Shown: positions 1-64,000 of the stretch, in pieces | Layout of the letters: the number at the start of each line of letters is the position of its first letter | How positions within the stretch are numbered: the first letter of the stretch is position 1 | NCBI GenBank assembly: GCA_965220825.1 | Contig: OZ244839.1 | Location: 2,301,377-2,365,376 of the forward strand | Source: Alphaproteobacteria bacterium | GTDB lineage: Bacteria; Pseudomonadota; Alphaproteobacteria; UBA828 | DNA length: 64,000 bases | Direction: 5' to 3' | Notes under the pieces: model-generated | Database searches by the model: none | What the model was told of the DNA's origin: nothing | What the model saw: only the letters and a program-made list of their open reading frames with translations | Made by a program: the position numbers and the translations under genes

Positions 1-1613
1 ACGGCGGCGATATGGGAGGACTGGACCGCCTCGTCGAGAATCCGCTCGTTCTCCGCCCGGGTGAGGGCCGCGAGTTCCTTTTCCAGATCGGGAATGACGC
101 CATAGGCGAGCTCGCCGGCGCGGCCGAGGTCGCCGTCGCGCTGGGCGATCTCGAGTTCCCCCCGTGCGGCGTCGAGCCGCTCCTTGAGCTTCTGGCCACC
201 GGCGAGACGCTCCTTCTCCGCCTGCCAGACCGCCGTCCGCTCCGCCGACTGGCCCTCCAGCGCATCAAGCTCGGCATGGAGCTTCTCCAGACGGTCCCGC
301 GAGCGGTCGTCGGTTTCCTTCTTCAGCGCTTCGCGCTCGATCTTGAGCTGGACGATCCGCCGGTCCAGCTCGTCCAGCTCCTCCGGCTTTGAATCGATTT
401 CCATGCGAAGCCGGCTCGCGGCTTCGTCCACCAGGTCGATCGCCTTGTCAGGCAGGAAGCGGTCCGAAATGTAGCGATTGGAGAGCACCGCAGACGAGAC
501 GATGGCGTTGTCCGTAATGGCCACGCCATGGTGCACCTCGTACTTCTCCTTGAGCCCGCGCAGGATGGATACGGTGTCCTCCACCGTGGGCTCGGCGACG
601 AAGACCGGCTGGAAGCGCCGCGCAAGGGCCGCGTCCTTCTCGATATGCTTGCGGTATTCGTCGAGGGTGGTCGCACCGATGCAGTGCAGCGCGCCGCGCG
701 CCAGGGCGGGCTTCAAGAGGTTGGAGGCATCCATCGCGCCCTCGGCGGCGCCGGCGCCCACCAGCGTGTGCAGCTCGTCGATGAACAGCACGATCTCTCC
801 GGCTGCGGCGTCGATCTCCGACAGCACGGACTTGAGCCGTTCCTCGAACTCGCCGCGAAATTTGGCGCCGGCGACCATGGCGCCGAGATCGAGTGCCAGC
901 AGGCGCTTGTCGCGAAGCGATTCGGGCACGTCGCCATTGACGATGCGTTGGGCGAGGCCTTCCACGATCGCCGTCTTCCCCACCCCAGGGTCGCCGATGA
1001 CGACGGGGTTGTTCTTGGTGCGCCGCGAAAGCACCTGCATGATGCGGCGAACCTCGTCGTCCCGCCCGATCACCGGGTCCACCTTGCCCTCGCGCGCCGC
1101 CTCCGTGAGATCCCGGGCGAATTTGCGGAGCGCCTCGTAGCCTTCCTCGGCCGAGGGGCTTTCGGCCTTGCGCCCTTTTCGCAACTCCTGGATGGCGGCG
1201 TTCAGCGTCTGGGGCGTTGCCCCCGCATCGGTCAATATGCGGGCGGCCGGGCTTCCCTTGGCGAGAGCGAGGGCCAGGAGCAGACGCTCCGCGGCAACAT
1301 AGGAATCGCCCGCCTTTCGCGCATTGTCCTCCGCTGCCTCCAGAACCGCCGCGGCCTCCTGTGCGATAAAGACCTGTCCGGTGCCGCCCTCCACCCGCGG
1401 AAGCTTGTCGAGGGCCGCCTCCGTCCGCTCGAGAGCCTCTTCCGCACGCCCGCCCGCCATGCGGATGAGGTTTGCGGCGAGCCCCTCCGGGTCGTCGAGG
1501 AGCGCCTTCAGAAGATGCTCCGGCGTGAAACGCTGATGTCCGCGCCGGATGGCGATCCCCTGCGCCGCCTGGATGAAGCCGCGCGACCGCTCGGTGAACC
1601 GTTCGAAATCCAT
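1..1613 (-). CDS. clpB: Chaperone ClpB, N-terminal ~537 aa; the 3' end is cut by the window edge
   Basis: Minus-strand translation gives [18 protein letters not shown]..., the Clp N-domain, a GDPGVGKTA Walker A motif and the long coiled-coil M-domain. The + strand ORF at 528..1760 is the antisense artefact. Confidence 0.9.
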
Positions 1614-1782
1614 GCCTTCGCCCTTCATCCCTGTTGCCCTTCGGGATGGAAACCCGCCGATCCTGATCCCGGCCGGCGCAACGAATCCCTATATGGGTTC
1701 GTCCATCCGCGCGGCAAGGGCACGCGGGCGATGCGCCCCGCGCGGGAAACAGTTCGATGATCGGGGGAGGCGCAGCAGGCCG

Positions 1783-2199
1783 TCAGAGAGGCTGCGACGG
1801 CGGCTCCTCGCGCGATGCCGGCGCGTCATTGACGGGCCCTGCGGACGCAATGTCGGCGCCGGGGCCGCGGCCGTCCTCCGGCTTCCGCTCGCCATGCTGG
1901 GGCGCATGGTTCTGCTGGCCCTGCGGACGCGAGCGCTGATCCCAGCCATTGGCCGTGACCACGCGGTGGTAGTGCTCCGCGTGCTGAAAGAAATTCTCCG
2001 CGCCGATGCGATCGCCCGCCGAAAGCGCGTCCCGCGCCAGCGCCTGATATTTCTCGATGACCTGAAACGCCGTGCCGCGAATCTTTCCTTCCGGACCACT
2101 GCTCTCGAAGGTGGAGCCCCGCCCGTGAAACCCGGCGCGTCGCCCGTTGCCTCTGTGCCCCCGAGAGCGTTTGTTGTTGGGACCCTTGGTGCTCAGCAT
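1783..2199 (-). CDS. DUF4167 family protein
   Basis: 138 aa with GPDVKIRGTAFQVIEKYQALARDA...FQHAEHYHR, the signature of the small basic DUF4167 proteins of alphaproteobacteria. Confidence 0.7.
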   Translation of the reverse strand: MLSTKGPNNKRSRGHRGNGRRAGFHGRGSTFESSGPEGKIRGTAFQVIEKYQALARDALSAGDRIGAENFFQHAEHYHRVVTANGWDQRSRPQGQQNHAPQHGERKPEDGRGPGADIASAGPVNDAPASREEPPSQPL

Positions 2200-2384
2200 C
2201 GTGTCTCCTGACTTCTCACCCTCGTGGGCACGGGGGCGCAGCGCGCCGAACCCGTTCCTTCCTGCAGCCTCGGCCTTTCTGCGCGGGCGCCGTCTCGCCT
2301 TGCCGAAGAACTCCCTGAACGCTCAAGCCGGGCTTTGCGTCCGGCTCCGCATGCGCCTTCCATGTTCTGAGAGTTTCTCAAAGG

Positions 2385-3317
2385 CTATTCGGGTTGCCAT
2401 GGTTTGCAACCCTTATTTTCCCGCCCGCTTATTGCGGGACATTTTCCCGCCCGCTTGTTGCGGGGCGCATCGGCCGCGGCCGAGAAAAGGACACAGCGCT
2501 CTCGGCCCGCGAGATCGCGGGCTCGCCCGGTCTCGGTCAGGCCCGACGCGCCGAACAGCGCGGAGACCGCATCTCCCATCCCCGCGCCTATTTCCACCGC
2601 CGCAAAGCCTGTGGGCGCGAGAAGGCGGGCGATCTCCGGTGCGAGCCGGCGGTAGCAGGCAAGCCCGTCCGCGCCGCCGCTGAGTGCGGATCGCGGCTCG
2701 TGGCGGGCAATCTCCGGTGCGAGCTGCGCAATTTCGCCATCCGCCACATAGGGCGGGTTGCACAGGATCGCGTGGAAACGCCCGGCCATCGGCGCGCCCC
2801 AGTCGGCGACGACGAAGGCCGACCGGTCGCCCACGCCATGGGCACGCGCATTGCGTCGGGCGAGGGCGACGGCGCCGGCGCTCGCATCCGCGCCCACGCC
2901 CCAGGCGCCGGGAAGCTCCCGCAGCAGCGCGACGAGGAGGCAGCCGGAGCCCGTACCGAGATCCAGAAGGCGTGCGCGAAGGGGCAGTGCGCTTGCACGC
3001 GCGAGCGCCGCCTCGACCAGGGTCTCCGTTTCAGGCCGCGGGATGAGAGCCCTGGGGTCCGTCGCCATATCCAGCGTCCAGAAGGCGCGCCTTCCTGCGA
3101 TATAGGCAAAGGGCTCGCGCCTCGCGCGCCGGCGCACGCAGGCCTCCAGCCGATGCGCCTCGTCGGGCGCGAGCGGCGCGGCAGGCTCCAGGAAGAGCGC
3201 CTCCGCCGACAGCCCCAGCGCGTAAGCCCCGAGCAGGCGGGATTCCCGCGCCGGCGAAGGCACGCCGGCCGCTGCGAGCCGCTGCGCCGCCTCGCGGAGC
3301 GCATCGGCCCGCGTCAT
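2385..3317 (-). CDS. prmC: Release factor glutamine N5-methyltransferase PrmC/HemK
   Basis: [14 protein letters not shown]..., [12 protein letters not shown] motif, NPPY motif. The ATG overlaps the prfA stop by 4 bp. The C-terminus appears ~30 aa longer than usual. Confidence 0.8.
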
Positions 3318-4423
3318 CGCGGCGGCCCCTCCGCCAGATTCGCCTCGGCAAGGCGCTCGGTCCGGTCCGCGGCGATCAGCCGGTCGATGATTTCGTCCAG
3401 CGCCTCGCCGTTCAGCACCTTGTCGAGCTTGTGCATCGTGAAGCCGATACGGTGGTCGCTCACCCGCCCCTGGGGGAAGTTGTAGGTGCGGATACGCTGG
3501 GAGCGGTCGCCCGAGCCTACCTGCCCGCGGCGTTCCGCCGCGCGCTCCTCCTCCCGCAGCCGGCGCTCCCGGTCGTAGAGCCGTGCGCGCAGCACCGTCA
3601 TGGCCTTGGCCTTGTTCTTGTGCTGGGACTTCTCGTCCTGCTGGGTTACCACGACGCCGGTGGGCAAGTGGGTGATGCGCACCGCGCTGTCGGTGGTGTT
3701 GACACTCTGCCCGCCGGGGCCGCTGGCGCGGTAGACGTCGATGCGCAGGTCCTTTTCGTCGATGGCTATGTCCGGCTCCTCCGCCTCGGGAAGAACGGCG
3801 ACCGTCGCGGCCGAGGTGTGGATGCGCCCGCCGGCCTCGGTTTCCGGAACGCGCTGCACCCGGTGTACGCCGGATTCGAACTTGAGCCGCGCATAGACGC
3901 CGCGCCCGCCGATGGAGGCGACGGCCTCCTTGACCCCGCCGAGGCCCGTCTCGGAGGTGGAGAGGAATTCGAACTTCCAACGCCGCGCCTCCGCATAGCG
4001 CTGATACATGCGAAGGATGTCGGCGGCGAAGAGCGCCGCCTCCTCGCCGCCCGTGCCGGCGCGGACCTCCAGTATGGCGTTCCGCTCGTCGGCCGCGTCC
4101 CGAGGCAGGAGGAGCGCCTTGAGGGCGTTCTCGCGCTCGGGCAGTGTCGCGGCGAGCGTCGCGCACTCCCGTTCGGCGAGGATGCGAAGCTCACCCTCGC
4201 TCTCGGCATCGCTTGCCAGCGTCTGCAACTCCTCCATTTCGCGGCGGGTGCTCTCCAGCGCGACGAAGGCCTCCACGATGGGAGAGAGTTCGGAATATTC
4301 CCGCGCGAGCTTCACGCGCTCTTCGGCCGTCAGCGGCCGGTCGGAGGCGAGCGCCTGCCCGATCGCCTCGTGCCGTTCGCACATCCGGGCGAGCCGCTCA
4401 TCCAAGGCCGCGGCTGCGCTCAC
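3314..4423 (-). CDS. prfA: Peptide chain release factor 1
   Basis: 369 aa with a GGQ motif ([23 protein letters not shown]) and a PxT-type domain. Aligns end to end with RF1. ATGA overlap with hisS. Confidence 0.95.
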
Positions 4424-5694
4424 GGGCCGTCTCCATGACGGCGGAGCGCGGCATCGAGCCCGTCGAGGGGCGCCTCCGTCTGCTCGCCGCTCGTGAGGTC
4501 CCGCACCGTGGCGACGCCCCGGTCGAGCTCATCGTCGCCGAGGATTACCGCGGCCGAGGCATGCGCCTGGTCCGCCCGCTTGAGGCGCTTCGAGAGGCTC
4601 CCCCGATAGGTGAGTTCCACCGAATGGCCCGCGCGCCGAAGCGCATCCGCGATACCGAGCGCCGCGGCCTCCGCACGGGCGCCGAGGGGGACGAGTGCAA
4701 TCGGGCGGGGAGACTCGGGCGCCGTGTCCAGAAGAAGCCCCAGGCGTTCGATTCCGCCGGCCCAGCCGACGCCCGGCGTCGGCGCCCCGCCCATGGTTTC
4801 GATCAGGCCGTCATAGCGGCCGCCGGCAAGGACCGCGCCCTGGGCGCCCAGCGCGTCCGTGGTGAACTCGAACGCCGTGTGGCAGTAATAGTCGAGCCCG
4901 CGCACGAGCCGCGGGTTGCGGATGAAGGCGATGCCCAGCCCCTCCAGGCCCGCGCAGACCGCCTCGAAGAAAGCGCCGGCATCGGCGCTGAGATAGGCGT
5001 CGATCCGCGGCGCGTCGGCCATGAGCGCGCGATCGCCCGAGTCCTTGGAGTCGAGGACCCGCAGCGGGTTGCGCGCCAGGCGGACACGGCTTTCCGCCGA
5101 AAGCGCGTCCTCGTTGGCGCGCAGATAGGCGACCAGCGCTTCGCGGTAGGCATGGCGGCTGGCCTCGTCCGCGAGCGTGTTGATCTCGAGCACCGTCTTG
5201 CCGAGCAGTCCGAGCTCGTCGAGCAGGTGGGCTCCGAGCGCGATGGTTTCGATGTCGGCGAGCGGTTCGGCGACGCCGATCAGTTCCACGCCGATCTGGT
5301 GGAACTGGCGGAGCCGGCCCTTCTGCGGCCGTTCGTAGCGGAACATCGGTCCGGCATAGAAACATTTGACCGGAAGGCGCGGGCCGAAAGAGCCCGCGAT
5401 CAACGCGCGCGCGACGCCCGCCGTGTTCTCCGGCCGGAGCGTGACCTCCGCACCGCCGCGATCCTGGAAGGTATACATCTCCTTCGTCACCACGTCGGAT
5501 GTGCCGCCGAGCGTGCGCCGAAACACCTCGGTAAACTCGAAGACGGGCGTGGCGACTTCGGCAAAACCGTAGCGCTCGGCGAGGGCCCTTGCACAGTCGA
5601 CCACGCGGCGGTGGCGGCGCATCGCCTCGCCGGCAAGGACATGGGTTCCGCGGACTGGTTGCAGTTTGGGCACGAACAGATCCTCGAACGTCAC
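4420..5694 (-). CDS. hisS: Histidine--tRNA ligase
   Basis: 424 aa with class II aaRS motifs ([22 protein letters not shown]). The C-terminal anticodon-binding domain is present, which excludes HisZ. Confidence 0.88.
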
Positions 5695-5796
5695 CGCCCC
5701 TCGGGGCGGACTTCAAGGTTTAGCCGATAGCGCCGCTGGCGGCGAGACGGTCCGTGGAACCGTCGACGCGGCGCGGCGTCGGCCGCGGGAAACGCG

Positions 5797-7311
5797 CTAG
5801 CTCTCGGCCAGCAGACGGGCTGTCAGGAGATTCGGGTCGAGCGGAATGTTCCGCAGAACAACGCCGACGGGACCGAGCGGTGGCAGGACCTTGCCGTCGA
5901 CACGCACCTCGAGAGCACCCGCATTGCCCGTCACCATGACAAGGCCCGGACGGTCGGGCACCCGGTAGATGTCACCCGGACGCAGGATGCGGGTCAACAG
6001 AAGTTCGTCGTCGGGCCCCTGCACCTGGACCCAGCTGTCGGCATAGGCCGCGATGACCACCCGGGCGGAGACGTTGCTGCGCCCGTAGACCTGCGGCACA
6101 TGGGCTTCGGCCTCGACCGCTGCGGGGGGCGCCGCGCCTGCATCGGCCGGGGCCGCTGCCTGCGGTTGCGCCTCGGGCGCGGCCGCGCTCTCCGTGGACG
6201 AAGGCGATGCCGGAACGCCGCTCTCGGGCAGCGTTTCGTAATCCAGCGCCGCTTCGATCGCGAGGTCCTGGGTGAAGGCTGCGACCTCGGGGGCCTCGAT
6301 CTCGGAGGCCGCCGGCGGGGTAGCGGCTTCGTTGCCGCCGACGGCTGCATCGGGCGCTCCGGCGGCAAGCGCGGCCTCCGCGCCATCGGCAGGGGCTGCG
6401 ACCGCAGCGGCGGCCGCACCGCTTTCGTCCCTGGCCGCCATATCGACGGTGGAAAGGGCCTCCGCCGGCTCAGGGGCCGCCGTCTCGACTGCCGCTTCGC
6501 GCGTTGCAGGCGGCGATGCGGACGCGACCGTTGATTCTGCTTCCGGCGCAACGAGTTCCTCCGGCGCAACGGCTGCCTCGTCCTCCGGCGGGACCGTTGC
6601 TTCCGGCGCAGAGATCGCCTCTGGCACCTCCGCAACCACTGTTTCCTCCGGTGCAACTGCAACGACTGCCTCCGGCGCGACGGTTGCCGCCGGTGCAACT
6701 GGAGCGACTGCCTCCGGCGCAACCGTTGCAGCCGGAGAGACGGTTGCCGCCGGTGTCGCGGTTTCGCCGGAGGCCGTTTCCTCGCCGCGTCCCACGGTCT
6801 CCGAGAAGCGGTCCGAAACGTCGGCGACCAGATCGGTCGCGACCCGCCCGTCGCTCTCGTAGTACTGCCAGCCGCCATAGGCGAGGCCGGCAAGAATAAG
6901 GGCTAACAGAACCAGCCAGGCCCGGGGCCTCCGGCCCTCTTTGCCGGGCGTTGGGAAGGAGAGATCGGCGCCGCCCGCTTCATGGTCCATCTCGCGTTTG
7001 AAGGCGTCCACCGTCTCCTGAATGTCGAGTTTGAGAAGGCCCGCATAGCTCCGCACGAAGCCCACCGCATAGGTCGCGCCCGGGAGCGCATCGAAGCGGC
7101 CCTCTTCCAACGCCGCCAAGTGGGACTCTTGAATGCGCAGCGTCTGGGCGGCATCGCGCAACTCGTAGCCGGCGCGGAGCCGCGCATCGTGCAGCGTACG
7201 GCACACATCGGGTACGGACCGGCGGTCGCCTTCCTCGACATCCGTCAATATCGGCTGCCCGGACCGAGCCGGCTCCACCGGCGCCCGCCGAAGGTCTCTC
7301 ATCGCTCGCAT
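5797..7311 (-). CDS. rodZ: RodZ-like cytoskeleton protein: N-terminal HTH, TM helix, long Ala/Pro/Glu/Val-rich linker, C-terminal DUF4115
   Basis: HTH segment DVCRTLHDARLRAGYELRDAAQTLRIQESHLAALEEGRF, TM segment WLVLLALILAGLAYGGW, DUF4115-like C-terminus. The exact start (M1 or M4) is uncertain. Confidence 0.65.
   Translation of the reverse strand: MRAMRDLRRAPVEPARSGQPILTDVEEGDRRSVPDVCRTLHDARLRAGYELRDAAQTLRIQESHLAALEEGRFDALPGATYAVGFVRSYAGLLKLDIQETVDAFKREMDHEAGGADLSFPTPGKEGRRPRAWLVLLALILAGLAYGGWQYYESDGRVATDLVADVSDRFSETVGRGEETASGETATPAATVSPAATVAPEAVAPVAPAATVAPEAVVAVAPEETVVAEVPEAISAPEATVPPEDEAAVAPEELVAPEAESTVASASPPATREAAVETAAPEPAEALSTVDMAARDESGAAAAAVAAPADGAEAALAAGAPDAAVGGNEAATPPAASEIEAPEVAAFTQDLAIEAALDYETLPESGVPASPSSTESAAAPEAQPQAAAPADAGAAPPAAVEAEAHVPQVYGRSNVSARVVIAAYADSWVQVQGPDDELLLTRILRPGDIYRVPDRPGLVMVTGNAGALEVRVDGKVLPPLGPVGVVLRNIPLDPNLLTARLLAES
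6290..6800. repeat. Degenerate short tandem repeats (12-18 bp units such as gcctccggcgcaac / ggttgccgccggtg) encoding the A/P/E/V-rich linker of the RodZ-like gene
   Basis: Visible reiterations in the DNA (ctccggcgca acggctgcctcg tcctccggcg ...) and in the protein (ATVAPEAVAPVAPAATVAPEAVVAVAPEE...). Confidence 0.6.
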
Positions 7312-7572
7312 CCCGCGGCCCGCACGCGACTTGCGGCTCCACGCCCGACAGCTTGAACTCCGTCTACCCGGCGTCCCAGATTAAGCAATGCGCGAGCCGT
7401 TTCCCTTGGTGAAGTCTGTCTAAGTTCAAAATTTACACCGCGTTATTCTCTTGCGCAAACAGGATGTACCGTTACGGCCGCATTTTTGTGCGGACGGACG
7501 TTGCGCCGCCGGGCCAATACCCCGTCCTTCGTGATACCGTCTCGGAATCGGCAGGTGAAACCGGAGGATCTG

Positions 7573-8352
7573 ATGGCGATTACTTTGCGCGGCAAGACGG
7601 CCATCGTGACCGGCGCGGGACGGGGCATCGGCAAGGGAATAGCGGCCGTCTTCGCCAGGGAGGGCGCCAGCGTGCTGGCGGTGAACCGGAGCGCGGCAGC
7701 GGGCGAGGCGGCGGTCGAGGCGATCCGCGCCGATGGCGGCGAGGCGTCGTTCCTGCAAGGCGACGTGAGGGTCCGCGCCGATATGGAGCGGATGGCCGAG
7801 GTCTGCGCGGCGCGCTACGGCGGGATCGACGTCTTGTGCCTCAACGCCGGCATCTATCCCACGGCGCCCATTGCCGAGATGCAGGACGAGACCTGGGACG
7901 AGACGGTCGACACCAATCTCAAGGGCGTCTTCTACGGCGTCCGCGCCTGCATTCCCCATATGAAGGCGCGGAAGAGGGGACGGATCATCGCGATTTCATC
8001 CATAACCGGCCCCAATGTGGGCTGGCCCGGACTCTCGCATTACATGGCGTCCAAGGGCGGCGTGAACGCATTCGTGATCGGCGCCGCGCTGGAGTTCGCC
8101 AAATACAACATCACGGTCAACGCCATATCGCCGGGCACGATCATGAGCCAGGGCCTGGAAGAACTCGGCGGCGGAAGCCTGGACGAAATCCGATCCGTCA
8201 TCCCGGTTGGCTATATCGGGGAGAGCGAGGATATCGCCTATGCCGCGGTCTATCTGGCGAGCGACGAGGCGCGTTACGTCACGGGCCAGGCGCTGGTGGT
8301 CGACGGCGGGCAGATCCTCCCCGAGAGCCCGGCGGCGCTCGCGGACGCGTAA
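7573..8352 (+). CDS. SDR family oxidoreductase
   Basis: TGAGRGIGKG Rossmann motif and YxxxK catalytic pair (YMASK). GGAGG RBS 7 nt upstream of MAITLRGK. The ORF-track start at 7486 is an upstream extension. Confidence 0.85.
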   Translation: MAITLRGKTAIVTGAGRGIGKGIAAVFAREGASVLAVNRSAAAGEAAVEAIRADGGEASFLQGDVRVRADMERMAEVCAARYGGIDVLCLNAGIYPTAPIAEMQDETWDETVDTNLKGVFYGVRACIPHMKARKRGRIIAISSITGPNVGWPGLSHYMASKGGVNAFVIGAALEFAKYNITVNAISPGTIMSQGLEELGGGSLDEIRSVIPVGYIGESEDIAYAAVYLASDEARYVTGQALVVDGGQILPESPAALADA

Positions 8353-8512
8353 GGAGGACGCCTGCGGAGTCCAGATGAAACAAGACCGCGATTGTGCTTA
8401 GATGGCCGCGCGACGCGAAGGGCCACCGGTGCCTTCGGTGCATGGAGACGGAAACGGAGCGTAGCCGCGAAGGGCGCAGTGGCCCGGCGGCGCGGCAGAT
8501 GGGAGATAGGGC

Positions 8513-9706
8513 ATGAACCAGGACAAACTTCTCAAACGGATGTTGCGGAACGACCCCGTGCGCGGCGCCCGGGCCACCCGGCGCCAGGTGCTGCAGGGGC
8601 TGGGTGCCGGCGCGCTCGCGCTTGGCGCCGGAGGGGCGTTCGCCGGCCGGGCCGAGGCGGCGCGCAACCTCGCCATGCTGACATGGGACGGCTATGTGGA
8701 CCCCCGCGTGCTCGACGGCTTTACCGAGCAGCACGGTACGGGGATCGACTACGAACTCCACACCTCCGACCCGGATTCGGTCAACAAGCTCCGCGCCGGC
8801 GAGACCGCCATCTGGGACATCATCAATCTGAACAACCCCTGGGCGCGTGAAATGATGTGGCCCGAAGGGCTCATCGTCGAGCTCGACCGGGCACGGTTCG
8901 ATCCTTATTTCGAAGCGATGCTCCCGATGTTCAAGCCACCCTACAAATGGGCCATGAGCCTCGACAACGAGCATCTCCTCGGCGTCTGCCAGCGGGTGGA
9001 TACCTTCGACTTCGTGGTCAACACCGACGTCATCTCGGCGGAAACGGCGAAGGACGAAGGGTGGAGCCTGTTCGACAATCCGGACATGGCCGGGCGCTAC
9101 GGCATGCTTGCCTACGACAACTGGAACATCATGCATATCTGCATGATCGCGGGCCTCCATCCCTTCAAGGAAAAGACCGACGAGCAGGTCGCCGTTTTCG
9201 AGGAGACGGCGCGGCGCGTGATCAACGGCGCGAAGATGATCTCCGACGATTTCGTCGCCATCAATCTCGGCGTGGTGAACGGCGAGATCGACATGTATTT
9301 CGGCGGCGGGACCTACTCCATCTCGGCGGCACGCCTCGACGGCCTCACCAACCTCTATCACGTGGTGCCGAAGAGCGGCCCGGCGGACGGCAAGGGCGGG
9401 ATCAACTGGATCGAGCTCAGCTCGGTGGTGAACAACCCCGACCTGCACCCCATGGCCATGGACTGGATGGAGTACATCCTCCAGCCCGAGACCTCCTACT
9501 GGGTCGCCACCGCCGGCGGCTTCCTCCTGCCGGTGGGCCAGATGGCACAGCCGGAGCTGCTCGCCAAGTTCACCGCGGAAGAGCTCGATTCCTTCCAGTG
9601 GGACGAGTTCGACTATCGGATCGAGCATTCGGTCGAATATGACGTGGTGCCGGACTACAACCGGCTCTACGACATATATACGGCCGCACGCCGCGAAAAG
9701 GCGTAG
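8513..9706 (+). CDS. ABC transporter periplasmic substrate-binding protein, PotD/PhnS-like, with Tat signal
   Basis: RRQVLQGLGAGALALGAGGAFA twin-arginine signal. PotD-family length and fold motifs. Confidence 0.8.
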   Translation: MNQDKLLKRMLRNDPVRGARATRRQVLQGLGAGALALGAGGAFAGRAEAARNLAMLTWDGYVDPRVLDGFTEQHGTGIDYELHTSDPDSVNKLRAGETAIWDIINLNNPWAREMMWPEGLIVELDRARFDPYFEAMLPMFKPPYKWAMSLDNEHLLGVCQRVDTFDFVVNTDVISAETAKDEGWSLFDNPDMAGRYGMLAYDNWNIMHICMIAGLHPFKEKTDEQVAVFEETARRVINGAKMISDDFVAINLGVVNGEIDMYFGGGTYSISAARLDGLTNLYHVVPKSGPADGKGGINWIELSSVVNNPDLHPMAMDWMEYILQPETSYWVATAGGFLLPVGQMAQPELLAKFTAEELDSFQWDEFDYRIEHSVEYDVVPDYNRLYDIYTAARREKA

Positions 9707-9780
9707 GCTCGGCTCACGGACGGAAGCGGGGCCGCGCGGGTTTTCGCGCGGCCCCGCTCCAGCGCAGATAGAGACCCCCC

Positions 9781-10890
9781 GTGCGGGACGGCGCGGGCAG
9801 GGCGGGGATTCACGGAAACGCCATGGCGAATGCGGCGCCAATCCTGCGCATGGTCGGCCTGACCAGGCAGTACGGCAAATTGCTCGCGGTCAACGACATT
9901 TCCCTCGAGATCGAGGAGGGCGAATTCTTCACCATCGTCGGCCCGTCGGGCAGCGGCAAGACCACGCTCTTGCGCATGCTGGGCGGGCTGGAGAAGCCGA
10001 CGGCGGGGGACATCTTCCTGCGCGACCGGCTGGTCAACGGCGTGCCGGCGAACCGGCGGCCCACCTGCATGGTGTTCCAGTCCCTCGCGCTCTTCAACCA
10101 CAAGACCGTGGGCCAGAACATCGAGTTCTCGCTCAAGATGCGGGGCGAAGCGAGGCGTGCGAGGCGCGAGCGCGGCCTTTCGCTGATGAAGGTGGTCCAG
10201 CTGCCCGAGGATTATTACGACAAGCCCGTCACCAAGTGCTCCGGCGGGGAGCGCCAGCGCGTGGCCCTCGCCCGGGCGCTCGCCTCCGACCCGGACATCC
10301 TGTTCTTCGACGAGCCGCTCTCCGCCATCGACTACCGGCTGCGCAAGCTGCTGGAGGTGGAGCTCAAGGACCTCCATCGCACCACCGGCAAGACCTTCGT
10401 CTACATCACCCACTCCCTCGAGGAGGCCATGGTGATGAGCGACCGGATCGGTATCATGCGGGAAGGCCGGCTCATCCAGATCGGCTCGCCCAACGAGATC
10501 TATCTCCGCCCCCGCAACAAGTTCGTCTCCGAGTTCATGGGCGAGGTGAACACGCTGCCGGTGCGCGCAGGCGCGGACGGCGGGCTCGACTGCCCGGCGT
10601 TCGGCGAGCGCTTCAGAAGCCCCGACCGGCCCGATGGCTTCGACGCCGGCTATCTGGTGATCCGACCGGAATCGGTGCGCTTCCTCAAAGCGCCGGCGGA
10701 CGCCGACAACCACCTTGAGGGGTCGCTCTTCAACGAATACGCGCTGGGCTCCCGGGTCCAGTACCATGTGAGCGTCGGCGACACGATGTTCGTCGTGGAG
10801 AAGCTCCGCGAGCACGCCTACAGGGGTGCGCTGGGCGACAGCGTGCTGATCGGCTGGGACGCCGGGGACAGCGTGCTCGTGACCGACTGA
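9781..10890 (+). CDS. ABC transporter ATP-binding protein (PotA-like)
   Basis: GPSGSGKTT Walker A, LSGGERQRVALARAL signature, FFDEPLSAID Walker B, C-terminal TOBE-like domain. The start may be the internal Met at 9823. Confidence 0.85.
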   Translation: MRDGAGRAGIHGNAMANAAPILRMVGLTRQYGKLLAVNDISLEIEEGEFFTIVGPSGSGKTTLLRMLGGLEKPTAGDIFLRDRLVNGVPANRRPTCMVFQSLALFNHKTVGQNIEFSLKMRGEARRARRERGLSLMKVVQLPEDYYDKPVTKCSGGERQRVALARALASDPDILFFDEPLSAIDYRLRKLLEVELKDLHRTTGKTFVYITHSLEEAMVMSDRIGIMREGRLIQIGSPNEIYLRPRNKFVSEFMGEVNTLPVRAGADGGLDCPAFGERFRSPDRPDGFDAGYLVIRPESVRFLKAPADADNHLEGSLFNEYALGSRVQYHVSVGDTMFVVEKLREHAYRGALGDSVLIGWDAGDSVLVTD

Positions 10891-11795
10891 TGACCAAGCC
10901 GGGAAACGCCGCCGCCCTTTCGTCGCCCGGCGCGCTCACCCTCGTGCTCGGCTGGCTGCGCTCGCCCGGCACTCTCTCCGCGGTGCCGGTGCTGGTGTTC
11001 TTCGTCATCGGCTTCGTGGGGCCGCTGGTGATCGTGCTGGGTTTCAGCTTCATGCCGGAGCGCACCTTCTCGCTCGGCGGCGAGTTCACCACGGAGAACT
11101 ATGGGCGCATCTTCTCCGAGAGCTACTACATCTCCTTCATCTGGTCGTTCGCGCTCGCAGCACTCACCGTCGCGTGCAATCTGCTTATCGGCTATCCCAT
11201 CGCCTACGGCCTCAGCAAGCTGTTCGGACGCTGGGCCGCGCCCGTCACCCTGATCCTGGTGATCCCGCTCTTCGTCTCGGAGAACGTGCGGCTCTTCGGC
11301 TGGTATATCTTCCTGCTGAAGGGCGGCGGGATTCTCGCGGGCGGTCTCAAGACGTTCGGCTTCGATGTGGGCTCCATGCTCTACATGCCGGGCACCATCC
11401 TGATGGGGATGATCTACGTCTATCTGCCGTTCACCCTCTTCCCCATCGTGCTCGGGCTCTCCATGGTGCCGCGGGACCAGGTGGACGCTGCGCGCGATCT
11501 CGGCGCGGGACGCTTCCAGATTTTCCGCGAGATCGAGCTTCCCATCGCCATGCCGGGCATCCTCATCGGCGCGCTGCTTACATTCGTGCTCGCGGTCGGC
11601 GCCATCTCCGAGGCGAAGCTGCTTGGCGGCCAGAACACACCGGTCATCGCGCAGGACATCCAGCACGAGTTCACCTACGCCCAGAACTGGCCGCTGGGCT
11701 CCGCGATCTCCGTCCTGACCATCGCGGTCACGGGCATATTGGTGGTTCTGGTGATGCGCAGGCTCGATCTCGACCGGCTGCTGGGCCGTCGCTGA
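10890..11795 (+). CDS. ABC transporter permease (PotB-like)
   Basis: Multi-TM protein with an EAA-type loop (DAARDLGAGRFQIFREIELP). TGATG overlap with the ATPase gene. Confidence 0.8.
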   Translation: MTKPGNAAALSSPGALTLVLGWLRSPGTLSAVPVLVFFVIGFVGPLVIVLGFSFMPERTFSLGGEFTTENYGRIFSESYYISFIWSFALAALTVACNLLIGYPIAYGLSKLFGRWAAPVTLILVIPLFVSENVRLFGWYIFLLKGGGILAGGLKTFGFDVGSMLYMPGTILMGMIYVYLPFTLFPIVLGLSMVPRDQVDAARDLGAGRFQIFREIELPIAMPGILIGALLTFVLAVGAISEAKLLGGQNTPVIAQDIQHEFTYAQNWPLGSAISVLTIAVTGILVVLVMRRLDLDRLLGRR

Positions 11796-11822
11796 GACCG
11801 GCGGCGGAAATCGGGCGCGAAG

Positions 11823-12626
11823 ATGGAGAGAAAACGCTGGGTGGTGAGCCTGATCGCGGTGTGGACGGCGGCGATCATGCTCTTCCTCTATATCCCCATC
11901 TTCTCGGTGATCGTGAGCTCCTTCGGCAAGTCGCGCTATTTCCGCTTCCCGGTGAAGGCGTGGAGCGACAAGTGGTACGACCAGACACTCGGCGCGAACC
12001 TGACCGCGGACCTGCACCTCACCTCGTTCTACGTGGCGGGCTGCGTCGCCCTCATCGCCACGGTGCTGGGGTTTTTCGGCGCGCTCGCCTTCGCCCGCTA
12101 CAACTGGCGCGGGCGCCGCTTCTATCAGCGGCTCATCATGCTGCCGATCTTCTTCCCGCAAGCGGTCCTCGGCCTCGCGCTGTTGCTGTGGTTCACCTAT
12201 GTGGGGGTCCTGCCGAGCTGGGAAGCGGCGGTCTTCGCACATCTGGTCTGGATCGTTCCCATCGTGACGCTGGTGATCTCGATCCAGGTCTACGGCTTCG
12301 ATGCGGCGCAGGAGGAAGCCGCCTACGATCTCGGCGCGAACCGCTGGCAGGCCTTCCGCGAGGTGACGTTCCCGGCGCTTGCGCCAGGGCTCCTCTCCGG
12401 CGCGCTCTTCGCCTTCCTGCTCTCCTGGGGCAACTTTCCGCTTTCCACCTACACGACCGGCGCCGACAGCACGGTGACGGAGTGGCTCTATACCAAGATG
12501 GGCTCGGGCTACACGCCCATGATCCCCACCATGGGCGCGCTCTCGGTGTTCGGCGCGGTGGTCATCCTGTTCGGCGGCTACATGTTTCTTATCGTCCGCC
12601 GGCGCCGAGGGGAGCGGGCGGGATAG
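11823..12626 (+). CDS. ABC transporter permease (PotC-like)
   Basis: Multi-TM protein with an EAAYDLGANRWQAFREVTFP loop. Confidence 0.8.
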   Translation: MERKRWVVSLIAVWTAAIMLFLYIPIFSVIVSSFGKSRYFRFPVKAWSDKWYDQTLGANLTADLHLTSFYVAGCVALIATVLGFFGALAFARYNWRGRRFYQRLIMLPIFFPQAVLGLALLLWFTYVGVLPSWEAAVFAHLVWIVPIVTLVISIQVYGFDAAQEEAAYDLGANRWQAFREVTFPALAPGLLSGALFAFLLSWGNFPLSTYTTGADSTVTEWLYTKMGSGYTPMIPTMGALSVFGAVVILFGGYMFLIVRRRRGERAG

Positions 12627-12759
12627 AACGGGACGGAAAAAGCCCGAGAGCGCCAAGAGGGAGTTGTCTCGCGGGCCGCATCACGGTCTAATCCGCTTCG
12701 TGCGGGGCGCGGGGCGCGCGTCCTGCGGTACGGGGGATCTGCGCGACAGGGAGCGGCCC

Positions 12760-13059
12760 ATGGCCTACCAAATCACCGACAAGGATCTGGACGTCGTCGA
12801 CGAGTTCATGGCGAAGCCGATCGGGCATCACAGCCCGAACCTCCAGCGCGTGCTGAACACGCTGCGCGGCGTCGACATCAAGGGCAAGCACTGCCTGGTC
12901 TGCACCAAGCCGGGCCGGGAGTGGCGGCTCGCCCAGCTCTCGGGCGTTCGCGGCAAGTCCGTCAAGCTGCTCGACAAGACCTTTGACAATATCGACGACG
13001 CGGAGCGCCACGTCTTCCGCCTCCGCTGGAAGCAGCACACCGGCAAGGCACTGCCCTAG
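12760..13059 (+). CDS. Hypothetical 99-aa protein. Possible small subunit partner of the downstream DMFase-like protein.
   Basis: MAYQITDKDLDVVDEFMAKPIGHH... preceded by a GGGAG RBS. No family recognised. Same strand as, and 80 bp upstream of, the large LamG-like gene. Confidence 0.4.
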   Translation: MAYQITDKDLDVVDEFMAKPIGHHSPNLQRVLNTLRGVDIKGKHCLVCTKPGREWRLAQLSGVRGKSVKLLDKTFDNIDDAERHVFRLRWKQHTGKALP

Positions 13060-13138
13060 CCGGAACCGCCGCGGACGCGGCACCCTTCATGAACGACGAA
13101 CAGCGATCGGCCGCGGCGGCGGCAGGGGAGAGCGAAGA

Positions 13139-15388
13139 ATGACCAAAATCGCGGGCTACGCGGATCGCGTCAGCGCGGCGCCCGGAGAAACCATCAGCTT
13201 CATGGTGAGCTCCGAGGCACCCTCCTACAAATGCGATATCGTTCGCATCATTTGCGGCGACGAGAACCCGAACGGGCCGGGCGTCAAGGAGCAGGTGGTC
13301 CGGACTCCGGCGAACGGAACCTACAAAGGCCGCAGGCAGGTCTGCTACGACGGCTCCTTCCTGGAGGTTCCGGCCCATCGGGCAATCCAGGGCCTGAAGA
13401 GCTTCACCTTCCAGGCCTTCATCTGGCCCACGACGCCGGATCGCGGCACCCAGGCGCTGATCGCCAACTGGCGCGACCGCGACAAGGCGGGCGCCGCCCT
13501 GATCATCACCAAGCAGAACGGCTCGCTCGCACTCTGTCTCGGCGACGGCAAGGGCAAGATCGAGGTCATCGCCACGAACCGGCCGCTGATCCCACACGAG
13601 TGGTACTTCGTCGCGGCGAGCTACGATGCGAAGTCGAAGCAGGTCGTCCTGGTGCAGCAGCCGCTCAAGGAATACCCCAAGGTGGCCCATGGCGGCATCG
13701 CGCGGAAGAAGTCCACGCTCAGAGCGCCCGGCAAGCACGATGCGCCCCTGACCATGGGGGCTTACTTCCGGCGCGTGGACAAGGGCCGCACCGTCTGCAA
13801 CGGGTTCTACAACGGGCGGATCGACAGCCCCCGAATCGCGAACCGGGCACTGAGCCTCGCCGAGATGGAACTCGCCAAGACGAGCCCCGGCGCCGAAGCG
13901 CTCGGCGATGCGATCGTCGGCGCCTGGGACTTCTCGCAAGGGATCACCACCACGCAAGCGGTGGACACCTCCCCCAACGGGCTCGACGGCAAGCTGGTCA
14001 ATCTGCCGACGCGGGCCGTCACCGGGTGGAACTGGGACGCCAGCGAGATGAACTGGCGGAACGCGCCGGAGCAATATGGCGCCATCCACTTCCATGAGGA
14101 CGATCTCTACGACGCCGGCTGGGAAGTGGATTTTTCCCTCACCGTGCCGAAGCGTCTGAAGAGCGGGGTCTATGCCGCACGCCTGCGGGGCGGCGGTTCG
14201 GAGGAGTACGTCCCCTTCGCCGTCCGCGCACCCCGCGGCGCTCCCACGGCGAAGATCTGCTTCCTGCTGCCGACCGCGAGCTATATGGCCTACGCCAACA
14301 CCAACATGGCGACCGATATCGGCGCGGCGCAGCTTCTCGCCGGCCGGCTCGCCGTCCTCAACGAGAAGAACCTGCAGCGCAACGCGCACCGGGAATATGG
14401 CACCTCGCTCTATGACAGCCATATCGACGGCAGCGGGATCTGCTATTCGTCGCGGCTCCGGCCCATCCTCAATTTCCGCCCGAAGGCACTGGAGTGGATC
14501 GGCGGGACGGAGTCCACCCTCTGGCAGTTCAATGCCGACACGCACCTCACCGACTGGCTCGAGGCGCGGGGCTTCGACTATGACGTGGTGACCGACGAGG
14601 ATCTCCACTATGAGGGCCTCTCGGCGATCCAGGACTACCGGGTTGTGCTCTCGGGCTCCCACCCCGAATACCATTCGAAGGCGATGTGGGACGCCATGGA
14701 CGCCTACCAGAAGCGCGGCGGGCGGCTGATGTATATGGGCGCCAACGGCTGGTACTGGCGCATCGCCTTCCACACCGAGGTGCCAGGCTGCATCGAGGTG
14801 CGCCGCGCCGAGGACGGAATCCGCACCTGGATTGCGCGCCCGGGCGAGTACTATCACAGCTTCACCGGCGAGTATGGCGGGCTCTGGCGGCGCAACGGCC
14901 GCCCGCCCCAGCTCATCACCGGCGCCGGCTTCACCGCCCAGGGCTTCGACATCTCGTCCTACTATGTGCGCCAGCCGGACAGCTTCAAAAAAGAGGTCGA
15001 CTGGATATTCAAGGGGATCGGAAAGGACGAGAAGATTGGCGATTTCGGACTGATCGGGGGCGGCGCTGCGGGTCTCGAGCTCGACCGCGCGGACCCGCTC
15101 CTCGGCACGCCGCCCAATGCCTATGTGCTGGCGAGTTCGGAGGGCCACACCGATCTCTATCTGGTGGTGTGCGAAGAGCTGGACGTGAACCGGCCCAATG
15201 CCGACGGCACCCAGGATCCGCTGGTCCGCGCCGACATCGTGTTCTACGAGACGGCGAACGGCGGAGCGGTGTTCTCCACCAGCTCCATCGCCTGGTGCGG
15301 GAGCCTCGCGCACAACAATTACAAAAACAACGTCTCCCGCATGACGGAAAACGTCCTGCGCCGCTTCGCCGACCCGAAACCCTTCTGA
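13139..15388 (+). CDS. N,N-dimethylformamidase large (beta) subunit-like protein: LamG-like jellyroll plus class-I glutamine-amidotransferase-like fold
   Basis: 749 aa. LamG motif TMGAYF...FYNGRIDSPRIANRALSLAEMELA. C-terminal DYRVVLSGSHPEYHSKAMWDAMDAYQKRGGRLMYMGANGWYW GATase1-like segment. The size matches DmfA2-family proteins. Start at the internal MTKIAGYADR, with RBS. Confidence 0.5.
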   Translation: MTKIAGYADRVSAAPGETISFMVSSEAPSYKCDIVRIICGDENPNGPGVKEQVVRTPANGTYKGRRQVCYDGSFLEVPAHRAIQGLKSFTFQAFIWPTTPDRGTQALIANWRDRDKAGAALIITKQNGSLALCLGDGKGKIEVIATNRPLIPHEWYFVAASYDAKSKQVVLVQQPLKEYPKVAHGGIARKKSTLRAPGKHDAPLTMGAYFRRVDKGRTVCNGFYNGRIDSPRIANRALSLAEMELAKTSPGAEALGDAIVGAWDFSQGITTTQAVDTSPNGLDGKLVNLPTRAVTGWNWDASEMNWRNAPEQYGAIHFHEDDLYDAGWEVDFSLTVPKRLKSGVYAARLRGGGSEEYVPFAVRAPRGAPTAKICFLLPTASYMAYANTNMATDIGAAQLLAGRLAVLNEKNLQRNAHREYGTSLYDSHIDGSGICYSSRLRPILNFRPKALEWIGGTESTLWQFNADTHLTDWLEARGFDYDVVTDEDLHYEGLSAIQDYRVVLSGSHPEYHSKAMWDAMDAYQKRGGRLMYMGANGWYWRIAFHTEVPGCIEVRRAEDGIRTWIARPGEYYHSFTGEYGGLWRRNGRPPQLITGAGFTAQGFDISSYYVRQPDSFKKEVDWIFKGIGKDEKIGDFGLIGGGAAGLELDRADPLLGTPPNAYVLASSEGHTDLYLVVCEELDVNRPNADGTQDPLVRADIVFYETANGGAVFSTSSIAWCGSLAHNNYKNNVSRMTENVLRRFADPKPF

Positions 15389-15403
15389 GCCGGGAGCTGC
15401 GCC

Positions 15404-16162
15404 ATGAGCAAGCCGACCGTTCTGATCACCGGCGCCGGCATCGGAATCGGTGAGGCCACGGCGCTCGCCTTCGCCGACGCGGGCTATCACGTCTACGTCA
15501 CCGACGTGCTCGACGAAGAGGGCCGGGAGACCGTCTCGGCCATCGAGGCGAAGGGCGGCAGTGCGAGCTTTACCCGTGTCGACGTGACCGACAGCGCCAA
15601 TGTGGACGCGGCCGTTGCCGCCGCCATTGCCGCCACGGGGCCGCTGGACGCGGTGGTCGCCAATGCGGGCATCGCCCACAAGGTGCCGCTGCCCGAAATG
15701 AGCGACGAAAAGTGGGACCACACGCTGGATGTGGACCTCAAGGGCGTGTTTCGCGTCTGCCGCGCGGCGGCGCCCGCCATGCGCGAAGCGAAGCGCGGCG
15801 CCATGGTGGCGGTCTCCTCGGTGATGGGGACGAGCTATGGCTGGCACGACCATGTGCAGTACAACGCCGCCAAGGCCGGTGTGGTCGGCCTGGTGCGGGG
15901 GCTCGCCTGCGACCTCGGCGGCGACGGTATCCGCGTCAACGGGATCGCGCCCGGCTTCATCAAGACGGCGCAGGCGCTTTCCACCGTGCACTCGGTGGGG
16001 CTCGCGGGGCTGGAGGCGGCGGCCGACTATATTCCGCTCGGCCGCTACGGCGAGGCGGAGGACATCGCCTCCGTCATCCTCTTCCTCTGTTCCGACGGCG
16101 CGCGCTATGTGAGCGGCCAGACGCTGATCGTGGACGGCGGCCTCACCGTCGGCCGCTATTGA
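15404..16162 (+). CDS. SDR family oxidoreductase
   Basis: TGAGIGIGEA Rossmann motif, NAGI, YNAAK catalytic motif. Confidence 0.85.
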   Translation: MSKPTVLITGAGIGIGEATALAFADAGYHVYVTDVLDEEGRETVSAIEAKGGSASFTRVDVTDSANVDAAVAAAIAATGPLDAVVANAGIAHKVPLPEMSDEKWDHTLDVDLKGVFRVCRAAAPAMREAKRGAMVAVSSVMGTSYGWHDHVQYNAAKAGVVGLVRGLACDLGGDGIRVNGIAPGFIKTAQALSTVHSVGLAGLEAAADYIPLGRYGEAEDIASVILFLCSDGARYVSGQTLIVDGGLTVGRY

Positions 16163-16183
16163 CGGCAGCCGCTACGCGGGCGC

Positions 16184-16795
16184 TCAGCGGCCGGCGTCCT
16201 CTCCCAGCACGGCGCGGCGGAAGCGGTCCTTCAGATAGGGGCCGTTGCGCGGCGGCAGTACCCGGGGCAGCGGCTCGGCCCTGACCTTCACGGCAAGGAA
16301 GGTGGGACCCGGCGCCTCGTGGACGAGCGCAAGCGCGCCCTCGAGCCCGGCTTCGTCGGCGACCGTCCGCGCCTCCCGGAAGCCCGCGGCCTCGGCGGCG
16401 CGGGCAAGGTCCGCGCCATAGGCCGTGTGGCTCGGCTGCATGCCCGTCTCGCCGTGGCGTTCATTGTCGAGGACCGCGATCGCGAGGTTCTCCGGCGCCT
16501 GGGTCGCGACGGTGGCGAGGCAGCCGAGGCCCATCAACATGTCGCCGTCTCCGGTGAGCACCACCACGCGCCGGGCGGGCTGCGCCAGCGCGAGGCCGAG
16601 CCCGATCATGGACGCATTGCCCATGGCGCCCCACAGCGAGAAGTGGCGCACATTGTCGCCGAGGGCGGCGCAGTCCCAGGTCGCGGAGCCGAGACCCGGG
16701 ATCACCAGCGTATCCTCCCGGCCTTCGAGCAGCATCGCCACCGCTTCGCGCCGGCCGAGCGTGGTGGCGGGTTGGCTTCGCGCCCGGGCGTTCAT
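16184..16795 (-). CDS. comE: Sulfopyruvate/phosphonopyruvate decarboxylase beta subunit (ComE-like, TPP-binding C-terminal domain)
   Basis: GDGDMLMGLGCLATVA...NLAIAVLDNERHGETGMQ TPP-binding GDG-x-N motif. ~203 aa. ATGA overlap with the alpha subunit gene. The ORF-track ORF at 16184..17077 is a spurious extension. Confidence 0.7.
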   Translation of the reverse strand: MNARARSQPATTLGRREAVAMLLEGREDTLVIPGLGSATWDCAALGDNVRHFSLWGAMGNASMIGLGLALAQPARRVVVLTGDGDMLMGLGCLATVATQAPENLAIAVLDNERHGETGMQPSHTAYGADLARAAEAAGFREARTVADEAGLEGALALVHEAPGPTFLAVKVRAEPLPRVLPPRNGPYLKDRFRRAVLGEDAGR

Positions 16796-17319
16796 CGCGT
16801 CTCGAAGCGTTTCGCGCCGATCACGCGCTGTCCGATCAGGACGGCGGCTGCGGCTTCGCTCTCGAAGGCGAGCGCGGCGGCCGCGGCGACGGTCTCGCCG
16901 GTGTCGGCCTCGTCGTCCACCCGCGAGACGATCACGCCGCATTGCGTGAGGTGCGCCGCGGCCCCCTGACCCATGGGAAGCTGCCAGGGATTGGTCTCGC
17001 CCCATTCGCCCCGCATGGTCACCAGGGCGAGAAACGGAAAGAGGCAGCTGCGGATCAGCGATAGAGCGGCGACGCAATTGCCGACGCCGCTCGACTGCAT
17101 CAGCAGCACCGCGCGCTCGCCGCCGAGCCAGGCGCCGGCGGCGAGCGCCGGGCCTTCCTGCTCATGGGCGAGGAGAACCGGGCGCATGGCGGGGTCGGCA
17201 TGGCAGAGCGCGAGCAGCCCGTCGAGACCCGCATCCGGCACATAGGCGACTTGCCGAACGCGGGCGTCCGCGAGCGCGCGATGGGCCTGCGCGCCCCAGC
17301 CGCACCGGGGAGCGCTCAC
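16792..17319 (-). CDS. comD: Sulfopyruvate/phosphonopyruvate decarboxylase alpha subunit (ComD-like, TPP pyrimidine-binding domain)
   Basis: VAYVPDAGLDGLLAL...LAHEQEGPALAAGAWLGGERAVLLMQSSGVGNCVAAL, typical of the TPP enzyme N-terminal domain. 175 aa. Confidence 0.7.
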   Translation of the reverse strand: MSAPRCGWGAQAHRALADARVRQVAYVPDAGLDGLLALCHADPAMRPVLLAHEQEGPALAAGAWLGGERAVLLMQSSGVGNCVAALSLIRSCLFPFLALVTMRGEWGETNPWQLPMGQGAAAHLTQCGVIVSRVDDEADTGETVAAAAALAFESEAAAAVLIGQRVIGAKRFETR

Positions 17320-17984
17320 GCGCCGGCGCTCGAAGCGTCGCCGGCGGCTTCCGCCGTCGCACCGCCCGCCCGCCCGGAGCCCGGGGCCATGCGGCAGAGC
17401 ATGGATAGCGTCCGGTCCAGGCGCCGGAGCCGGCGGTCGAGTGCCGCCATCGTGCTGGCCATGTCCGGGCTGTCGTCGCGCAGCCAGACGGGGAGGACGG
17501 AGAGATAGAGGGCGGCGAGCGCCTCCGCGCGGAACCGGCCGCGAAGGCCTGCGCTGCCGAGGCCCGCGGCTTCCAGCATCCAGCCCATGGAGCGGTGGAG
17601 CGCGAGCCGCCCGCAGACCAGCGCCGCCGGGTCCGGCGCGCCGCTTCGCAGGATCGCGCGAACCGCTTCCTTGTGTTCATTCAGCGCATCGAAACGCCGC
17701 ATCAGCACGTCGAAGAGGCGTTCCGGCGCCGGCCGTCCGGCCATCTCGGGATCGCGATCGGACAGCACCGTGCGGTCGATGCGTGCCGCGTACCCCGCCA
17801 GGATGGCGTTCCTCGAGGGGAAGAGGGCGCGGAGTTCGTCGAGAGAGAGTCCCGCCTCCTCGGCGATGTCGGCAAGGCTCACGCGCGACCAGCCCTCGCG
17901 CGCGGCGAGCGCCAGGGCGCCGTCGATGACGGTATCGCGGGGATCCGGCGGCGGTTTGGATTTGGGTGCCGCCTTCCTAGCCAT
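17316..17984 (-). CDS. TetR/AcrR family transcriptional regulator
   Basis: N-terminal HTH REGWSRVSLADIAEEAGLSLDELRALFPSRNAIL. The stop overlaps the comD start. Confidence 0.8.
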   Translation of the reverse strand: MARKAAPKSKPPPDPRDTVIDGALALAAREGWSRVSLADIAEEAGLSLDELRALFPSRNAILAGYAARIDRTVLSDRDPEMAGRPAPERLFDVLMRRFDALNEHKEAVRAILRSGAPDPAALVCGRLALHRSMGWMLEAAGLGSAGLRGRFRAEALAALYLSVLPVWLRDDSPDMASTMAALDRRLRRLDRTLSMLCRMAPGSGRAGGATAEAAGDASSAGA

Positions 17985-18051
17985 GATCCGATCCTCCCGC
18001 GTCGCCGCCGGTCAAGTCTAGGCCCGGCCGAAACCGCCGGTCAATCGCTTG

Positions 18052-18240
18052 TCCTCGTTCAGGACGTTTGCGACGCCGGGGTTTCTTCGGCCGTCAGGTT
18101 GGCAAGCTATTCGGCCGACCTTTGTCCGCAAACTGCCCCTTTTTGGTGCGCGGGTCTCCAGGCCCGCGCACCAAACTTGTCATTGGGGTCTCCCAACCTC
18201 GTTTCAAGAGCCGCGTCTCATAGCTGTCTGAACGTGCACA
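18052..18240 (+). mobile_element. IS-derived MITE-like repeat, copy 1 (shortened: the internal hairpin is collapsed to a 10-bp stem)
   Basis: Shares the left end tcctcgttcaggacgtttg(a/c)gacgc, the core ggtttcttcggccgtcaggttggcaagctattcggcc, the hairpin arm ggtgcgcgggtctccaggcccgc and the right end ccaacctcgtttcaagagccgcgtctcata(g/c)ctgtctgaac with copies at 19573-19868 and 55452-55784. Confidence 0.7.
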
Positions 18241-18258
18241 TCGTCCCGGGGCGGGCGG

Positions 18259-19482
18259 CTAGAGCGCTTCGCCGCGGGCGAGGCGGGGCTGGCGGCCCAG
18301 CACGCCCATGGCGTGGCGCATGAAGAGGCGCTTCAAGGGCGGGAGTTCGTTCACCGCCGCGAGGCTCAGGTCGCGGCCGGCGCGCAAGATGTCGCTCTCG
18401 TTCGAAAACAGGCGGTTCAGCCCGTCCGTGACGGCGACAAGCGCCGTGGAATCAAAGCGGCGCCGGCGCTGGTAGCGGGCGAGCAGGTCGTCCGCGCCGG
18501 GGTCGAGGCCGAGCCGCACATGGTCCACCACCAGTTCGGCGAGCTCGGCGACATCGCGGAGCCCCAGATTGAAACCCTGGCCGGCGATGGGGTGGATGGC
18601 GCGGGCCGCGTCCCCGATGAGCGCGAGGCGGGGCGCGGTAAAGCGGTGGGAAACGCTGAGCGCCAGCGGATAGCTCCAGCGCGGGCCGACCGGCTCCAGG
18701 GCGCCGAGAAAATCCCCGAAGCGCGTACCGAGCTCCTCTGCGAAACGCGCCTCGTCCGCCGCCATCATGATGGGCGCCACGTCCGCACGCTCGGTCCACA
18801 CCAGGGAAGAGCGATTGCCGCGCATGGGCAGGATGGCGAAGGGGCCCGCCGGCAGGAACCGCTCATGGGCGATACCCCGGTGCGGGCGCTCGTGGGCCAC
18901 GGCGCAGACGATGGCCGTCTGCCCGTAGGGCCGGCTCCACGCCTCGATTCCGGCGCCGGCGCGGAGCGCCGAATTGGCCCCGTCGGCGGCAATGGCGAGC
19001 CGCGCGGCGATACTGCGCCCGTCGGCGAGCCGGGCCTCGGTGCGCACCCCGCCGGGGACCAGCGCCGTCACGGAGGCGGGCGCAAGGTGGCGGAGTGCCG
19101 GCAGGTTTGCGGCGCGGTCCAAGAGGGCTGCGCGCAGGGCGCGGTTCTCGACAATGAAACCCAGAGGCCCGCCACCCACCAGCGCGCCGTCATAATGAAG
19201 GAAGAGCGGGGCCTCGCCGTCCGACACGCGGATTTCGAGGATGGGCTCCGCCTCCGCCTCGAGCGCCGGCCAGACTCCGAGGCCCGCCAGCACGCGCTGG
19301 GAGCCGAGGGCGATGGAGGAGACCCGCCCGTCGAACGCCGCGGCGCGCAGACGCTCCGGCGGATGGCCGTCCACGACCACCGTCTCGCACCCGGCGCCCG
19401 CAAGGGCCGTACCCATGGCAAGCCCCGCGAGCCCGCCACCCACGATGACGGCCTCCGCCTCGATCCGCGCCGCCTCCGCCAT
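18259..19482 (-). CDS. ubiH: FAD-dependent ubiquinone biosynthesis hydroxylase (UbiH/UbiF/VisC/Coq6 family)
   Basis: VIVGGGLAGLAMG dinucleotide-binding motif, DG motif, GDAARAIHPIAGQGFNLGLRD flavin monooxygenase fingerprint. Confidence 0.8.
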   Translation of the reverse strand: MAEAARIEAEAVIVGGGLAGLAMGTALAGAGCETVVVDGHPPERLRAAAFDGRVSSIALGSQRVLAGLGVWPALEAEAEPILEIRVSDGEAPLFLHYDGALVGGGPLGFIVENRALRAALLDRAANLPALRHLAPASVTALVPGGVRTEARLADGRSIAARLAIAADGANSALRAGAGIEAWSRPYGQTAIVCAVAHERPHRGIAHERFLPAGPFAILPMRGNRSSLVWTERADVAPIMMAADEARFAEELGTRFGDFLGALEPVGPRWSYPLALSVSHRFTAPRLALIGDAARAIHPIAGQGFNLGLRDVAELAELVVDHVRLGLDPGADDLLARYQRRRRFDSTALVAVTDGLNRLFSNESDILRAGRDLSLAAVNELPPLKRLFMRHAMGVLGRQPRLARGEAL

Positions 19483-19572
19483 GCCCGTACCGCTCCGCCG
19501 GCAACATCGCCGTAACGCCGCATGCTAGGGCGCTTATCCCGCCGTGAAAACCGCCGTGCCCGCAGATCGGTC

Positions 19573-19868
19573 GTGCAAGTTCAAACAGGTACGAGACGGG
19601 GCTCGTGAAACGGGTTTTGGGCTCTCCGAAGCTGTCGGTGGACACATCAACCGCTTCGGAGACCCCATGGTCGGTTTGGTGCGCGGGTCTCCAGGCCCGC
19701 ATGTTTTTGTTTTTCGAGAAGAAGAAAAATGCGGGCCTGGAGACCCGCGCACCAAAAAAAGGGGCAGCGCGTTGGGGCGACGCGCGACCGCCCATAACGC
19801 CGGCGGAATATTTTTCCAACCTGACGGCCGAAGAAACCTCAGCGTCTCAAATGTCCTGAACGAGGAGA
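19573..19868 (-). mobile_element. IS-derived MITE-like repeat, copy 2 (inverted relative to copies 1 and 3). Full 23-bp-arm hairpin at 19678-19753.
   Basis: The reverse complement matches copy 1/3 end to end. Hairpin ggtgcgcgggtctccaggcccgc-N30-gcgggcctggagacccgcgcacc. Flanked by the direct repeat (G)ATCGGT on both sides. Confidence 0.7.
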
Positions 19869-19958
19869 TCGGTTTGGAGGGCGGTGGCCGGGCGGCTACA
19901 CTCGGCGCGCCGGGAGCGGCTGCGGAGCTCCCGGCCTTGCGCGTGGAGAGGGTAGGCC

Positions 19959-20606
19959 ATGGCATCGGACATCGACATCTACAAGCACCAGAATTTCGGC
20001 AATCGGATCGGCTTCGGAGAGCGGCCGGCGCTTCTGATCGTAGACTTCGTCAACGGGTTCACCGATCCGAACAAGTTCGGCGGCGGCAACATCCAGGAGG
20101 CCATCGCGAAGACGGAGACCCTGCTCGCGGCCTGCCGGCAGCGGGGCGTCGCGGTCGCGCACACGCGCGTGATCTTCGCGGACGACGGCGCGGACGCCAA
20201 CGTGATGTGCCTCAAGGTGCCGGCGCTCACCACCCTCACCGAGGACGCGCCGGAGAGCCAGATCGTGGATCGCCTCGCGCCCCGCCCCGGCGAGATCGTG
20301 GTGCGCAAGCGCGTACCCTCCGCCTTCTTCGGGACGGACCTGGCGCCCGCCTTCGCCCTGCAGCGCATCGACACGGTGATGGTGGCGGGCTGCACCACCA
20401 GCGGCTGCGTGCGCGCCTCCGTGCTGGACGCCATGTGCCACGGCTTCCGCCCGGTTGTGGTGACCGACTGCGTCGGCGACCGGGCGCTCGGGCCGCATGA
20501 AGCCAACCTCTTCGACATGGGCCAGAAATACGCCGATCTCGCGACTTGCGACGAGGCCATCGCCGCGCTGCCGGCCCGCACGACGCCGGCGCAAGCCGCG
20601 GAATAG
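19959..20606 (+). CDS. Isochorismatase-family cysteine hydrolase (N-carbamoylsarcosine amidase/ureidoacrylate amidohydrolase-like)
   Basis: LLIVDFVNGF, catalytic Cys context VMVAGCTTSGCVRASVLDA, ~215 aa. Confidence 0.75.
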   Translation: MASDIDIYKHQNFGNRIGFGERPALLIVDFVNGFTDPNKFGGGNIQEAIAKTETLLAACRQRGVAVAHTRVIFADDGADANVMCLKVPALTTLTEDAPESQIVDRLAPRPGEIVVRKRVPSAFFGTDLAPAFALQRIDTVMVAGCTTSGCVRASVLDAMCHGFRPVVVTDCVGDRALGPHEANLFDMGQKYADLATCDEAIAALPARTTPAQAAE

Positions 20607-20617
20607 GGCGCGCCCCC

Positions 20618-21646
20618 GTGAAGGCCGTCCTGATCAGGGAGCATGGCGGCGTCGAGCGGCTCCGCCTGGAGGAGGTCGAGACGCCCGAGCCCGGCGAGGG
20701 CGAGGTGCTGGTGCGAATCCGGGCGAGCGGGATCAACCATCTGGACCACGACGTGCGCGAGGGCATCTCCGGCATTCCGGTCTCGCTTCCCCATGTGCCG
20801 GGCAGCGAAGGGGCGGGCGAGATCGCGGCGCTGGGGCCCGGGGTAAAGGGCCTGGAGGTGGGCATGCGGGTCGCCATCCACTTCGCCCAGGGGGATCCGC
20901 ACTCCGAGCCCTGGCTCAGCGGGCTGGACGGCGTGGACTTCACCCATGGGCGGATCGGCGCGAGCCGCTGGGGCACCCATGCGGAGTACACCGTCTCCGA
21001 CGCCCGCTCGGTGCTCCCGCTGCCCGAGGGCCTCCCGTTCGAGACCGCCGCCGCCGGCATGATCGGCTTCGGCACAGCTTGGCACATGACGGTGACTCTC
21101 GGCCGCGTGCAGGCGGGAGAGACGGTGCTGGTGAACGCGGCGGGCAGCGTGGTCGGCTCTTCGGCGATCCAGGTCGCCGTGCTCCACGGCGCCCGGGTGA
21201 TCGCAAGTGCGGGCTCGGCCGCCAAGCTCGAGAAGGCACGCGCCCTCGGCGCCGCCGACGTCATCGACTACACGCACCAGAACATTCGGGACGCGGCCCT
21301 GAGCATGACCGATGGGCGGGGCGTGGACCTCGTGATCGAGAGCGTGGGCGGCGAGGTGCTGCGCCAGAGCATCGACGCGGTCTGCTTCAACGGCCGCCTC
21401 GTCACCTGCGGCGCCCATGCCGGGGAGACGGTGCCGTTGAACGTCATCGAGCTCTTCCGCAAGCACATGACGATCCACGGCAGCCATCTGTGCGGCCGCC
21501 GGGAGCTCGCGCGCGTCTTTCAGCTCATGGCCGAGGGCGTGCTCACCCCGGCCATCCACAAGGTCTATCCCCTGGCGGACATCCAGGAGGCCGCGCGGCG
21601 CACCGCGAACCGGGACTTCTTCGGCAAGATGGTGCTGACGCCCTGA
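20618..21646 (+). CDS. Zinc-type alcohol dehydrogenase/quinone oxidoreductase (MDR family)
   Basis: MKAVLIREHGG...GEGEVLVRIRASGINHLD, Rossmann motif VLVNAAGSVVGSSAIQ. GTG start assumed at 20618. Confidence 0.8.
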   Translation: MKAVLIREHGGVERLRLEEVETPEPGEGEVLVRIRASGINHLDHDVREGISGIPVSLPHVPGSEGAGEIAALGPGVKGLEVGMRVAIHFAQGDPHSEPWLSGLDGVDFTHGRIGASRWGTHAEYTVSDARSVLPLPEGLPFETAAAGMIGFGTAWHMTVTLGRVQAGETVLVNAAGSVVGSSAIQVAVLHGARVIASAGSAAKLEKARALGAADVIDYTHQNIRDAALSMTDGRGVDLVIESVGGEVLRQSIDAVCFNGRLVTCGAHAGETVPLNVIELFRKHMTIHGSHLCGRRELARVFQLMAEGVLTPAIHKVYPLADIQEAARRTANRDFFGKMVLTP

Positions 21647-21655
21647 CGCAGCGGC

Positions 21656-23068
21656 TCAGCGCGCCGCGCCGGCCGTGCCGCGCTTGAGGAACCTGCCGCC
21701 GCCTTCCCTGCCGAGCCAGCGCTCGCCGTCCACGATCAGTTCGCCGCGCAGGAACACCTTGCGCACCCGGCCCGTGACCTCGCGGCCCTCGAAGAGCGAG
21801 TAGTCGATGCGGCTGTGGTGCTCGGCGGCGCGGATGGTCCAGACCTCCCGCGGGTCGAACAGCACGATGTCGGCGTCCGAGCCCACGGCGATGGTGCCCT
21901 TGCGCGGGAACAGGCCGAAAAGCTTTGCCGGTGCGGTGGCGGTGAGCTCCACATAGCGGTTGAGCGAGAGGGCGTTGTTGCGCACGCCGCCGTCATAGAC
22001 CAACGGCATGCGGGTCTCGAGCCCCGGCGCGCCGTTGGGAATCTTGCTGAAATCGTCCCGGCCCAGATCCTTGGAGAGGCGCAAGCCCAGCACGTTCTCG
22101 CTGAAGCAGAAGGGGCAATGGTCGGTCGCGATGACCTGGAGGTCGTCGGTCTTCAGGCCCCGCCAGAGGGCGTGCTGATGCGCCTTGCCACGGAGCGGCG
22201 GGGTCATGACGTATTTCGCGCCGTCGAAGCCCGGCCGGTCATATTCCTCGTCGGTGAGGAAGAGATAGTGCGGGCAGGTTTCGGCATGGACCGGCAGGCC
22301 CCGGTCCCGCGCTTCCGTCACCGCATCCAGCGCCTCGCCGGCGGAGAGATGCACCAGATAGACCGGCGCCTCGGCGAGTTCGGCGATACGGATCACCCTG
22401 TGGGTCGCCTCGCCCTCCATGATGGTCGGGCGGGTCAGCATATGCCATTTGGGGCTGGTGTTGCCGGCGGCGAGCGCTTCCCGCACCAGCACGTCGATGA
22501 CATGGCCGTTCTCCGCATGGACCTGGATCATGCCGCCCTCGGCGCCGGCAAGCCGCATGGCCTGGAAGATCGCCCCGTCGTCGATCATCAGCACGTCCGG
22601 ATAGGCGGTGAAGAGCTTGAAGGTGGAGACGCCCTCGTCCCGCATCAGGGTCTTCATGTCGGCGAGGGACTGCTCGTTCACGTCCGTCATGATCATGTGG
22701 GCGCCCATATCGACGGCCGCGACGGCGGCGCGTTCGTGCCAGTCCGCGAGGCCCGCGAGCGGGCTCTCGCCCTTCACCTGCGCGGCGAAGTCCACCACCG
22801 TGGTCGTGCCGCCGAAGGCCGCGGCCTTCGAGCCGGTATAGAAGGTGTCCGCGGTGCGGGCGGGGCCGAAATCCCAATCGAGATGGGTGTGCACGTCCAC
22901 GCCGCCGGGGAAGACCAGCAAGCCGGACGCGTCGTGGGTCTCCACATCCTCGCCGAGCGGCAGGTCGCGCCCGATCATGCGCACCCGGCCGTCTTCCATG
23001 AGGATATCGGCGGTGTAGTCGTCCACCGCCGTTACGATGCGCCCGTTCCGGATCGCCGTCGCCGCCAT
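21656..23068 (-). CDS. D-hydantoinase/dihydropyrimidinase (cyclic amidohydrolase)
   Basis: GGVDVHTHLD metal-binding motif, STFKLF carbamylated-Lys motif, 470 aa. Confidence 0.8.
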   Translation of the reverse strand: MAATAIRNGRIVTAVDDYTADILMEDGRVRMIGRDLPLGEDVETHDASGLLVFPGGVDVHTHLDWDFGPARTADTFYTGSKAAAFGGTTTVVDFAAQVKGESPLAGLADWHERAAVAAVDMGAHMIMTDVNEQSLADMKTLMRDEGVSTFKLFTAYPDVLMIDDGAIFQAMRLAGAEGGMIQVHAENGHVIDVLVREALAAGNTSPKWHMLTRPTIMEGEATHRVIRIAELAEAPVYLVHLSAGEALDAVTEARDRGLPVHAETCPHYLFLTDEEYDRPGFDGAKYVMTPPLRGKAHQHALWRGLKTDDLQVIATDHCPFCFSENVLGLRLSKDLGRDDFSKIPNGAPGLETRMPLVYDGGVRNNALSLNRYVELTATAPAKLFGLFPRKGTIAVGSDADIVLFDPREVWTIRAAEHHSRIDYSLFEGREVTGRVRKVFLRGELIVDGERWLGREGGGRFLKRGTAGAAR

Positions 23069-23238
23069 CGCCGCCTCCAGACGCCGTGGAATCCCGACGC
23101 ATCATGCCACGCGGCCCGGGGAGGGTCCACGCTCCGGCAGCCCTGGTGCCGCATGAACCGGCGGCCCGGGGGAGGCGCTGCGCCCCGCGCGCAGCGGTGG
23201 CCCCTCGCGACCGCCTCTCCTGCGGTAAGCGGGCTCCT

Positions 23239-25020
23239 TCAGGCGCCGTTGCGAAGGGCGGCGGTGGCGGCCTCGTCCACCGCGCCGGCCTCGTCGAGGG
23301 CCACGCGGTAGACGTCGCGGGCGGTCTCGGCGGTGATCCAGCGTTCGCGGACATCCGCCGCCACCCGTTCGGCGGCGCGCTCGGTGGGCGGGCCGTAGCC
23401 CCCACCGCCGCAGGAATAGGAGACGATGGTGTGGCCTTCGGGGATGACGGCCTGGGCGCAGGGCTCCAGCCGATGGAGGTCGCCGTTGGGATCGCGGCGG
23501 AACTGGTCGGCGCGCCCGCCTTCCGTGCCGCCTCGCGCGCCCTCGGGCGCGGTGACGTTGCCGTCGCTCACATAGCCCACCTCGAGATCGCCCTCGGTGG
23601 GGCCGAACTCGCAATAGACGCCGGACGCGCCCCGCGTGCGCCCATGACCGCCGCTGTCCCGCACGAAGGAGCGCCCGCGCACATGGAGGGGAAAGCGCAT
23701 TTCGTCGAGCTCGATGGAATCCTGATACGACATGCCCGCATTGCCCAGATGGCCGATGGAGATCCATGCGTCGGCCTGCGGGCTGGCCGCGCCGCCGCCC
23801 CAGCCGAGGAAGATCTGGTTGACGTAAGGCCCCTTGGTCTTTTCGCTCCGGCCGGAGATCACGCCGAGCGAGGGCGGGATGATGGAGCCCGCGCTCGCCA
23901 TGCCGTAACCGTCGCCGAGGTCGGCGATGGCCCGCGCCACCGCGTTGCCGACCCGATCGGCGAGATTGGTGGTGGCGACCGAGCAGCTCGTGGGATGCCG
24001 GGGTATCCCGGCGACGCTGTTCTCCCTGAGATGCATCCGGATGCGGCGGAACGAGCCGGTGTTGGTCGGCACCGCATCCGGGATGCTGTTGAACACCCCG
24101 AGCAACAGCGTGCTCTCGCAGCAGGCCTGGGAAAGATTGAGCCCGCAGGGCATGGCGTCCGGATTGTCGCGGAGGTCGATGTCGATCATGGCGTCGTCGG
24201 GCTTGACGTCGACGACCACCTTCACCGGGATGCCTTCCTCGGCGTTGGGGAAGGGGTCGTGCATGGACGAGGCTTCGGCCCGGCCCGGCGGCATCTTGCG
24301 CACCGCGGCGATCATCATCTGCTCGCTATAGTCGAACCACTGCTCGGCGAAGCGGTCCAGCGTCTCCCAGCCCACCTCGGCGCCGAAGGCGAGGATCTCC
24401 CGCTCGCCGATCCGCGCCGCGCCAAGCGCCGCCAGATAGTCGCCCCACCACTGGTCGGGCACGCGGATGCGGAGCCGGCACATGCGCACGATGTCCTCGA
24501 TGTCCTCGTAATCCCGCTGGATCTGGACGGCGGGGAAGATCAGCGCGCCTTCCTCATACACGTCCCGCGCGCTGCCGTGATAGGTGGTGGGGATGGAGTT
24601 GCCGCAATCGGCCTGGTGCGCTTTCGCCACCATGGTGAACCGATGCACGCCCGCCTCGTCGATCACCGGCACCAGGGTGGTGTGGTCCGCCGGATGCGAG
24701 CAGCCGTGATAGGGCGAGTTGTGGAGGAAGGCGTCGCCCCGCCGGAGCTCCGGATGAAAGGCCTGCATCGCCTCGCACATCATGTCGGCACCCCGCAGCA
24801 CGTGGATCGGCAGGCTCTCATTGACCGTGAGCAGGGAATTGTCGGCGGTGACGATGCAGCAGGAGAAATCCCGCGCGCTGTTGAGGACGCCGGACCGCCC
24901 GGTGCGCAGCAGAGTGTTGGCCATCTTGGCGCAGATCGCCTCCATCCGCTTGTTCAGGATGGCCATCTGCACGCCGTCCAACGCGCCGTCCCGGTTGAGA
25001 GAGAAGGGATTCGTCGCCAT
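23239..25020 (-). CDS. hyuB: Hydantoinase B/oxoprolinase family protein (HyuB, set 1)
   Basis: 593 aa. The N-terminus DGALDGVQMAILNKRMEAICAKMANTLLRTGRSGVLNSARDFSCCI is typical of HyuB/N-methylhydantoinase B. Confidence 0.85.
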   Translation of the reverse strand: MATNPFSLNRDGALDGVQMAILNKRMEAICAKMANTLLRTGRSGVLNSARDFSCCIVTADNSLLTVNESLPIHVLRGADMMCEAMQAFHPELRRGDAFLHNSPYHGCSHPADHTTLVPVIDEAGVHRFTMVAKAHQADCGNSIPTTYHGSARDVYEEGALIFPAVQIQRDYEDIEDIVRMCRLRIRVPDQWWGDYLAALGAARIGEREILAFGAEVGWETLDRFAEQWFDYSEQMMIAAVRKMPPGRAEASSMHDPFPNAEEGIPVKVVVDVKPDDAMIDIDLRDNPDAMPCGLNLSQACCESTLLLGVFNSIPDAVPTNTGSFRRIRMHLRENSVAGIPRHPTSCSVATTNLADRVGNAVARAIADLGDGYGMASAGSIIPPSLGVISGRSEKTKGPYVNQIFLGWGGGAASPQADAWISIGHLGNAGMSYQDSIELDEMRFPLHVRGRSFVRDSGGHGRTRGASGVYCEFGPTEGDLEVGYVSDGNVTAPEGARGGTEGGRADQFRRDPNGDLHRLEPCAQAVIPEGHTIVSYSCGGGGYGPPTERAAERVAADVRERWITAETARDVYRVALDEAGAVDEAATAALRNGA

Positions 25021-25061
25021 CGCTCGCCTCGTTCGTTCCGCCGCGTCCGCGCGCTTCGCGG

Positions 25062-27122
25062 TCAGGGCTCGATCAACAGGCTGCCGGAGGATCGGCGCGA
25101 GGCCTTCGCGCCCGGATCGACCACGACAGTGGTGAAGGAGGATTCGATGATGGCCGGGCCTTCCACCATTTCGCCCGGCACCATGCCCTCGAAGCGCACC
25201 ACGCGCGCCCGGATACGGCCGGTGTCCGCGAAATAGACCTCCCGTCCGCCCTCGCTCTCCGGCCCGCCGCCGCCCTCCACCTTGAGGGTCGCGCCTTCGC
25301 GCAGACGGCAGCGCACATTGGCGCGCCAGCCCACGACCTCGATCGCGGACTCGGCATCGGCGAAAGTGAAGAGCGCTTCATGGGTACGGTGGAAATCCTC
25401 CACGAATCCGGCGAGCGCCTGATCGTTCTCGATCCGGCCGCTGCGGAGCGGCACCTCGATCTCCCAGATCTGGCTGGGATAGCGCGCTTCGGCGGTGAAC
25501 TCCACCACCTGCTCCAGGGAACCCTTGCCCGGCCCGTCGATGAACGCCCGGCAGGCGGTCTCGAGCTCCGCCAGCAGGGCGTTGACGCCATTGAAATCGA
25601 AGTCGGCGGTGGAGGTGTAGAGGGTGCCGCTGTACTCCGCCCGCAGGTCCGAGATCAGCGCGCCATGGGCGCTGAGCGCGGCGGCCACCTCCGGCAGAAT
25701 CACCTGCCGGCAACCGAGCCGACGCGCGATGGCGACGGCATTGAGCCCGGCCGCCCCGCCGCCGCCGACGATCGCCGCCTCCTGGGGATCGATGCCCTGG
25801 TTGACGGTGATGTCCTCGATGGCGTGCACCATGTTCTCGGTGGCGACGCTCATGATGGCGGCCGCGGCCTCATGCAGGTCGAGACCGAGCCTGGCTCCCA
25901 CCTGGCGCTCGATGGCCGCCGCCGCCGCGCGCGTCTCCAGCGTCATGGCCCCGCCGAGGAAATAGTCCGGGTCGATCCAGCCGAGGACGACGGAGGCGTC
26001 CGTCACGGTGGGCTCGGTCCCCCCCGCGCCGTAGCACACCGGCCCCGGCACGGCGCCCGCGCTCCGGGGCCCCACATGAAGGAGATTGCCCTCGTCCACC
26101 CAGGCGATGCTGCCGCCGCCGGCGCCGATGCTGCGCACGTCGACGGCGGGGAAGCCGGTCATGTGGCCGCGATAGGGCTGGCCGATCCAGGTCTCGCGCG
26201 TCCAGGGAATCCGCCCGTCGCGCACCAGGCTCACGTCGAACGTGGTACCGCCGGTGTCGGCGATGATCGCCGTCTCCATGCCGCTGTCGGCCTGGGCGCA
26301 GGCGCGGCCCGCCACCGGCGCCATGGCGGGACCGGAATTGATGGAGTGGATCGGCGCCTTCGCCATGTCGGCCGCGTCCATGGCGCCGCCCTGGGTGGTG
26401 ACCACCAGAACCCGCCCGCCGAAACCGGCATCGGCGAGCCGCGCCGCGAGGCCGCCGAGATAATCCCCCATCAGCGGCTTGAGGGACGCATCGATACAGG
26501 TGGAGGACGCGCGGCGATATTCCCTGAGCGAGGGGTTGAGCGCGTGGGACAGCGTATAGGGGACGCCCGGCAGGTGGCGGTCGAGCAGTTCGCCGACGCG
26601 GAGTTCGTGCGCCGGGTTGACGATGGACCAAAGCAGGCAGACCCCGACCGCCTCCACCTCTTCGGCGGCGAGGCGCTCCGCGATCTCCACCACGCGCGCT
26701 TCGTCCAGCGGCTCAAGCGCCGTGCCGTCATAGGCGACGCGTCCGGGCACCTCGTAGGTAAGCGACCGCGGCACATAGGGCGCGGGGTAGGGCACGGTGA
26801 AGTTGAAGGGCTCGATACGCCCGCCTTCGCGGAACACCAGCACGTCCGGGTGGCCCTCGGTGGTGAGGAAGGCGGTCCGCGCCGTATTGCCGGTCACGAT
26901 CGCGTTGATCGCATGGGTCGTGCCATGGATCAGCATGTCGCCCCGGGCGAGAAACGCGGCGCGCTCGAGGCCCGCATCCTCCGCCGCCAGTGCGAGCGTA
27001 TCCAGAACGCCCGCCACCGGGTCCGCCGGCGTGGTCGGCGCCTTGTACATGCGGAGCCCGCCATCGTCCGTTTCGACGACCAGGTCCGTGAAGGTTCCAC
27101 CAGTGTCTACCGCGAATCGCAT
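25062..27122 (-). CDS. hyuA: Hydantoinase A/oxoprolinase family protein (HyuA, set 1)
   Basis: MRFAVDTGGTFTDLV..., ASKHA-fold ATPase motifs (DTGGTTFDVS). Start taken at the conserved MRFAVD, not the 5' extension in the ORF track. Confidence 0.85.
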   Translation of the reverse strand: MRFAVDTGGTFTDLVVETDDGGLRMYKAPTTPADPVAGVLDTLALAAEDAGLERAAFLARGDMLIHGTTHAINAIVTGNTARTAFLTTEGHPDVLVFREGGRIEPFNFTVPYPAPYVPRSLTYEVPGRVAYDGTALEPLDEARVVEIAERLAAEEVEAVGVCLLWSIVNPAHELRVGELLDRHLPGVPYTLSHALNPSLREYRRASSTCIDASLKPLMGDYLGGLAARLADAGFGGRVLVVTTQGGAMDAADMAKAPIHSINSGPAMAPVAGRACAQADSGMETAIIADTGGTTFDVSLVRDGRIPWTRETWIGQPYRGHMTGFPAVDVRSIGAGGGSIAWVDEGNLLHVGPRSAGAVPGPVCYGAGGTEPTVTDASVVLGWIDPDYFLGGAMTLETRAAAAAIERQVGARLGLDLHEAAAAIMSVATENMVHAIEDITVNQGIDPQEAAIVGGGGAAGLNAVAIARRLGCRQVILPEVAAALSAHGALISDLRAEYSGTLYTSTADFDFNGVNALLAELETACRAFIDGPGKGSLEQVVEFTAEARYPSQIWEIEVPLRSGRIENDQALAGFVEDFHRTHEALFTFADAESAIEVVGWRANVRCRLREGATLKVEGGGGPESEGGREVYFADTGRIRARVVRFEGMVPGEMVEGPAIIESSFTTVVVDPGAKASRRSSGSLLIEP

Positions 27123-27283
27123 GTCTTCCCCGGTTCTTCGCCGTTGTCGCGCGCAAAGCCCCCCGGAACGATGCGCCGCAAGACAAATAGAGCGCTTACG
27201 GCAAAAAGGAAACCGCACGGACGGCCCGGCGCCGGCAAGGCTTGCTCCGTGAGCGCGCCCCTCCCCCGGCGGGGGGCCCGCCC

Positions 27284-30200
27284 TCAGGCGGTGGCGGCGC
27301 GGGGCTCGTCGGACAGGGGGTGGGCGAGGTTCGGAAGCATTTCCTTGGGGCAGATCTGCCAGAACTTGCCGGCCTCCAGCGCCCAGTCCGCCAGCAGCCG
27401 CTCACTGTGGCGGGAGCGGGTCTCGGCGTGGTGTTCGGCGATCAGCCCGCGGCACTCGTCCTCCCAATAGGCGCTTTCGATCCGCTGCCAGATCACCGTG
27501 TCCCCGTTGATGCGCCCCTCGAAGGAATCGTCCGCGTCATAGACGAACGCCATGCCGCCGGTCATCCCGGCGGCGAAATTGTCCCCCACGGGCCCGAGAA
27601 TCGCGGCGACGCCGCCGGTCATGTACTCGCAGCCATTGGAGCCGCAGCCCTCCACCACGGCGCGCGCGCCGGAGTTGCGCACGCAGAAGCGCTCCCCCGC
27701 CTGACCCGCGGCGAACAGCTTGCCGCCGGTGGCGCCGTAGAGCGCGACATTGCCGAGGATGGTGTTCTCGCTGGAGATCAGCCGGCTGGATGTGGGAAGG
27801 CGGAGCACGATCGTGCCGCCCGAGAGGCCCTTGCCCACATAGTCGTTCGCGTCGCCGATCACCAGAATCTTGAGGCCCTGCACGGCCCAGGCGCCGAGAG
27901 ACTGGCCGGCGGAACCGCGGAGGCTCACGGTGAAATAGTCCGGTGGCAGGCCGACCATGCCGAAGCGCCGTGTGAGCGCGGAGGAGAGCCTTGCGCCGAT
28001 CGAGCGGTGCGTGTTCCGCACCGTGTAGGCGAGCTGCATCTTCTCCGGCGCCTCGATTCGGCTCTCCCCCCGCAGCGCGCGGGTGGAATCGTCGGCGTCC
28101 CGGATCATCTGCTCGTCCAGCGTGTCCGGCACCTCGATGCGCCCCTTGCGGGTGGAATGGCGGGGAAGGTCGCCGGGATCCGCCTGTACCAGCAGCGGGT
28201 TGAGATCGAGATCGTCCAGATCCGCGCTGCCGCGGCTGACCTGGCGCAGGAGCTCGGTGCGCCCGGTGATCTCGTCCAGCGACCGCGCGCCGAGGGAGGC
28301 CAGTATCTCCCGCACCTCCTCGGCGATGAAGCTGAAGAGGTTGACCACCTTCTCAGGGGTGCCCTCGAACTTGGCGCGGAGCGCCGAATCCTGGGTGCAG
28401 ATGCCGACGGGGCAGGTGTTGCTGTGGCATTGGCGCACGAGGATACATCCCATGGCGACAAGCGAGGCGGTGCCGACGCCGAACTCCTCGGCCCCCAGCA
28501 TGGCGGCGATCGCGACATCGCGCCCGGTCTTGATGCCGCCGTCCACCCGCACGGTGGTGGTGTGGCGGAGGCGGTTGAGAGTGAGCACCTGGTGGACCTC
28601 GGCGAGGCCCATCTCCCACGGTACGCCGGCATATTTCACACTGCTCTGGGGCGAGGCGCCGGTGCCGCCGTCATGGCCCGAGACCAGAATCACGTCCGCC
28701 TTGGCCTTGGCGACACCGGCGGCGATGGTGCCGATGCCGGCCTCCGCCACGAGCTTCACCGTGACGCGGGCGCGCGGGTTGATCTGCTTCAGGTCGTAGA
28801 TGAGCTGCGCGAGGTCCTCGATGGAATAGATGTCGTGGTGCGGCGGCGGCGAGATGAGGGTGACGCCCGGCGGCGCATGGCGCAGACGCGCGATCTCCGC
28901 CGTGACCTTGAAACCCGGAAGCTGCCCTCCCTCGCCGGGCTTCGCCCCCTGGGCCATCTTGATCTCGATCTCGCGGCAGTGGTTGAGGTACTCCGCCGTC
29001 ACGCCGAACCGGGCGGAGGCGATCTGCTTGACTGCCGACGAGGCGTTGTCGCCATTGTCGCGGGGGGTGAAGCGCGCCGGGTCCTCCCCACCCTCGCCGC
29101 TGCAGGAGGCCGCGCCGATGCGGTTCATGGCGATCGCCAGCGTCTCGTGGGCCTCCTTGGAGAGTGCGCCGTGGGACATGCTGCCGCTGGTGAAACGCTT
29201 GCGTATCTCGGTAATGGACTCGACCTCTTCCAGGTCGACCGGGGTGCGCGCCCGCTTGAAGTCGAGCAGATTACGCACATGGATGGGCGGGAGCGCGTAG
29301 ACGCCCTCGGCGTATTTCCGATAGACGGCATAGGAATCGGTGGCGAGCGCCGTTTGCAGCCGGTGCACCAGCGGCCCGTCGAAGGCGTGGACCTCGCCCG
29401 AGCGGCGGTATTTGAGGAGTCCGCCGATGGGAAGCACCACCGGGCTTTCCTCCCAGGCCTTGCGGTGCTGGGCCAGTACGCGGCGCTTGATACCGCTGAG
29501 CCCGATGCCGGAGAGCCGCGCCGTCATGCCGGGGAAGAAATCGGCGACCAGCGCCCGGCTCAGCCCCACCGCCTCGAAATTGTAACCGCTCCGATAGGAG
29601 CTCAGGACGGAGATCCCCATCTTGGAGAGTATCTTGAGGAGGCCCGCGTCCACCGCTTCCCGATAGCGGCGTTCGCAGTCCGCGAGGCTCATGGCGCCGA
29701 ACAATCCGCGCTCATGCCTCTCCGCCACGCTTTCCAGCGCAAGATAGGGGTTGATGGTGGTGACGCCGATGCCGATCAGCACCGCGAAGTGATGCACGTC
29801 GAGGCACTCGGCGGCGCGCACATTGATCGAGGTAAAGGTGCGGAGCCGCTGGCGCACGAGATGGCTGTGGACCCCGCCCGCGGCGAGGATCATGGGGATG
29901 GGCGCGCGATCCTCCGAGACATTCTCGTCGGTGAGAACCAGATGGGTGGCACCGCCGCGCACCGCTTCCTCCGCCTCGCCCCGTATGCGCTCGATGGCGG
30001 CCGTGAGCTCGCCATGGCCGGACGCGGCGTCGAAGGTGCAGTCCAGCGTTACGGCGTCATCACCCATATGGGCGTGGAGCGCCGCGAACTCGCCATTGGT
30101 GAGCAACGGGGAATCGAGTTGCATGAGCGCCGTCTGTTCCGGCGCGTCGGCAAAGATGTTCCCCATATTGCCGAGCCGTGTCTTGAGGCTCATCACGCTG

Positions 30201-31843
30201 TATTCGCGCAAGGAATCGATGGGCGGGTTCGTGACCTGCGCGAACATCTGGCGGAAATAGTGATGGAGGCCCCGGTAATGGCCGGAGAGCACGGCGAGCG
30301 GCGTGTCGTCGCCCATGGAACCCACGGGCTCCTTGCCGTCCTCCGCCATGGGGTGGAGCACCATCTCGAGCTCCTCCATGGAGTAGCCCACCATGCGCTG
30401 GCGGCGGCGCAGCTCGTTGCGGGCGAACATGCGGGGCGCGAGGCTGCCGGCGACGAGCGCGGAGGCATCCACCACGTCGGCCGTCCAGGCGGCGTAGGGC
30501 TTCGCGGCGCTGAGCGCGTCCTTGAGTTCCCGGTCCCGGTGGAGGCGGCCTTCGGCGAGTTCCACGGCGATCATCTGGCCGGGGCCCAGTCGCCCGTTCT
30601 CCACGATGTCGTCCGGCGAGAGCGGCACCATGCCGGTCTCCGAGCCCACCACCAGCATGCCGCTCTCGGTGACGCTGTAGCGCATGGGCCGGAGCCCGTT
30701 GCGGTCCATCCCGGCGAGGATCCAGGTACCGTCGGTGGCGGCCACCGCGGCCGGGCCGTCCCAGGGCTCCATCATGCAGTTGCAGTAGCTGTAGAAGGCG
30801 CGGTGCGCCGCCGGCATGGCGGGTTTGCGGGACCAGGCGTCGGGGATCAGCATGCTGTGGACGGCGGGCAGCGGGCGGCCTGCGCGTACCAGCGCCTCCA
30901 GCACCGCATCCAGCGCCATGGAATCGGAGGCGCCGGGCGCGATGAGCGGGAACAGCTCGTTGTTGTGGGAGCCGAAGACGCGGCTCGCCGCCCGCGTTTC
31001 GTGGCTCGCCATCCAGTTCTTGTTGCCGCGGATCGTGTTGATCTCGCCGTTGTGCGCCACCATGCGGAAGGGCTGGGCGAGCTGCCAGGTGGAGAAGGTG
31101 TTGGTCGAATAGCGCTGATGGAAGATGGCGAACCGGGAGACGAAGCGCTCGTCCAGCAGATCCGGATAGAAGGCGGTGAGCTGCTCCGCCAGGAACATGC
31201 CCTTGTAGATCAAGGAGCGGCAGGAGAGAGAGCAGATATAGAAGCCGGTGATGTGATGGGCGAGCACCTGCTTCTCGATGCGCCGGCGCACCACATAGAG
31301 ATCGATCTCGAACTGGGCGTCGTCCACGCCCCGCTCGTTGGAGATCATGACCTGCTCGATCTCGGGGCGGACGGCATTGGCGTTCTCGCCGATCACCGAC
31401 GAATCGATCGGCACCTGCCGCCAGCCATAGATGCCGTGGCCGAAGCCCAGCACCTCGGTCTCGACGATGCTGCGGCATGTGTCCTGGGCGCCGAGGTCCG
31501 TCTTGGGCATGAAGACCATGCCGACGGCGAGCCGGCCCGCCCGGGTGCCGTGGCCGGTGTTCTCGATATGCTCCTTGAAGAAGTCCTGGGGGATCTCCAC
31601 ATGGATGCCGGCGCCGTCGCCCGTCTTGCCGTCGGCATCCACCGCGCCACGGTGCCAGACCGCCTTGAGCGCATCGATACCGGCCTGCACGACGTCGCGC
31701 CGCGCCTCTCCGTCGAGCGCCGCGACGAAGCCGACGCCACAGGCATCGCGCTCGGCCTCCGGCAGATAGAGGCCGTCGCGCGCGAGCGCCCGGCGGGCTT
31801 CGGCGCCCGCTGCCTGTCCGCCGCCCGGCACCGCGCGATTCAC
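27284..31843 (-). CDS. gltB: Glutamate synthase (NADPH) large subunit
   Basis: 1519 aa. CGVGF Ntn amidotransferase start, FMN and 3Fe-4S regions (CHSNTCPVGI), C-terminal GXGXG domain. The GTG start overlaps the gltD TGA. The upstream ~390 aa of the 1908-aa track ORF is read-through. Confidence 0.95.
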   Translation of the reverse strand: MNRAVPGGGQAAGAEARRALARDGLYLPEAERDACGVGFVAALDGEARRDVVQAGIDALKAVWHRGAVDADGKTGDGAGIHVEIPQDFFKEHIENTGHGTRAGRLAVGMVFMPKTDLGAQDTCRSIVETEVLGFGHGIYGWRQVPIDSSVIGENANAVRPEIEQVMISNERGVDDAQFEIDLYVVRRRIEKQVLAHHITGFYICSLSCRSLIYKGMFLAEQLTAFYPDLLDERFVSRFAIFHQRYSTNTFSTWQLAQPFRMVAHNGEINTIRGNKNWMASHETRAASRVFGSHNNELFPLIAPGASDSMALDAVLEALVRAGRPLPAVHSMLIPDAWSRKPAMPAAHRAFYSYCNCMMEPWDGPAAVAATDGTWILAGMDRNGLRPMRYSVTESGMLVVGSETGMVPLSPDDIVENGRLGPGQMIAVELAEGRLHRDRELKDALSAAKPYAAWTADVVDASALVAGSLAPRMFARNELRRRQRMVGYSMEELEMVLHPMAEDGKEPVGSMGDDTPLAVLSGHYRGLHHYFRQMFAQVTNPPIDSLREYSVMSLKTRLGNMGNIFADAPEQTALMQLDSPLLTNGEFAALHAHMGDDAVTLDCTFDAASGHGELTAAIERIRGEAEEAVRGGATHLVLTDENVSEDRAPIPMILAAGGVHSHLVRQRLRTFTSINVRAAECLDVHHFAVLIGIGVTTINPYLALESVAERHERGLFGAMSLADCERRYREAVDAGLLKILSKMGISVLSSYRSGYNFEAVGLSRALVADFFPGMTARLSGIGLSGIKRRVLAQHRKAWEESPVVLPIGGLLKYRRSGEVHAFDGPLVHRLQTALATDSYAVYRKYAEGVYALPPIHVRNLLDFKRARTPVDLEEVESITEIRKRFTSGSMSHGALSKEAHETLAIAMNRIGAASCSGEGGEDPARFTPRDNGDNASSAVKQIASARFGVTAEYLNHCREIEIKMAQGAKPGEGGQLPGFKVTAEIARLRHAPPGVTLISPPPHHDIYSIEDLAQLIYDLKQINPRARVTVKLVAEAGIGTIAAGVAKAKADVILVSGHDGGTGASPQSSVKYAGVPWEMGLAEVHQVLTLNRLRHTTTVRVDGGIKTGRDVAIAAMLGAEEFGVGTASLVAMGCILVRQCHSNTCPVGICTQDSALRAKFEGTPEKVVNLFSFIAEEVREILASLGARSLDEITGRTELLRQVSRGSADLDDLDLNPLLVQADPGDLPRHSTRKGRIEVPDTLDEQMIRDADDSTRALRGESRIEAPEKMQLAYTVRNTHRSIGARLSSALTRRFGMVGLPPDYFTVSLRGSAGQSLGAWAVQGLKILVIGDANDYVGKGLSGGTIVLRLPTSSRLISSENTILGNVALYGATGGKLFAAGQAGERFCVRNSGARAVVEGCGSNGCEYMTGGVAAILGPVGDNFAAGMTGGMAFVYDADDSFEGRINGDTVIWQRIESAYWEDECRGLIAEHHAETRSRHSERLLADWALEAGKFWQICPKEMLPNLAHPLSDEPRAATA

Positions 31844-33276
31844 GAGGCGAGCGCCCGGGCGGGCGCATCCGCCGCCGCGCCCTCCTGAATGTAGTCGTGA
31901 ACGGCGCGGGCGGCGTCCCGCCCATCCTTGATCGCCCAGACGACGAGGGACGCGCCGCGCACGATGTCGCCCACGGCGAAGACGCCGTCGAGGCTCGTCA
32001 TCATGGTATCCCAGTCCACCAGCACCGTGCCCCAGCGGGTGGTCTTGAGGTCCGGCGCATCGAACAGGGTCGGCAGGTCCTCCGGGTCGAAGCCGAGCGC
32101 CTTGATGAGCAGGTTCGCGGGCACGGTGTAGCTGGAGCCGGAAATGGCCTGCGGCGTCTGCCGGCCGGAAGCGTCCGCCACGCCGAGATGGATGCGCGCG
32201 GCGCGCACGCCTTCCACCGTCTGCGTGCCGAGCACCGCCTCGGGCGCGGACAGCCAGACGAACTCCACGCCCTCCTCCTCGGCGTGGCTCACCTCCTGCA
32301 TGGAGCCAGGCATGTTGGCCCGGTCCCGCCGGTAGAGGCAGCGCACCGAGCGCGCGCCCTGGCGCACGGCCGTGCGCACGCAATCCATGGCCGTGTCGCC
32401 GCCGCCCACCACGACCACGTCCCTGCCGCGGGCATCCAGCGTACCGTCGTCGAACGCCGGCACCGGATCGCCGAGCCCCTTGCGGTTGCTCGCCACCAGA
32501 TAGGTCATCGCCTGGAAGATGTTGTCGAGACCGATACCGGGGATGCGGATATCGCGGGCCTTGTAGGCGCCGGTGGCCAGCACCACCGCGTCGTGATGCT
32601 CGCGCAGCGCGGCAAGGGAACGATCCCGGCCGATCTCCACATTGAGGTGGATATGGACCCCGCCCTCCGCCAGCAGATCGACCCGCCGCTGGACGATGGA
32701 CTTCTCCAGCTTGAAGTTCGGGATGCCGTAGATCAGCAGCCCGCCGGCGCGGTCGTAACGGTCGTAGACATGCACCTGATAGCCGAGCCGGCGGAGTTCC
32801 TCCGCGGCGGTGAGACCCCCGGGCCCCGCGCCCACGATGCCGACGGACTGAGGCCGCTCCATGCGGGGACGCGGCGGCTTCACCCAGCCGTTCTCGAAGG
32901 CCGTATCGGTGATATGGCGCTCCACCGCGCCGATGGTGACGGCCTCGAAGCCCCGCTCGATCACGCAATTGCCTTCGCAGAGCCTGTCCTGGGGGCAGAT
33001 ACGGCCGCATATCTCCGGCATGTTGTTGGTGGCCGCGGAGACCTCATAGGCCTCCTCGAGCCGGCCTTCCGCCGTCAGCATGAGCCAGTCGGGGATGTTG
33101 TTGGCGACCGGACAGTGAATCTGGCAGAAGGGTATCCCGCATTGGGAGCAGCGCGCCGCCTGGTCCGCCGCCGCCCGGATCCGGAAGCGCTCATACACCT
33201 CGCCCCAGTCGACGCGGCGCTGAGACGCCGCGCGCTTGTCGGGCTTCTGCTGCGGCAAGGTCGTGAATTTCAACAT
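31840..33276 (-). CDS. gltD: Glutamate synthase small subunit (NADPH-dependent)
   Basis: Cys clusters (CSQCGIPFCQIHCP), two Rossmann motifs (VGIVGAGPGGL, VVVVGGGDTAMD). Alternative start at 33318. Confidence 0.9.
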   Translation of the reverse strand: MLKFTTLPQQKPDKRAASQRRVDWGEVYERFRIRAAADQAARCSQCGIPFCQIHCPVANNIPDWLMLTAEGRLEEAYEVSAATNNMPEICGRICPQDRLCEGNCVIERGFEAVTIGAVERHITDTAFENGWVKPPRPRMERPQSVGIVGAGPGGLTAAEELRRLGYQVHVYDRYDRAGGLLIYGIPNFKLEKSIVQRRVDLLAEGGVHIHLNVEIGRDRSLAALREHHDAVVLATGAYKARDIRIPGIGLDNIFQAMTYLVASNRKGLGDPVPAFDDGTLDARGRDVVVVGGGDTAMDCVRTAVRQGARSVRCLYRRDRANMPGSMQEVSHAEEEGVEFVWLSAPEAVLGTQTVEGVRAARIHLGVADASGRQTPQAISGSSYTVPANLLIKALGFDPEDLPTLFDAPDLKTTRWGTVLVDWDTMMTSLDGVFAVGDIVRGASLVVWAIKDGRDAARAVHDYIQEGAAADAPARALAS

Positions 33277-33447
33277 GTTCGCGGTCACGGTGTGCCCTCT
33301 TGTTGCAGCGCCTATCATAGCCCGTCACGGGCTCCGGGCCAAGCCCGCGCGTGCCAATTATATCACTACTGCTGATTTATTGACGCGGAAACGACCATGG
33401 ACGGCCCGCTGCCGCTGCCCGCTGCCGTCTTGAAAACGCCATAATAT

Positions 33448-33460
33448 ATCCGAATCGGAT
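33448..33460. promoter_or_regulatory. Perfect 13-bp palindrome ATCCGAATCGGAT in the AT-rich divergent gltD/uppP promoter region
   Basis: The sequence is its own reverse complement. It lies in the only markedly AT-rich stretch (33350-33470) upstream of gltD. Confidence 0.3.
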
Positions 33461-33645
33461 GCATAGGGGCGGCGGTGACACGCCCCTGTAAGCGCCTCGC
33501 CATGCCCTCCTACAGCGCGGATCGGCCCCTCGGGCTCCCGGAGCGGCGCGCGCCGGAAAGCCAACAAGGCGAATTGCGCGTCCAAACGATGGTATAAGCT
33601 GGGGCCCGCCCCGCCCGGCTACGAGTCCACGCAGGCCCTTCGACC

Positions 33646-34443
33646 GTGCCAGTCCTCCATATTGCCGTCATCGCGGCCATTCAGGGAATCACCGAGTTTC
33701 TGCCGGTGAGCTCGTCGGGGCATCTCGTGCTGCTGCCGGCGCTCGCCGGTTGGCCGGACCAGGGGCTGGTGATCGACATCGCGGCCCATGTGGGGACCCT
33801 CGCGGCGGTAATGGTCTATTTCTGGCGCGATATCGGGCGCATCGCCCTCGGCATTCTGGGCGTCGGGGCCGGGCGGGCCGAGGGCCGGCGGCTCGGGAGC
33901 CATCTCGCGGTCTCCGCCCTTCCCGTACTCGGCGCGGGTGCCGCACTCGCCCTGCTGGCGCCGGACTTCTTCCGCGACCCCGCGATCATCGCATGGACCA
34001 TGCTGGGCTTCGGTCTTCTGCTCTACGGCGCCGACCGCCTCGGCATGACCATTCGACGGCTGGAGCATATGAGCACGGGGCATGCCTTCGCCATCGGCCT
34101 CGCCCAGACCCTCGCCCTGATCCCGGGGACCAGCCGGGCCGGCATAACCATGACGGCCGCGCGGGCGCTGGGTTACGAGCGCGCCGCCGCCGCGCGCTTC
34201 TCCATGCTGATGTCGATTCCCGTCATCGCGGCCAGCGCGGGCGCCGCCGGGCGGGAGATCGCGCGGCGCGGCGATGTCGTCATCGCGGCGGACGCGGCGC
34301 TCGCCGCCGGGCTTTCCTTCGCCGCCGCACTGGTGGCCATCGCCGGCCTGCTCGCACTGCTGCGCCGTGTGAGCTTCACGCCCTTCGTGATTTACCGCGT
34401 GCTTCTCGGTGCGGGCCTGCTCGCCTGGATCTACGGAGTCTGA
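33646..34443 (+). CDS. uppP: Undecaprenyl-diphosphate phosphatase
   Basis: 265 aa polytopic protein with GITEFLPVSSSGH and PGTSRAGITMT BacA motifs. Confidence 0.85.
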   Translation: MPVLHIAVIAAIQGITEFLPVSSSGHLVLLPALAGWPDQGLVIDIAAHVGTLAAVMVYFWRDIGRIALGILGVGAGRAEGRRLGSHLAVSALPVLGAGAALALLAPDFFRDPAIIAWTMLGFGLLLYGADRLGMTIRRLEHMSTGHAFAIGLAQTLALIPGTSRAGITMTAARALGYERAAAARFSMLMSIPVIAASAGAAGREIARRGDVVIAADAALAAGLSFAAALVAIAGLLALLRRVSFTPFVIYRVLLGAGLLAWIYGV

Positions 34444-34469
34444 CGGTGCGGAGCGCGCCCGGAGGCCGG

Positions 34470-34543
34470 TGGGCCCGGCAGGACTCGAACCTGCAACAAC
34501 GCCGTTATGAGCGGCGGGTTCTAACCAATTGAACTACGGGCCC
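34470..34543 (-). tRNA. tRNA-Met (anticodon CAU, elongator type; could be tRNA-Ile2 if lysidinylated)
   Basis: Minus-strand fold GGGCCCG-TAGTTCAATTGGTTAGAAC-CGCCG-CTCATAA-CGGCG-TTGTTG-CAGGTTCGAGTCCTG-CGGGCCC-A. The paired 1:72 position argues against an initiator tRNA. The CCA end is not encoded. Confidence 0.85.
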
Positions 34544-34614
34544 GGCCTTTTCGCCCACGCCGCCATCCTCGGACCGAACGCCGGTGCGCGCAATGGTGAA
34601 TCCGCACGCCGCCC

Positions 34615-35304
34615 TCAGCCGGAGGCGAGGCCGGCCAGGCGGGCGAGAACGTCGTCGGTCTCCGTCACGTCGGCCGAGCAGCGGTCCATGTCGAACAGGT
34701 TGATGGCATGGGATATGGGAATCCGGTCGAACACCGCGTCCGCCGGCACCACGGCGCGGAAATTGTAGGAAAAGGCGTCGAACACGGTGGCGCGGACGCA
34801 GTTGCAGGTGGCGCCCCCGGTAACGATCAGCGTGTCCACCGCGCGGTCGATCAGATAGGGCAGGAGCGGCGTGCCGAGGAAGGAGCTGGGCTTCTTCTTG
34901 GTGAAGACGAGGTCGCCCGGCCGCGGCGCGACATCCGCGACGATGGCGGCGCCGTGGGTGCCCTCGAAATAGACGTTCTCTCCCTGCTCCGCGCCGATCT
35001 TGGCATCGAACAGCCCCGCATCACCCGCCGTCCGGTCGATGGCGAAGCGCGTATAGACCACGGGCGCGGCCGCCGCCCGCGCCGCCTCCAGGATGCGCCC
35101 GATCTGCGCCACCGCCGCCCAGCCGGCGGCACAGGCGTAAGGATAGGCCGCCGGGTCGCCGCCCTCGCGCGCACCCACCATATAGTTCTGCACGTCGATG
35201 ACGATGACGGCGGGCCGCCGCCCGAAGCCCACGCGCCGCGCCCAGCGGCCGCGCGCGATGGTCGCCCTGTCGGCATCGCTCAGATAGCGCTCCCAGTCCT
35301 TCAC
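34615..35304 (-). CDS. Isochorismatase-family hydrolase
   Basis: PAVIVIDVQNYM, catalytic Cys TLIVTGGATCNCVRATVFDA. GTG start overlaps the permease stop (GTGA). Confidence 0.75.
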   Translation of the reverse strand: MKDWERYLSDADRATIARGRWARRVGFGRRPAVIVIDVQNYMVGAREGGDPAAYPYACAAGWAAVAQIGRILEAARAAAAPVVYTRFAIDRTAGDAGLFDAKIGAEQGENVYFEGTHGAAIVADVAPRPGDLVFTKKKPSSFLGTPLLPYLIDRAVDTLIVTGGATCNCVRATVFDAFSYNFRAVVPADAVFDRIPISHAINLFDMDRCSADVTETDDVLARLAGLASG

Positions 35305-36116
35305 GACCCGGCCTCCCCGGCTTGCGCTTCCCGCAACGTCGCCGCGCGTTTGTTGACGATACTCGCCACGATGACGCCGAGGGTAACGAGCCCCACCAGG
35401 ATGGTCGAGACCGCGTTTATCTCCGGCGTCACGCCGAGGCGCACCTGGGAATAGATTTTCATGGGAAGGGTGGTGGAGCCCGGGCCGCTCGCGAAGGACG
35501 CCACCACCAGATCGTCCAGCGAGAGCGTGAATGCGAGCAGCCAGCCCGCCGCCAATGCAGGGCCGATGAGCGGGAGCGTCACCGCGAAGAAGGCCTTGAC
35601 GGGTGGCGCGCCCAGGTCCATGGCGGCCTCCTCCAGGGAGCGGTCGAGGGTGAGCAGGCGCGACTGGACCACCACCGCCACATAGGCCATGGAGAAGGTG
35701 GCGTGGGCGACCGTCACGGTCCAGTAGCCGCGCGCCCAGGAGAGCGTGACGAACAGCAGCAGCATGGCGAGGCCGATAATGACCTCGGGCATCACCAGCG
35801 GCGCATAGACCAGCCCCGAGAAGAGCGTGCGCCCGGGAAAGCGCCCGAGCCGCGTCAGCGCGAGGCCCGCGAGAGTGCCGAGGACCAGCGCCACGGTCGA
35901 GGACGCGAAGGCAACCTTGAGGGTCATCCAGGCGGCGTCCAGCAGAAGCCTGTTCTCCGCCAGCGCCGCATACCACTTGGTGGAGAACCCGCCCCAGACC
36001 GTGACCAGCTTGGATTCGTTGAAGGAATAGACGATCAGCAGAAGGATGGGCAGGTAGAGGAAGGCGAAGCCCAGCGTGAGCGCCGCGAGGTTGACCGTGC
36101 TCAAGCCGCGACTCAT
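35301..36116 (-). CDS. Polyamine ABC transporter permease (PotI/PotC-like)
   Basis: 6-TM protein with an EAAMDLGAPPVKAFFAVTLP loop. Confidence 0.8.
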   Translation of the reverse strand: MSRGLSTVNLAALTLGFAFLYLPILLLIVYSFNESKLVTVWGGFSTKWYAALAENRLLLDAAWMTLKVAFASSTVALVLGTLAGLALTRLGRFPGRTLFSGLVYAPLVMPEVIIGLAMLLLFVTLSWARGYWTVTVAHATFSMAYVAVVVQSRLLTLDRSLEEAAMDLGAPPVKAFFAVTLPLIGPALAAGWLLAFTLSLDDLVVASFASGPGSTTLPMKIYSQVRLGVTPEINAVSTILVGLVTLGVIVASIVNKRAATLREAQAGEAGS

Positions 36117-37006
36117 CGGCCCGCTTCCTCCTCACGACGCGCTTGCTGATGGCGCTGGAACAGCACGATGGGAATGGTGAGCACCAGAAGCAGGATCACG
36201 GCGACGGCGGAGGCCACCGGCCAGTCCCGGTTGCTGAAGAACTCGGTCCAGAGCGTGCGGCCGATCATCAGGGTGCCGGAGCCGCCCAAGAGATCCGGGA
36301 TCACGAACTCGCCCACCGCCGGGATGAAGACCAGAAAGCATCCGGCCACGATGCCAGGCGCCGCGAGCGGCACGGTGATGCGCCAGAAAGCGGCGCTCGG
36401 GCGGCAACCCAGATCCGCCGCCGCCTCGATCAACGACCGGTCCATTCGCGCCAGCGTCGCGTAGATCGGCAGGATCATGAACGGCAGATAGGAATAGACG
36501 ATGCCGAGATGGACCGCGATATCCGTGTTCAGGATAGTAAGCGGCTCGTCGATGACGCCAAGCCAGCGCAGGAAGCCGTTCAACAGCCCCTTGCTCTTGA
36601 GGATGCCGATCCAGGCATAGACCTTGATCAGAAAGGATGTCCAGAAGGGCAGGATCACCGCCATTACCAGCGGCCCCTGCCAGGCGGGCCGCGCACGAGC
36701 GATGGCGTAGGCGATGGGGAGGCCCGCCGCGAGCGTCAGCGCCGTGCTTATCGCCGCGATCCTGAGGCTGTTGGCGTAGGCCCGGATATAGAGGTCGTCC
36801 TCAAGGAGGAGCCGGTAGTTGTCGCCGACGGCAAGGAACTCGAAGGAGCCGCCGGCGAGCGAAAACAGCGGCGTATAGGGCGGGACGGCGACCGTCACCT
36901 CGGCAACGCTGATCTTGAGGATGATGGCGAACGGAACCAGGAAGAAGAGCAGGAGCCACAGATAGGGCCCCGCGACCAGGGCGGCGCGGCCGCGCCGCAC
37001 AGTCAT
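36113..37006 (-). CDS. Polyamine ABC transporter permease (PotH/PotB-like)
   Basis: 6-TM protein with an EAAADLGCRPSAAFWRITVP loop. Confidence 0.8.
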   Translation of the reverse strand: MTVRRGRAALVAGPYLWLLLFFLVPFAIILKISVAEVTVAVPPYTPLFSLAGGSFEFLAVGDNYRLLLEDDLYIRAYANSLRIAAISTALTLAAGLPIAYAIARARPAWQGPLVMAVILPFWTSFLIKVYAWIGILKSKGLLNGFLRWLGVIDEPLTILNTDIAVHLGIVYSYLPFMILPIYATLARMDRSLIEAAADLGCRPSAAFWRITVPLAAPGIVAGCFLVFIPAVGEFVIPDLLGGSGTLMIGRTLWTEFFSNRDWPVASAVAVILLLVLTIPIVLFQRHQQARREEEAGR

Positions 37007-38139
37007 GTCTGCAGCAGGATGCTCGCCTCGACGGGCCAGGAGAGGTGGACCCGCGCGCCCACCGCGACGGCCGCGCCGTCCGCCCGGAGACGGTTGGTGC
37101 GCGTCGAGATCACCTCCCGGCCGCTGTCGAGACGGATACGGTAGGTGGAGGTGCTGCCCAGATAGGCGATCTCCGCCACCACGCCCGCGACCGCGTTCGC
37201 ACGCCCGGCGGGCGGTGGGCGCGGCGCGATTTCGATCTTCTCGGGACGCACCGCGACGGAGACGGCCGCGCCTTCCGGCGGGCGCTCACCGTTCGCCGGC
37301 GCGGCAAGGCTCAGAGCCGCATCCGCGAGTTCGACCTCCACCCCGTCACGGCCGTTGCGCCGCGCGCGGCCCTCGAAAATGTTCACATTGCCTATGAACT
37401 CCGCCACATAGCGCGAGCGCGGCGCCTCGTAGAGATCGGCCGGCCGATCCACCTGGGCGATGCGACCCTTCTCCATCACGGCGATACGGTCCGCCACCGT
37501 CATCGCCTCGTCCTGGTCGTGGGTCACGATCACGAAGGTGGTGCCGACGCGGCGCTGAATCGCCTTCAGTTCGAACTGGGTGCGCTCGCGAAGCTTCTTG
37601 TCGAGGGCGGCGAGCGGCTCGTCCAGCAGCAGCAGCTTGGGCCGCTTTACCAGGCTCCGCGCCAGCGCCACACGCTGGCGCTGCCCGCCGGAAAGCTGAC
37701 GCGGCTTGCGCCCCGCCAGTGCGGAGAGCTCCACCAGTTCCAGCGCGTCGGCGACCCGGACCCGGATTTCGGCGCGCCTGACCCTGTCCTGCTTCAACCC
37801 GAAAGCCACGTTCTCCGCGACGGTCATATGCGGAAAGAGGGCGTAGGACTGGAACATCATATTGACCGGCCGCCGATAGGGCGGCAGGGCCGTGAGAGGG
37901 GCGCCGTCCAGCAGCACGCTGCCTTCGTCGGGCGTCTCGAAGCCCGCGAGCACGCGCAGCAGGGTGGTCTTGCCGCAACCCGACGCCCCGAGAAGGGCGA
38001 AGAACTCCCCGCGATCGATATCCAGCGAGACACGGTTCAGCGCGTCCACGCGGCCGAAGCGCTTGCTGAGCGCCGCGACCTGCAGATAGGCCGCGGCGCC
38101 CTCCCCGCTGTCGGGAACCGGCCGTCCGACCCGGCTCAC
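37003..38139 (-). CDS. Polyamine ABC transporter ATP-binding protein (PotG/PotA-like)
   Basis: GASGCGKTT, LSGGQRQRVALARSL, LLLDEPLAALD, C-terminal TOBE domain. Confidence 0.85.
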   Translation of the reverse strand: MSRVGRPVPDSGEGAAAYLQVAALSKRFGRVDALNRVSLDIDRGEFFALLGASGCGKTTLLRVLAGFETPDEGSVLLDGAPLTALPPYRRPVNMMFQSYALFPHMTVAENVAFGLKQDRVRRAEIRVRVADALELVELSALAGRKPRQLSGGQRQRVALARSLVKRPKLLLLDEPLAALDKKLRERTQFELKAIQRRVGTTFVIVTHDQDEAMTVADRIAVMEKGRIAQVDRPADLYEAPRSRYVAEFIGNVNIFEGRARRNGRDGVEVELADAALSLAAPANGERPPEGAAVSVAVRPEKIEIAPRPPPAGRANAVAGVVAEIAYLGSTSTYRIRLDSGREVISTRTNRLRADGAAVAVGARVHLSWPVEASILLQT

Positions 38140-38161
38140 GCGGCCGCGCCCGTCTCTGCGG

Positions 38162-39265
38162 CTATTCGGCGCCCTTCACGCGGGTCCAGAGCCGCGTCAC
38201 GAAACGCTGCACCCTGGCCGGGTAGGGGTTCGTGACATAGAGGTTCGCCTTCACCTCATCGGGCGGGTAGATGCCCGGATCCTGGATCAACTCTTCGTCG
38301 AGAAGCGCCGTCGCTTGCGCGTTTCCGTTGGCGTAGAACACATAGTTGGAGGCCTTGGCGATCACCTCCGGGCGCAGGATATAGTCGATGAAGCGATGGG
38401 CGTTCCCCGGATGGGGGGCGTCCGCCGGGACCGCCATCATGTCGAACCACATGAGGGCGCCTTCGGCGGGGATCGCATATTCGATCGCAACCCCGCTCCC
38501 GGCCTCCGCCGCGCGGTCCCGCGCCTGGAGCATGTCGCCCGACCAGCCCATGGTGAGGCAGATGTCGCCGTTCGCGAGATCGTTGATCTGGGCCGAGTTG
38601 TGGAACCGGCGGATATGGGGCCGGATCGCCATGAGAACGGGCTCGGCCTTGGCGATGACCTCGGTGTCGTGGCTCTTGGGGTCCTCGCCGATATAGTTCA
38701 GCACCGCCGGGATCACCTCGTCGGGCTCATCCATCAGATAGACCCCGCAATCGGCGAAACGGGAGACCACGTCCGGATCGAAGAGCATTCGCCACGACCC
38801 GGTGGGCGCCTCCGCATGACGTTCGGCGATCTTCTCCGTGTTGAAGCCGAAGCCCGTGGTACCCCACATATAGTTCACGGCATAATCGTTCTGCGGGTCC
38901 CACTGGCGGACCCGCGCCATCACCTCCGGGTCTAGATTGCCGATATTGGAAAGCTTCTCCTTGTCGAGCTTCCGGAAGACGCCGGCTTGGATCTGGCGGG
39001 CGAGGAAGGTGCCGCTCGGCACCACGACGTCGTAGCCAGTGTTCCCGGTGAGCAGCTTGGTTTCCAGAATGTTGTTGGAATCGAATACGTCATAGACCAC
39101 CTTGATGCCGGTCTCGGCCTCGAAATCCGTAAGGATTTCCTCGTCGATATAGTCGGACCAGTTATAGACGTTGACCACCGGCTCTTCGGCCGTGGCAGTG
39201 GCGGCGAACACCAGAGTGACCGCCATGGAGACGATGAATGCCGATCGGCCTATCATCCCACCCAT
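38162..39265 (-). CDS. Putrescine/polyamine ABC transporter substrate-binding protein (PotF/PotD-like)
   Basis: Signal peptide MIGRSAFIVSMAVTLVFAATATA. PotF-like VVNVYNWSDYI start of the mature protein. GGGAGG RBS 8 nt upstream of the chosen ATG. Confidence 0.8.
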   Translation of the reverse strand: MGGMIGRSAFIVSMAVTLVFAATATAEEPVVNVYNWSDYIDEEILTDFEAETGIKVVYDVFDSNNILETKLLTGNTGYDVVVPSGTFLARQIQAGVFRKLDKEKLSNIGNLDPEVMARVRQWDPQNDYAVNYMWGTTGFGFNTEKIAERHAEAPTGSWRMLFDPDVVSRFADCGVYLMDEPDEVIPAVLNYIGEDPKSHDTEVIAKAEPVLMAIRPHIRRFHNSAQINDLANGDICLTMGWSGDMLQARDRAAEAGSGVAIEYAIPAEGALMWFDMMAVPADAPHPGNAHRFIDYILRPEVIAKASNYVFYANGNAQATALLDEELIQDPGIYPPDEVKANLYVTNPYPARVQRFVTRLWTRVKGAE

Positions 39266-39329
39266 GATCCGCATCCTCCCACGCTGCGCCCCGGGCGGCG
39301 CATCGGAGCCCGGGTTCCATCGCCGATTC

Positions 39330-40217
39330 ATGCGTGCCCGGCGGCGGCTGTCAATCTCTCGCGGCGCTCTGCGGGCCGTGTTTCTGTGCGCGTGCCTCTG
39401 GAGTGCACCGGCGACGCCTGCGGCTGCCGGATGGTTCAACTTCCTCTCCGCGCCAAGCGCCGAACTCTGGGAGCGCTGGACGGCGAACGATCCGGCGGAC
39501 CAGCGCACCATCGACCACGGAGCCTGGGACCGCTTCCTCGACGCCTACCTCTCCCTGGGCGAAGACGGCATCGCCCGAATCGCCTACGGCCGAGTCGCAC
39601 CGGCCGACCGGGCGGCGCTCGATTCGTACCTTGCCGCGCTCGGGCGCACCGCCATCGACGGCTACGCGCCCGCCGAGCAGAAAGCCTTCTGGATCAACCT
39701 CTACAACGCGCTCACCGTCCGCCTGGTCCTGGATCACTACCCGGTGGCGAGCATCCGGGACATCGACCTCTCCTCCGGTCTGTTCGAGAGCGGCCCCTGG
39801 GGCGAGCCGCTGATCTCGGTGGAGGGCGAGGCGCTCTCCCTCGACGATATCGAGCACCGCATATTGCGGCCCATCTGGCGGGATGCGCGCATACATTACG
39901 CGGTCAACTGCGCATCCATCGGCTGCCCCAACCTGCGCGGGAAGGCGTATCGGCGCGCTGGCCTCGACATGGCGCTGGATGCGGCGGCGCGCATTTACGT
40001 CAACCACCCGCGGGGCGTCCGCGTCGACGGCGATCGACTCACGATCTCCAGCCTCTATCGCTGGTTCGAGGAGGATTTCGGCGACGGCGATGCGGGCGTG
40101 CTCGACCATTTGCGCCACTACGCCGAGCCCGCGCTCCGCGCGCAGCTCGCGCGCGCCGAGACGATCGACGACGACGAGTATGACTGGCGGTTGAACGACG
40201 CGGCGCCCGAACGCTGA
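39330..40217 (+). CDS. DUF547 domain-containing protein (secreted)
   Basis: Signal-like N-terminus. Conserved DUF547 core FWINLYNALTVRLVLDHYPVASIRDI and CASIGCPNL. Confidence 0.55.
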   Translation: MRARRRLSISRGALRAVFLCACLWSAPATPAAAGWFNFLSAPSAELWERWTANDPADQRTIDHGAWDRFLDAYLSLGEDGIARIAYGRVAPADRAALDSYLAALGRTAIDGYAPAEQKAFWINLYNALTVRLVLDHYPVASIRDIDLSSGLFESGPWGEPLISVEGEALSLDDIEHRILRPIWRDARIHYAVNCASIGCPNLRGKAYRRAGLDMALDAAARIYVNHPRGVRVDGDRLTISSLYRWFEEDFGDGDAGVLDHLRHYAEPALRAQLARAETIDDDEYDWRLNDAAPER

Positions 40218-40230
40218 CGGGCGAAAACGC

Positions 40231-41610
40231 CTACAGCCACTCGATGTAGCGCAGGCGCTCGGAGTCCGGCACGGTGCGCCGGAAGGTATCGTATTCGAAG
40301 CGCTTGCACGCAAGATAGTTGCGGCAGAAGGCCTCGCCGAACCACTCCCGCGCCAAGGCGGAACCCTCGAAGGCATCCAGAGCCGCGCCCCAGTCGTCCG
40401 GCAGCCGGGGCAGCGATTCCTGCACATCGAGGTCGCCTTCGAGCGCCGGGCCGGGATCCGTCTTGTTGCGGATGCCGTCGAGGCCTGCCGCCAGATAGGC
40501 CGCAAAGGCGAGGTAGATGTTCACGTCCCCGCCGCAGACCCTGAGCTCGGGCCGAGTGCCGGAAGGGGTCTCGTTGAGAAGGCGGATCGACGCCGTCCGG
40601 TTGTCGACGCCCCAGGCGAGGGTGATGGGTGCGAAGACGCCGGGCACCAGCCTGCGGTAGGAGTTGGAGTTGGGGAAGAAGATCGCCGTGAGCTCGGTCA
40701 TGCGGGCGAGCACGCCCCCCATGAAGTGGCGGCAGGTGTCGTTGACATGGTGGGGCTCGTCGGGCGCCGCGAAGGCGTTCTTGCCCGCACCGTCCACCAG
40801 CGAGAGGTGGATATGGCAAGAGTTGCCGGTCTTGCCGTCGAAGGGCTTGGCCATGAAGGTGACGCGATTGCCCATCTGCATCGCGGCTTCCTTCATGGTG
40901 GCGCGGAACAGATGGCCGTCGTCCGCCATGGCGCGGATCGGCCGGTAGCGGATGCTCACCTCGTACTGGCCCGGCCCCCATTCATAGTGGCTGCATTCCA
41001 GCGCGCCATGCGCCGCCACCGCATCCAGCAGGGAATATTCCTCCGCGAGGAACTGGGTGCGCTTCTGCATGGAATAGCACTGGAGGCCGCTGTCCACGAG
41101 CCGGTGCTCGCCGTCCAGCAGATAGAACTCGAATTCGGGCGCGCATACGGCGTCGTAGCCCATCTCGTCCATGCGGGCGGCGACGCGGTGCAGGACGTTG
41201 CGGGAATCCGCCTCTACCGGACTGCCGTCGGGCCAGTGGAGCCGGCCCATGGCGAGGGCCGTACCCGGTTCGTGGCGCAGCAGGCGGAGGCTGGAAAGGT
41301 CGGGTTTCGCGATGAAGTCGCCATAGCCGATTGCCTCCGCGAAGTCGGTGCCGGGCACCACATTGGCGTCGATATCGAACGCCATGGCCGATGCGCAGAA
41401 GGCGATGCCGTGTTCGAGCGCATGGCCGAAATGGGTGAGGTTCATCGCCTTGCCGCGGGCAATGCCGCCATAGTCGCAATACTCCACCCGGACACGGGCC
41501 ACGTCGTTGGCGCGGAGCCACTCAAACACGTCGTTCTCGCCGCCCTCGAAACGCACCGGGCCGCCTTCCACCTGACTCATTCCCTTGCTCTCCCCGTTCT
41601 TCATCGGCAT
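40231..41610 (-). CDS. Glutamine synthetase family protein (GlnA/PuuA-like gamma-glutamyl ligase)
   Basis: 459 aa. GS catalytic-domain motifs (KPFDGKTGNSCHIHLSL, NSYRRL). Confidence 0.8.
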   Translation of the reverse strand: MPMKNGESKGMSQVEGGPVRFEGGENDVFEWLRANDVARVRVEYCDYGGIARGKAMNLTHFGHALEHGIAFCASAMAFDIDANVVPGTDFAEAIGYGDFIAKPDLSSLRLLRHEPGTALAMGRLHWPDGSPVEADSRNVLHRVAARMDEMGYDAVCAPEFEFYLLDGEHRLVDSGLQCYSMQKRTQFLAEEYSLLDAVAAHGALECSHYEWGPGQYEVSIRYRPIRAMADDGHLFRATMKEAAMQMGNRVTFMAKPFDGKTGNSCHIHLSLVDGAGKNAFAAPDEPHHVNDTCRHFMGGVLARMTELTAIFFPNSNSYRRLVPGVFAPITLAWGVDNRTASIRLLNETPSGTRPELRVCGGDVNIYLAFAAYLAAGLDGIRNKTDPGPALEGDLDVQESLPRLPDDWGAALDAFEGSALAREWFGEAFCRNYLACKRFEYDTFRRTVPDSERLRYIEWL

Positions 41611-41665
41611 CGCCCGCGGGCGCGGCGGCCATTATGCCGCAATCGCCGTACCATCACCCGCGGCC

Positions 41666-43474
41666 TCACCGCGCCGCCCGGCGGCGGGCATGCACGTCGA
41701 GTAGGCGCTTGCGGAGGCGAATGGAGACGGGTGTGACCTCGACGAGCTCGTCGTCGGCGACATAGGCGAGGGCCTCTTCCAGAGACAGGACCCGCGGCGG
41801 GGTAAGGCGGACCGTATCGTCCTTGCCGGCGGCCCTCACATTGCTCAACTGCCGGGCTTTGGTCGGATTCACGTCGAGGTCCTGGGGACGGGCGTGCTCT
41901 CCCACGATCATCCCGCCATAGACCGGCTCGCCCGGTCCGACGAAGAGCATGCCGCGCTGCTCGAGCCCCCGCAGGGCGTATGCGGCGGCTGCGCCCGCCG
42001 CACTGGAGACGAGCACGCCATTGCGCCGGGCTTCCAAGGGGCCCTTCCACGGCGCATGTTCCCGATAGGCCCGGTGCATTACGGCAGTACCCCGGCTGAT
42101 GGAGAGAAGTTCGCCGCCAAAGCCGATCAGACCCCGGGACGGGCCGTGAAAGAGCGCACGCACCCTTCCGCGCCCCGAGGGCTCGACGCCCACAAGCTCG
42201 GCTCGGCACGCAGCCAGCGCCGAGACCACGTCGCCGACGAACGGCTCGTCCAGGTCGATCTGGATCTCCTCCATGGGCTCGAGTGCGGGGCCGCCCGACG
42301 GGTCCTCGCGCATCAGCACCTCTGGGCGGGAGACGGAGAGCTCGAACCCCTCGCGGCGCATGGTTTCGATCAGGACGGCGAGCTGCAGCTCGCCGCGGCC
42401 CGCCACCTCGAAGGCGCCTTCGCGCCCCGTTTCGCGGACCGCGATGGCCACATTGCTCTCCGCCTCCTGCGCAAGCCGCGCGGCAATGACGCGGGAGGTG
42501 AGCTTCCCGCCCTCGCGCCCGGCAAAGGGAGAATCGTTGACCGAAAACACCATGGCGATGGTGGGCGGGTCCACGGGCGCCGCGGGGACGGGTGCCGCGT
42601 CCTCCGAGGCCGCGATCGTATCGGAGACGGAAGCGGCGGCGAGGCCGGCAAGGGTCACGATCTCGCCCGCCTCGGCGCGCTCCGCCGCCACGCGCTCCAA
42701 CCCGCGGGCCTTCAGCAGCTTCGTGAGGCGCGCACTCTCCACCAACCGCCCGTCGGTACCGAGGGCCGCAACGATCTGGTTGTGCGCCACATGTCCCGAG
42801 AGCACCCGTCCCGTCGCCAGCCGGCCGAGATGGGGATCCGGCTCGATCAGCGCGACCGACATGCGGAAGGGCGCGCGGGGCGCCACGACGGGCGCGGGCA
42901 CACGCTCGACGATCGCATCGAAGAGCGGCGTCATGTCGGCGCCCGCGGCGTCCGGCGTTCGCGATGCCCAGCCTTCGCGCGCGGAGCTGTAGACCACGGG
43001 GAAGTCGAGCTGGGCCTCGTCGGCGCCAAGGGCGTCGAAGAGGTCGAACACCGCCTCGTGGACCGCATCGGGCCTTGCATCGGAACGGTCCATCTTGCTG
43101 ATCACGACCACAGGCTCGAGCCGGCGGCGCAGCGCCTTGTCCACCACGAACTTGGTCTGGGGCATGGGGCCTTCGGCGGCGTCTACCAGAAGGAGAACCC
43201 CGTCCACCATGGCGAGCGCGCGCTCCACCTCGCCGCCGAAATCGGTGTGTCCGGGCGTGTCCACGATGTTTATGCGCACGCCCCGCCATTCCACCGACGT
43301 GCATTTCGCAAGGATGGTGATGCCGCGCTCGCGCTCGAGGTCGGCGCTGTCGAGCGCGCGTTCCCGGAGCCTGCGGTTCGCCCGCACGGCGCCGCTCTGG
43401 CGCAGCATGGCGTCCACGAGCGTCGTCTTGCCATGGTCGACATGGGCGATGATGGCGATGTTGCGGAGGTCCAT
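41666..43474 (-). CDS. typA: Translational GTPase TypA/BipA
   Basis: MDLRNIAIIAHVDHGKTTLVD G1 motif, DTPGH, NKMD-like SKMD. 602 aa. Start trimmed from the 733-aa track ORF. Confidence 0.9.
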   Translation of the reverse strand: MDLRNIAIIAHVDHGKTTLVDAMLRQSGAVRANRRLRERALDSADLERERGITILAKCTSVEWRGVRINIVDTPGHTDFGGEVERALAMVDGVLLLVDAAEGPMPQTKFVVDKALRRRLEPVVVISKMDRSDARPDAVHEAVFDLFDALGADEAQLDFPVVYSSAREGWASRTPDAAGADMTPLFDAIVERVPAPVVAPRAPFRMSVALIEPDPHLGRLATGRVLSGHVAHNQIVAALGTDGRLVESARLTKLLKARGLERVAAERAEAGEIVTLAGLAAASVSDTIAASEDAAPVPAAPVDPPTIAMVFSVNDSPFAGREGGKLTSRVIAARLAQEAESNVAIAVRETGREGAFEVAGRGELQLAVLIETMRREGFELSVSRPEVLMREDPSGGPALEPMEEIQIDLDEPFVGDVVSALAACRAELVGVEPSGRGRVRALFHGPSRGLIGFGGELLSISRGTAVMHRAYREHAPWKGPLEARRNGVLVSSAAGAAAAYALRGLEQRGMLFVGPGEPVYGGMIVGEHARPQDLDVNPTKARQLSNVRAAGKDDTVRLTPPRVLSLEEALAYVADDELVEVTPVSIRLRKRLLDVHARRRAAR

Positions 43475-43529
43475 GGGAGGGGGAGTGGTGCCGTCCACGC
43501 CTTGGTGCGGCCCGGTCCGGCGCAGCGGC

Positions 43530-44426
43530 TCAGTCGAACACGGGCGTTGCGTGGGCGCCGGACTCGCGGAGCTCCCAGTAGAGCCGGTCGAGCCGGCGCG
43601 TGACGGGGCCGGGGCAGGGTTCGGGAAGCCGACGGCCGGCGATCTCGCGCACCGCCAGCGCGCCGCCGGCCGTGCTGCAGGTAAAGACCTCGTCGGCCGT
43701 GTAGAGGTCGAAGGGGGTGAGGTCGCTCTCCTCGAGGGGGAGCGCGGCGTCCGCGGCGAGCTCGATAAAGGTCTCGCGCGTGATCCCGCGCAGTATGTTG
43801 CGCCCCGGCGTGCGCACGACGCCCTCTTTGACCGCGAAGAGGTTGGAAGCGGGCCCTTCGCAGACATGGCCGGCCTGGTCGAGCCAGATCACGTCGTCAT
43901 AGCCGGCTTCCAGCGCCTCGATGCGCGCCATCTGGGAATGCAGCCGGTCGAGGCATTTGTAGCGGGGGTCGAGCGTATCGGGAGAGAAGGCGCGCAGATG
44001 GGTGATGTGGAGCCGGATGCCCTGCCGCCGGGCCGCGTCGTCGGCGAGAAAGACGTAAGGCGCGGCCCAGACCACGCGCGTCGGCTCGAAGTCTCGCGGG
44101 TCGGCGAGAACGGCATTGGGCGCGCCGCGGGTCGCAATGAAGCGGATGCTGGCGTCCCGCAGGCCGTTCCGCCGGCAGGTCTCGACGATGGCGGCGGGCC
44201 AGTCCTCGCTTTCGATGGCGCTCTCGAGGCGCGCGGCGCGCAGCGATTCGAAGAAGCGCGCCACATGCCCCTCCAGCTTGAAGATCGAGCCGCGCCAAGC
44301 CGAGACCACGTCGAACACGCCGTCTCCGAGCAGAAAGCCCTGATCCAGAATGGAGATCCGGGCCTCGTTCAGGGGCACGTACTCGCCGTTGAGATAGACG
44401 ATGGGCTCGTTGGACGTCCCCGTCAT
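43530..44426 (-). CDS. Aminotransferase class IV (branched-chain/D-amino-acid aminotransferase family)
   Basis: 299 aa from MTGTSNEPIVYLNGEYVPLNEARIS. Fold-type IV PLP motifs (RFIATRG, EVFTCSTAGG). GGAGA RBS. Confidence 0.8.
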   Translation of the reverse strand: MTGTSNEPIVYLNGEYVPLNEARISILDQGFLLGDGVFDVVSAWRGSIFKLEGHVARFFESLRAARLESAIESEDWPAAIVETCRRNGLRDASIRFIATRGAPNAVLADPRDFEPTRVVWAAPYVFLADDAARRQGIRLHITHLRAFSPDTLDPRYKCLDRLHSQMARIEALEAGYDDVIWLDQAGHVCEGPASNLFAVKEGVVRTPGRNILRGITRETFIELAADAALPLEESDLTPFDLYTADEVFTCSTAGGALAVREIAGRRLPEPCPGPVTRRLDRLYWELRESGAHATPVFD

Positions 44427-44987
44427 CGCGCGCGTCTCCCTTGGTGGGCTGCCGTCCGGCCCGGCGAGACTACACGAAGTACCGCCTGTTCGCCCGGCGA
44501 CCGGCTCCTCGTGTCGGGAACATTCTGAATTGACCCTTCTGTTGATGTTGCTGGGCCTGTGTGCCCCGTGGAGACGGCTCACACATCCCGCGGGTTGGCG
44601 TGTCCATGGGCTCGCCGCCGGCGCGGTAGCATTCCAGGCAGTGGGGTCCGCGGAAGAACGCCAATGCGCCATCCGGATGTTCGCCCACCGCGACACCGTG
44701 ACCTTCGCCTTGACATGGTGGCGGCGGTGGCGGTCGGGCGGGATTTCACAAACTCACCGTACCGGCGAGCGCGGCCGCGGCGAAGCCCGCACCAACACCC
44801 GTCTAGGACTACTTCAAAATCTTCAAGCGGAGTATGAAGGGCGTCTAACGGCTCTGCTCCAAGCGCCACCTGCATCGCCGCGCTGCGGAGTTCGGGTTTC
44901 GCCACAACGACCGTGAGGGCAACGGACAGGATGGCGCGTTCCGGGCGGGCTTACCGTTGCAAGCAGCCTTGAGAAGGCGTCTAATGT

Positions 44988-45731
44988 ATGATGAACCTCG
45001 TGCATGAGAGTGGAGGGGCGTTGCCTGCGTTGAACCATGCGGAGTTTTGGCGCGAGCGGATCACTATCCCTGTCTACCACGTAGGTGAGGCAGCGCGCTA
45101 TGCAGACATCTCCGCTCAGAGCATAGCCTACTGGCAGAGGATTCGTCGAGGCGGAGCATCGGTACTCGGCCCTCGTGCACGGCGTGCTGCTCTCTCCTAT
45201 CTGCAGCTGATCGAGGTCGGCGTCGTCGCGGCCATGCGTCGGTCTGGCGTCAAGCTGCGCACGATCGAGGCCGCACGCCGCTATCTATCGGAGACCTTCG
45301 GCACTGAGTATCCGTTCGCCGCGTACCGGTTCAAGACCGACGGCAAGGAGATACTCATGGGCATGGAGCAGTTCGAGGGATCGCAAGAGGCGGACAAACT
45401 TCTCAACCCTGGCACGGGTGGCCAGCTTGGGTGGAATCTGATACTCAGCCGCCTCCTGAACGAGTTCGATTATAGCCATGCTGAAGATATCGTGCGCCTT
45501 TGGAGGGTCGCGGGGGAAAATCAACCCATCCGCATTGATCCAGCCGTCGCATTCGGAGCACCTCATGTTGGCGGAATAGCCACTTGGGCGCTGAAGCAAC
45601 GCTGGGATAGTGGCGAGAGCATTCTGGAAATTGCCGACGACTACAGCCTCGAGCGTTGTGATGTTGTCGCTGCACTGAAATTCGAGGCGGTTGACGTGGA
45701 CATCGACCGTCCGCCTTTGTGGCAGAACTGA
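44988..45731 (+). CDS. DUF433-like domain protein with an N-terminal extension; putative antitoxin-like partner
   Basis: C-terminal PAVAFGAPHVGGIATWALKQRWDSGESILEIADDYSLERCDVVAALKFEA matches the DUF433 consensus. Lower GC than flanking genes. Confidence 0.5.
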   Translation: MMNLVHESGGALPALNHAEFWRERITIPVYHVGEAARYADISAQSIAYWQRIRRGGASVLGPRARRAALSYLQLIEVGVVAAMRRSGVKLRTIEAARRYLSETFGTEYPFAAYRFKTDGKEILMGMEQFEGSQEADKLLNPGTGGQLGWNLILSRLLNEFDYSHAEDIVRLWRVAGENQPIRIDPAVAFGAPHVGGIATWALKQRWDSGESILEIADDYSLERCDVVAALKFEAVDVDIDRPPLWQN

Positions 45732-46111
45732 CTTTCTTCTTTGACCGCAATATAGGAGTGCGAGTGCCCAAGGCGCTTCGCTCGCTGCGCCCACCAATCT
45801 ACATCAAGTACCATCAGGAATTGGGCCTCGCTCTTGATGCGCAGGACGACGAGTGGCTGGCGCAGGTCGGCGCAAAGGGGTGGGTGGTTATCAGCCAGGA
45901 TCGAAAATTCCACCAGTTGCGATCAGAATTGGCGGCGGTACAGGCGCATTCCGTCCGATGCTTCTATCTTCATGGAGGCAGCGAACCTATGTGGTATACA
46001 TTTCGGGACTTCACTTGTGCGCTTTCCCGCATGATCAAAATAGCGGAACAGCAGCTGCCACCCTTCATCTACGAACTCAAGGGGAGGAGGTTATGTCGCG
46101 TGACATTCTAA
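45719..46111 (+). CDS. PIN-like small protein (DUF5615-like); putative toxin partner
   Basis: 130 aa. GTG start overlaps the upstream gene by 13 nt. N-terminal LTFFFDRNIGVRVPKAL resembles the DUF5615/Mut7-C PIN-like start motif. ~52% GC. Confidence 0.45.
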   Translation: MAELTFFFDRNIGVRVPKALRSLRPPIYIKYHQELGLALDAQDDEWLAQVGAKGWVVISQDRKFHQLRSELAAVQAHSVRCFYLHGGSEPMWYTFRDFTCALSRMIKIAEQQLPPFIYELKGRRLCRVTF

Positions 46112-46624
46112 CGCCGCCATCCGATTCCCCGCAGCGCGACCGCTTCCTCAAGTAGGCGCGACAGCTTGAGTGTGACCAAGATGAAGGGTAGTTCAACGAG
46201 ATGCTGCGGCGGGTGTCTTAAGGGTCCGGCAAAGGAAAAGCCGACTTTGGCGCCCGATTGAACGGGTTATTCCTGCTCATACCGGCGGTCGAACCGTTGA
46301 GGGCCTCGAAGCCCGCGCCCCAGGCTGCACCGGCAAGTCCCGCCTTTTCGCCGCCGTATCGAAACCGGGCCGCGTCGTTGCACAGGCTGGAGGCGGGGGA
46401 TACAGTCGCTTCGGCCTTTGCCGGCGCGGCTCCCGGGTCGCGTGGCCGTGCGGACGATGGATCGCCCGGTCCCGGCCGGCAAACGGCGGGAGGCGCGAGG
46501 GGCGCGCGGGGGTGCGCCGCGCAGACGTCTCATTCACCTGGAACACGGAAAGAAGCGCGCGCCCGCGGCGTGCGTGGAAGGCGGTATGGGGCGAGAGGCG
46601 GTCGGGCGCTACGCAAGGCGTGGC

Positions 46625-47380
46625 ATGTTGGGTGTAATGGCGCTGGCGGCGCTCGCCCTCTGCCTCGCGGCCCGGCCGGCGGGAGCGGAGCGGATTTTCG
46701 TGCTCGCCGCGGCCAGCACCGCCGAGGCCGTTGAGGAGGTCATCGCCCGTTTCGACGCGGGCCCCGGCAACCGGATCGTCGGCTCCTACGCCGGAACGGC
46801 GGCGCTCGCGCGGCAGATCGAGAGCGGCGCGCCGGCGGACCTCTTCCTTGCGGCGAACACCGCCTGGATGGAGAGGCTGGAGAGGCTCGGGCTCGTCGAG
46901 CGGGAAGGGGACCGCGCATTGCTCGGCAACCGCCTGGTCTTCGTCTCCGCCGAACCCGGCATTGCCCCCTTCGACATCTCTCCCGCTCTGGATCTCGCGG
47001 CCCTGCTGGACGGCGGGCGCCTCGCCATGGGCGATCCACACCATGTGCCGGCGGGAATCTACGCCGCCCAGGCGCTGGAGGCGCTCGGGCTGTGGGCGGC
47101 GGTTGCGGGCATGATCGCGCCGGCGGCGGATGTGCGTGCGGCGCTTGCGCTGGTCGCGCGCGGCGAAGCGCCGCTCGGCATCGTCTACGCGACCGATGTT
47201 GCACGCGCACCGGGCCTCAGAGCGGTCGCGGCGATACCGGAAGATCTGCACGCGCCGATCCGCTACCCCCTCGCCCGCGTGCGCGGACGGGAATCGCCGC
47301 TCGCCGCGCGCTTTCTGGCGTTCCTGCGCGGACCCGAGGGGCGGGACGCGTTCGCCCGCGCGGGCTTCCTCGTGGAGTAG
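46625..47380 (+). CDS. modA: Molybdate ABC transporter substrate-binding protein
   Basis: Signal MLGVMALAALALCLAARPAGA. ModA motifs (AAASTAEA, FLAANTAWM, PAGIYA). Alternative start at 46586. Confidence 0.8.
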   Translation: MLGVMALAALALCLAARPAGAERIFVLAAASTAEAVEEVIARFDAGPGNRIVGSYAGTAALARQIESGAPADLFLAANTAWMERLERLGLVEREGDRALLGNRLVFVSAEPGIAPFDISPALDLAALLDGGRLAMGDPHHVPAGIYAAQALEALGLWAAVAGMIAPAADVRAALALVARGEAPLGIVYATDVARAPGLRAVAAIPEDLHAPIRYPLARVRGRESPLAARFLAFLRGPEGRDAFARAGFLVE

Positions 47381-47384
47381 GACC

Positions 47385-48080
47385 GTGGGACTCACCGCAC
47401 TGGAGGCGGAGGCCGTTCTGCTCAGCCTGCGCGTGGCGGGCTGGGCGGTGCTGGCAAGCCTTCCCTTCGGCGTCGGCGTCGCCTGGCTGCTCGCGCGCCA
47501 CCGCTTCCCCGGCCATGCGCTGCTGAACAGCCTGGTGCATCTGCCGCTGATTCTGCCCCCGGTGGTGGTGGGCTTCGCGCTGCTGCTGCTGCTGGGCAAG
47601 CGCGGCCCCATCGGCGCGTGGCTCCACGACTGGTTCGGAGTAACCCTCGCCTTCACCTGGCAGGGCGCGGCCATCGCGTCGGCCGTCGTCTCCTTTCCGC
47701 TCATGGTACGGGCGATCCGGCTTTCCATCGAGGCGGCGGACCGGCGGCTGGAGGCGGCGGCGCGTACGCTGGGCGCGCCGCCCGCCTGGGTCTTTTTGAG
47801 CGTCAGCCTGCCGCTCATCGCTCCCGGCGTGCTGACCGGCGCGATCCTCGCCTTCGCCCGATGTCTCGGCGAGTTCGGCGCGACGATCACCTTCGTCTCG
47901 AACATTCCAGGCGAGACGCGGACGCTGCCGCTTGCGCTCTACACCCTTACCCAGGCGCCGGGCGGGCTCGACGGCGCGTTCCGCCTGATGGCGATCGCCA
48001 TCGCCGTGGCGCTGGCTGCGCTGCTCGGCTCGGAGCTTCTTGCCCGCGCGCTCCGGCGAAGGCTGGAAGGCCCATGCTGA
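47385..48080 (+). CDS. modB: Molybdate ABC transporter permease
   Basis: GTG start. EAAARTLGA loop. 5 TM segments. Confidence 0.85.
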   Translation: MGLTALEAEAVLLSLRVAGWAVLASLPFGVGVAWLLARHRFPGHALLNSLVHLPLILPPVVVGFALLLLLGKRGPIGAWLHDWFGVTLAFTWQGAAIASAVVSFPLMVRAIRLSIEAADRRLEAAARTLGAPPAWVFLSVSLPLIAPGVLTGAILAFARCLGEFGATITFVSNIPGETRTLPLALYTLTQAPGGLDGAFRLMAIAIAVALAALLGSELLARALRRRLEGPC

Positions 48081-49174
48081 GCGTGGATGTGCGCATCGCG
48101 CGCAGCACATTCACGCTGGATGCCGCCTTCGAGGCGCCTGCGGGCGGCATCGTCGCGCTGTTCGGCGCGTCCGGCGCGGGGAAGACCACGCTGGTGGACG
48201 CCATCGCGGGGCTTGCGCGGCCCGACGACGGGCGGATCACGCTGCGCGGGCGCGTGCTCTTCGATTCGCAGGCCGGGATCGACCTGCGGCCCGAGCGCCG
48301 GCGGCTCGGCTATGTGTTTCAGGACGCGCGGCTCTTCCCCCATATGAGCGTGCGGCGGAACCTGCTTTACGGGCTCCGCTTCGCCCCCAGGCGCCGCCGC
48401 TATGCGACGCTCGAGGGGATCGTCTCGCTCCTCGGCCTCGAGGCCCTGCTCGCGCGCCGCCCGGCCACGCTTTCAGGCGGAGAGCGCCAGCGCGTGGCGC
48501 TCGGGCGCGCACTCATGGCGCAGCCCGAGCTCCTGCTCATGGACGAGCCTCTCGCCGCTCTCGATGCGCCCCGGAAAGCGGAAATCCTCGACTATATCGA
48601 GCGGCTGCGGGACGAGGTCGGCGTCCCCATCGTCTATGTGAGCCATGCGCTCGACGAGGTGACGCGCCTCGCCGGCACCCTGGTGGTGCTGGAGGGCGGG
48701 CGCATCGTGGCGGCGGGGCCCGTCGGCGAGATCGCGGTGCGGCTCGATCTCGATCCGCTGTCCGGAATCGAGGATGCGGGCGCCGTGCTCGAAGCGCGGG
48801 TGGTCCATCACGACGAAGGCTACGGTCTGACGGCACTCGAAACGCGGGGAGGGCCGCTCCACGTGCCCCGTATCGGACTCGCGCCGGGGCGAAGCGTGCG
48901 CGTCCGCATCCGGGCGCGAGACGTGGCACTCGCGACCGCCGAGCCGGGGGAGACCAGCGTGCTCAACGTCTTTCGTGGCCGGGTCGCGGAGATCGGGCCG
49001 CGCCGCGGGGCGTCGGTGGACGTTGCGGTGGATGCAGGCGTGCGGATCGTGGCCCGCATCACCGCCCGCTCGGCCGACGCACTCGCGCTCGCTCCCGGCA
49101 CGCCCGTACATGCCCTCGTGAAGAGCGTCGCGGTCGACACCGGCCACCGGCCGCCCGGCGACCCGCCCCCGTAA
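48074..49174 (+). CDS. modC: Molybdate ABC transporter ATP-binding protein with C-terminal Mop/TOBE domain
   Basis: GASGAGKTT, LSGGERQRVALGRAL, LLMDEPLAALD. Start overlaps the modB stop. Confidence 0.9.
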   Translation: MLSVDVRIARSTFTLDAAFEAPAGGIVALFGASGAGKTTLVDAIAGLARPDDGRITLRGRVLFDSQAGIDLRPERRRLGYVFQDARLFPHMSVRRNLLYGLRFAPRRRRYATLEGIVSLLGLEALLARRPATLSGGERQRVALGRALMAQPELLLMDEPLAALDAPRKAEILDYIERLRDEVGVPIVYVSHALDEVTRLAGTLVVLEGGRIVAAGPVGEIAVRLDLDPLSGIEDAGAVLEARVVHHDEGYGLTALETRGGPLHVPRIGLAPGRSVRVRIRARDVALATAEPGETSVLNVFRGRVAEIGPRRGASVDVAVDAGVRIVARITARSADALALAPGTPVHALVKSVAVDTGHRPPGDPPP

Positions 49175-49402
49175 CCGCGCGCGTCCACGGGCCCCACCGC
49201 CGCCGACGGCCCGTTGCGAGTCCCGAGACCCACGCACCGAGGCGGCGCCTTCCGAAGGCTGCGACCGTAACCCTCCTTGGCTTGGAGCCCCTCCAAATCC
49301 GGACAGATCACCTGTTACCGACACCCGTTGCTCGCGGACTTGCGCGGCGGGCGGGAACCTGAAACCATCCTGGGCGACAAGAACGGAATCGAGGGGGCGA
49401 CC

Positions 49403-49684
49403 ATGGGTTCCGCGACACCGACCCGGCTGATCGAGAACGACCGCGTGCGCGTGACCGAGTGGCACTTCCGGCCCGGAGAGGCGACCGGCTGGCACCGGCA
49501 CGAGTTCGACTATGTGGTGGTGCCGGTCACCACCGGCAAGCTTCACCTGAAGGAGACGGACGGCGAGCGCACCATCGACATCGCCACGGGCTCCCCCTAT
49601 TTCCGCGGCGAGGGCGTCGAGCACGACGTGATCAACCCCAGCGACAAGGACGACGTGATCTTCATCGAGGTGGAGATCAAATAG
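49403..49684 (+). CDS. Small cupin-domain protein
   Basis: 93 aa with a two-His cupin motif (GWHRHEFDYVVVP...GEGVEHDVIN). GAGGGGG RBS. Confidence 0.5.
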   Translation: MGSATPTRLIENDRVRVTEWHFRPGEATGWHRHEFDYVVVPVTTGKLHLKETDGERTIDIATGSPYFRGEGVEHDVINPSDKDDVIFIEVEIK

Positions 49685-49844
49685 GCGCGGCAAGCGGCGC
49701 CGCGCGGGCGGCTTCATCAAGAAACCTTAACAAATCCGTATCATTTCTGCCCGGGCACGGGCGATAGCATCGCTTCCGATCTCGGGCGACTGCGCGGTGT
49801 CGCGGTCGTGCTCGCCGAGACCAATGGAACCCGGAGGAAGCGTC

Positions 49845-50894
49845 GTGACCAAAACACCCATCGCCCTTGCGGCGGCGGCTCTCCTGACGATGGCCATATC
49901 CGCCGCAATGACCGCACAGGCGGATGCCCGAGACCGGATCCGGATCGTCGGCTCGTCGACGGTCTTTCCGTTCTCCACCGCCGTCGCAGAGGAGTTCGGC
50001 AAGACCACCGACTTCAAGACGCCGGTGGTCGAAAGCACGGGCTCCGGCGGCGGACTCAAGCTGTTCTGCGCCGGTATCGGCGTGAGCCACCCCGACATCA
50101 CCAACGCCTCGCGCCGCATCAAGGCCTCCGAGGTCGAGCGCTGCGGCACGAACGGCGTCACCGACATCGCCGAGGTGAAGATCGGCTTCGACGGCATCGT
50201 GCTGGCGAACTCCAAGGCCGTCGCGCCCTTCGAGATCACCCTGCAACAGCTCTTCCTGGCGCTCGCCAAGGACGTGCCCCAGGAGGGAGGCGGGACGATC
50301 CCGAATCCCTACGGGACATGGCGCGATATCGACCCCTCCCTGCCGGACGCCGCCATCGAGGTGCTGGGCCCGCCGCCCACATCCGGCACGCGGGATGCCT
50401 TTGTCGAACTCGCCATGGAAGGCGGCTGCAAGACCTTCGCCGACATCAAGGCGCTGAAGGAGAGCGACAAGGCCCGGTACAAGGCGGTCTGCCACTCGAT
50501 CCGCGAGGACGGGCGGTTTGTCGAAGCGGGCGAGAACGACAATCTCATCGTCCAGAAGCTCGAGGCCAACGGCAACGCGCTCGGCATCTTCGGCTACAGC
50601 TTCCTCGACCAGAACCGCGACAAGGTGCAGGGAAGCATCATCAACGGCGTTGTGCCCACCTTCGACAGCATTGCCGACGGCAGCTATCCGGTCTCCCGCT
50701 CCATGTATTTCTACGTGAAGAAGGCGCATGTGGGCGTGATCCCGGGAATTGCCGAATTTGTCTCGGCTTTTACCGACGAGGACGCCTGGGGCGCCTGGGG
50801 CTATCTCACCGACAAGGGCCTGATCCCGCTCCCGGACGGCGAGCGCGAGGCGATGCGCGAGCAGGCGACGAGCATGGCCCAGCTCCAGATGTAA
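49845..50894 (+). CDS. pstS: PstS-family phosphate-binding periplasmic protein (orphan, no adjacent pstCAB)
   Basis: Signal peptide. GSSTVFPF...ESTGSGGG PBP motif typical of PstS. GTG start with GGAGGA RBS. Confidence 0.65.
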   Translation: MTKTPIALAAAALLTMAISAAMTAQADARDRIRIVGSSTVFPFSTAVAEEFGKTTDFKTPVVESTGSGGGLKLFCAGIGVSHPDITNASRRIKASEVERCGTNGVTDIAEVKIGFDGIVLANSKAVAPFEITLQQLFLALAKDVPQEGGGTIPNPYGTWRDIDPSLPDAAIEVLGPPPTSGTRDAFVELAMEGGCKTFADIKALKESDKARYKAVCHSIREDGRFVEAGENDNLIVQKLEANGNALGIFGYSFLDQNRDKVQGSIINGVVPTFDSIADGSYPVSRSMYFYVKKAHVGVIPGIAEFVSAFTDEDAWGAWGYLTDKGLIPLPDGEREAMREQATSMAQLQM

Positions 50895-51035
50895 CGGAAC
50901 GGCCCGCCATGGGACGAAGGGCGGCGCCTCGACGGCGCCGCCCGCCTCCTCCGCCTCCGACGGGCGGAGCTGCCGGCCGAAGCCCTTACCCCGGATCGAC
51001 GAACCCGCGGACCCGGAGCCCGCACAACGGGTGGC

Positions 51036-51461
51036 TCAGCTCGGCGAGGCGCCGACGATGCGGCCCAAAAGCGGGCTCTGATGCCAGCACACCTGCAGCC
51101 AGACGCCCTCCTTGTGGTACCAGGTCTGGGTGAAGCCCATGAAGCGCTGACGGAAGCCCGCGTCCCGCGGCTTGCCCCGGAAGGTGGAGAAGCCGCTCAC
51201 ATGGCCCGTCGTCCCCCAGACCCTGAAGTTGGTCTCTCGCGGTATCCACTTGAAGTGCTCCCACAGGCCGTCACCGCCGGCGTGGAAATTGATATGGTCG
51301 ATGAACTCCTCCTTGGTCATGCGCCAGGGATAGTCCTCGTCCAGAATCTCGGCGCCCTCGTCGAACGCGCTCCAGAAGGCGTCCAGATCGCCTTCGTTGA
51401 GCCCGCGCATCCAGTCGTTGAAGGCGGCCTCGAGACCGCCGGGGGTGGCATCCTGTTTCAT
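51036..51461 (-). CDS. NTF2-like/SnoaL-like small protein
   Basis: 141 aa from MKQDATPGGLEAAFNDWMRGLNEGDLDAFWSAF. GGAGAG RBS. The upstream part of the 226-aa track ORF was discarded. Confidence 0.4.
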   Translation of the reverse strand: MKQDATPGGLEAAFNDWMRGLNEGDLDAFWSAFDEGAEILDEDYPWRMTKEEFIDHINFHAGGDGLWEHFKWIPRETNFRVWGTTGHVSGFSTFRGKPRDAGFRQRFMGFTQTWYHKEGVWLQVCWHQSPLLGRIVGASPS

Positions 51462-51508
51462 CGCTCTCTCCTCTTGAAATGTCGTCTCGCTGCGCCGTGT
51501 CGGTGGTG

Positions 51509-53284
51509 TCAGGCAGCCCGGGCGCGGAGCGCTGCGCGGCGGGCTTCGGTTGCGGCGGCGTCGACTTCGAGAGCCTCCGTCAACACCACGCCATAGGCCT
51601 CGAATGCGTGCTCCCGCGTACAGAAATCGTCCAATACGTCCTCGCGCACCTGCGCCGCCGGACGGTCCAGCGGATCGCCGTAGCCTCCGCCGCAGGGGCC
51701 CAGGAAGCCGATGCAATCGCCGGCCCGGTTGCGGAGCCCGTGGATCTTGGCCGGCAGGTCCTCCACATCGTCCGGGTTCGCGATGTTGTATTTGACGAGC
51801 CGCCCGCCCTGCCCGCGCGTGCCGCCCCGGAAGCCCCAGGGCGGGTCGTCGTGGCGGTCCGCCTCATGGGTAAGGAAACCCGGCGTCAGGTAGCGCTGCA
51901 CCTTGATCACCCCGATGCCGCCCCGATGGCGGCCGGCACCGGGCATTACGTCGTCCCTGAGCTCGTAGCGGTCGCAGAGCAGCGGCAGGTGCATGCCTAG
52001 ATCCTCGATGGGATTGTTGCGGGTGTTCCGCATCAGCTCCTCGATGGTGTCGGGGCCGTCGGAGGCCGGACGTCCGCCGCAGGCGCCTTCGTTCACCTCG
52101 ATGAAGACCCAATAGTCGCCGTCGGGCCTGACGCCGGAATAGGCGATGGCCGAGACGTCCGCCGAGGAGCCGGCGGTGACCTTTTCCGGGATCGCCGGGG
52201 CGAGCGCCTTGGCGATGCAATCCACCACCCGTTGAATCTGGTTGAAGCGCGCCTCCGCCGACGCCGGATATTCCGGGTTGAAGATGGTGCCTTTGGGAGC
52301 GATCACCTCGATGGGGCGGAAGGAGCCCTCGTTTTGCGGCACATGCTCCCGGGTGGTCGCGCTGTCCAGCAGCAGGGCGCGGAAGGCGAAGTAGCACGCC
52401 ACCTTGGTGGAACCTTCGAAGGGCACGTTGAAGGCGGTCGGCACCTGGGGCGAGGAGCCGGTGAGGTCCACCTGCACGGAATCGCCCTGGATGCGGACCG
52501 CCACCTTGACGGGGAGCGGCACGCCCCTGGTGCGCCCGTCGTCGTCGAGGAAGCCCTCGGCCTTGTATTCGCCGTCCGGGATCGCCGCGATCTGGCGGCG
52601 CAGCATGCGCTCCGAATAATCCATGAGCTGCTCGGTCGCGCGGAACACCGTCTCCTTGCCGTGCTGGTCGAGGAGTTCGCGGAAACGCCGGACTCCGAGC
52701 TCGGCGGAGGCCACCTGGGCCTCGATGTCCCCCATCACCTGGCTCGGCACCCGCGTGTTGGTCTCGATGAACTGCCAGAGCGCCCGGTTGCGCTCGCCGC
52801 CCTCATAGAGCTTCACGCCCTTGAACAGCATGCCCTCGGCGAAGACGTCCGGTACGTCGATGATCAGTCCGGGCGTCGCCGCGCCGATATCCACATGGTG
52901 CGCCGTGTTGGCGGAAAAGCCCACCAGCTCGCCGTCATGGAAGACCGGCGCCACCACGGCGATGTCCGGCGAGTGGCTCGCGCCGTAATAGGGATGGTTG
53001 TGCAGCACGATATCGCCCGGCTGCCAGGGGTCGTGCAGGGTCGCGTCGATACCGCGGAGATAGGCCGGGATGGAGCCGATATGCATGGGCGTGGAATCGG
53101 ATTCGCAGAGCGTGTTGAAGGCGCGGTCGAAGAGGCCCGCGCCGAGATCCTCCGATTCCCGGATGATCGACGAGTAGGACATGCGGTAGAGCACATGCCC
53201 CATCTCCTTGGCGATGGTATGCAACGAGCCCCCGATCACCTGCAGGGTGACGGGATCGATCCTCTCGTCCGTATGGGCTGTCAT
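51509..53284 (-). CDS. hyuB: Hydantoinase B/oxoprolinase family protein (HyuB, set 2)
   Basis: 591 aa. DPVTLQVIGGSLHTIAKEMGHVLYRMSYSSIIRESEDLGAGLFD N-terminus. Confidence 0.85.
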   Translation of the reverse strand: MTAHTDERIDPVTLQVIGGSLHTIAKEMGHVLYRMSYSSIIRESEDLGAGLFDRAFNTLCESDSTPMHIGSIPAYLRGIDATLHDPWQPGDIVLHNHPYYGASHSPDIAVVAPVFHDGELVGFSANTAHHVDIGAATPGLIIDVPDVFAEGMLFKGVKLYEGGERNRALWQFIETNTRVPSQVMGDIEAQVASAELGVRRFRELLDQHGKETVFRATEQLMDYSERMLRRQIAAIPDGEYKAEGFLDDDGRTRGVPLPVKVAVRIQGDSVQVDLTGSSPQVPTAFNVPFEGSTKVACYFAFRALLLDSATTREHVPQNEGSFRPIEVIAPKGTIFNPEYPASAEARFNQIQRVVDCIAKALAPAIPEKVTAGSSADVSAIAYSGVRPDGDYWVFIEVNEGACGGRPASDGPDTIEELMRNTRNNPIEDLGMHLPLLCDRYELRDDVMPGAGRHRGGIGVIKVQRYLTPGFLTHEADRHDDPPWGFRGGTRGQGGRLVKYNIANPDDVEDLPAKIHGLRNRAGDCIGFLGPCGGGYGDPLDRPAAQVREDVLDDFCTREHAFEAYGVVLTEALEVDAAATEARRAALRARAA

Positions 53285-55380
53285 GGCGTACCGGCCTCCC
53301 TGACGTGAAGGTTGCCCGACCGGGCGACCGCCGCCTCGCAGCCCGGCGGCACCAAGGTGGTGGAATCGGTCTGGATCACGATGGCCGGGCCGTCGATGAA
53401 CTGGCCGGCGCGGAGTCTCCCGCGGTCGAAGCGGGGCGTCTCGCGCGCCTCTCCGTCGTCGAAGATCGTGGTGCGGCTGTAGAGCTCTGCATCGTCCGGA
53501 TTGCGGCCCTCGCTCGCGGGCGTCTCGGGCCAGCGCAGTGTGTCCATGGCAACGGTGGCCACGACGCGGAGCGTGATGATCTCCACATCCTGGTCCTCGA
53601 AGGCGTGGCCGTAGTCCTGGCGGTGCTGGGCGTGGAAGCTTGCCAGCAGCGCGTCGCGGTTCTCCAGGGTGAGCGGTCCCTCAGGCATGCCGCCCCGCAG
53701 TTCGAAGCCCTGCCCCCGATAGCGGCACTCCGCGACCTTGGCGATGCGCCGCGCCGCCGCGGGCACGCCGTCCGCAGCGAGCGCGTCCCGGGCCTCGCGC
53801 ACCAGCGCGTCCGTTTCCGCGTTTAGCATGTCGATCTCGTCCCGGGTCGCCTGGGTGAGCACGCAGAGCACCGAGCGCGTGAACTCGTAGCGCATGTCGG
53901 TGGCGAGGAGGCCGGTGGCGGCGTTGATGCCGGGTGCGGGCGGGACGATCACCTCGCGGGCGAAGACCGAGCGCGCGAGCGCCATGCCGTGCAGCGGGCC
54001 CGCGCCGCCGAAGGCCACCAGCGCGTAGTCCCGGGGATCGACGCCTTTGGCGACGGAGTTGGCGCGGATCGCGAGCGACATGTTGGAATCGATCACGCGT
54101 ATCGCGCCGAGCGCCGCCTCCTCGACGGACATGTTCAAGGGGCCGCAGAGCGTGTCCTCGATCGCCGCATGGGCCTTGGCCGGATCGATCTCGATGCCGA
54201 CGCCCGCGAACTGCTCCACATCGAGCCGGCCCAGCACGACCTGTGCATCGGTCACCGTGGCGTGCACGCCGCCCCGCCCGTAGCAGGCGGGCCCCGGCGC
54301 CGCACCGGCCGAGCGCGGGCCCACGCGGAAGGCGCCGCCCTCGTCGACATAGGCGATGGAGCCGCCGCCCGCGCCGATGGTGGCGAGATCGATCATGGGC
54401 GCGAGGATGGGATAGCCGCCCACCTGGGTGTCCCGCGGGTTCATGATGCGGACCTCGCCGTCGGGCACCACGCTGATGTCGGCGGAGGTACCGCCGATAT
54501 CCACGGTGATCAGGTTGCGCGTCTCCGCCATGTCGCCGGCCCACTTGCCCCCGATCACCCCGCCGGCGGGCCCGGACATGAGGATCGTCACCGGGCGCGC
54601 CGCCGCGCCTGCGAGGGTGGTGACGCCGCCATTGGACTGCATGACCCGGATCGGGGCGGAGACTCCGTTCTCGCGCAGCGCGGTGGCGAGGTTGTTCAGA
54701 TAGAAGGAGGCGCGCGGCCCGATGAAGGCGTTCATGGCCGCGGTCGAGAAGCGTTCATATTCGCGGATCACGTCCACCACCTCGAACGAGCAGCTCGCAT
54801 GCACGCCGGGCATGATGGACGTCACGATCTCCTTCGCGCGGCGCTCATGCGCGTCGTTGAGGAAGGAAAAGAGAAAGCAGACGACGACCGCGTCGACGTC
54901 CCGCGCCTTCAGAAGCTCCGCGGCGGCGGCCACCTCCGCCTCGTCGAGCGGCGTCTCCACCCGCCCGTCCGGCGGCAGGATGCGCTCGGTAATGGGGAGC
55001 CGGTTGCGCCGCTTGACCAGCGGGCGGGATTGCCAGGGCACGTCGAACTGGACCGAGAAGTTGTGCGGCCGCTTGTGACGCGCCATGTGCAGAATGTCGC
55101 GGAAGCCCCGGGTCGTGAGCATGCCCACCTCGGCGCCGGAATATTCGATCACCGTATTGGTGGCGACCGTGGTGCCGTGCACGATCTGCGTGACCGCGCC
55201 CGGCGAGATGCCGGCCTCCTCGCAGATCTCCAGCACCCCGCGGATCACCGCGCGCGATTGATCGTCGGGCGTGCTCGGCACCTTGTGGACGAAGACCCGC
55301 CCCGCGCCGTCGGCTTCGTCCCCAGGCTCCAGAATGAGGTCCGTGAACGTCCCTCCGACATCGACGCCAATTCTCGCCAT
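53281..55380 (-). CDS. hyuA: Hydantoinase A/oxoprolinase family protein (HyuA, set 2)
   Basis: MARIGVDVGGTFTDLIL, DIGGTSADISVV. 4-bp overlap with hyuB2. Confidence 0.85.
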   Translation of the reverse strand: MARIGVDVGGTFTDLILEPGDEADGAGRVFVHKVPSTPDDQSRAVIRGVLEICEEAGISPGAVTQIVHGTTVATNTVIEYSGAEVGMLTTRGFRDILHMARHKRPHNFSVQFDVPWQSRPLVKRRNRLPITERILPPDGRVETPLDEAEVAAAAELLKARDVDAVVVCFLFSFLNDAHERRAKEIVTSIMPGVHASCSFEVVDVIREYERFSTAAMNAFIGPRASFYLNNLATALRENGVSAPIRVMQSNGGVTTLAGAAARPVTILMSGPAGGVIGGKWAGDMAETRNLITVDIGGTSADISVVPDGEVRIMNPRDTQVGGYPILAPMIDLATIGAGGGSIAYVDEGGAFRVGPRSAGAAPGPACYGRGGVHATVTDAQVVLGRLDVEQFAGVGIEIDPAKAHAAIEDTLCGPLNMSVEEAALGAIRVIDSNMSLAIRANSVAKGVDPRDYALVAFGGAGPLHGMALARSVFAREVIVPPAPGINAATGLLATDMRYEFTRSVLCVLTQATRDEIDMLNAETDALVREARDALAADGVPAAARRIAKVAECRYRGQGFELRGGMPEGPLTLENRDALLASFHAQHRQDYGHAFEDQDVEIITLRVVATVAMDTLRWPETPASEGRNPDDAELYSRTTIFDDGEARETPRFDRGRLRAGQFIDGPAIVIQTDSTTLVPPGCEAAVARSGNLHVREAGTP

Positions 55381-55451
55381 GGCCGCTCCCGCAGGAAAAG
55401 ATTGCGCGCCGCGCCATCATATCGGCGGCGCCGGGCCAGGATAAGGGGCTG

Positions 55452-55784
55452 TCCTCGTTCAGGACGTTTGAGACGCTGGGTTTTTTTCGGCTGTCACGTT
55501 GGCAAGCTATTCGGCCGGGGTTTGTCCGCCAAGCGCCAGGTTGGGTCTGATGGTATTGAACGCGTCGGCGAAGGCGTCGCCCCAACGCGCTGCCCTTTTT
55601 TTCGGTGCGCGGGTCTCCAGGCTCGCATTTTTCTTCTCCTCGAAAACAAAAACATGCGGGCCTGGAGACCCGCGCACCAAACCAAAGATGATGGTTTTCT
55701 CGAGGTCGATGTGTCCACCAACCGCGCCGGAGACCCCCAACCTCGTTTCAAGAGCCGCGTCTCATACCTGTCTGAACTTGCGCA
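55452..55784 (+). mobile_element. IS-derived MITE-like repeat, copy 3 (most complete). Hairpin at 55604-55678. The transposase C-terminal tail remnant is readable on the minus strand.
   Basis: The minus-strand translation ends ...AFNTIRPNLALGGQTPAE*, the canonical tail of rve-type (IS3/IS481-like) transposases. TIR-like ends ctcgttcaggacgtttgagacgc / gcgtctcatacctgtctgaac. Confidence 0.7.
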
Positions 55785-55807
55785 GGGTAGGCGGGCAGGC
55801 GGGCCGT

Positions 55808-56800
55808 TCAGGCGGCGTTGCGGCTCTCCGGGCCCGGCGGAGGCAGGAGCGCGAGCGCCGCCTCCACCACTTCGGCGCCTGCACCGGGGCGGGCGCCGTC
55901 GCGGGTGAGCGTGCGCCGCCAGGCGCGGGCGCCCGGCGTGCCTGCGAAGAGCCCCAGCATGTGGCGCGCGATACGGTGGAGCGGAACGCCTGCCGCGCGC
56001 TGCCGGCCGATATAGGGCAGCATGGCCCGCGCCGCCGCGCGGCGGTCCGGCGGGGCGTGCGAGAAGACACCGAAGATGCGGCCGTCCGCCGCAGCCAGCA
56101 TGGCCGGATCCCCATAGGCGGCGCGGCCGATCATCACGCCGTCCACTTGGGCGCGATGCGCTTCCGCCGCCGCGAGGCTTGTCACGCCGCCGTTCAGCAC
56201 GATCTCGAGCGCCGGCAAATCCTGCTTCAGGCGATAGACGTCCTCATAACGGAGCGGCGGCACCTCGCGGTTCTGCGCCGGCGTAAGCCCGCCGAGCACG
56301 GCGATTCGGGCGTGGACGGCGAAGCTCCGGACGCCGGCGGCGGCCACCGTCTCCACGAAGGACTTGAGATCCCCATAGGCGCCGCGCCCCTCGATGCCGA
56401 TGCGGCACTTGACCGTCACCGGCAGGTCCACCGCACCCGCCATGGCACCGACGCAGCGCGCCACCAGAGCGGGCTCGGCCATGAGCGCCGCACCGAAGCG
56501 GCCCGCCCGCACCCGGTCGCTCGGACAACCCACATTGAGGTTGATCTCGTCATAACCGAAGGCCTGGCCGATCTCGGCGGCACGGGCGAGGGCCTCCGGC
56601 TCGGACCCGCCGAGCTGGAGCGCGAGCGGGTGCTCCGCCGGATCGAAGCCGAGCAACCGCTCACGCTCCCCGTGAAGCACGGCCGCCGCCGTCACCATCT
56701 CCGTATAGAGCAGCGTGCGCCGCGTGAAGAGCCGCAGGAAATACCGCCCGTGCCTGTCCGTCCGCGCCATCATGGGCGCAACGCTCAGCCTGCGGTCCAT
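55808..56800 (-). CDS. dusA: tRNA-dihydrouridine(20/20a) synthase
   Basis: MDRRLSVAPMMARTDRHGRYFLR, NLNVGCP, KCRIG motifs. 331 aa. The upstream part of the 840-aa track ORF is artefact. Confidence 0.85.
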   Translation of the reverse strand: MDRRLSVAPMMARTDRHGRYFLRLFTRRTLLYTEMVTAAAVLHGERERLLGFDPAEHPLALQLGGSEPEALARAAEIGQAFGYDEINLNVGCPSDRVRAGRFGAALMAEPALVARCVGAMAGAVDLPVTVKCRIGIEGRGAYGDLKSFVETVAAAGVRSFAVHARIAVLGGLTPAQNREVPPLRYEDVYRLKQDLPALEIVLNGGVTSLAAAEAHRAQVDGVMIGRAAYGDPAMLAAADGRIFGVFSHAPPDRRAAARAMLPYIGRQRAAGVPLHRIARHMLGLFAGTPGARAWRRTLTRDGARPGAGAEVVEAALALLPPPGPESRNAA

Positions 56801-57028
56801 CCCGCCCGCTCCGTGCCATATCGCCCGCGGAGGGTAGCACGGCTTGGGGGTCGCGCCCGCATCCGGCGCCGGACGGCCGGGCGGCTCTCCGGCTGCGCTT
56901 TCGGGGGTCATGGGTCGAGGAGGGTCGCCCGGGGCCCGCCGCTCGCATGGGCGGGCGGTGCGTGTTATCCAGCGTCCTGTGCCCGGGCGGGCGTGGATGC
57001 CGGGGCGGGGCGTCGAGTGGAGTGCATG

Positions 57029-58024
57029 ATGACCGAGACTTACAGAGCGCTTGTGGTCGACCGGCAAGGCGACGAGACGGTTGCCGAGATCCGGACCTTG
57101 AGCGCGGACGACCTGCCGCCCGGCGATGTCACGGTGCGGATCGACTGGTCCACCCTCAACTACAAGGACGGCCTCGCGCTCACCGGGAGCGCGCCCATCA
57201 TCCGGCGCACGCCCATGACGGCGGGGATCGACTTCGCCGGAACGGTGGAGAAGAGCGAGTCCGCCGACTTCGCGCCGGGGCAGGCGGTGGTGCTCACCGG
57301 ATGGGGCGTCGGCGAGCGCCATCCCGGCGGGCTCGCGCAGCGCGCGCGGGTGGACGCCGGCTGGCTCGAAGCGGTCCCCGACGGATGCGACACCAAGTGG
57401 GCGATGGCGATCGGCACGGCGGGCTTCACCGCCATGCTGTGCATCATCGCACTCGAGGATGCGGGGCTCGCCCCGGGCAACGGCCCGGTGGCGGTCACCG
57501 GCGCCGGCGGCGGGGTCGGCAGTGTCGCCGTCGCCCTGCTCGCGCGCCTCGGCTACGAGACCTGTGCCATCACCGGCCGCGAGGAATGCCACGGCTATCT
57601 CAAGGAACTCGGCGCACGCGAGGTGCTGCCGCGGGGCGAACGTGCGGAGCTTCCGGCGAAACCGCTCCTCAAGGAGCGCTGGGCCGGTGCCGTGGACACG
57701 GTGGGCGGCGCCATGCTGGCCCACATCCTGGCGGAGACACGCTATGGCGGCGCGGTCGCGGCCTGCGGCCTTGCCGGCGGCGCGGGGCTCAAGACCACGG
57801 TGATGCCCTTCATCCTGCGCGGCGTGGACCTGCTCGGCATCGATTCCGTGATGTGCCCGCGCACACCCCGCCGCGCCGCCTGGCAACGCCTGGCCCAGGA
57901 CCTGCCGCAGGAGGCGCTCGCGGCGATGACGGAGACGGTGCCGCTCGGGCAGGTGACGGCGCGCGCCGCCGAGATCCTCAAGGGCCGCGTGCGGGGGCGC
58001 CTTGTGGTGGACGTGAATGGCTGA
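57029..58024 (+). CDS. acuI: YhdH/AcuI-type NADPH-dependent acrylyl-CoA/quinone reductase (MDR family)
   Basis: MTETYRALVVDRQGDE...IDWSTLNYKDGLALTG...VAVTGAGGGVGSVAV, diagnostic of YhdH/AcuI. Confidence 0.7.
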   Translation: MTETYRALVVDRQGDETVAEIRTLSADDLPPGDVTVRIDWSTLNYKDGLALTGSAPIIRRTPMTAGIDFAGTVEKSESADFAPGQAVVLTGWGVGERHPGGLAQRARVDAGWLEAVPDGCDTKWAMAIGTAGFTAMLCIIALEDAGLAPGNGPVAVTGAGGGVGSVAVALLARLGYETCAITGREECHGYLKELGAREVLPRGERAELPAKPLLKERWAGAVDTVGGAMLAHILAETRYGGAVAACGLAGGAGLKTTVMPFILRGVDLLGIDSVMCPRTPRRAAWQRLAQDLPQEALAAMTETVPLGQVTARAAEILKGRVRGRLVVDVNG

Positions 58025-58988
58025 GAGCGAGGCGACGTCGCCGGCGCCCGGCGCGGTTCGCGACGTCGCGCTCCTCGGCACCGGCACCATCGGCGCGAGC
58101 TGGGCGACCTTTTTTCTCGCGCGCGGGCTTTCCATCACGGCCTGGGACCCGGCGCCTGAGGCCGAAGACGGCCTGCGGCGCTTCGTCGAAGAGGCCTGGC
58201 CCGTCATGACCCGCTTCGGCCTCGCACCGGATGCGGCGCCCGGGCGCATCCGCATGGTGAAGGAGCCCGCGGCGGCCGTCGAAGGGGCGGGCTTCGTGCA
58301 GGAGAACGCGCCGGAAGACAAGGCGCTCAAGCGCGATCTCTACCGGCGGATCGACGACGCGCTGCCGGCGGGCGCGGTGCTTGCGTCCAGCACCTCCGGG
58401 CTCTTGATGAGCGAACTCCAGGAAGGGCTCCGGAGCGGCGCGCGCTTCGTGGTGGGGCACCCCTTCAACCCGCCCCATCTGGTGCCCCTCGTCGAGGTGG
58501 TCGGCGGACGCGGCACCGACCCTACGATCGTCGACTGGGCCGTCGCGTTCTACAACGCTCTCGGCAAGCGGGCGATCCGGGTGGAGCGCGAGGTCCCCGG
58601 CCATATCGCCAACCGGCTCCAGGCGGCACTGCTGCGGGAGGCCTTCCATCTGCTGCTCTCGGGCACGGCGAGCGCCGACGATATCGACGCCGCGGTGGCC
58701 TGCGGCCCGGGGCTCCGCTGGGCGTTCATGGGACCGTTCCTCACCATGCATCTCGCCGGCGGCGATGGCGGCGGGCAGGCGGCGCTCGAGCATTTCGGAC
58801 CCGCGCTGGAAAGCTGGTGGGCGGATTTCGGCACCCCCCGGCTCGACCGCGATGCCTTGGCGGTGCTGGCGCAAGCGGCGGGCGGCGCCGGTGGCGGGCG
58901 GCCCATGGCCGAACTCGCGGCGGAACGGGATTCGAAGCTTCTCGCCCTGCTCGAAGCGCTCTCCCGGCCCGACCCCGCGGCGGGCTAG
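58017..58988 (+). CDS. 3-hydroxyacyl-CoA dehydrogenase family protein (L-carnitine dehydrogenase-like)
   Basis: LLGTGTIGASWA Rossmann motif, HPFNPPHLVPLVEVV core. Confidence 0.7.
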   Translation: MAESEATSPAPGAVRDVALLGTGTIGASWATFFLARGLSITAWDPAPEAEDGLRRFVEEAWPVMTRFGLAPDAAPGRIRMVKEPAAAVEGAGFVQENAPEDKALKRDLYRRIDDALPAGAVLASSTSGLLMSELQEGLRSGARFVVGHPFNPPHLVPLVEVVGGRGTDPTIVDWAVAFYNALGKRAIRVEREVPGHIANRLQAALLREAFHLLLSGTASADDIDAAVACGPGLRWAFMGPFLTMHLAGGDGGGQAALEHFGPALESWWADFGTPRLDRDALAVLAQAAGGAGGGRPMAELAAERDSKLLALLEALSRPDPAAG

Positions 58989-59126
58989 CGCGACGCCTCG
59001 AAGACCGGCACCCGCTCGGGGACAGCGCTGCCAACGAAGCGGACGTGGTATCGTGGGCCGTGCGCCCGCACGCAGAATGCGGGAGCGAAAGCGGGCGGCA
59101 GGCCTGGGCAAGCGAGGGACGGATCG

Positions 59127-59906
59127 ATGTTGGGCAAGCTGGCGAGCATCTGGCGCTATCCCGTCAAGAGCATGCGCGGAGAAGAAGTCGACGAGATTTT
59201 CGTTGCCTTCACCGGCCTGATGGGCGATCGGGTCTATGCGATCGCCTCGACATCCGCGCCGAAGGCGTTTCCCTGGCACACCGCCCGGGAGCAGGAAGAC
59301 CTCGTGCTCTATCAGGCGCGCTACAAGATGCGCGACGGCACGCTGAAACCCGAAAATATGGAAGAGGCGATGGGCCATCCCGCCAATGTGCACGCGCCCT
59401 TCCCAAACGCTTCCGCCTTCGCCGTCGAGGTCGAGACGCCCGACGGCACGGTGCTGGACATCGAGGATCCGGCCTTTCTCGAAGGCCTGAAAGACAAATC
59501 CCGCGGCGATCTGTCACTGCGCTTTACGCAGCGCAGCATCGTCGATTGCCGGCCGGTCACCCTCTTCTCTCTGCAGACCGTCGACCAGCTTGGCGAAGAG
59601 ACCGGCACCGAACTCCACAAGCTGCAGTTCCGCGCCAATCTCTATGTCGATTGGAACGGCAAGCCGGGGTTCTACGAAGACGAGCTGGTCGGCAGGAATA
59701 TCCGAATCGGCGACAAGGTGGAGCTTGCGGTCGTGGAGCGCGACCCGCGCTGCAAGTTCATCACGATCCACCCGGAAACCGCCCAAACGCACCCGGCCCT
59801 TCTGAAGCAGGTGAACAGGGCCCATGGGGGCTTTGCCGGCGTCTATGCCGCCGTGATCAAGGAAGGCCCCGTCAGGGCCGGAGACGCCATCACCCTCGTG
59901 GATTGA
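59127..59906 (+). CDS. MOSC domain-containing protein
   Basis: MLGKLASIWRYPVKSMRGEEVDE beta-barrel start. MOSC C-terminal segment RANLYVD...RCKFITIHPET. Confidence 0.75.
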   Translation: MLGKLASIWRYPVKSMRGEEVDEIFVAFTGLMGDRVYAIASTSAPKAFPWHTAREQEDLVLYQARYKMRDGTLKPENMEEAMGHPANVHAPFPNASAFAVEVETPDGTVLDIEDPAFLEGLKDKSRGDLSLRFTQRSIVDCRPVTLFSLQTVDQLGEETGTELHKLQFRANLYVDWNGKPGFYEDELVGRNIRIGDKVELAVVERDPRCKFITIHPETAQTHPALLKQVNRAHGGFAGVYAAVIKEGPVRAGDAITLVD

Positions 59907-59940
59907 CGCGCCCGAACCGGAACGCCGCGGCCTGGCGGCG

Positions 59941-61593
59941 TCAGGGCGCCATCTGGGGGCCGGCGGCGTTGAGGTCCCGCATGTCCGTCTTCAGATGGAT
60001 CAGGCCCGGGCCGCCGGCGAGCGCCAGCGCCTCTTCCAGCGTCGGCGCGAAGGCGGCGGTCTCCGACACGGTCCAGGCGGCGGCGCCATAGGCGCGGGCG
60101 AGTGCGGCGAAGTCCGGGCTGTTCATGACCGTGCCGTAGAGCGCCTCGCGCCCGCCGCGACGGTACTGGTGGGTGACGATGGAACCGTAGGCGCCGTTGT
60201 CACAGACGATCACGGTGACGGCGAGCTTCTCCTGCACGGCGGCCGCGATCTCCTGCCCCGTCATCAGGAACCCGCCATCGCCGATGAGGGCCACCGCCGG
60301 CCGGTCGGGGCGGGCAAGCTTCGCGCCGACGGCGCCCGGCATGCCGTAGCCCATGGCGCCGGCGCAGGCCGCGATCTGGCTGCCGGGCGCGCGGTAGGGA
60401 TAGTGCCGCTGCAGCCAGCTCGCGAAGGAGCCGGAATCGTTTACCAACACGGCGTCCGGCGGCAGGCGCCGGCCCAGAACGCGGACGATCTCCGCCATGT
60501 CCACGGCGCCGACACAGCGCGCTTCCGCATCACCGCCCGTCTCCCTGTACGCGTCATAGGCCGCGTGGTGGCGGTCGCGCCAGGCGCGGCGTGCCGCGGA
60601 TGGCGCGCCTTGGAGTGCCGCCGCGAGCGCGGCGAGTGCGGGCTTCGTGTCCGCATGGAGCGCCACCGCCGGCCGGGTGCCGGCGAAGGCGGCCTCCTCC
60701 GGATAGATGTGGATGACGGTCTGGTCGCCCCGCAGCAGGGTGTAGCCCTGCAGGGAAAGGCCGTCGGGCCGGGCGCCCGCCAGCACCACCAGATCGCACG
60801 CCGCCCAGTAGCGCTTCTGCCAGGGCGAGAGCGAGAGCCCGAGCTGGCCGAGATTTGCCGGGTGGTCGCACGGCAGCACATCCTGCCGCCGAAAGGCGCA
60901 GACGACGCCGGCCGCCGCCCGTTCGGCGAACGCCGCGAGCGCATCCTCGGCGCCTTCATGGCCGATCAGCTCTCCGCCCACGACGATGGGCCGGGCGGCG
61001 CCTTCGATCAGCCGCGCCGCCCGGGCCACGGCGACGGGCTCCGGCGCGCGCTCGCACCGCGGGCGGCGAGGGGGCGGCGGGCCCTCCCCCGCCTCTCCTT
61101 CCGTCACGTCCTCCGGCAGCACCACGGCCACCGGGCCGGGCCGGCCGTCGATTGCGGTCGCCAGAGCGTCCGCAGCGGCGGTCGCGCAGTCCTCCGGGCG
61201 GAGCACTTCGATCACCTTTTTGGTGAGCGGCCCGAAGGCCCGGGGATAGTCGATCTCCTGGAAGGCCTCCCGCCCCATTTCGCGGGTGGGCACATGGCCG
61301 ATGAAGAGCGCGAGCGGGGTGGAATCCTGTTTCGCCGTGTGCAGCCCGATGGCGGCGTTGGCCGCGCCGGGGCCGCGGGTGACGAAGACGGCGGCGGGGC
61401 GTCCGGTTGCCTTGGCGTAGGCGTCAGCCGCGAAGGCGCAGCCGGATTCGTGGCGCATCAGCACCAGCCTGATCCGCTCCCGATGCCGGCGCAGCGCATC
61501 GAGAACGGTGAGGTAGCTTTCGCCGGGCACGTGGAAGGCCGTGTCCACGCCGTGGGCCGCCAACGTCCGCACCAGGGCTTCGCCGCCGTTCAT
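59941..61593 (-). CDS. Thiamine-pyrophosphate-binding enzyme (acetolactate synthase-like family)
   Basis: [11 protein letters not shown]...[33 protein letters not shown] motif. Start chosen at MNGGEAL, which has a properly spaced GGAGGA RBS. Confidence 0.8.
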
Positions 61594-61730
61594 CCTCGCC
61601 ATTCCTCCTCGGTCGTCGCGCGCGTCTGTATACGAGGGCGGCGGCAATGGGGAAATCCCCGCCGGAAGGGGGTGCCCAGGGTCACCGGCCTGTTTGCCGC
61701 TTCACGCCGCCAGCGTGTATTTATCGCCGC

Positions 61731-64000
61731 ATGAGCGGCGGCTGGCAGTTCTGGATCGACCGGGGCGGGACCTTCACCGACGTGGTGGCGCGGAGCCCGG
61801 AGGGTGGGCTCCTCACCCGCAAGCTGCTCTCCGACAACCCCGAGCACTACCGGGACGCCGCGGTCCAGGGCATTCGCGAGGTTTTGGGACTCGCGCCCGG
61901 CGAGCCCGTACGGGGCGTCGATGCCGTCAAGATGGGTACCACCGTCGCAACCAACGCCCTCCTGGAACGCAAGGGCGACCGCACCCTGCTGGTGGTAAAC
62001 CGGGGCTTCCGGGACGCGCTCCGCATCGGCTATCAGGCGCGGCCGCGGCTGTTCGACCTGCACATCGTGCTGCCGGAGATGCTCTACGAGCGGGTGGCCG
62101 AGGTGGAGGGGCGCGTCGCCGCCGACGGCACGGTCCTCGCCCCGCTCGACCGCGCGGGCGCAGAGGCTGCGATGCAGGAAGCCTATGACGACGGCATCCG
62201 TTCCGCCGCCATCGTGCTCATGCACGGCTACCGCTACCCCGACCATGAGAGCGCCCTCGCCGCCATCGCCCGGGAGATCGGCTTCACCCAGATTTCCACG
62301 AGCTACGAGACGAGCCCCCTGATGAAGCTCGTGGGACGCGGGGATACGACCGTGGTGGACGCCTATCTCTCCCCCCTGCTGCGCCGCTATATCGACCGCA
62401 TCGCGTCCGAGCTCGGCGAGGGCACGCGGCTCATGTTCATGCAGTCCAACGGCGGGCTTACGGACGCACGGCGCTTCCAGGGGAAGGACGCGATCCTCTC
62501 CGGGCCCGCCGGCGGCATCGTGGGCGCGGTGGAGACCGCCTCTCGCGCCGGGCGGGAGCGCATCATCTCCTTCGACATGGGCGGCACCTCGACGGACGTG
62601 GCCCATTACGACGGCGCCTATGAGCGCGCCTTCGAGACCCTGGTGGCCGGCGTGCGGATGCGGGCGCCCATGATGGCGATCCACACCGTGGCCGCCGGCG
62701 GCGGCTCGATCTGCTCCTTCGACGGGGCGCGCTACCGGGTCGGCCCGGAATCGGCCGGTGCGGACCCGGGGCCCGCCTGCTACCGCCGCGGCGGCCCGCT
62801 CTGCGTCACCGACTGCAATCTGCTCCTGGGCAAGCTCCGGCCCGAGTTCTTTCCCCGGGTCTTCGGCCCCGGCCAGGACGAGCCGCTCGACCGCGGGATC
62901 GTGGCACGCAAGTTCGAGGCCCTCGCGGCGAAGATCGGCGCGCAGGCCGGCGGCGCCGACGGCACGGCGCCCGACGCGGTGGCGGTGGCGGAGGGCTTCC
63001 TGCGGATCGCGGTCGACAACATGGCCAATGCCATCAAGGCGATCTCCGTGCGCCGGGGCTACGACGTAACCGGCTACACCCTCTCCTGCTTCGGCGGCGC
63101 GGGCGGCCAGCACGCCTGCCTGGTGGCGGACGCCCTCGGCATGACGCGGGTTGCGATTCATCCGCTCGCCGGCGTGCTGTCGGCCTACGGCATGGGCCTC
63201 GCCGATGTGCGCGCCTTGCGCGACCGGGCGGTGGAGCTGCCGCTGGACGATGCGGCCGTTACGGCGCTGGACCGTGCGCTCGATGCGCTCGCGGACGAAG
63301 CCCGCGCCGAACTCGCCGCGCAGGGCATCGCGGAAGAGCGCATGACCGTGCTGCGCCGCGCCCACCTCCGCTATGACGGCACCGACATGCCCGACCTGGT
63401 GGAGGCGGGGAGCGCGGACGAAATGAAGGCCCGTTTCGAGGAGGCCCACCGGCGGCGCTACGGCTTCGCCATGCCGGAGAAAGGGCTCGTGATCGAGGCG
63501 GCCTCGGTGGAAGCGGTGGGCGCCATGGAAACGGCGGCAGACGCTTTCGCACCCGCCGGCGGCGCACCAACGCCGCGCGCGCGCGGCGGAGGGCCGGAGC
63601 CCGTCGCGCGCGCCGGCGTGTGGTTCGCGGGCGAGGAGCGCGAGACCCCGATCTACCGGCGCGAGGCGCTCGCCGCGGGAGATAGGTTGGCGGGGCCCGC
63701 TATCCTCCTCGAAGCCACGGCCACCACCGTGGTGGAGCCCGGCTGGCGCGCATGCATGGAGGCGGACGGCACGCTCGCGCTCGAGCGCGCGGCGCCGCTC
63801 ATGCGCGCCTCGGCGGCGGGCACGGACAGCGACCCGGTGATGTTGGAAGTCTTCAACAACCGCTTCATGTCCATCGCCGAGCAGATGGGGCTCACCCTCG
63901 AGAACACCGCCCATTCGGTGAACATCAAGGAGCGGCTGGACTTCTCCTGCGCGCTCTTCGATCCGGACGGAATGCTGGTCGCCAACGCGCCTCATATCCC
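61731..64000 (+). CDS. oplAH: Fused 5-oxoprolinase/hydantoinase (HyuA-HyuB fusion, OplAH-like); partial, runs off the window
   Basis: The hand translation from 61731 gives [40 protein letters not shown]... (HyuA part). Near 63830 it gives ...[44 protein letters not shown] (start of the HyuB part). Not in the ORF track because no stop is reached. Confidence 0.85.

Follow-up and report, generated by a model that had tools for sequence, protein, structure and literature searches.

The window, which is the whole stretch of 64,000 nucleotides that was analysed, carries a low-GC islet at 44755..46221 (plus strand), lying between two host genes and consisting of the 3' end of a transposase gene (tnp), an antitoxin gene, a toxin gene and a decayed small ORF. 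The left neighbour is a class-IV aminotransferase gene (43530..44426, minus strand; Pfam Aminotran_4, E=3e-48; GC3 0.886), and the right neighbour is modA, the first gene of modABC (46586..47380, plus strand; Pfam SBP_bac_11, E=1e-53; GC3 0.853), with homologs named molybdate ABC transporter substrate-binding protein. Both had been named correctly in an earlier note on this DNA, and the islet that it described from the base composition was also found. The GC content is 0.53-0.62 across ~44800 to ~46300, compared with ~0.67-0.74 in the flanks, and the bin 45001-46000 (0.583) is the minimum of the 64 one-kb bins of the window, the second-lowest being 0.630. The same difference was seen at third codon positions, where the antitoxin and toxin genes have GC3 values of 0.66 and 0.63, whereas those of typA, the aminotransferase gene, modA and modB are 0.85-0.89.

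The antitoxin gene (45021..45731, plus strand) encodes a 236-aa protein of the VapB45/Rv2018 type with an N-terminal helix-turn-helix (HTH), a middle region and a C-terminal DUF433 domain. The DUF433 domain, which had been recognised by eye at the end of the upstream product, scored 34.5 bits against a Pfam cut-off of 23.6 at residues 181-232, while the match to HTH_66 was weak (18.4 bits, under the cut-off of 24.3). The conserved start is the TTG at 45021, preceded by a Shine-Dalgarno (SD) sequence, GGAGGGG, at 45012-45018, and this TTG start is kept in five elements. The longest possible ORF (44988-45731, plus strand, 247 aa) begins at an ATG (44988) that falls in the former transposase coding region. 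Against the PDB entry 5AF3 (Rv2018/VapB45), the single sequence gave an E value of 3e-7, and a profile of the antitoxin family gave 9.6e-18 over positions 10-218 of 235. The earlier note had considered this protein unusually long and possibly non-canonical, a description that has to be dropped: an HTH, a middle region and DUF433 in ~233-236 aa is the usual build of PIN_10 partners, the protein matches Rv2018 end to end, a long DUF433 gene precedes PIN_10 in every related locus whose upstream sequence was long enough (64/64), and the fusion of an HTH with DUF433 was already reported by Makarova 2009 (PMC2701414).

The toxin gene (45719..46111, plus strand) starts with GTG and encodes a 130-aa protein of the PIN_10 family, within the Mut7-C group of PIN-like nucleases. 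It scored 59.9 bits for PIN_10 against a Pfam cut-off of 26.2, with residues 5-85 covering model positions 2-83 of 84, and 21.1 bits for DUF5615 (PF18480), under the gathering cut-off of 23.8. The proposal of a Mut7-C-group PIN-like protein therefore stands, but not its assignment to DUF5615; PIN_10, a sister of DUF5615/COG4634, is the family to which the predicted toxin is best assigned. D43, D44 and D61 are invariant in 18 aligned homologs and D9 is nearly so, and the window toxin has all four; judging from mutants of Rv2019 and from PIN biology, these acidic residues probably have a catalytic role. In the public annotation the toxin is called at 115 aa and lacks the first presumed catalytic aspartate; it was corrected here to 130 aa. 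An AF2 model of the toxin is an alpha/beta sandwich with a pLDDT of 85. When the toxin was searched at the protein level against plasmids, only distant DUF5615-like matches were found, and a metagenome scan gave no match with the single protein, although matches were obtained with the alignment-based scan.

As had been noticed earlier, the two genes share 13 nt, the GTG of the toxin lying inside the final codons of the antitoxin gene. The stop/start geometry of this junction is kept in 63/67 non-redundant loci and is a family-wide feature and not a chance overlap. The pair thus has the PIN_10 domain, the acidic residues, the antitoxin architecture and the overlapping bicistronic order of a VapBC45-type system in sequence tests. 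PIN_10 is the toxin partner of the DUF433 antitoxin VapB45/Rv2018 (Matelska 2017, PMC5499597), and experiments have shown Rv2019 to be a toxic, EDTA-sensitive RNase that Rv2018 neutralises (Kim 2016, PMC5175181). The earlier reading of the genes as a toxin-antitoxin (TA) pair is therefore strengthened by the PIN_10 and DUF433 matches, the Rv2018/Rv2019 pair being an experimentally established TA system. The link from the window toxin to Rv2019 runs through the Pfam family PIN_10 and the literature.

The genes on either side of the pair have decayed. Upstream, an IS1595-family transposase pseudogene remnant (44755..45007, plus strand) comprises the last ~84 codons, with TAG at 44804-44806 and TAA at 44846-44848 in frame and the original TGA stop at 45005-45007; deletion has removed the left inverted repeat (IRL) and the initial ~230 codons. 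Residues ~250-319 of four intact transposases, used as tblastn queries, matched the remnant with 55-63% identity (E=1e-18 to 1e-20). At the DNA level the remnant was also the only part to give blastn matches on plasmids, to genes annotated as 'IS1595 family transposase'. Downstream, the small acidic IS-linked ORF (46093..46221, plus strand), with intact homologs of 55-59 aa, is preceded by a strong SD sequence (GGAGGAGG, 46083-46090) and interrupted by TAG codons at 46153-46155 and 46189-46191 before TAA at 46219-46221; the small ORFs of the elements L001, L073 and L074 aligned with it through the stops (51-56% identity, E~1e-12, tblastn). The flanks of the pair (~560 bp and ~470 bp) had been taken as non-coding, but IS pseudogene remnants make up about 250 bp of the left one and about 125 bp of the right one.

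What remains outside the islet is the DNA between the start of the aminotransferase gene and the IS remnant (44427..44754, GC 0.67) and the intergenic DNA 5' of modA (46222..46585, with a host-like GC of 0.70), and no feature was identified in either. The ORFs in these two segments matched no family in a Pfam scan, and the residual flank ORFs, the small ORF and a 91-aa ORF of L074 gave no family in Pfam and PHROG scans. An Rfam scan of 43400-47400 gave no match, including to a possible Moco riboswitch upstream of modA. No terminal inverted repeats were detected, as the core of the inverted repeat (IR) is absent from the whole window even with up to 2-3 mismatches allowed, and none of the flanking direct repeats was significant as a candidate for an 8-bp target duplication. 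In the search for att sites or target site duplications (TSDs) around the islet, direct or inverted flanking repeats were only short and at chance level, and the sole tRNA of the window, as a possible integration site, is 10 kb away.

On other contigs, the unit of tnp, DUF433 gene, PIN_10 gene and small ORF was found enclosed by terminal inverted repeats. The islet has 81-83% DNA identity to the intact elements L073 and L072 and ~70% to L001 and L074, the homology running from 44755/44764 to 46212-46214. Terminal IRs were found in L001, L074, L076, L087, L114, L115, L125 and L136, and six elements of 2.5-3.6 kb, L074 (2576 bp), L001, L076, L115, L125 and L136, have perfect 8-bp target duplications. 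The right inverted repeat (IRR) sits downstream of the blastn homology boundary and was located through the conserved CTTGACAAACCA core. The transposases of intact relatives, for example that of L073 (129.7 and 41.2 bits), have both Zn-ribbon_IS1595 and DDE_Tnp_IS1595 domains, an intact combination that the window copy lacks. The IRL/promoter region of an intact element reads GGCGAT...TTGACAAACCA...TATAT; in intact elements the IRL contains a promoter-like TTGACA-N17-TATAT that reads into tnp and is deleted from the window copy.

The transposase remnant, the decayed small ORF and the homology to IR-bounded units indicate that the islet is very probably a fossil IS1595 transporter IS, with a DUF433-PIN_10 type II TA pair of the VapBC45 kind as its only intact cargo. 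The intact form is ordered IRL, tnp, antitoxin, toxin, small ORF, in some cases variable extra cargo, and IRR. In the window copy both IRs are gone, as are the initial two thirds of tnp, and the leftover tnp and small ORF carry nonsense mutations, which leaves the element immobile. It may have arrived by transposition at this site followed by decay, or as an already truncated fragment through recombination. A horizontal origin, which had been suggested from the letters alone, is backed more strongly by the identification of a decayed IS1595-family element. Relatives with the same pair at the same locus and a normal GC content, which would speak against a foreign origin, were not seen among the closest modABC relatives: their ModA proteins are only 71-73% identical, the pair is absent from them and they have other upstream neighbours. 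Among the 67 aminotransferase loci examined, typA or modA was nearby in no relative (<=84% identity), and at the aminotransferase loci of relatives the shared sequence extends at most about 13 bp 5' of the ATG. With neither typA nor modA near the gene in any relative, the synteny of the aminotransferase is uninformative about an empty site.

By analogy with Rv2019, the 130-aa toxin would be a divalent-metal-dependent RNase that cuts rRNA and mRNA and halts growth, and the 236-aa antitoxin would bind and neutralise it and probably repress its own operon through the HTH. The 13-nt overlap could couple translation of the toxin to that of the antitoxin. In the mobile stage of the element, addiction through the pair most likely served to stabilise the IS or its carrier replicon. 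After immobilisation, addiction, together with any benefit to the host, could have shielded both genes from deletions and mutations.

Relative to L073, dN/dS is 0.137 for the antitoxin and 0.110 for the toxin, compared with 0.39-0.43 in the remnants (transposase 0.43) at similar dS, and these ratios cover the whole divergence from L073, including the time in an active element, so that selection after immobilisation is not proven by them. dN is 3.6-4.5 times higher in the remnants (0.27 and 0.33) than in the TA genes (0.074), and the remnants contain 4 nonsense codons within 376 nt, compared with 0 within the 1091 nt of the TA genes (rough Poisson P~1e-5). On these comparisons, the TA genes are kept intact under purifying selection. 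The opposite view is that the pair is a dead relic, untranscribed after loss of the IS promoter and intact merely because there has been too little time for decay. It could draw on the missing IRL with its promoter-like motif, on the GC3 of the TA genes, which has not ameliorated toward the host value and is compatible with a recent arrival, and on a scan of 44300-46700 for sigma-70 consensus sites and terminators, in which no promoter-like site was found. With no such site found and the IRL motif deleted, present-day expression of the pair is an inference. However, the scan for promoters was limited to sigma-70 consensus sites, nonsense codons and a raised dN are confined to the immediately adjacent remnants, which share one history with the pair, and the presumed catalytic acids, the TTG and GTG starts and the SD sequence have all been kept. 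A dead relic is therefore rather unlikely.

The relation of the pair to the transposase can be approached from the other loci. Among the 31 loci with full upstream room, a transposase lies directly upstream of the pair in 12; in the close clade only 16-20 nt separate the tnp stop from the antitoxin start, and transposase divergence follows TA divergence (rho 0.66-0.71). The small ORF co-occurs with the transposase (12/15 compared with 0/27 loci). We tentatively suggest, as a reading that is somewhat less than an even prospect, that the DUF433-PIN_10 pair and the small acidic ORF are integral to the transposition unit of an old IS1595 transporter-IS lineage. The pair would then be co-transcribed with tnp from the IRL promoter, the HTH-DUF433 antitoxin or the TA complex could regulate tnp besides its own genes, and the pair could make the IS addictive to its carrier replicon; the islet would represent the final stage expected of such an element, in which the addiction module alone survives.

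The close spacing and the co-divergence, together with the location of Tn3-family TA pairs within the transposition module (PMC7157771), could also be taken to mean that the two proteins are IS accessory factors, a DNA-binding regulator and a nuclease for transposition, and not an autonomous TA system, in which case their survival here would be functionless. This seems improbable, as no transposase adjoins the pair in the remaining 19/31 PIN_10 loci with full upstream room, the prototype in M. tuberculosis is a self-contained pair of a toxic RNase and its antidote (PMC5175181), and the pair in the window has outlasted the transposase under purifying selection. Moreover, strict association with the transposase is a property of the small ORF and not of the pair.

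A role in abortive infection, which the earlier note had offered as an alternative, or in anti-phage defence is also improbable: type II TA systems, PIN toxins included, can serve phage defence (general knowledge; cited in PMC12548467), a DUF433-PIN_10 pair lies in a defence island of Belliella baltica (Matelska 2017, PMC5499597) and the intact element L001 also bears a methyltransferase-HNH gene, but no PADLOC-DB model matched either protein, with nothing better than E=0.09 for the antitoxin and nothing for the toxin, there was no PHROG match and no homolog in phage genomes, no defence genes adjoin the pair in the window, and the main genomic context of such pairs is the IS and not the defence island.

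We therefore return to the fossil transporter IS with its TA cargo as the preferred explanation of the islet. As a TA system, the pair is of a known kind and fairly ordinary; the recurrent linkage of IS1595 elements with TA pairs is the more interesting by-product. The islet provides a clean, datable case of the formation of an orphan chromosomal TA islet, and DUF433-PIN_10 pairs ride in IR- and TSD-bounded IS1595 elements across many lineages. An uncharacterised small acidic ORF, strictly tied to the transposase, was also identified here. If the linkage is uncatalogued in ISfinder, simple ISs would join the transposons with quasi-core TA modules. If the pair is indeed integral to the transposition unit, the idea of TA genes within a transposition module would, to our knowledge, be extended from the Tn3 family to simple ISs, with a concrete route for the origin of orphan chromosomal TA islets.

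Among known systems, the closest is VapBC45 (Rv2018/Rv2019), with which the pair shares an antitoxin of ~240 aa with HTH and DUF433, encoded 5' of a PIN_10 toxin of ~130-140 aa. The antitoxin aligns with 5AF3 over nearly its full length, and the toxin shares the Pfam family and the conserved acidic residues. The two systems differ in their sequences, as identity is low and the single-sequence E value for the antitoxin is only 3e-7, and in their hosts, M. tuberculosis being an actinobacterium whereas the host here is a high-GC alphaproteobacterium-like MAG; the window copy also derives from an IS1595-family element. Pairs of DUF5615/COG4634 with a short DUF433 protein (COG2442), such as VapBC10 of Synechocystis, similarly combine a Mut7-C-group toxin with a DUF433 antitoxin encoded upstream and are predicted to be type II (PMC2701414; PMC3834315). 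However, their antitoxins are single DUF433 domains of 70-80 aa, without the additional N-terminal HTH and middle region found here, and the window toxin is under the DUF5615 cut-off and clearly over that of PIN_10.

With regard to the mobile element, the first definition of transporter ISs (tIS) came from the IS1595 family (Siguier, Gagnevin & Chandler 2009, as related in PMC3129680, PMC11891212 and PMC8496243). The intact relatives of the islet resemble them in the Zn-ribbon and DDE_Tnp_IS1595 transposase, the IRs, the 8-bp duplications and the passengers inside the IRs. In these accounts the passengers are regulators, methyltransferases and resistance genes, whereas here they are a TA pair and a small acidic ORF, and the window copy, having neither IRs nor an intact transposase, is a fossil and not a functional IS1595 tIS. 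TA modules of the Tn3 family (Lima-Mendez 2020, PMC7157771) offer another parallel, in that a recurrent and apparently integrated TA passenger, often of the PIN type, lies beside DDE transposition genes and has been proposed to stabilise the element or replicon. Those elements are large Tn3 transposons with a resolvase, in contrast to the small IS1595, and their TA families are PIN_3/RHH_6, ParE/ParD and Gp49/HTH_37; the survey lists neither DUF433 nor PIN_10 (PMC7157771). In the IS1595 elements, by comparison, the TA genes come after tnp on the same strand and probably form one operon with it.

The low-GC islet was evident with every measure of composition used. In 300-nt windows, the GC content was 0.53-0.62 over ~44800-46300 and 0.67-0.74 in the flanks, and the 45001-46000 bin had the lowest value (0.583) among the 64 1-kb bins of the window, the second lowest being 0.630. 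The contrast with the host was sharper by GC3 than by overall GC, with 0.66 for the upstream gene and 0.63 for the downstream gene, compared to 0.86 for typA, 0.89 for the class-IV aminotransferase gene, 0.85 for modA and 0.88 for modB. Both ORFs described in the earlier note, and their 13-nt overlap, were found: a 247-aa ORF with a DUF433 domain at 44988-45731 (+) and a 130-aa PIN_10 ORF at 45719-46111 (+), whose GTG sits 13 nt ahead of the end of the upstream gene. The low-GC overlapping pair is real and far above chance.

For the upstream protein, the DUF433 domain proposed at the C-terminus was confirmed by Pfam at residues 181-232 (34.5 bits, cut-off 23.6). The ~170-aa N-terminal domain, previously considered uncharacterised, is the normal architecture of this type of toxin-antitoxin (TA) system, because residues 24-222 aligned to PDB 5AF3 (E=3e-7), the M. 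tuberculosis Rv2018/VapB45 antitoxin, and DUF433-PIN_10 pairing has been described. A winged-HTH fusion was reported in some COG2442/DUF433 antitoxins such as Rv2018, the partner of the PIN gene Rv2019 (Makarova et al. 2009, PMC2701414), and PIN_10 was placed in the Mut7-C group, a family of 'potential toxins' with the DUF433-containing Rv2018 as antitoxin, under the name 'DUF433-PIN_10' TA system (Matelska et al. 2017, PMC5499597). A profile of the family (37 members) matched 5AF3 over nearly its whole length (E=9.6e-18), and HTH_66 matched residues 28-95 below the Pfam threshold. Antitoxin homologs are typically 233-236 aa, and a long DUF433 gene was immediately 5' of PIN_10 in 64/64 non-redundant loci with sufficient upstream sequence. 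The antitoxin in the window likely starts at TTG 45021, preceded by GGAGGGG, which is the conserved start in 5/5 close elements and gives 236 aa; ATG 44988 falls inside former transposase coding sequence.

The suggestion that the downstream protein was PIN-like held for the Mut7-C group, as PIN_10 was matched well above the Pfam cut-off (59.9 bits against 26.2), while DUF5615, the family that had been named, scored 21.1 bits, slightly under its cut-off of 23.8. NCBIfam and PADLOC scans of both proteins gave no match. Among 18 homologs, D43, D44 and D61 were invariant and D9 nearly so. The public record of the toxin (P0121) is 115 aa, beginning past the conserved FFDRN motif, and would remove D9, the first conserved aspartate; the 130-aa reading is therefore correct, and all close homologs are 130-132 aa. 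Experiments on Rv2019 showed growth arrest in E. coli and M. smegmatis, neutralisation by Rv2018, and EDTA-sensitive RNase activity towards rRNA and mRNA (Kim et al. 2016, PMC5175181).

In four independent contigs (L001, L072, L073 and L074), a transposase of 314-319 aa with Zn_ribbon_IS1595 and DDE_Tnp_IS1595 domains was directly 5' of the pair on the same strand, and an ORF of 55-59 aa followed it, overlapping the end of the toxin gene. In L074, perfect 24-nt inverted repeats (GGCGATGTTGTACTTGACAAACCA) were located at 5720-5743 and 8272-8295, with an 8-bp direct duplication, ATTTATTG, on both sides of the 2576-bp unit. Inverted repeats surrounded the transposase gene and the pair in 8/8 transposase-linked loci searched, and perfect 8-bp duplications, the typical length in the IS1595 family, were present in six of these eight. 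The units were L001:4934-8548 (3615 bp, ATTATTTT), L074:5720-8295 (2576 bp), L076:4288-7458 (3171 bp, AAAAAAAA), L115:630-3454 (2825 bp, AACATAGT), L125:124-2589 (2466 bp, CAAGCTTT) and L136:4183-6680 (2498 bp, ATTTTCCT), with AT-rich target duplications in all six. The cargo to the right of the small ORF, up to the right inverted repeat, differed among elements, being a 91-aa ORF of no family in L074 (7948-8223) and, in L001, an N6_N4 methyltransferase-HNH gene (7197-8480, -), additional to the transposase, TA pair and small ORF.

The linkage was assessed in 73 non-redundant PIN_10 loci, sorted by available upstream room. The transposase was directly 5' of the pair in 12/31 loci with full room and 5/21 with partial room, and its identity to the reference rose with that of the TA genes (Spearman rho 0.66 and 0.71, n=12), indicating that the linkage is old and not a recent accident. 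The small ORF tracked the transposase rather than the pair, being present in 12/15 loci with a transposase and 0/27 without (Fisher p=4e-8). It is acidic, has a conserved core (KPQRDRFVETARELECDEDEDRFNETLKRI) and no family in Pfam or PHROG, and appears to be an accessory gene of the IS, uncharacterised so far; copies are found at L001:7049-7228, L073:5151-5324 and L074:7816-7983. A second kind of association is present in a subset of PIN_10 loci (L082, L085, L088, L089 and L119), where the pair is followed by an oppositely oriented transposase of IS1595 type (33-49% identity to the reference). At L004:6001-7160, a pair copy 58-64% identical has no adjoining transposase or small ORF, with an AAA_15/AAA_21 (SMC_N-like) ATPase gene on one side and ffh-rpsP-rimM-trmD on the other; it may be another TA pair outliving its carrier.

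In the window, DNA homology to the intact units was unbroken from 44755/44764 to about 46214. The four transposases matched 44755-45007 (+) by tblastn (55-63% identity, E about 1e-19), a remnant in which all sequence before codon ~232 is missing, with in-frame TAG at 44804, TAA at 44846 and the original stop, TGA, at 45005. The small ORF remains at 46093-46221 (+), with a strong GGAGGAGG ahead and in-frame TAG at 46153 and 46189. The flanks, which the earlier note regarded as non-coding, are therefore partly pseudogenes (~250 bp on the left and ~125 bp on the right), and in the residual 44427-44754 and 46222-46585 no Rfam family, Pfam signal, repeat or promoter-like site was found. As neither an inverted-repeat copy nor a second IS1595 transposase (tblastn) was present in the window, the element is an immobile, truncated IS1595-family fossil. 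These remnants, their homology to intact units and the GC3 contrast bear out the proposed horizontal origin. The GC3 of the window TA genes (0.63-0.66) is not above that of intact elements (0.65-0.75), giving no sign of amelioration towards the host level of 0.85-0.89.

Synteny at the locus could be compared only approximately, with no close relative in the sample. Relatives of the class-IV aminotransferase (up to 84% identical; window 41666-44426 against L005-L044) never had typA or modA adjoining or nearby. In the genomes with the closest ModA proteins (71-73% identical), modABC-cupin-PBP was kept downstream, other genes were 110-310 bp upstream of modA, and no DUF433/PIN_10 pair was found at modA. 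The aminotransferase-modA junction is therefore a lineage synteny breakpoint, independent of the islet. The same pair with normal GC at this locus was seen in neither set, and nothing suggests, among these distant relatives, that it is ancestral there. A canonical VapB/PIN (PF09957/PF01850) pair, another TA family, is located ~2.4 kb 3' of modC in the closest modABC relatives (L156:11227-11884 and L157:11074-11731).

The decay of the element was differential. Compared with L073, a locus with an intact unit, dN/dS was 0.137 for the antitoxin (dN 0.074, dS 0.54) and 0.110 for the toxin (0.074, 0.67), against 0.43 for the transposase remnant (0.27, 0.63) and 0.39 for the small ORF (0.33, 0.86), values that also span time in active elements; between two intact elements, the transposase C-terminus and small ORF gave 0.24-0.27. 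Four nonsense codons were present in 376 nt of remnants and none in 1091 nt of TA genes (a rough estimate by crude Poisson from the remnant rate puts P at about 1e-5 for the two TA genes together and at 0.015 if only the toxin is counted). Both contrasts argue that selection, or the addictive nature of the pair itself, preserved it during the decay of the rest.

From the experiments on Rv2018/Rv2019 and from what is general for type II TA systems, the PIN_10 protein is predicted to be a metal-dependent RNase, and the HTH-DUF433 protein to bind it and repress the operon; the 13-nt overlap would couple translation of the two, and the pair probably stabilised the mobile IS or its replicon. In intact elements, the transposase and TA genes probably share a transcript, because in the close clade the antitoxin start is only 16-20 nt beyond the transposase stop, and the left inverted repeat bears a conserved promoter-like motif, TTGACA-N17-TATAT(C)/TATGTT, directed into the transposase gene (L074:5720-5790, L001:4934-5003, L073:3035-3102 and L072:5491-5558). 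Present-day expression is the weakest link of this proposed working, since the islet has lost this promoter and a scan of the islet region for sigma-70-like sites gave none. It is possible that the pair is a dead relic, no longer expressed, although this is hard to reconcile with the contrast in decay between the remnants and the TA genes. An abortive-infection or defence module, also raised earlier, is improbable though conceivable, as for any TA system: PADLOC, PHROG and phage searches gave no match, and the pair is in the setting of an IS, not of a defence island. Accessory proteins of transposition, instead of a TA system, are contradicted by the many PIN_10 loci without a transposase and by the M. 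tuberculosis data.

The finding is real and the core of the first reading correct, but what was found belongs to a known kind. Its worth lies in a clear natural history, from IS delivery through decay to survival of the TA pair, to which a wider IS1595-TA lineage with a transposase-linked small ORF is added. For Tn3-family transposons, integrated TA passengers are on record (PMC7157771); of TA pairs as IS1595 cargo, no description was found in the literature searched (without ISfinder and the founding 2009 paper), so the association is possibly uncatalogued, and novelty is not claimed. 'Transporter ISs', which carry passenger genes, were first defined in the IS1595 family (Siguier et al. 2009, as cited by PMC3129680, PMC11891212 and PMC8496243). 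The carrier in the window is a member of this known class, fossilised here, and the DUF433-PIN_10 (VapBC45-type) TA family, also known, gains a new member in the pair.

Follow-up and report, generated by a model that had tools for sequence, protein, structure and literature searches.

The intergenic segment at positions 55450 to 55784 of the window (the whole 64-kb stretch of DNA that was analyzed) is very probably a non-autonomous deletion derivative (MITE) of a 1120-bp IS481-like IS, and at least five copies of this derivative are present. The relation between MITE and IS is demonstrated by the homology of the ends and of the transposase tail, by an intact IS in the assembly, by a filler sequence common to the copies, and by 5-bp duplications. 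The repeat set of the window comprises three copies, referred to here as copies 1, 2, and 3, and the features are given below (IRL and IRR, left and right terminal inverted repeats; IS_L027, the full-length IS copy at locus L027).

18050-18240, minus strand: MITE copy 1, 191 bp, consisting of IS 1-49, a collapsed hairpin, and IS 1038-1120.
19572-19868, plus strand: MITE copy 2, 297 bp, consisting of IS 1-96, the hairpin, IS 717-743, and IS 1048-1120.
19776-19802, plus strand: internal transposase-gene piece in copy 2, 27 nt, 25/27 identical to IS_L027 717-743, native reading WRRATAHNA.
55450-55784, minus strand: MITE copy 3, 335 bp, intergenic, oriented as the parental transposase gene, with the layout IRL plus 5'UTR remnant, acquired hairpin, and transposase gene 3' end with IRR.
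55785-55789: flank of copy 3 on the IRL side, GGGTA.
55693-55784, minus strand: left part of copy 3, the left terminal inverted repeat and the parental 5' untranslated leader, IS 1-94, 83/94 identical (88.3%) to IS_L027.
55604-55678: central long hairpin of copy 3, with arms at 55604-55628 and 55654-55678 and no match in the parental IS.
55450-55587, minus strand: right part of copy 3, a relic of the last 42 transposase codons with the TGA stop and the right terminal inverted repeat, IS 983-1120.
55507-55509, minus strand: premature TAG, the stop seen in the preliminary description; C to G at IS position 1063, parental TAC (Tyr) to TAG.
55459-55461, minus strand: ancestral transposase stop TGA inside the terminal inverted repeat, bases identical to those of the intact IS.
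55445-55449: flank of copy 3 on the IRR side, GGGGC.

The structure of copy 3 was deduced from its alignment with IS_L027, in which IS 1-94 matched 55784-55693 and IS 983-1120 matched 55587-55450. The right-hand alignment was gapless over 138 nt (124/138 identical, 89.9%; E 3.5e-49), and its last base is the terminal base of the IS. Within the terminal repeats, 31 of 33 positions of the IRL matched IS_L027, and the final 29 nt of the IRR were identical. IS 95-982 is absent from copy 3, and an unrelated 75-nt hairpin is found in its place. The preliminary description had located the repeat correctly, except that its left edge was 2 nt short (55450, not 55452). Its view of the repeats as non-autonomous deletion derivatives keeping both ends was borne out by the alignment of IS termini that it had proposed, as both ends match the IRL and IRR of the full-length IS. 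The tail is not confined to copy 3, since copy 1 keeps IS 1038-1120 and copy 2 keeps IS 1048-1120. In copy 2, the 27-nt internal piece is joined to the tail via a 7-nt microhomology. The MITEs range from 191 to 335 bp, and of the 337 transposase codons 42 are left in copy 3, broken by the TAG. Two further hairpin-carrying copies, L011 and L027:2735-2898, were found in the ENA assembly ERZ26695461. Identity is 76-89% among the MITE copies and 84-92% between the MITE copies and the IS. Elsewhere in the window, a tandem pair of 42-nt units (79% identical) was noted at 6627-6710, probably within a coding region.

The coding relic in copy 3 was first recognized as a minus-strand peptide, and this is present as described: 55510-55587 reads RWGDAFADAFNTIRPNLALGGQTPAE, followed by TAG. 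The minus-strand open reading frame at 55507-55740 (77 aa) ends in ...KKRAARWGDAFADAFNTIRPNLALGGQTPAE, again followed by the TAG. When a 30-aa peptide alone was compared with Pfam rve_3, it matched the last 21 positions of the profile (47-67 of 67) with an E value of 0.022 and 14.9 bits, against a gathering score of 26.5. As this score is below gathering, the original recognition was right but could not be proven from the peptide alone. A word-indexed protein search with a 49-aa tail returned no candidates; this was a false negative, as an index-free HMMER scan covering 1.84 billion protein representatives then gave two informative matches, P0002 and P0003. P0002 is a spurious ORF spanning a further copy of the repeat. 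P0003, a fragment of 123 aa, shows 76% identity to the peptide of copy 3 and matches rve_3 with an E value of 5e-12 (profile positions 4-67). Its homology extends past the stop of copy 3, with YLAKHAAEEPPPSHRS in P0003 corresponding to the stop and following LANVTAEKNPASQTS in copy 3. With P0003 as the query, mostly 113-aa fragments containing only rve_3 were found. A decayed, nearly complete element at another locus (L013) allowed the reconstruction of a 317-aa protein with the Pfam domains HTH_32, rve, and rve_3, for which the best NCBIfam match was IS481 (E 1.5e-49, 169 bits, versus 86 bits for IS3) and which had 2383 homologues, most of 335-345 aa. When this reconstructed relative was compared with the whole window by tblastn, the single significant match was the tail of copy 3 (42 aa, 62% identity, E 1.4e-10, with the TAG read through).

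Among full-length transposases, P0032 comes closest, with 81% identity to the 42-aa tail of copy 3, and the two have the unusual motifs TIRPN and ASQTS in common. The translation of copy 3, RWGDAFADAFNTIRPNLALGGQTPAE, stop, LANVTAEKNPASQTS, is matched by the IS tail RWIDAFADEFNTIRPNQALGGQTPAEYLDNLTAEETTASQTS. The tail is thus a genuine C terminus of an rve-type transposase, as supported by both P0003 and the full-length P0032; of the two families originally named for it, IS3 and IS481, the parent is IS481-like and not IS3. The stop had been taken for the end of the transposase. The TAG is present, but the homology continues for 16 codons beyond it, and copy 2 retains TAT (Tyr) at the corresponding codon. 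By this comparison, the TAG is a secondary Tyr-to-stop mutation, and the ancestral ORF was 16 codons longer, running to the TGA in the terminal repeat. Copy 2 had also been said to keep a shortened tail. It reads RWGDARPPITPAEYF, of which TPAEYF... is indeed the tail, while DARPPIT is the out-of-frame piece of IS 717-743. A transposase tail is readable in copy 3 because this copy retains the longest piece of the gene 3' end (42 codons). The 14 substitutions in this tail are spread 4/5/5 over the codon positions and include 9 amino acid changes and one nonsense change, which indicates neutral decay; the tail is a decaying pseudogene fragment and not a functional peptide. The 77-aa ORF at 55507-55740 was considered as a real gene and rejected, as it crosses the hairpin, has only the spurious call P0002 as a relative, and includes the neutrally decaying tail.

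Other searches for relatives were largely negative. When the left terminal repeat was used as an exact pattern of 22 specified bases, no copies were found in GTDB species genomes or JGI metagenomes, and blastn of the element against PLSDB plasmids gave nothing. The repeat family is rare in public data. The possibility that the element is an RNA gene was rejected, as Rfam gave only sub-threshold matches of the microRNA and snaR type, which are caused by the long hairpin. A different explanation is that the peptide is a coincidental product of a G+C-rich repeat and the element a REP- or terminator-type intergenic sequence unrelated to any IS. The sub-gathering E value of 0.022, the dominance of a hairpin with terminator-like arms, and the lack of other copies in exact-pattern scans of public genomes and metagenomes would each be compatible with coincidence. 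Coincidence, however, leaves unexplained the two gapless alignments (138 and 94 nt) that end exactly at the IS termini, a tail that is 81% identical including the 16 codons past the stop, and the retention of nested parts of the same tail in copies 1 and 2, and it can practically be dismissed.

Derivation from an IS is supported further by the parental element itself. No full-length IS or transposase gene was found by tblastn within the 64-kb window. P0032, a protein of 337 aa with the Pfam domains HTH_23/HTH_32, rve, and rve_3, is encoded on contig_47 of ERZ26695461. The ubiH-like protein of the window is found on contig_9 of that assembly, and 7224 nt of contig_9 align with window 15260-22482 at 99.986% identity; this match implies that ERZ26695461 represents the organism of the window. 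Because contig_47 belongs to that assembly and is similar in G+C content, and because the hairpin MITE was found nowhere else, we infer that this contig is from the same organism. The expectation that a parental-type IS exists elsewhere in the genome proved correct: the assembly carries four 1120-bp IS copies (L027-L030) that are 99.7-99.8% identical and encode an intact 337-aa transposase, and the 5-bp duplications are perfect in three of the four (CGTCC, GCATT, and CTTCG). Members of the transposase cluster were likewise located on an NCBI/ENA contig of 3.28 Mb, on which the exact P0002 sequence is found. A sister IS of 1139 bp is present in another genome as four identical copies with 5-bp duplications, so that over both ISs perfect duplications are seen in 7/8 full-length copies. 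A second, more distant transposase of this clade (P0042, 335 aa, 63% identical to the reconstructed query) is recorded on the 3,279,725-nt contig that also carries the parental IS, and the genome may hold two related IS481-like lineages.

The parental IS consists of the IRL (TGTGCAAGTTCAGACAGGTATGAGACGC...), a leader of ~97 nt, a single 337-aa HTH+DDE (rve) ORF at IS 98-1111, and the IRR (...CGTCTCAAACGTCCTGAACGAGGACA). Its ends read TGTGCAAG...GAGGACA, and the TGA stop, which ends at 1111 of 1120, is part of the right terminal repeat. Members of the IS481 family, as described in ISfinder, are ~1-1.3 kb long, with TGT...ACA ends and short target duplications. The parent resembles this family, including IS481 of Bordetella pertussis, in its size (1120-1139 bp), its single ORF for a 337-343-aa HTH+rve DDE transposase, its TGT...ACA termini, its short (5-bp) duplications, and its best NCBIfam match, which covers nearly the full model. 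P0032 scored 174 bits against the IS481 model NF033577 (E 4e-51, model 11-283 of 284), below the curated cut-off of 224, and this score sets the parent apart as a divergent branch. The IS3 family has the rve-type DDE core, the TG...CA ends, and the C-terminal motif ...RPHxALGxxTPxE in common with the parent. It differs in that the IS3-type organization of two ORFs with a -1 frameshift is absent from the parent, which has a single ORF, and in that the score of P0032 against the IS3 model NF033516 (90 bits, cut-off 160) is about half the IS481 score. On best match and architecture, and with a score below the curated cut-off, the parental IS is thus assigned as probably IS481-like, from a divergent branch, and not IS3.

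Truncated relatives of the IS were observed in related genomes, in which 113-aa rve_3-only ORFs are numerous and represent 5'-truncated IS copies (L012:3467-4351 and 6649-7100; L014:3803-4351). A 549-nt truncation was seen with an identical breakpoint in two genomes. It lies immediately behind the IRR of a hairpin-less mini element in one of them and abuts an apparent CRISPR array beside cas genes in the other. At L012, an asparagine synthase gene lies between two truncated copies that are inverted relative to each other.

No counterpart of the central hairpin was found in the parental IS by alignment. The whole element folds with a z-score of -5, the 25-bp stem being dominant, and the exact 19-nt arms occur five times in the window, all within the three copies. 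Terminator-like matches were found on both strands (55609-55626, plus; 55673-55656, minus), each arm forming with its adjoining T-run a terminator-like stem-loop, one per strand and convergent. The most economical guess from this predicted structure is that the hairpin may act as a bidirectional terminator. The same non-IS hairpin is present in copies 1, 2, and 3, in L011, and in L027:2735-2898, all at unrelated loci, and it is therefore deduced that a single deletion derivative arose once and then spread. The ancestor would have lost IS ~95-982 and gained the unrelated palindromic module at that position, and the derivative would then have spread to unrelated intergenic sites, presumably with transposase supplied in trans by full-length copies. 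Mobilization in trans is plausible, and we infer it together with the order of the deletion events and any present-day mobility.

A history in which full-length ISs decayed in place by independent internal deletions, leaving solo relics that were never mobilized as small elements, was weighed against this. Such decay would fit the varying internal content (191, 297, and 335 bp in copies 1, 2, and 3, with the extra IS piece in copy 2), the imperfect duplications of copies 1 and 3, and the differently truncated related IS copies in other genomes. It is nevertheless very improbable, because independent deletions would not gain the same filler: the same non-IS hairpin replaces the deleted region in all five copies, the sequence joining the hairpin to the IS 3' part is common to copies 2 and 3 and L011, and the differences between the copies correspond to nested secondary deletions of one ancestor. 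The spread of a single derivative remains the preferred reading.

Scans with the 19-nt arm gave 9 genome and 5 metagenome matches, of which only three (L001, L005, and L006) extend to 29-38 nt. These are single arms (GGTGCGCGGGTCTCCAGGCCCGC and then a T-rich run) in intergenic regions of Alphaproteobacteria MAGs (L001:2532-2566, L005:5772-5806, and L006:2862-2898), with neither IS-like flanks nor an Rfam match at these loci. Arms of this type are a possible source of the foreign module of the MITE.

The flanks of the copies were also compared. The tips are TG...CA in copies 1 and 3, and both terminal dinucleotides are mutated in copy 2 (CG...GA). The target duplication of copy 2 is perfect (TCGGT/TCGGT), and copy 1 has the flanks TCGCT/TCGTC, 3/5 matching. 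The flanks of copy 3, GGGGC and GGGTA, are probably a degraded 5-bp target duplication, likewise 3/5 matching; a duplication of 3-4 bp at a 2-nt offset was dropped in favor of 5 bp once the intact IS copies had defined the termini. With 76-89% identity among the MITE copies and >99.7% among the IS copies, the MITEs long predate the present IS burst, and an earlier relative of the present IS may have been their direct parent. The near identity of its copies suggests that the IS has been active recently.

Several composite arrangements were observed. Head-to-tail junctions, in which an older or mini element ends in its IRR and, after 5 nt, a full-length IS begins with its IRL, occur at L027:2735-4023, L019:1374-1400, and L017:1377-1410. 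The L027 junction consists of a hairpin MITE, TCTGC, and an IS, and the outer flanks of the pair, CAGAC and CAGCC, match at 4/5 positions, as if MITE and IS had moved as one unit. At L017, the duplication belonging to the IS itself starts 5 nt beyond an IRR remnant. In the window, a ubiH-like FAD monooxygenase gene (18259-19482, minus strand) lies between copies 1 and 2, which are inverted relative to each other and point their IRR ends away from the gene, and the outer flanks of the pair, TCGCT and TCGGT, are 4/5 matching. This could be either a composite-transposon-like arrangement or two independent promoter-proximal insertions.

The sequence adjoining the IRR was compared across 16 independent insertion sites of this IS/MITE lineage; the loci covered are the window copies, L012-L020, and L027-L030. 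Immediately after the 5-bp duplication, T was found in 15/16 sites and TTG (+6 to +8) in 11/16, versus 0.84% expected, and a TAnnnT-like hexamer often followed after another 17-18 nt. A further three sites, from the genome of the window itself, fit this pattern, with TTG in 2/3. The IRR faces the start of the next gene in most cases. The IRR flanks of the window copies are as follows.

17985-18049: copy 1, TTGACC-N18-TAGACT, before a TetR gene.
19869-19958: copy 2, TTGGAG-N17-TACACT, before an isochorismatase-like gene.
55380-55449: copy 3, TTATCC-N17-TATGAT, before a hydantoinase gene.

The sequence pattern is strong and raises the possibility, judged somewhat doubtful, that the lineage and its MITEs insert in a fixed orientation, with exactly one 5-bp duplication separating them from a downstream sigma-70-type -35 hexamer (TTGAC), in which case the MITE would shield core promoters. 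Candidates for the recognized feature are the promoter, the bare TTGAC motif, or an IRL-like end. IS481 itself targets NCTAGN, and the target of the parent differs from this, being N5 followed by a TTGAC-like motif. No description of TTGAC targeting was found in the literature.

The same promoter-proximal location could instead mean that the element has been kept for a host function, as a mobile bidirectional terminator or insulator upstream of promoters, with the transposase tail incidental. In keeping with this, the hairpin arms are terminator-like on opposite strands, in all three window copies a -35-like hexamer lies 5 bp beyond the IRR, with TAnnnT 17-18 nt on, and faces a gene start, and the arms are perfectly conserved (5/5) while the remainder has diverged. 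The full-length IS copies, however, are also promoter-proximal, which points to target choice and not to selection on the MITE, and the conservation of the arms can also arise by self-correction of a palindrome. Retention for such a role is judged unlikely, although somewhat less so than the other alternatives; it does not compete with the MITE origin and would only add a function to it.

A MITE from an IS481-like IS with an autonomous partner in the genome is a well-known kind of bacterial element, and nothing specific on IS481-derived MITEs was found in the literature. A described case is MiniMdi3 of Methylobacterium, a MITE related to ISMdi3 and derived from a resident IS by internal deletion (PMC2680597); in the same source, ISMex2 of Methylobacterium extorquens AM1 is listed in the IS481 family. 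The present element resembles MITEs of this kind in being small, multicopy, and intergenic, without a transposase gene, and with termini matching an autonomous IS in the same genome. It differs in the acquired 75-nt palindromic module, the 42-codon tail relic, and the age of its copies (76-89% identity).

For annotation, the origin of the repeats settles that the three intergenic repeats are IS481-like relics and neither genes nor RNA genes, and that the 77-aa ORF should not be called. Tying the repeats to an intact and recently active IS is also of use in predicting rearrangement hot spots, for example at the inverted copies around the ubiH-like gene. The family provides a clean case of the birth of a MITE, combining internal deletion with the capture of foreign sequence. 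If confirmed, a preference for sites immediately upstream of -35-like TTGAC motifs would be an unusual and useful form of target specificity, and the hairpin MITE would then set a two-way terminator before intact core promoters, shielding them from upstream transcription.
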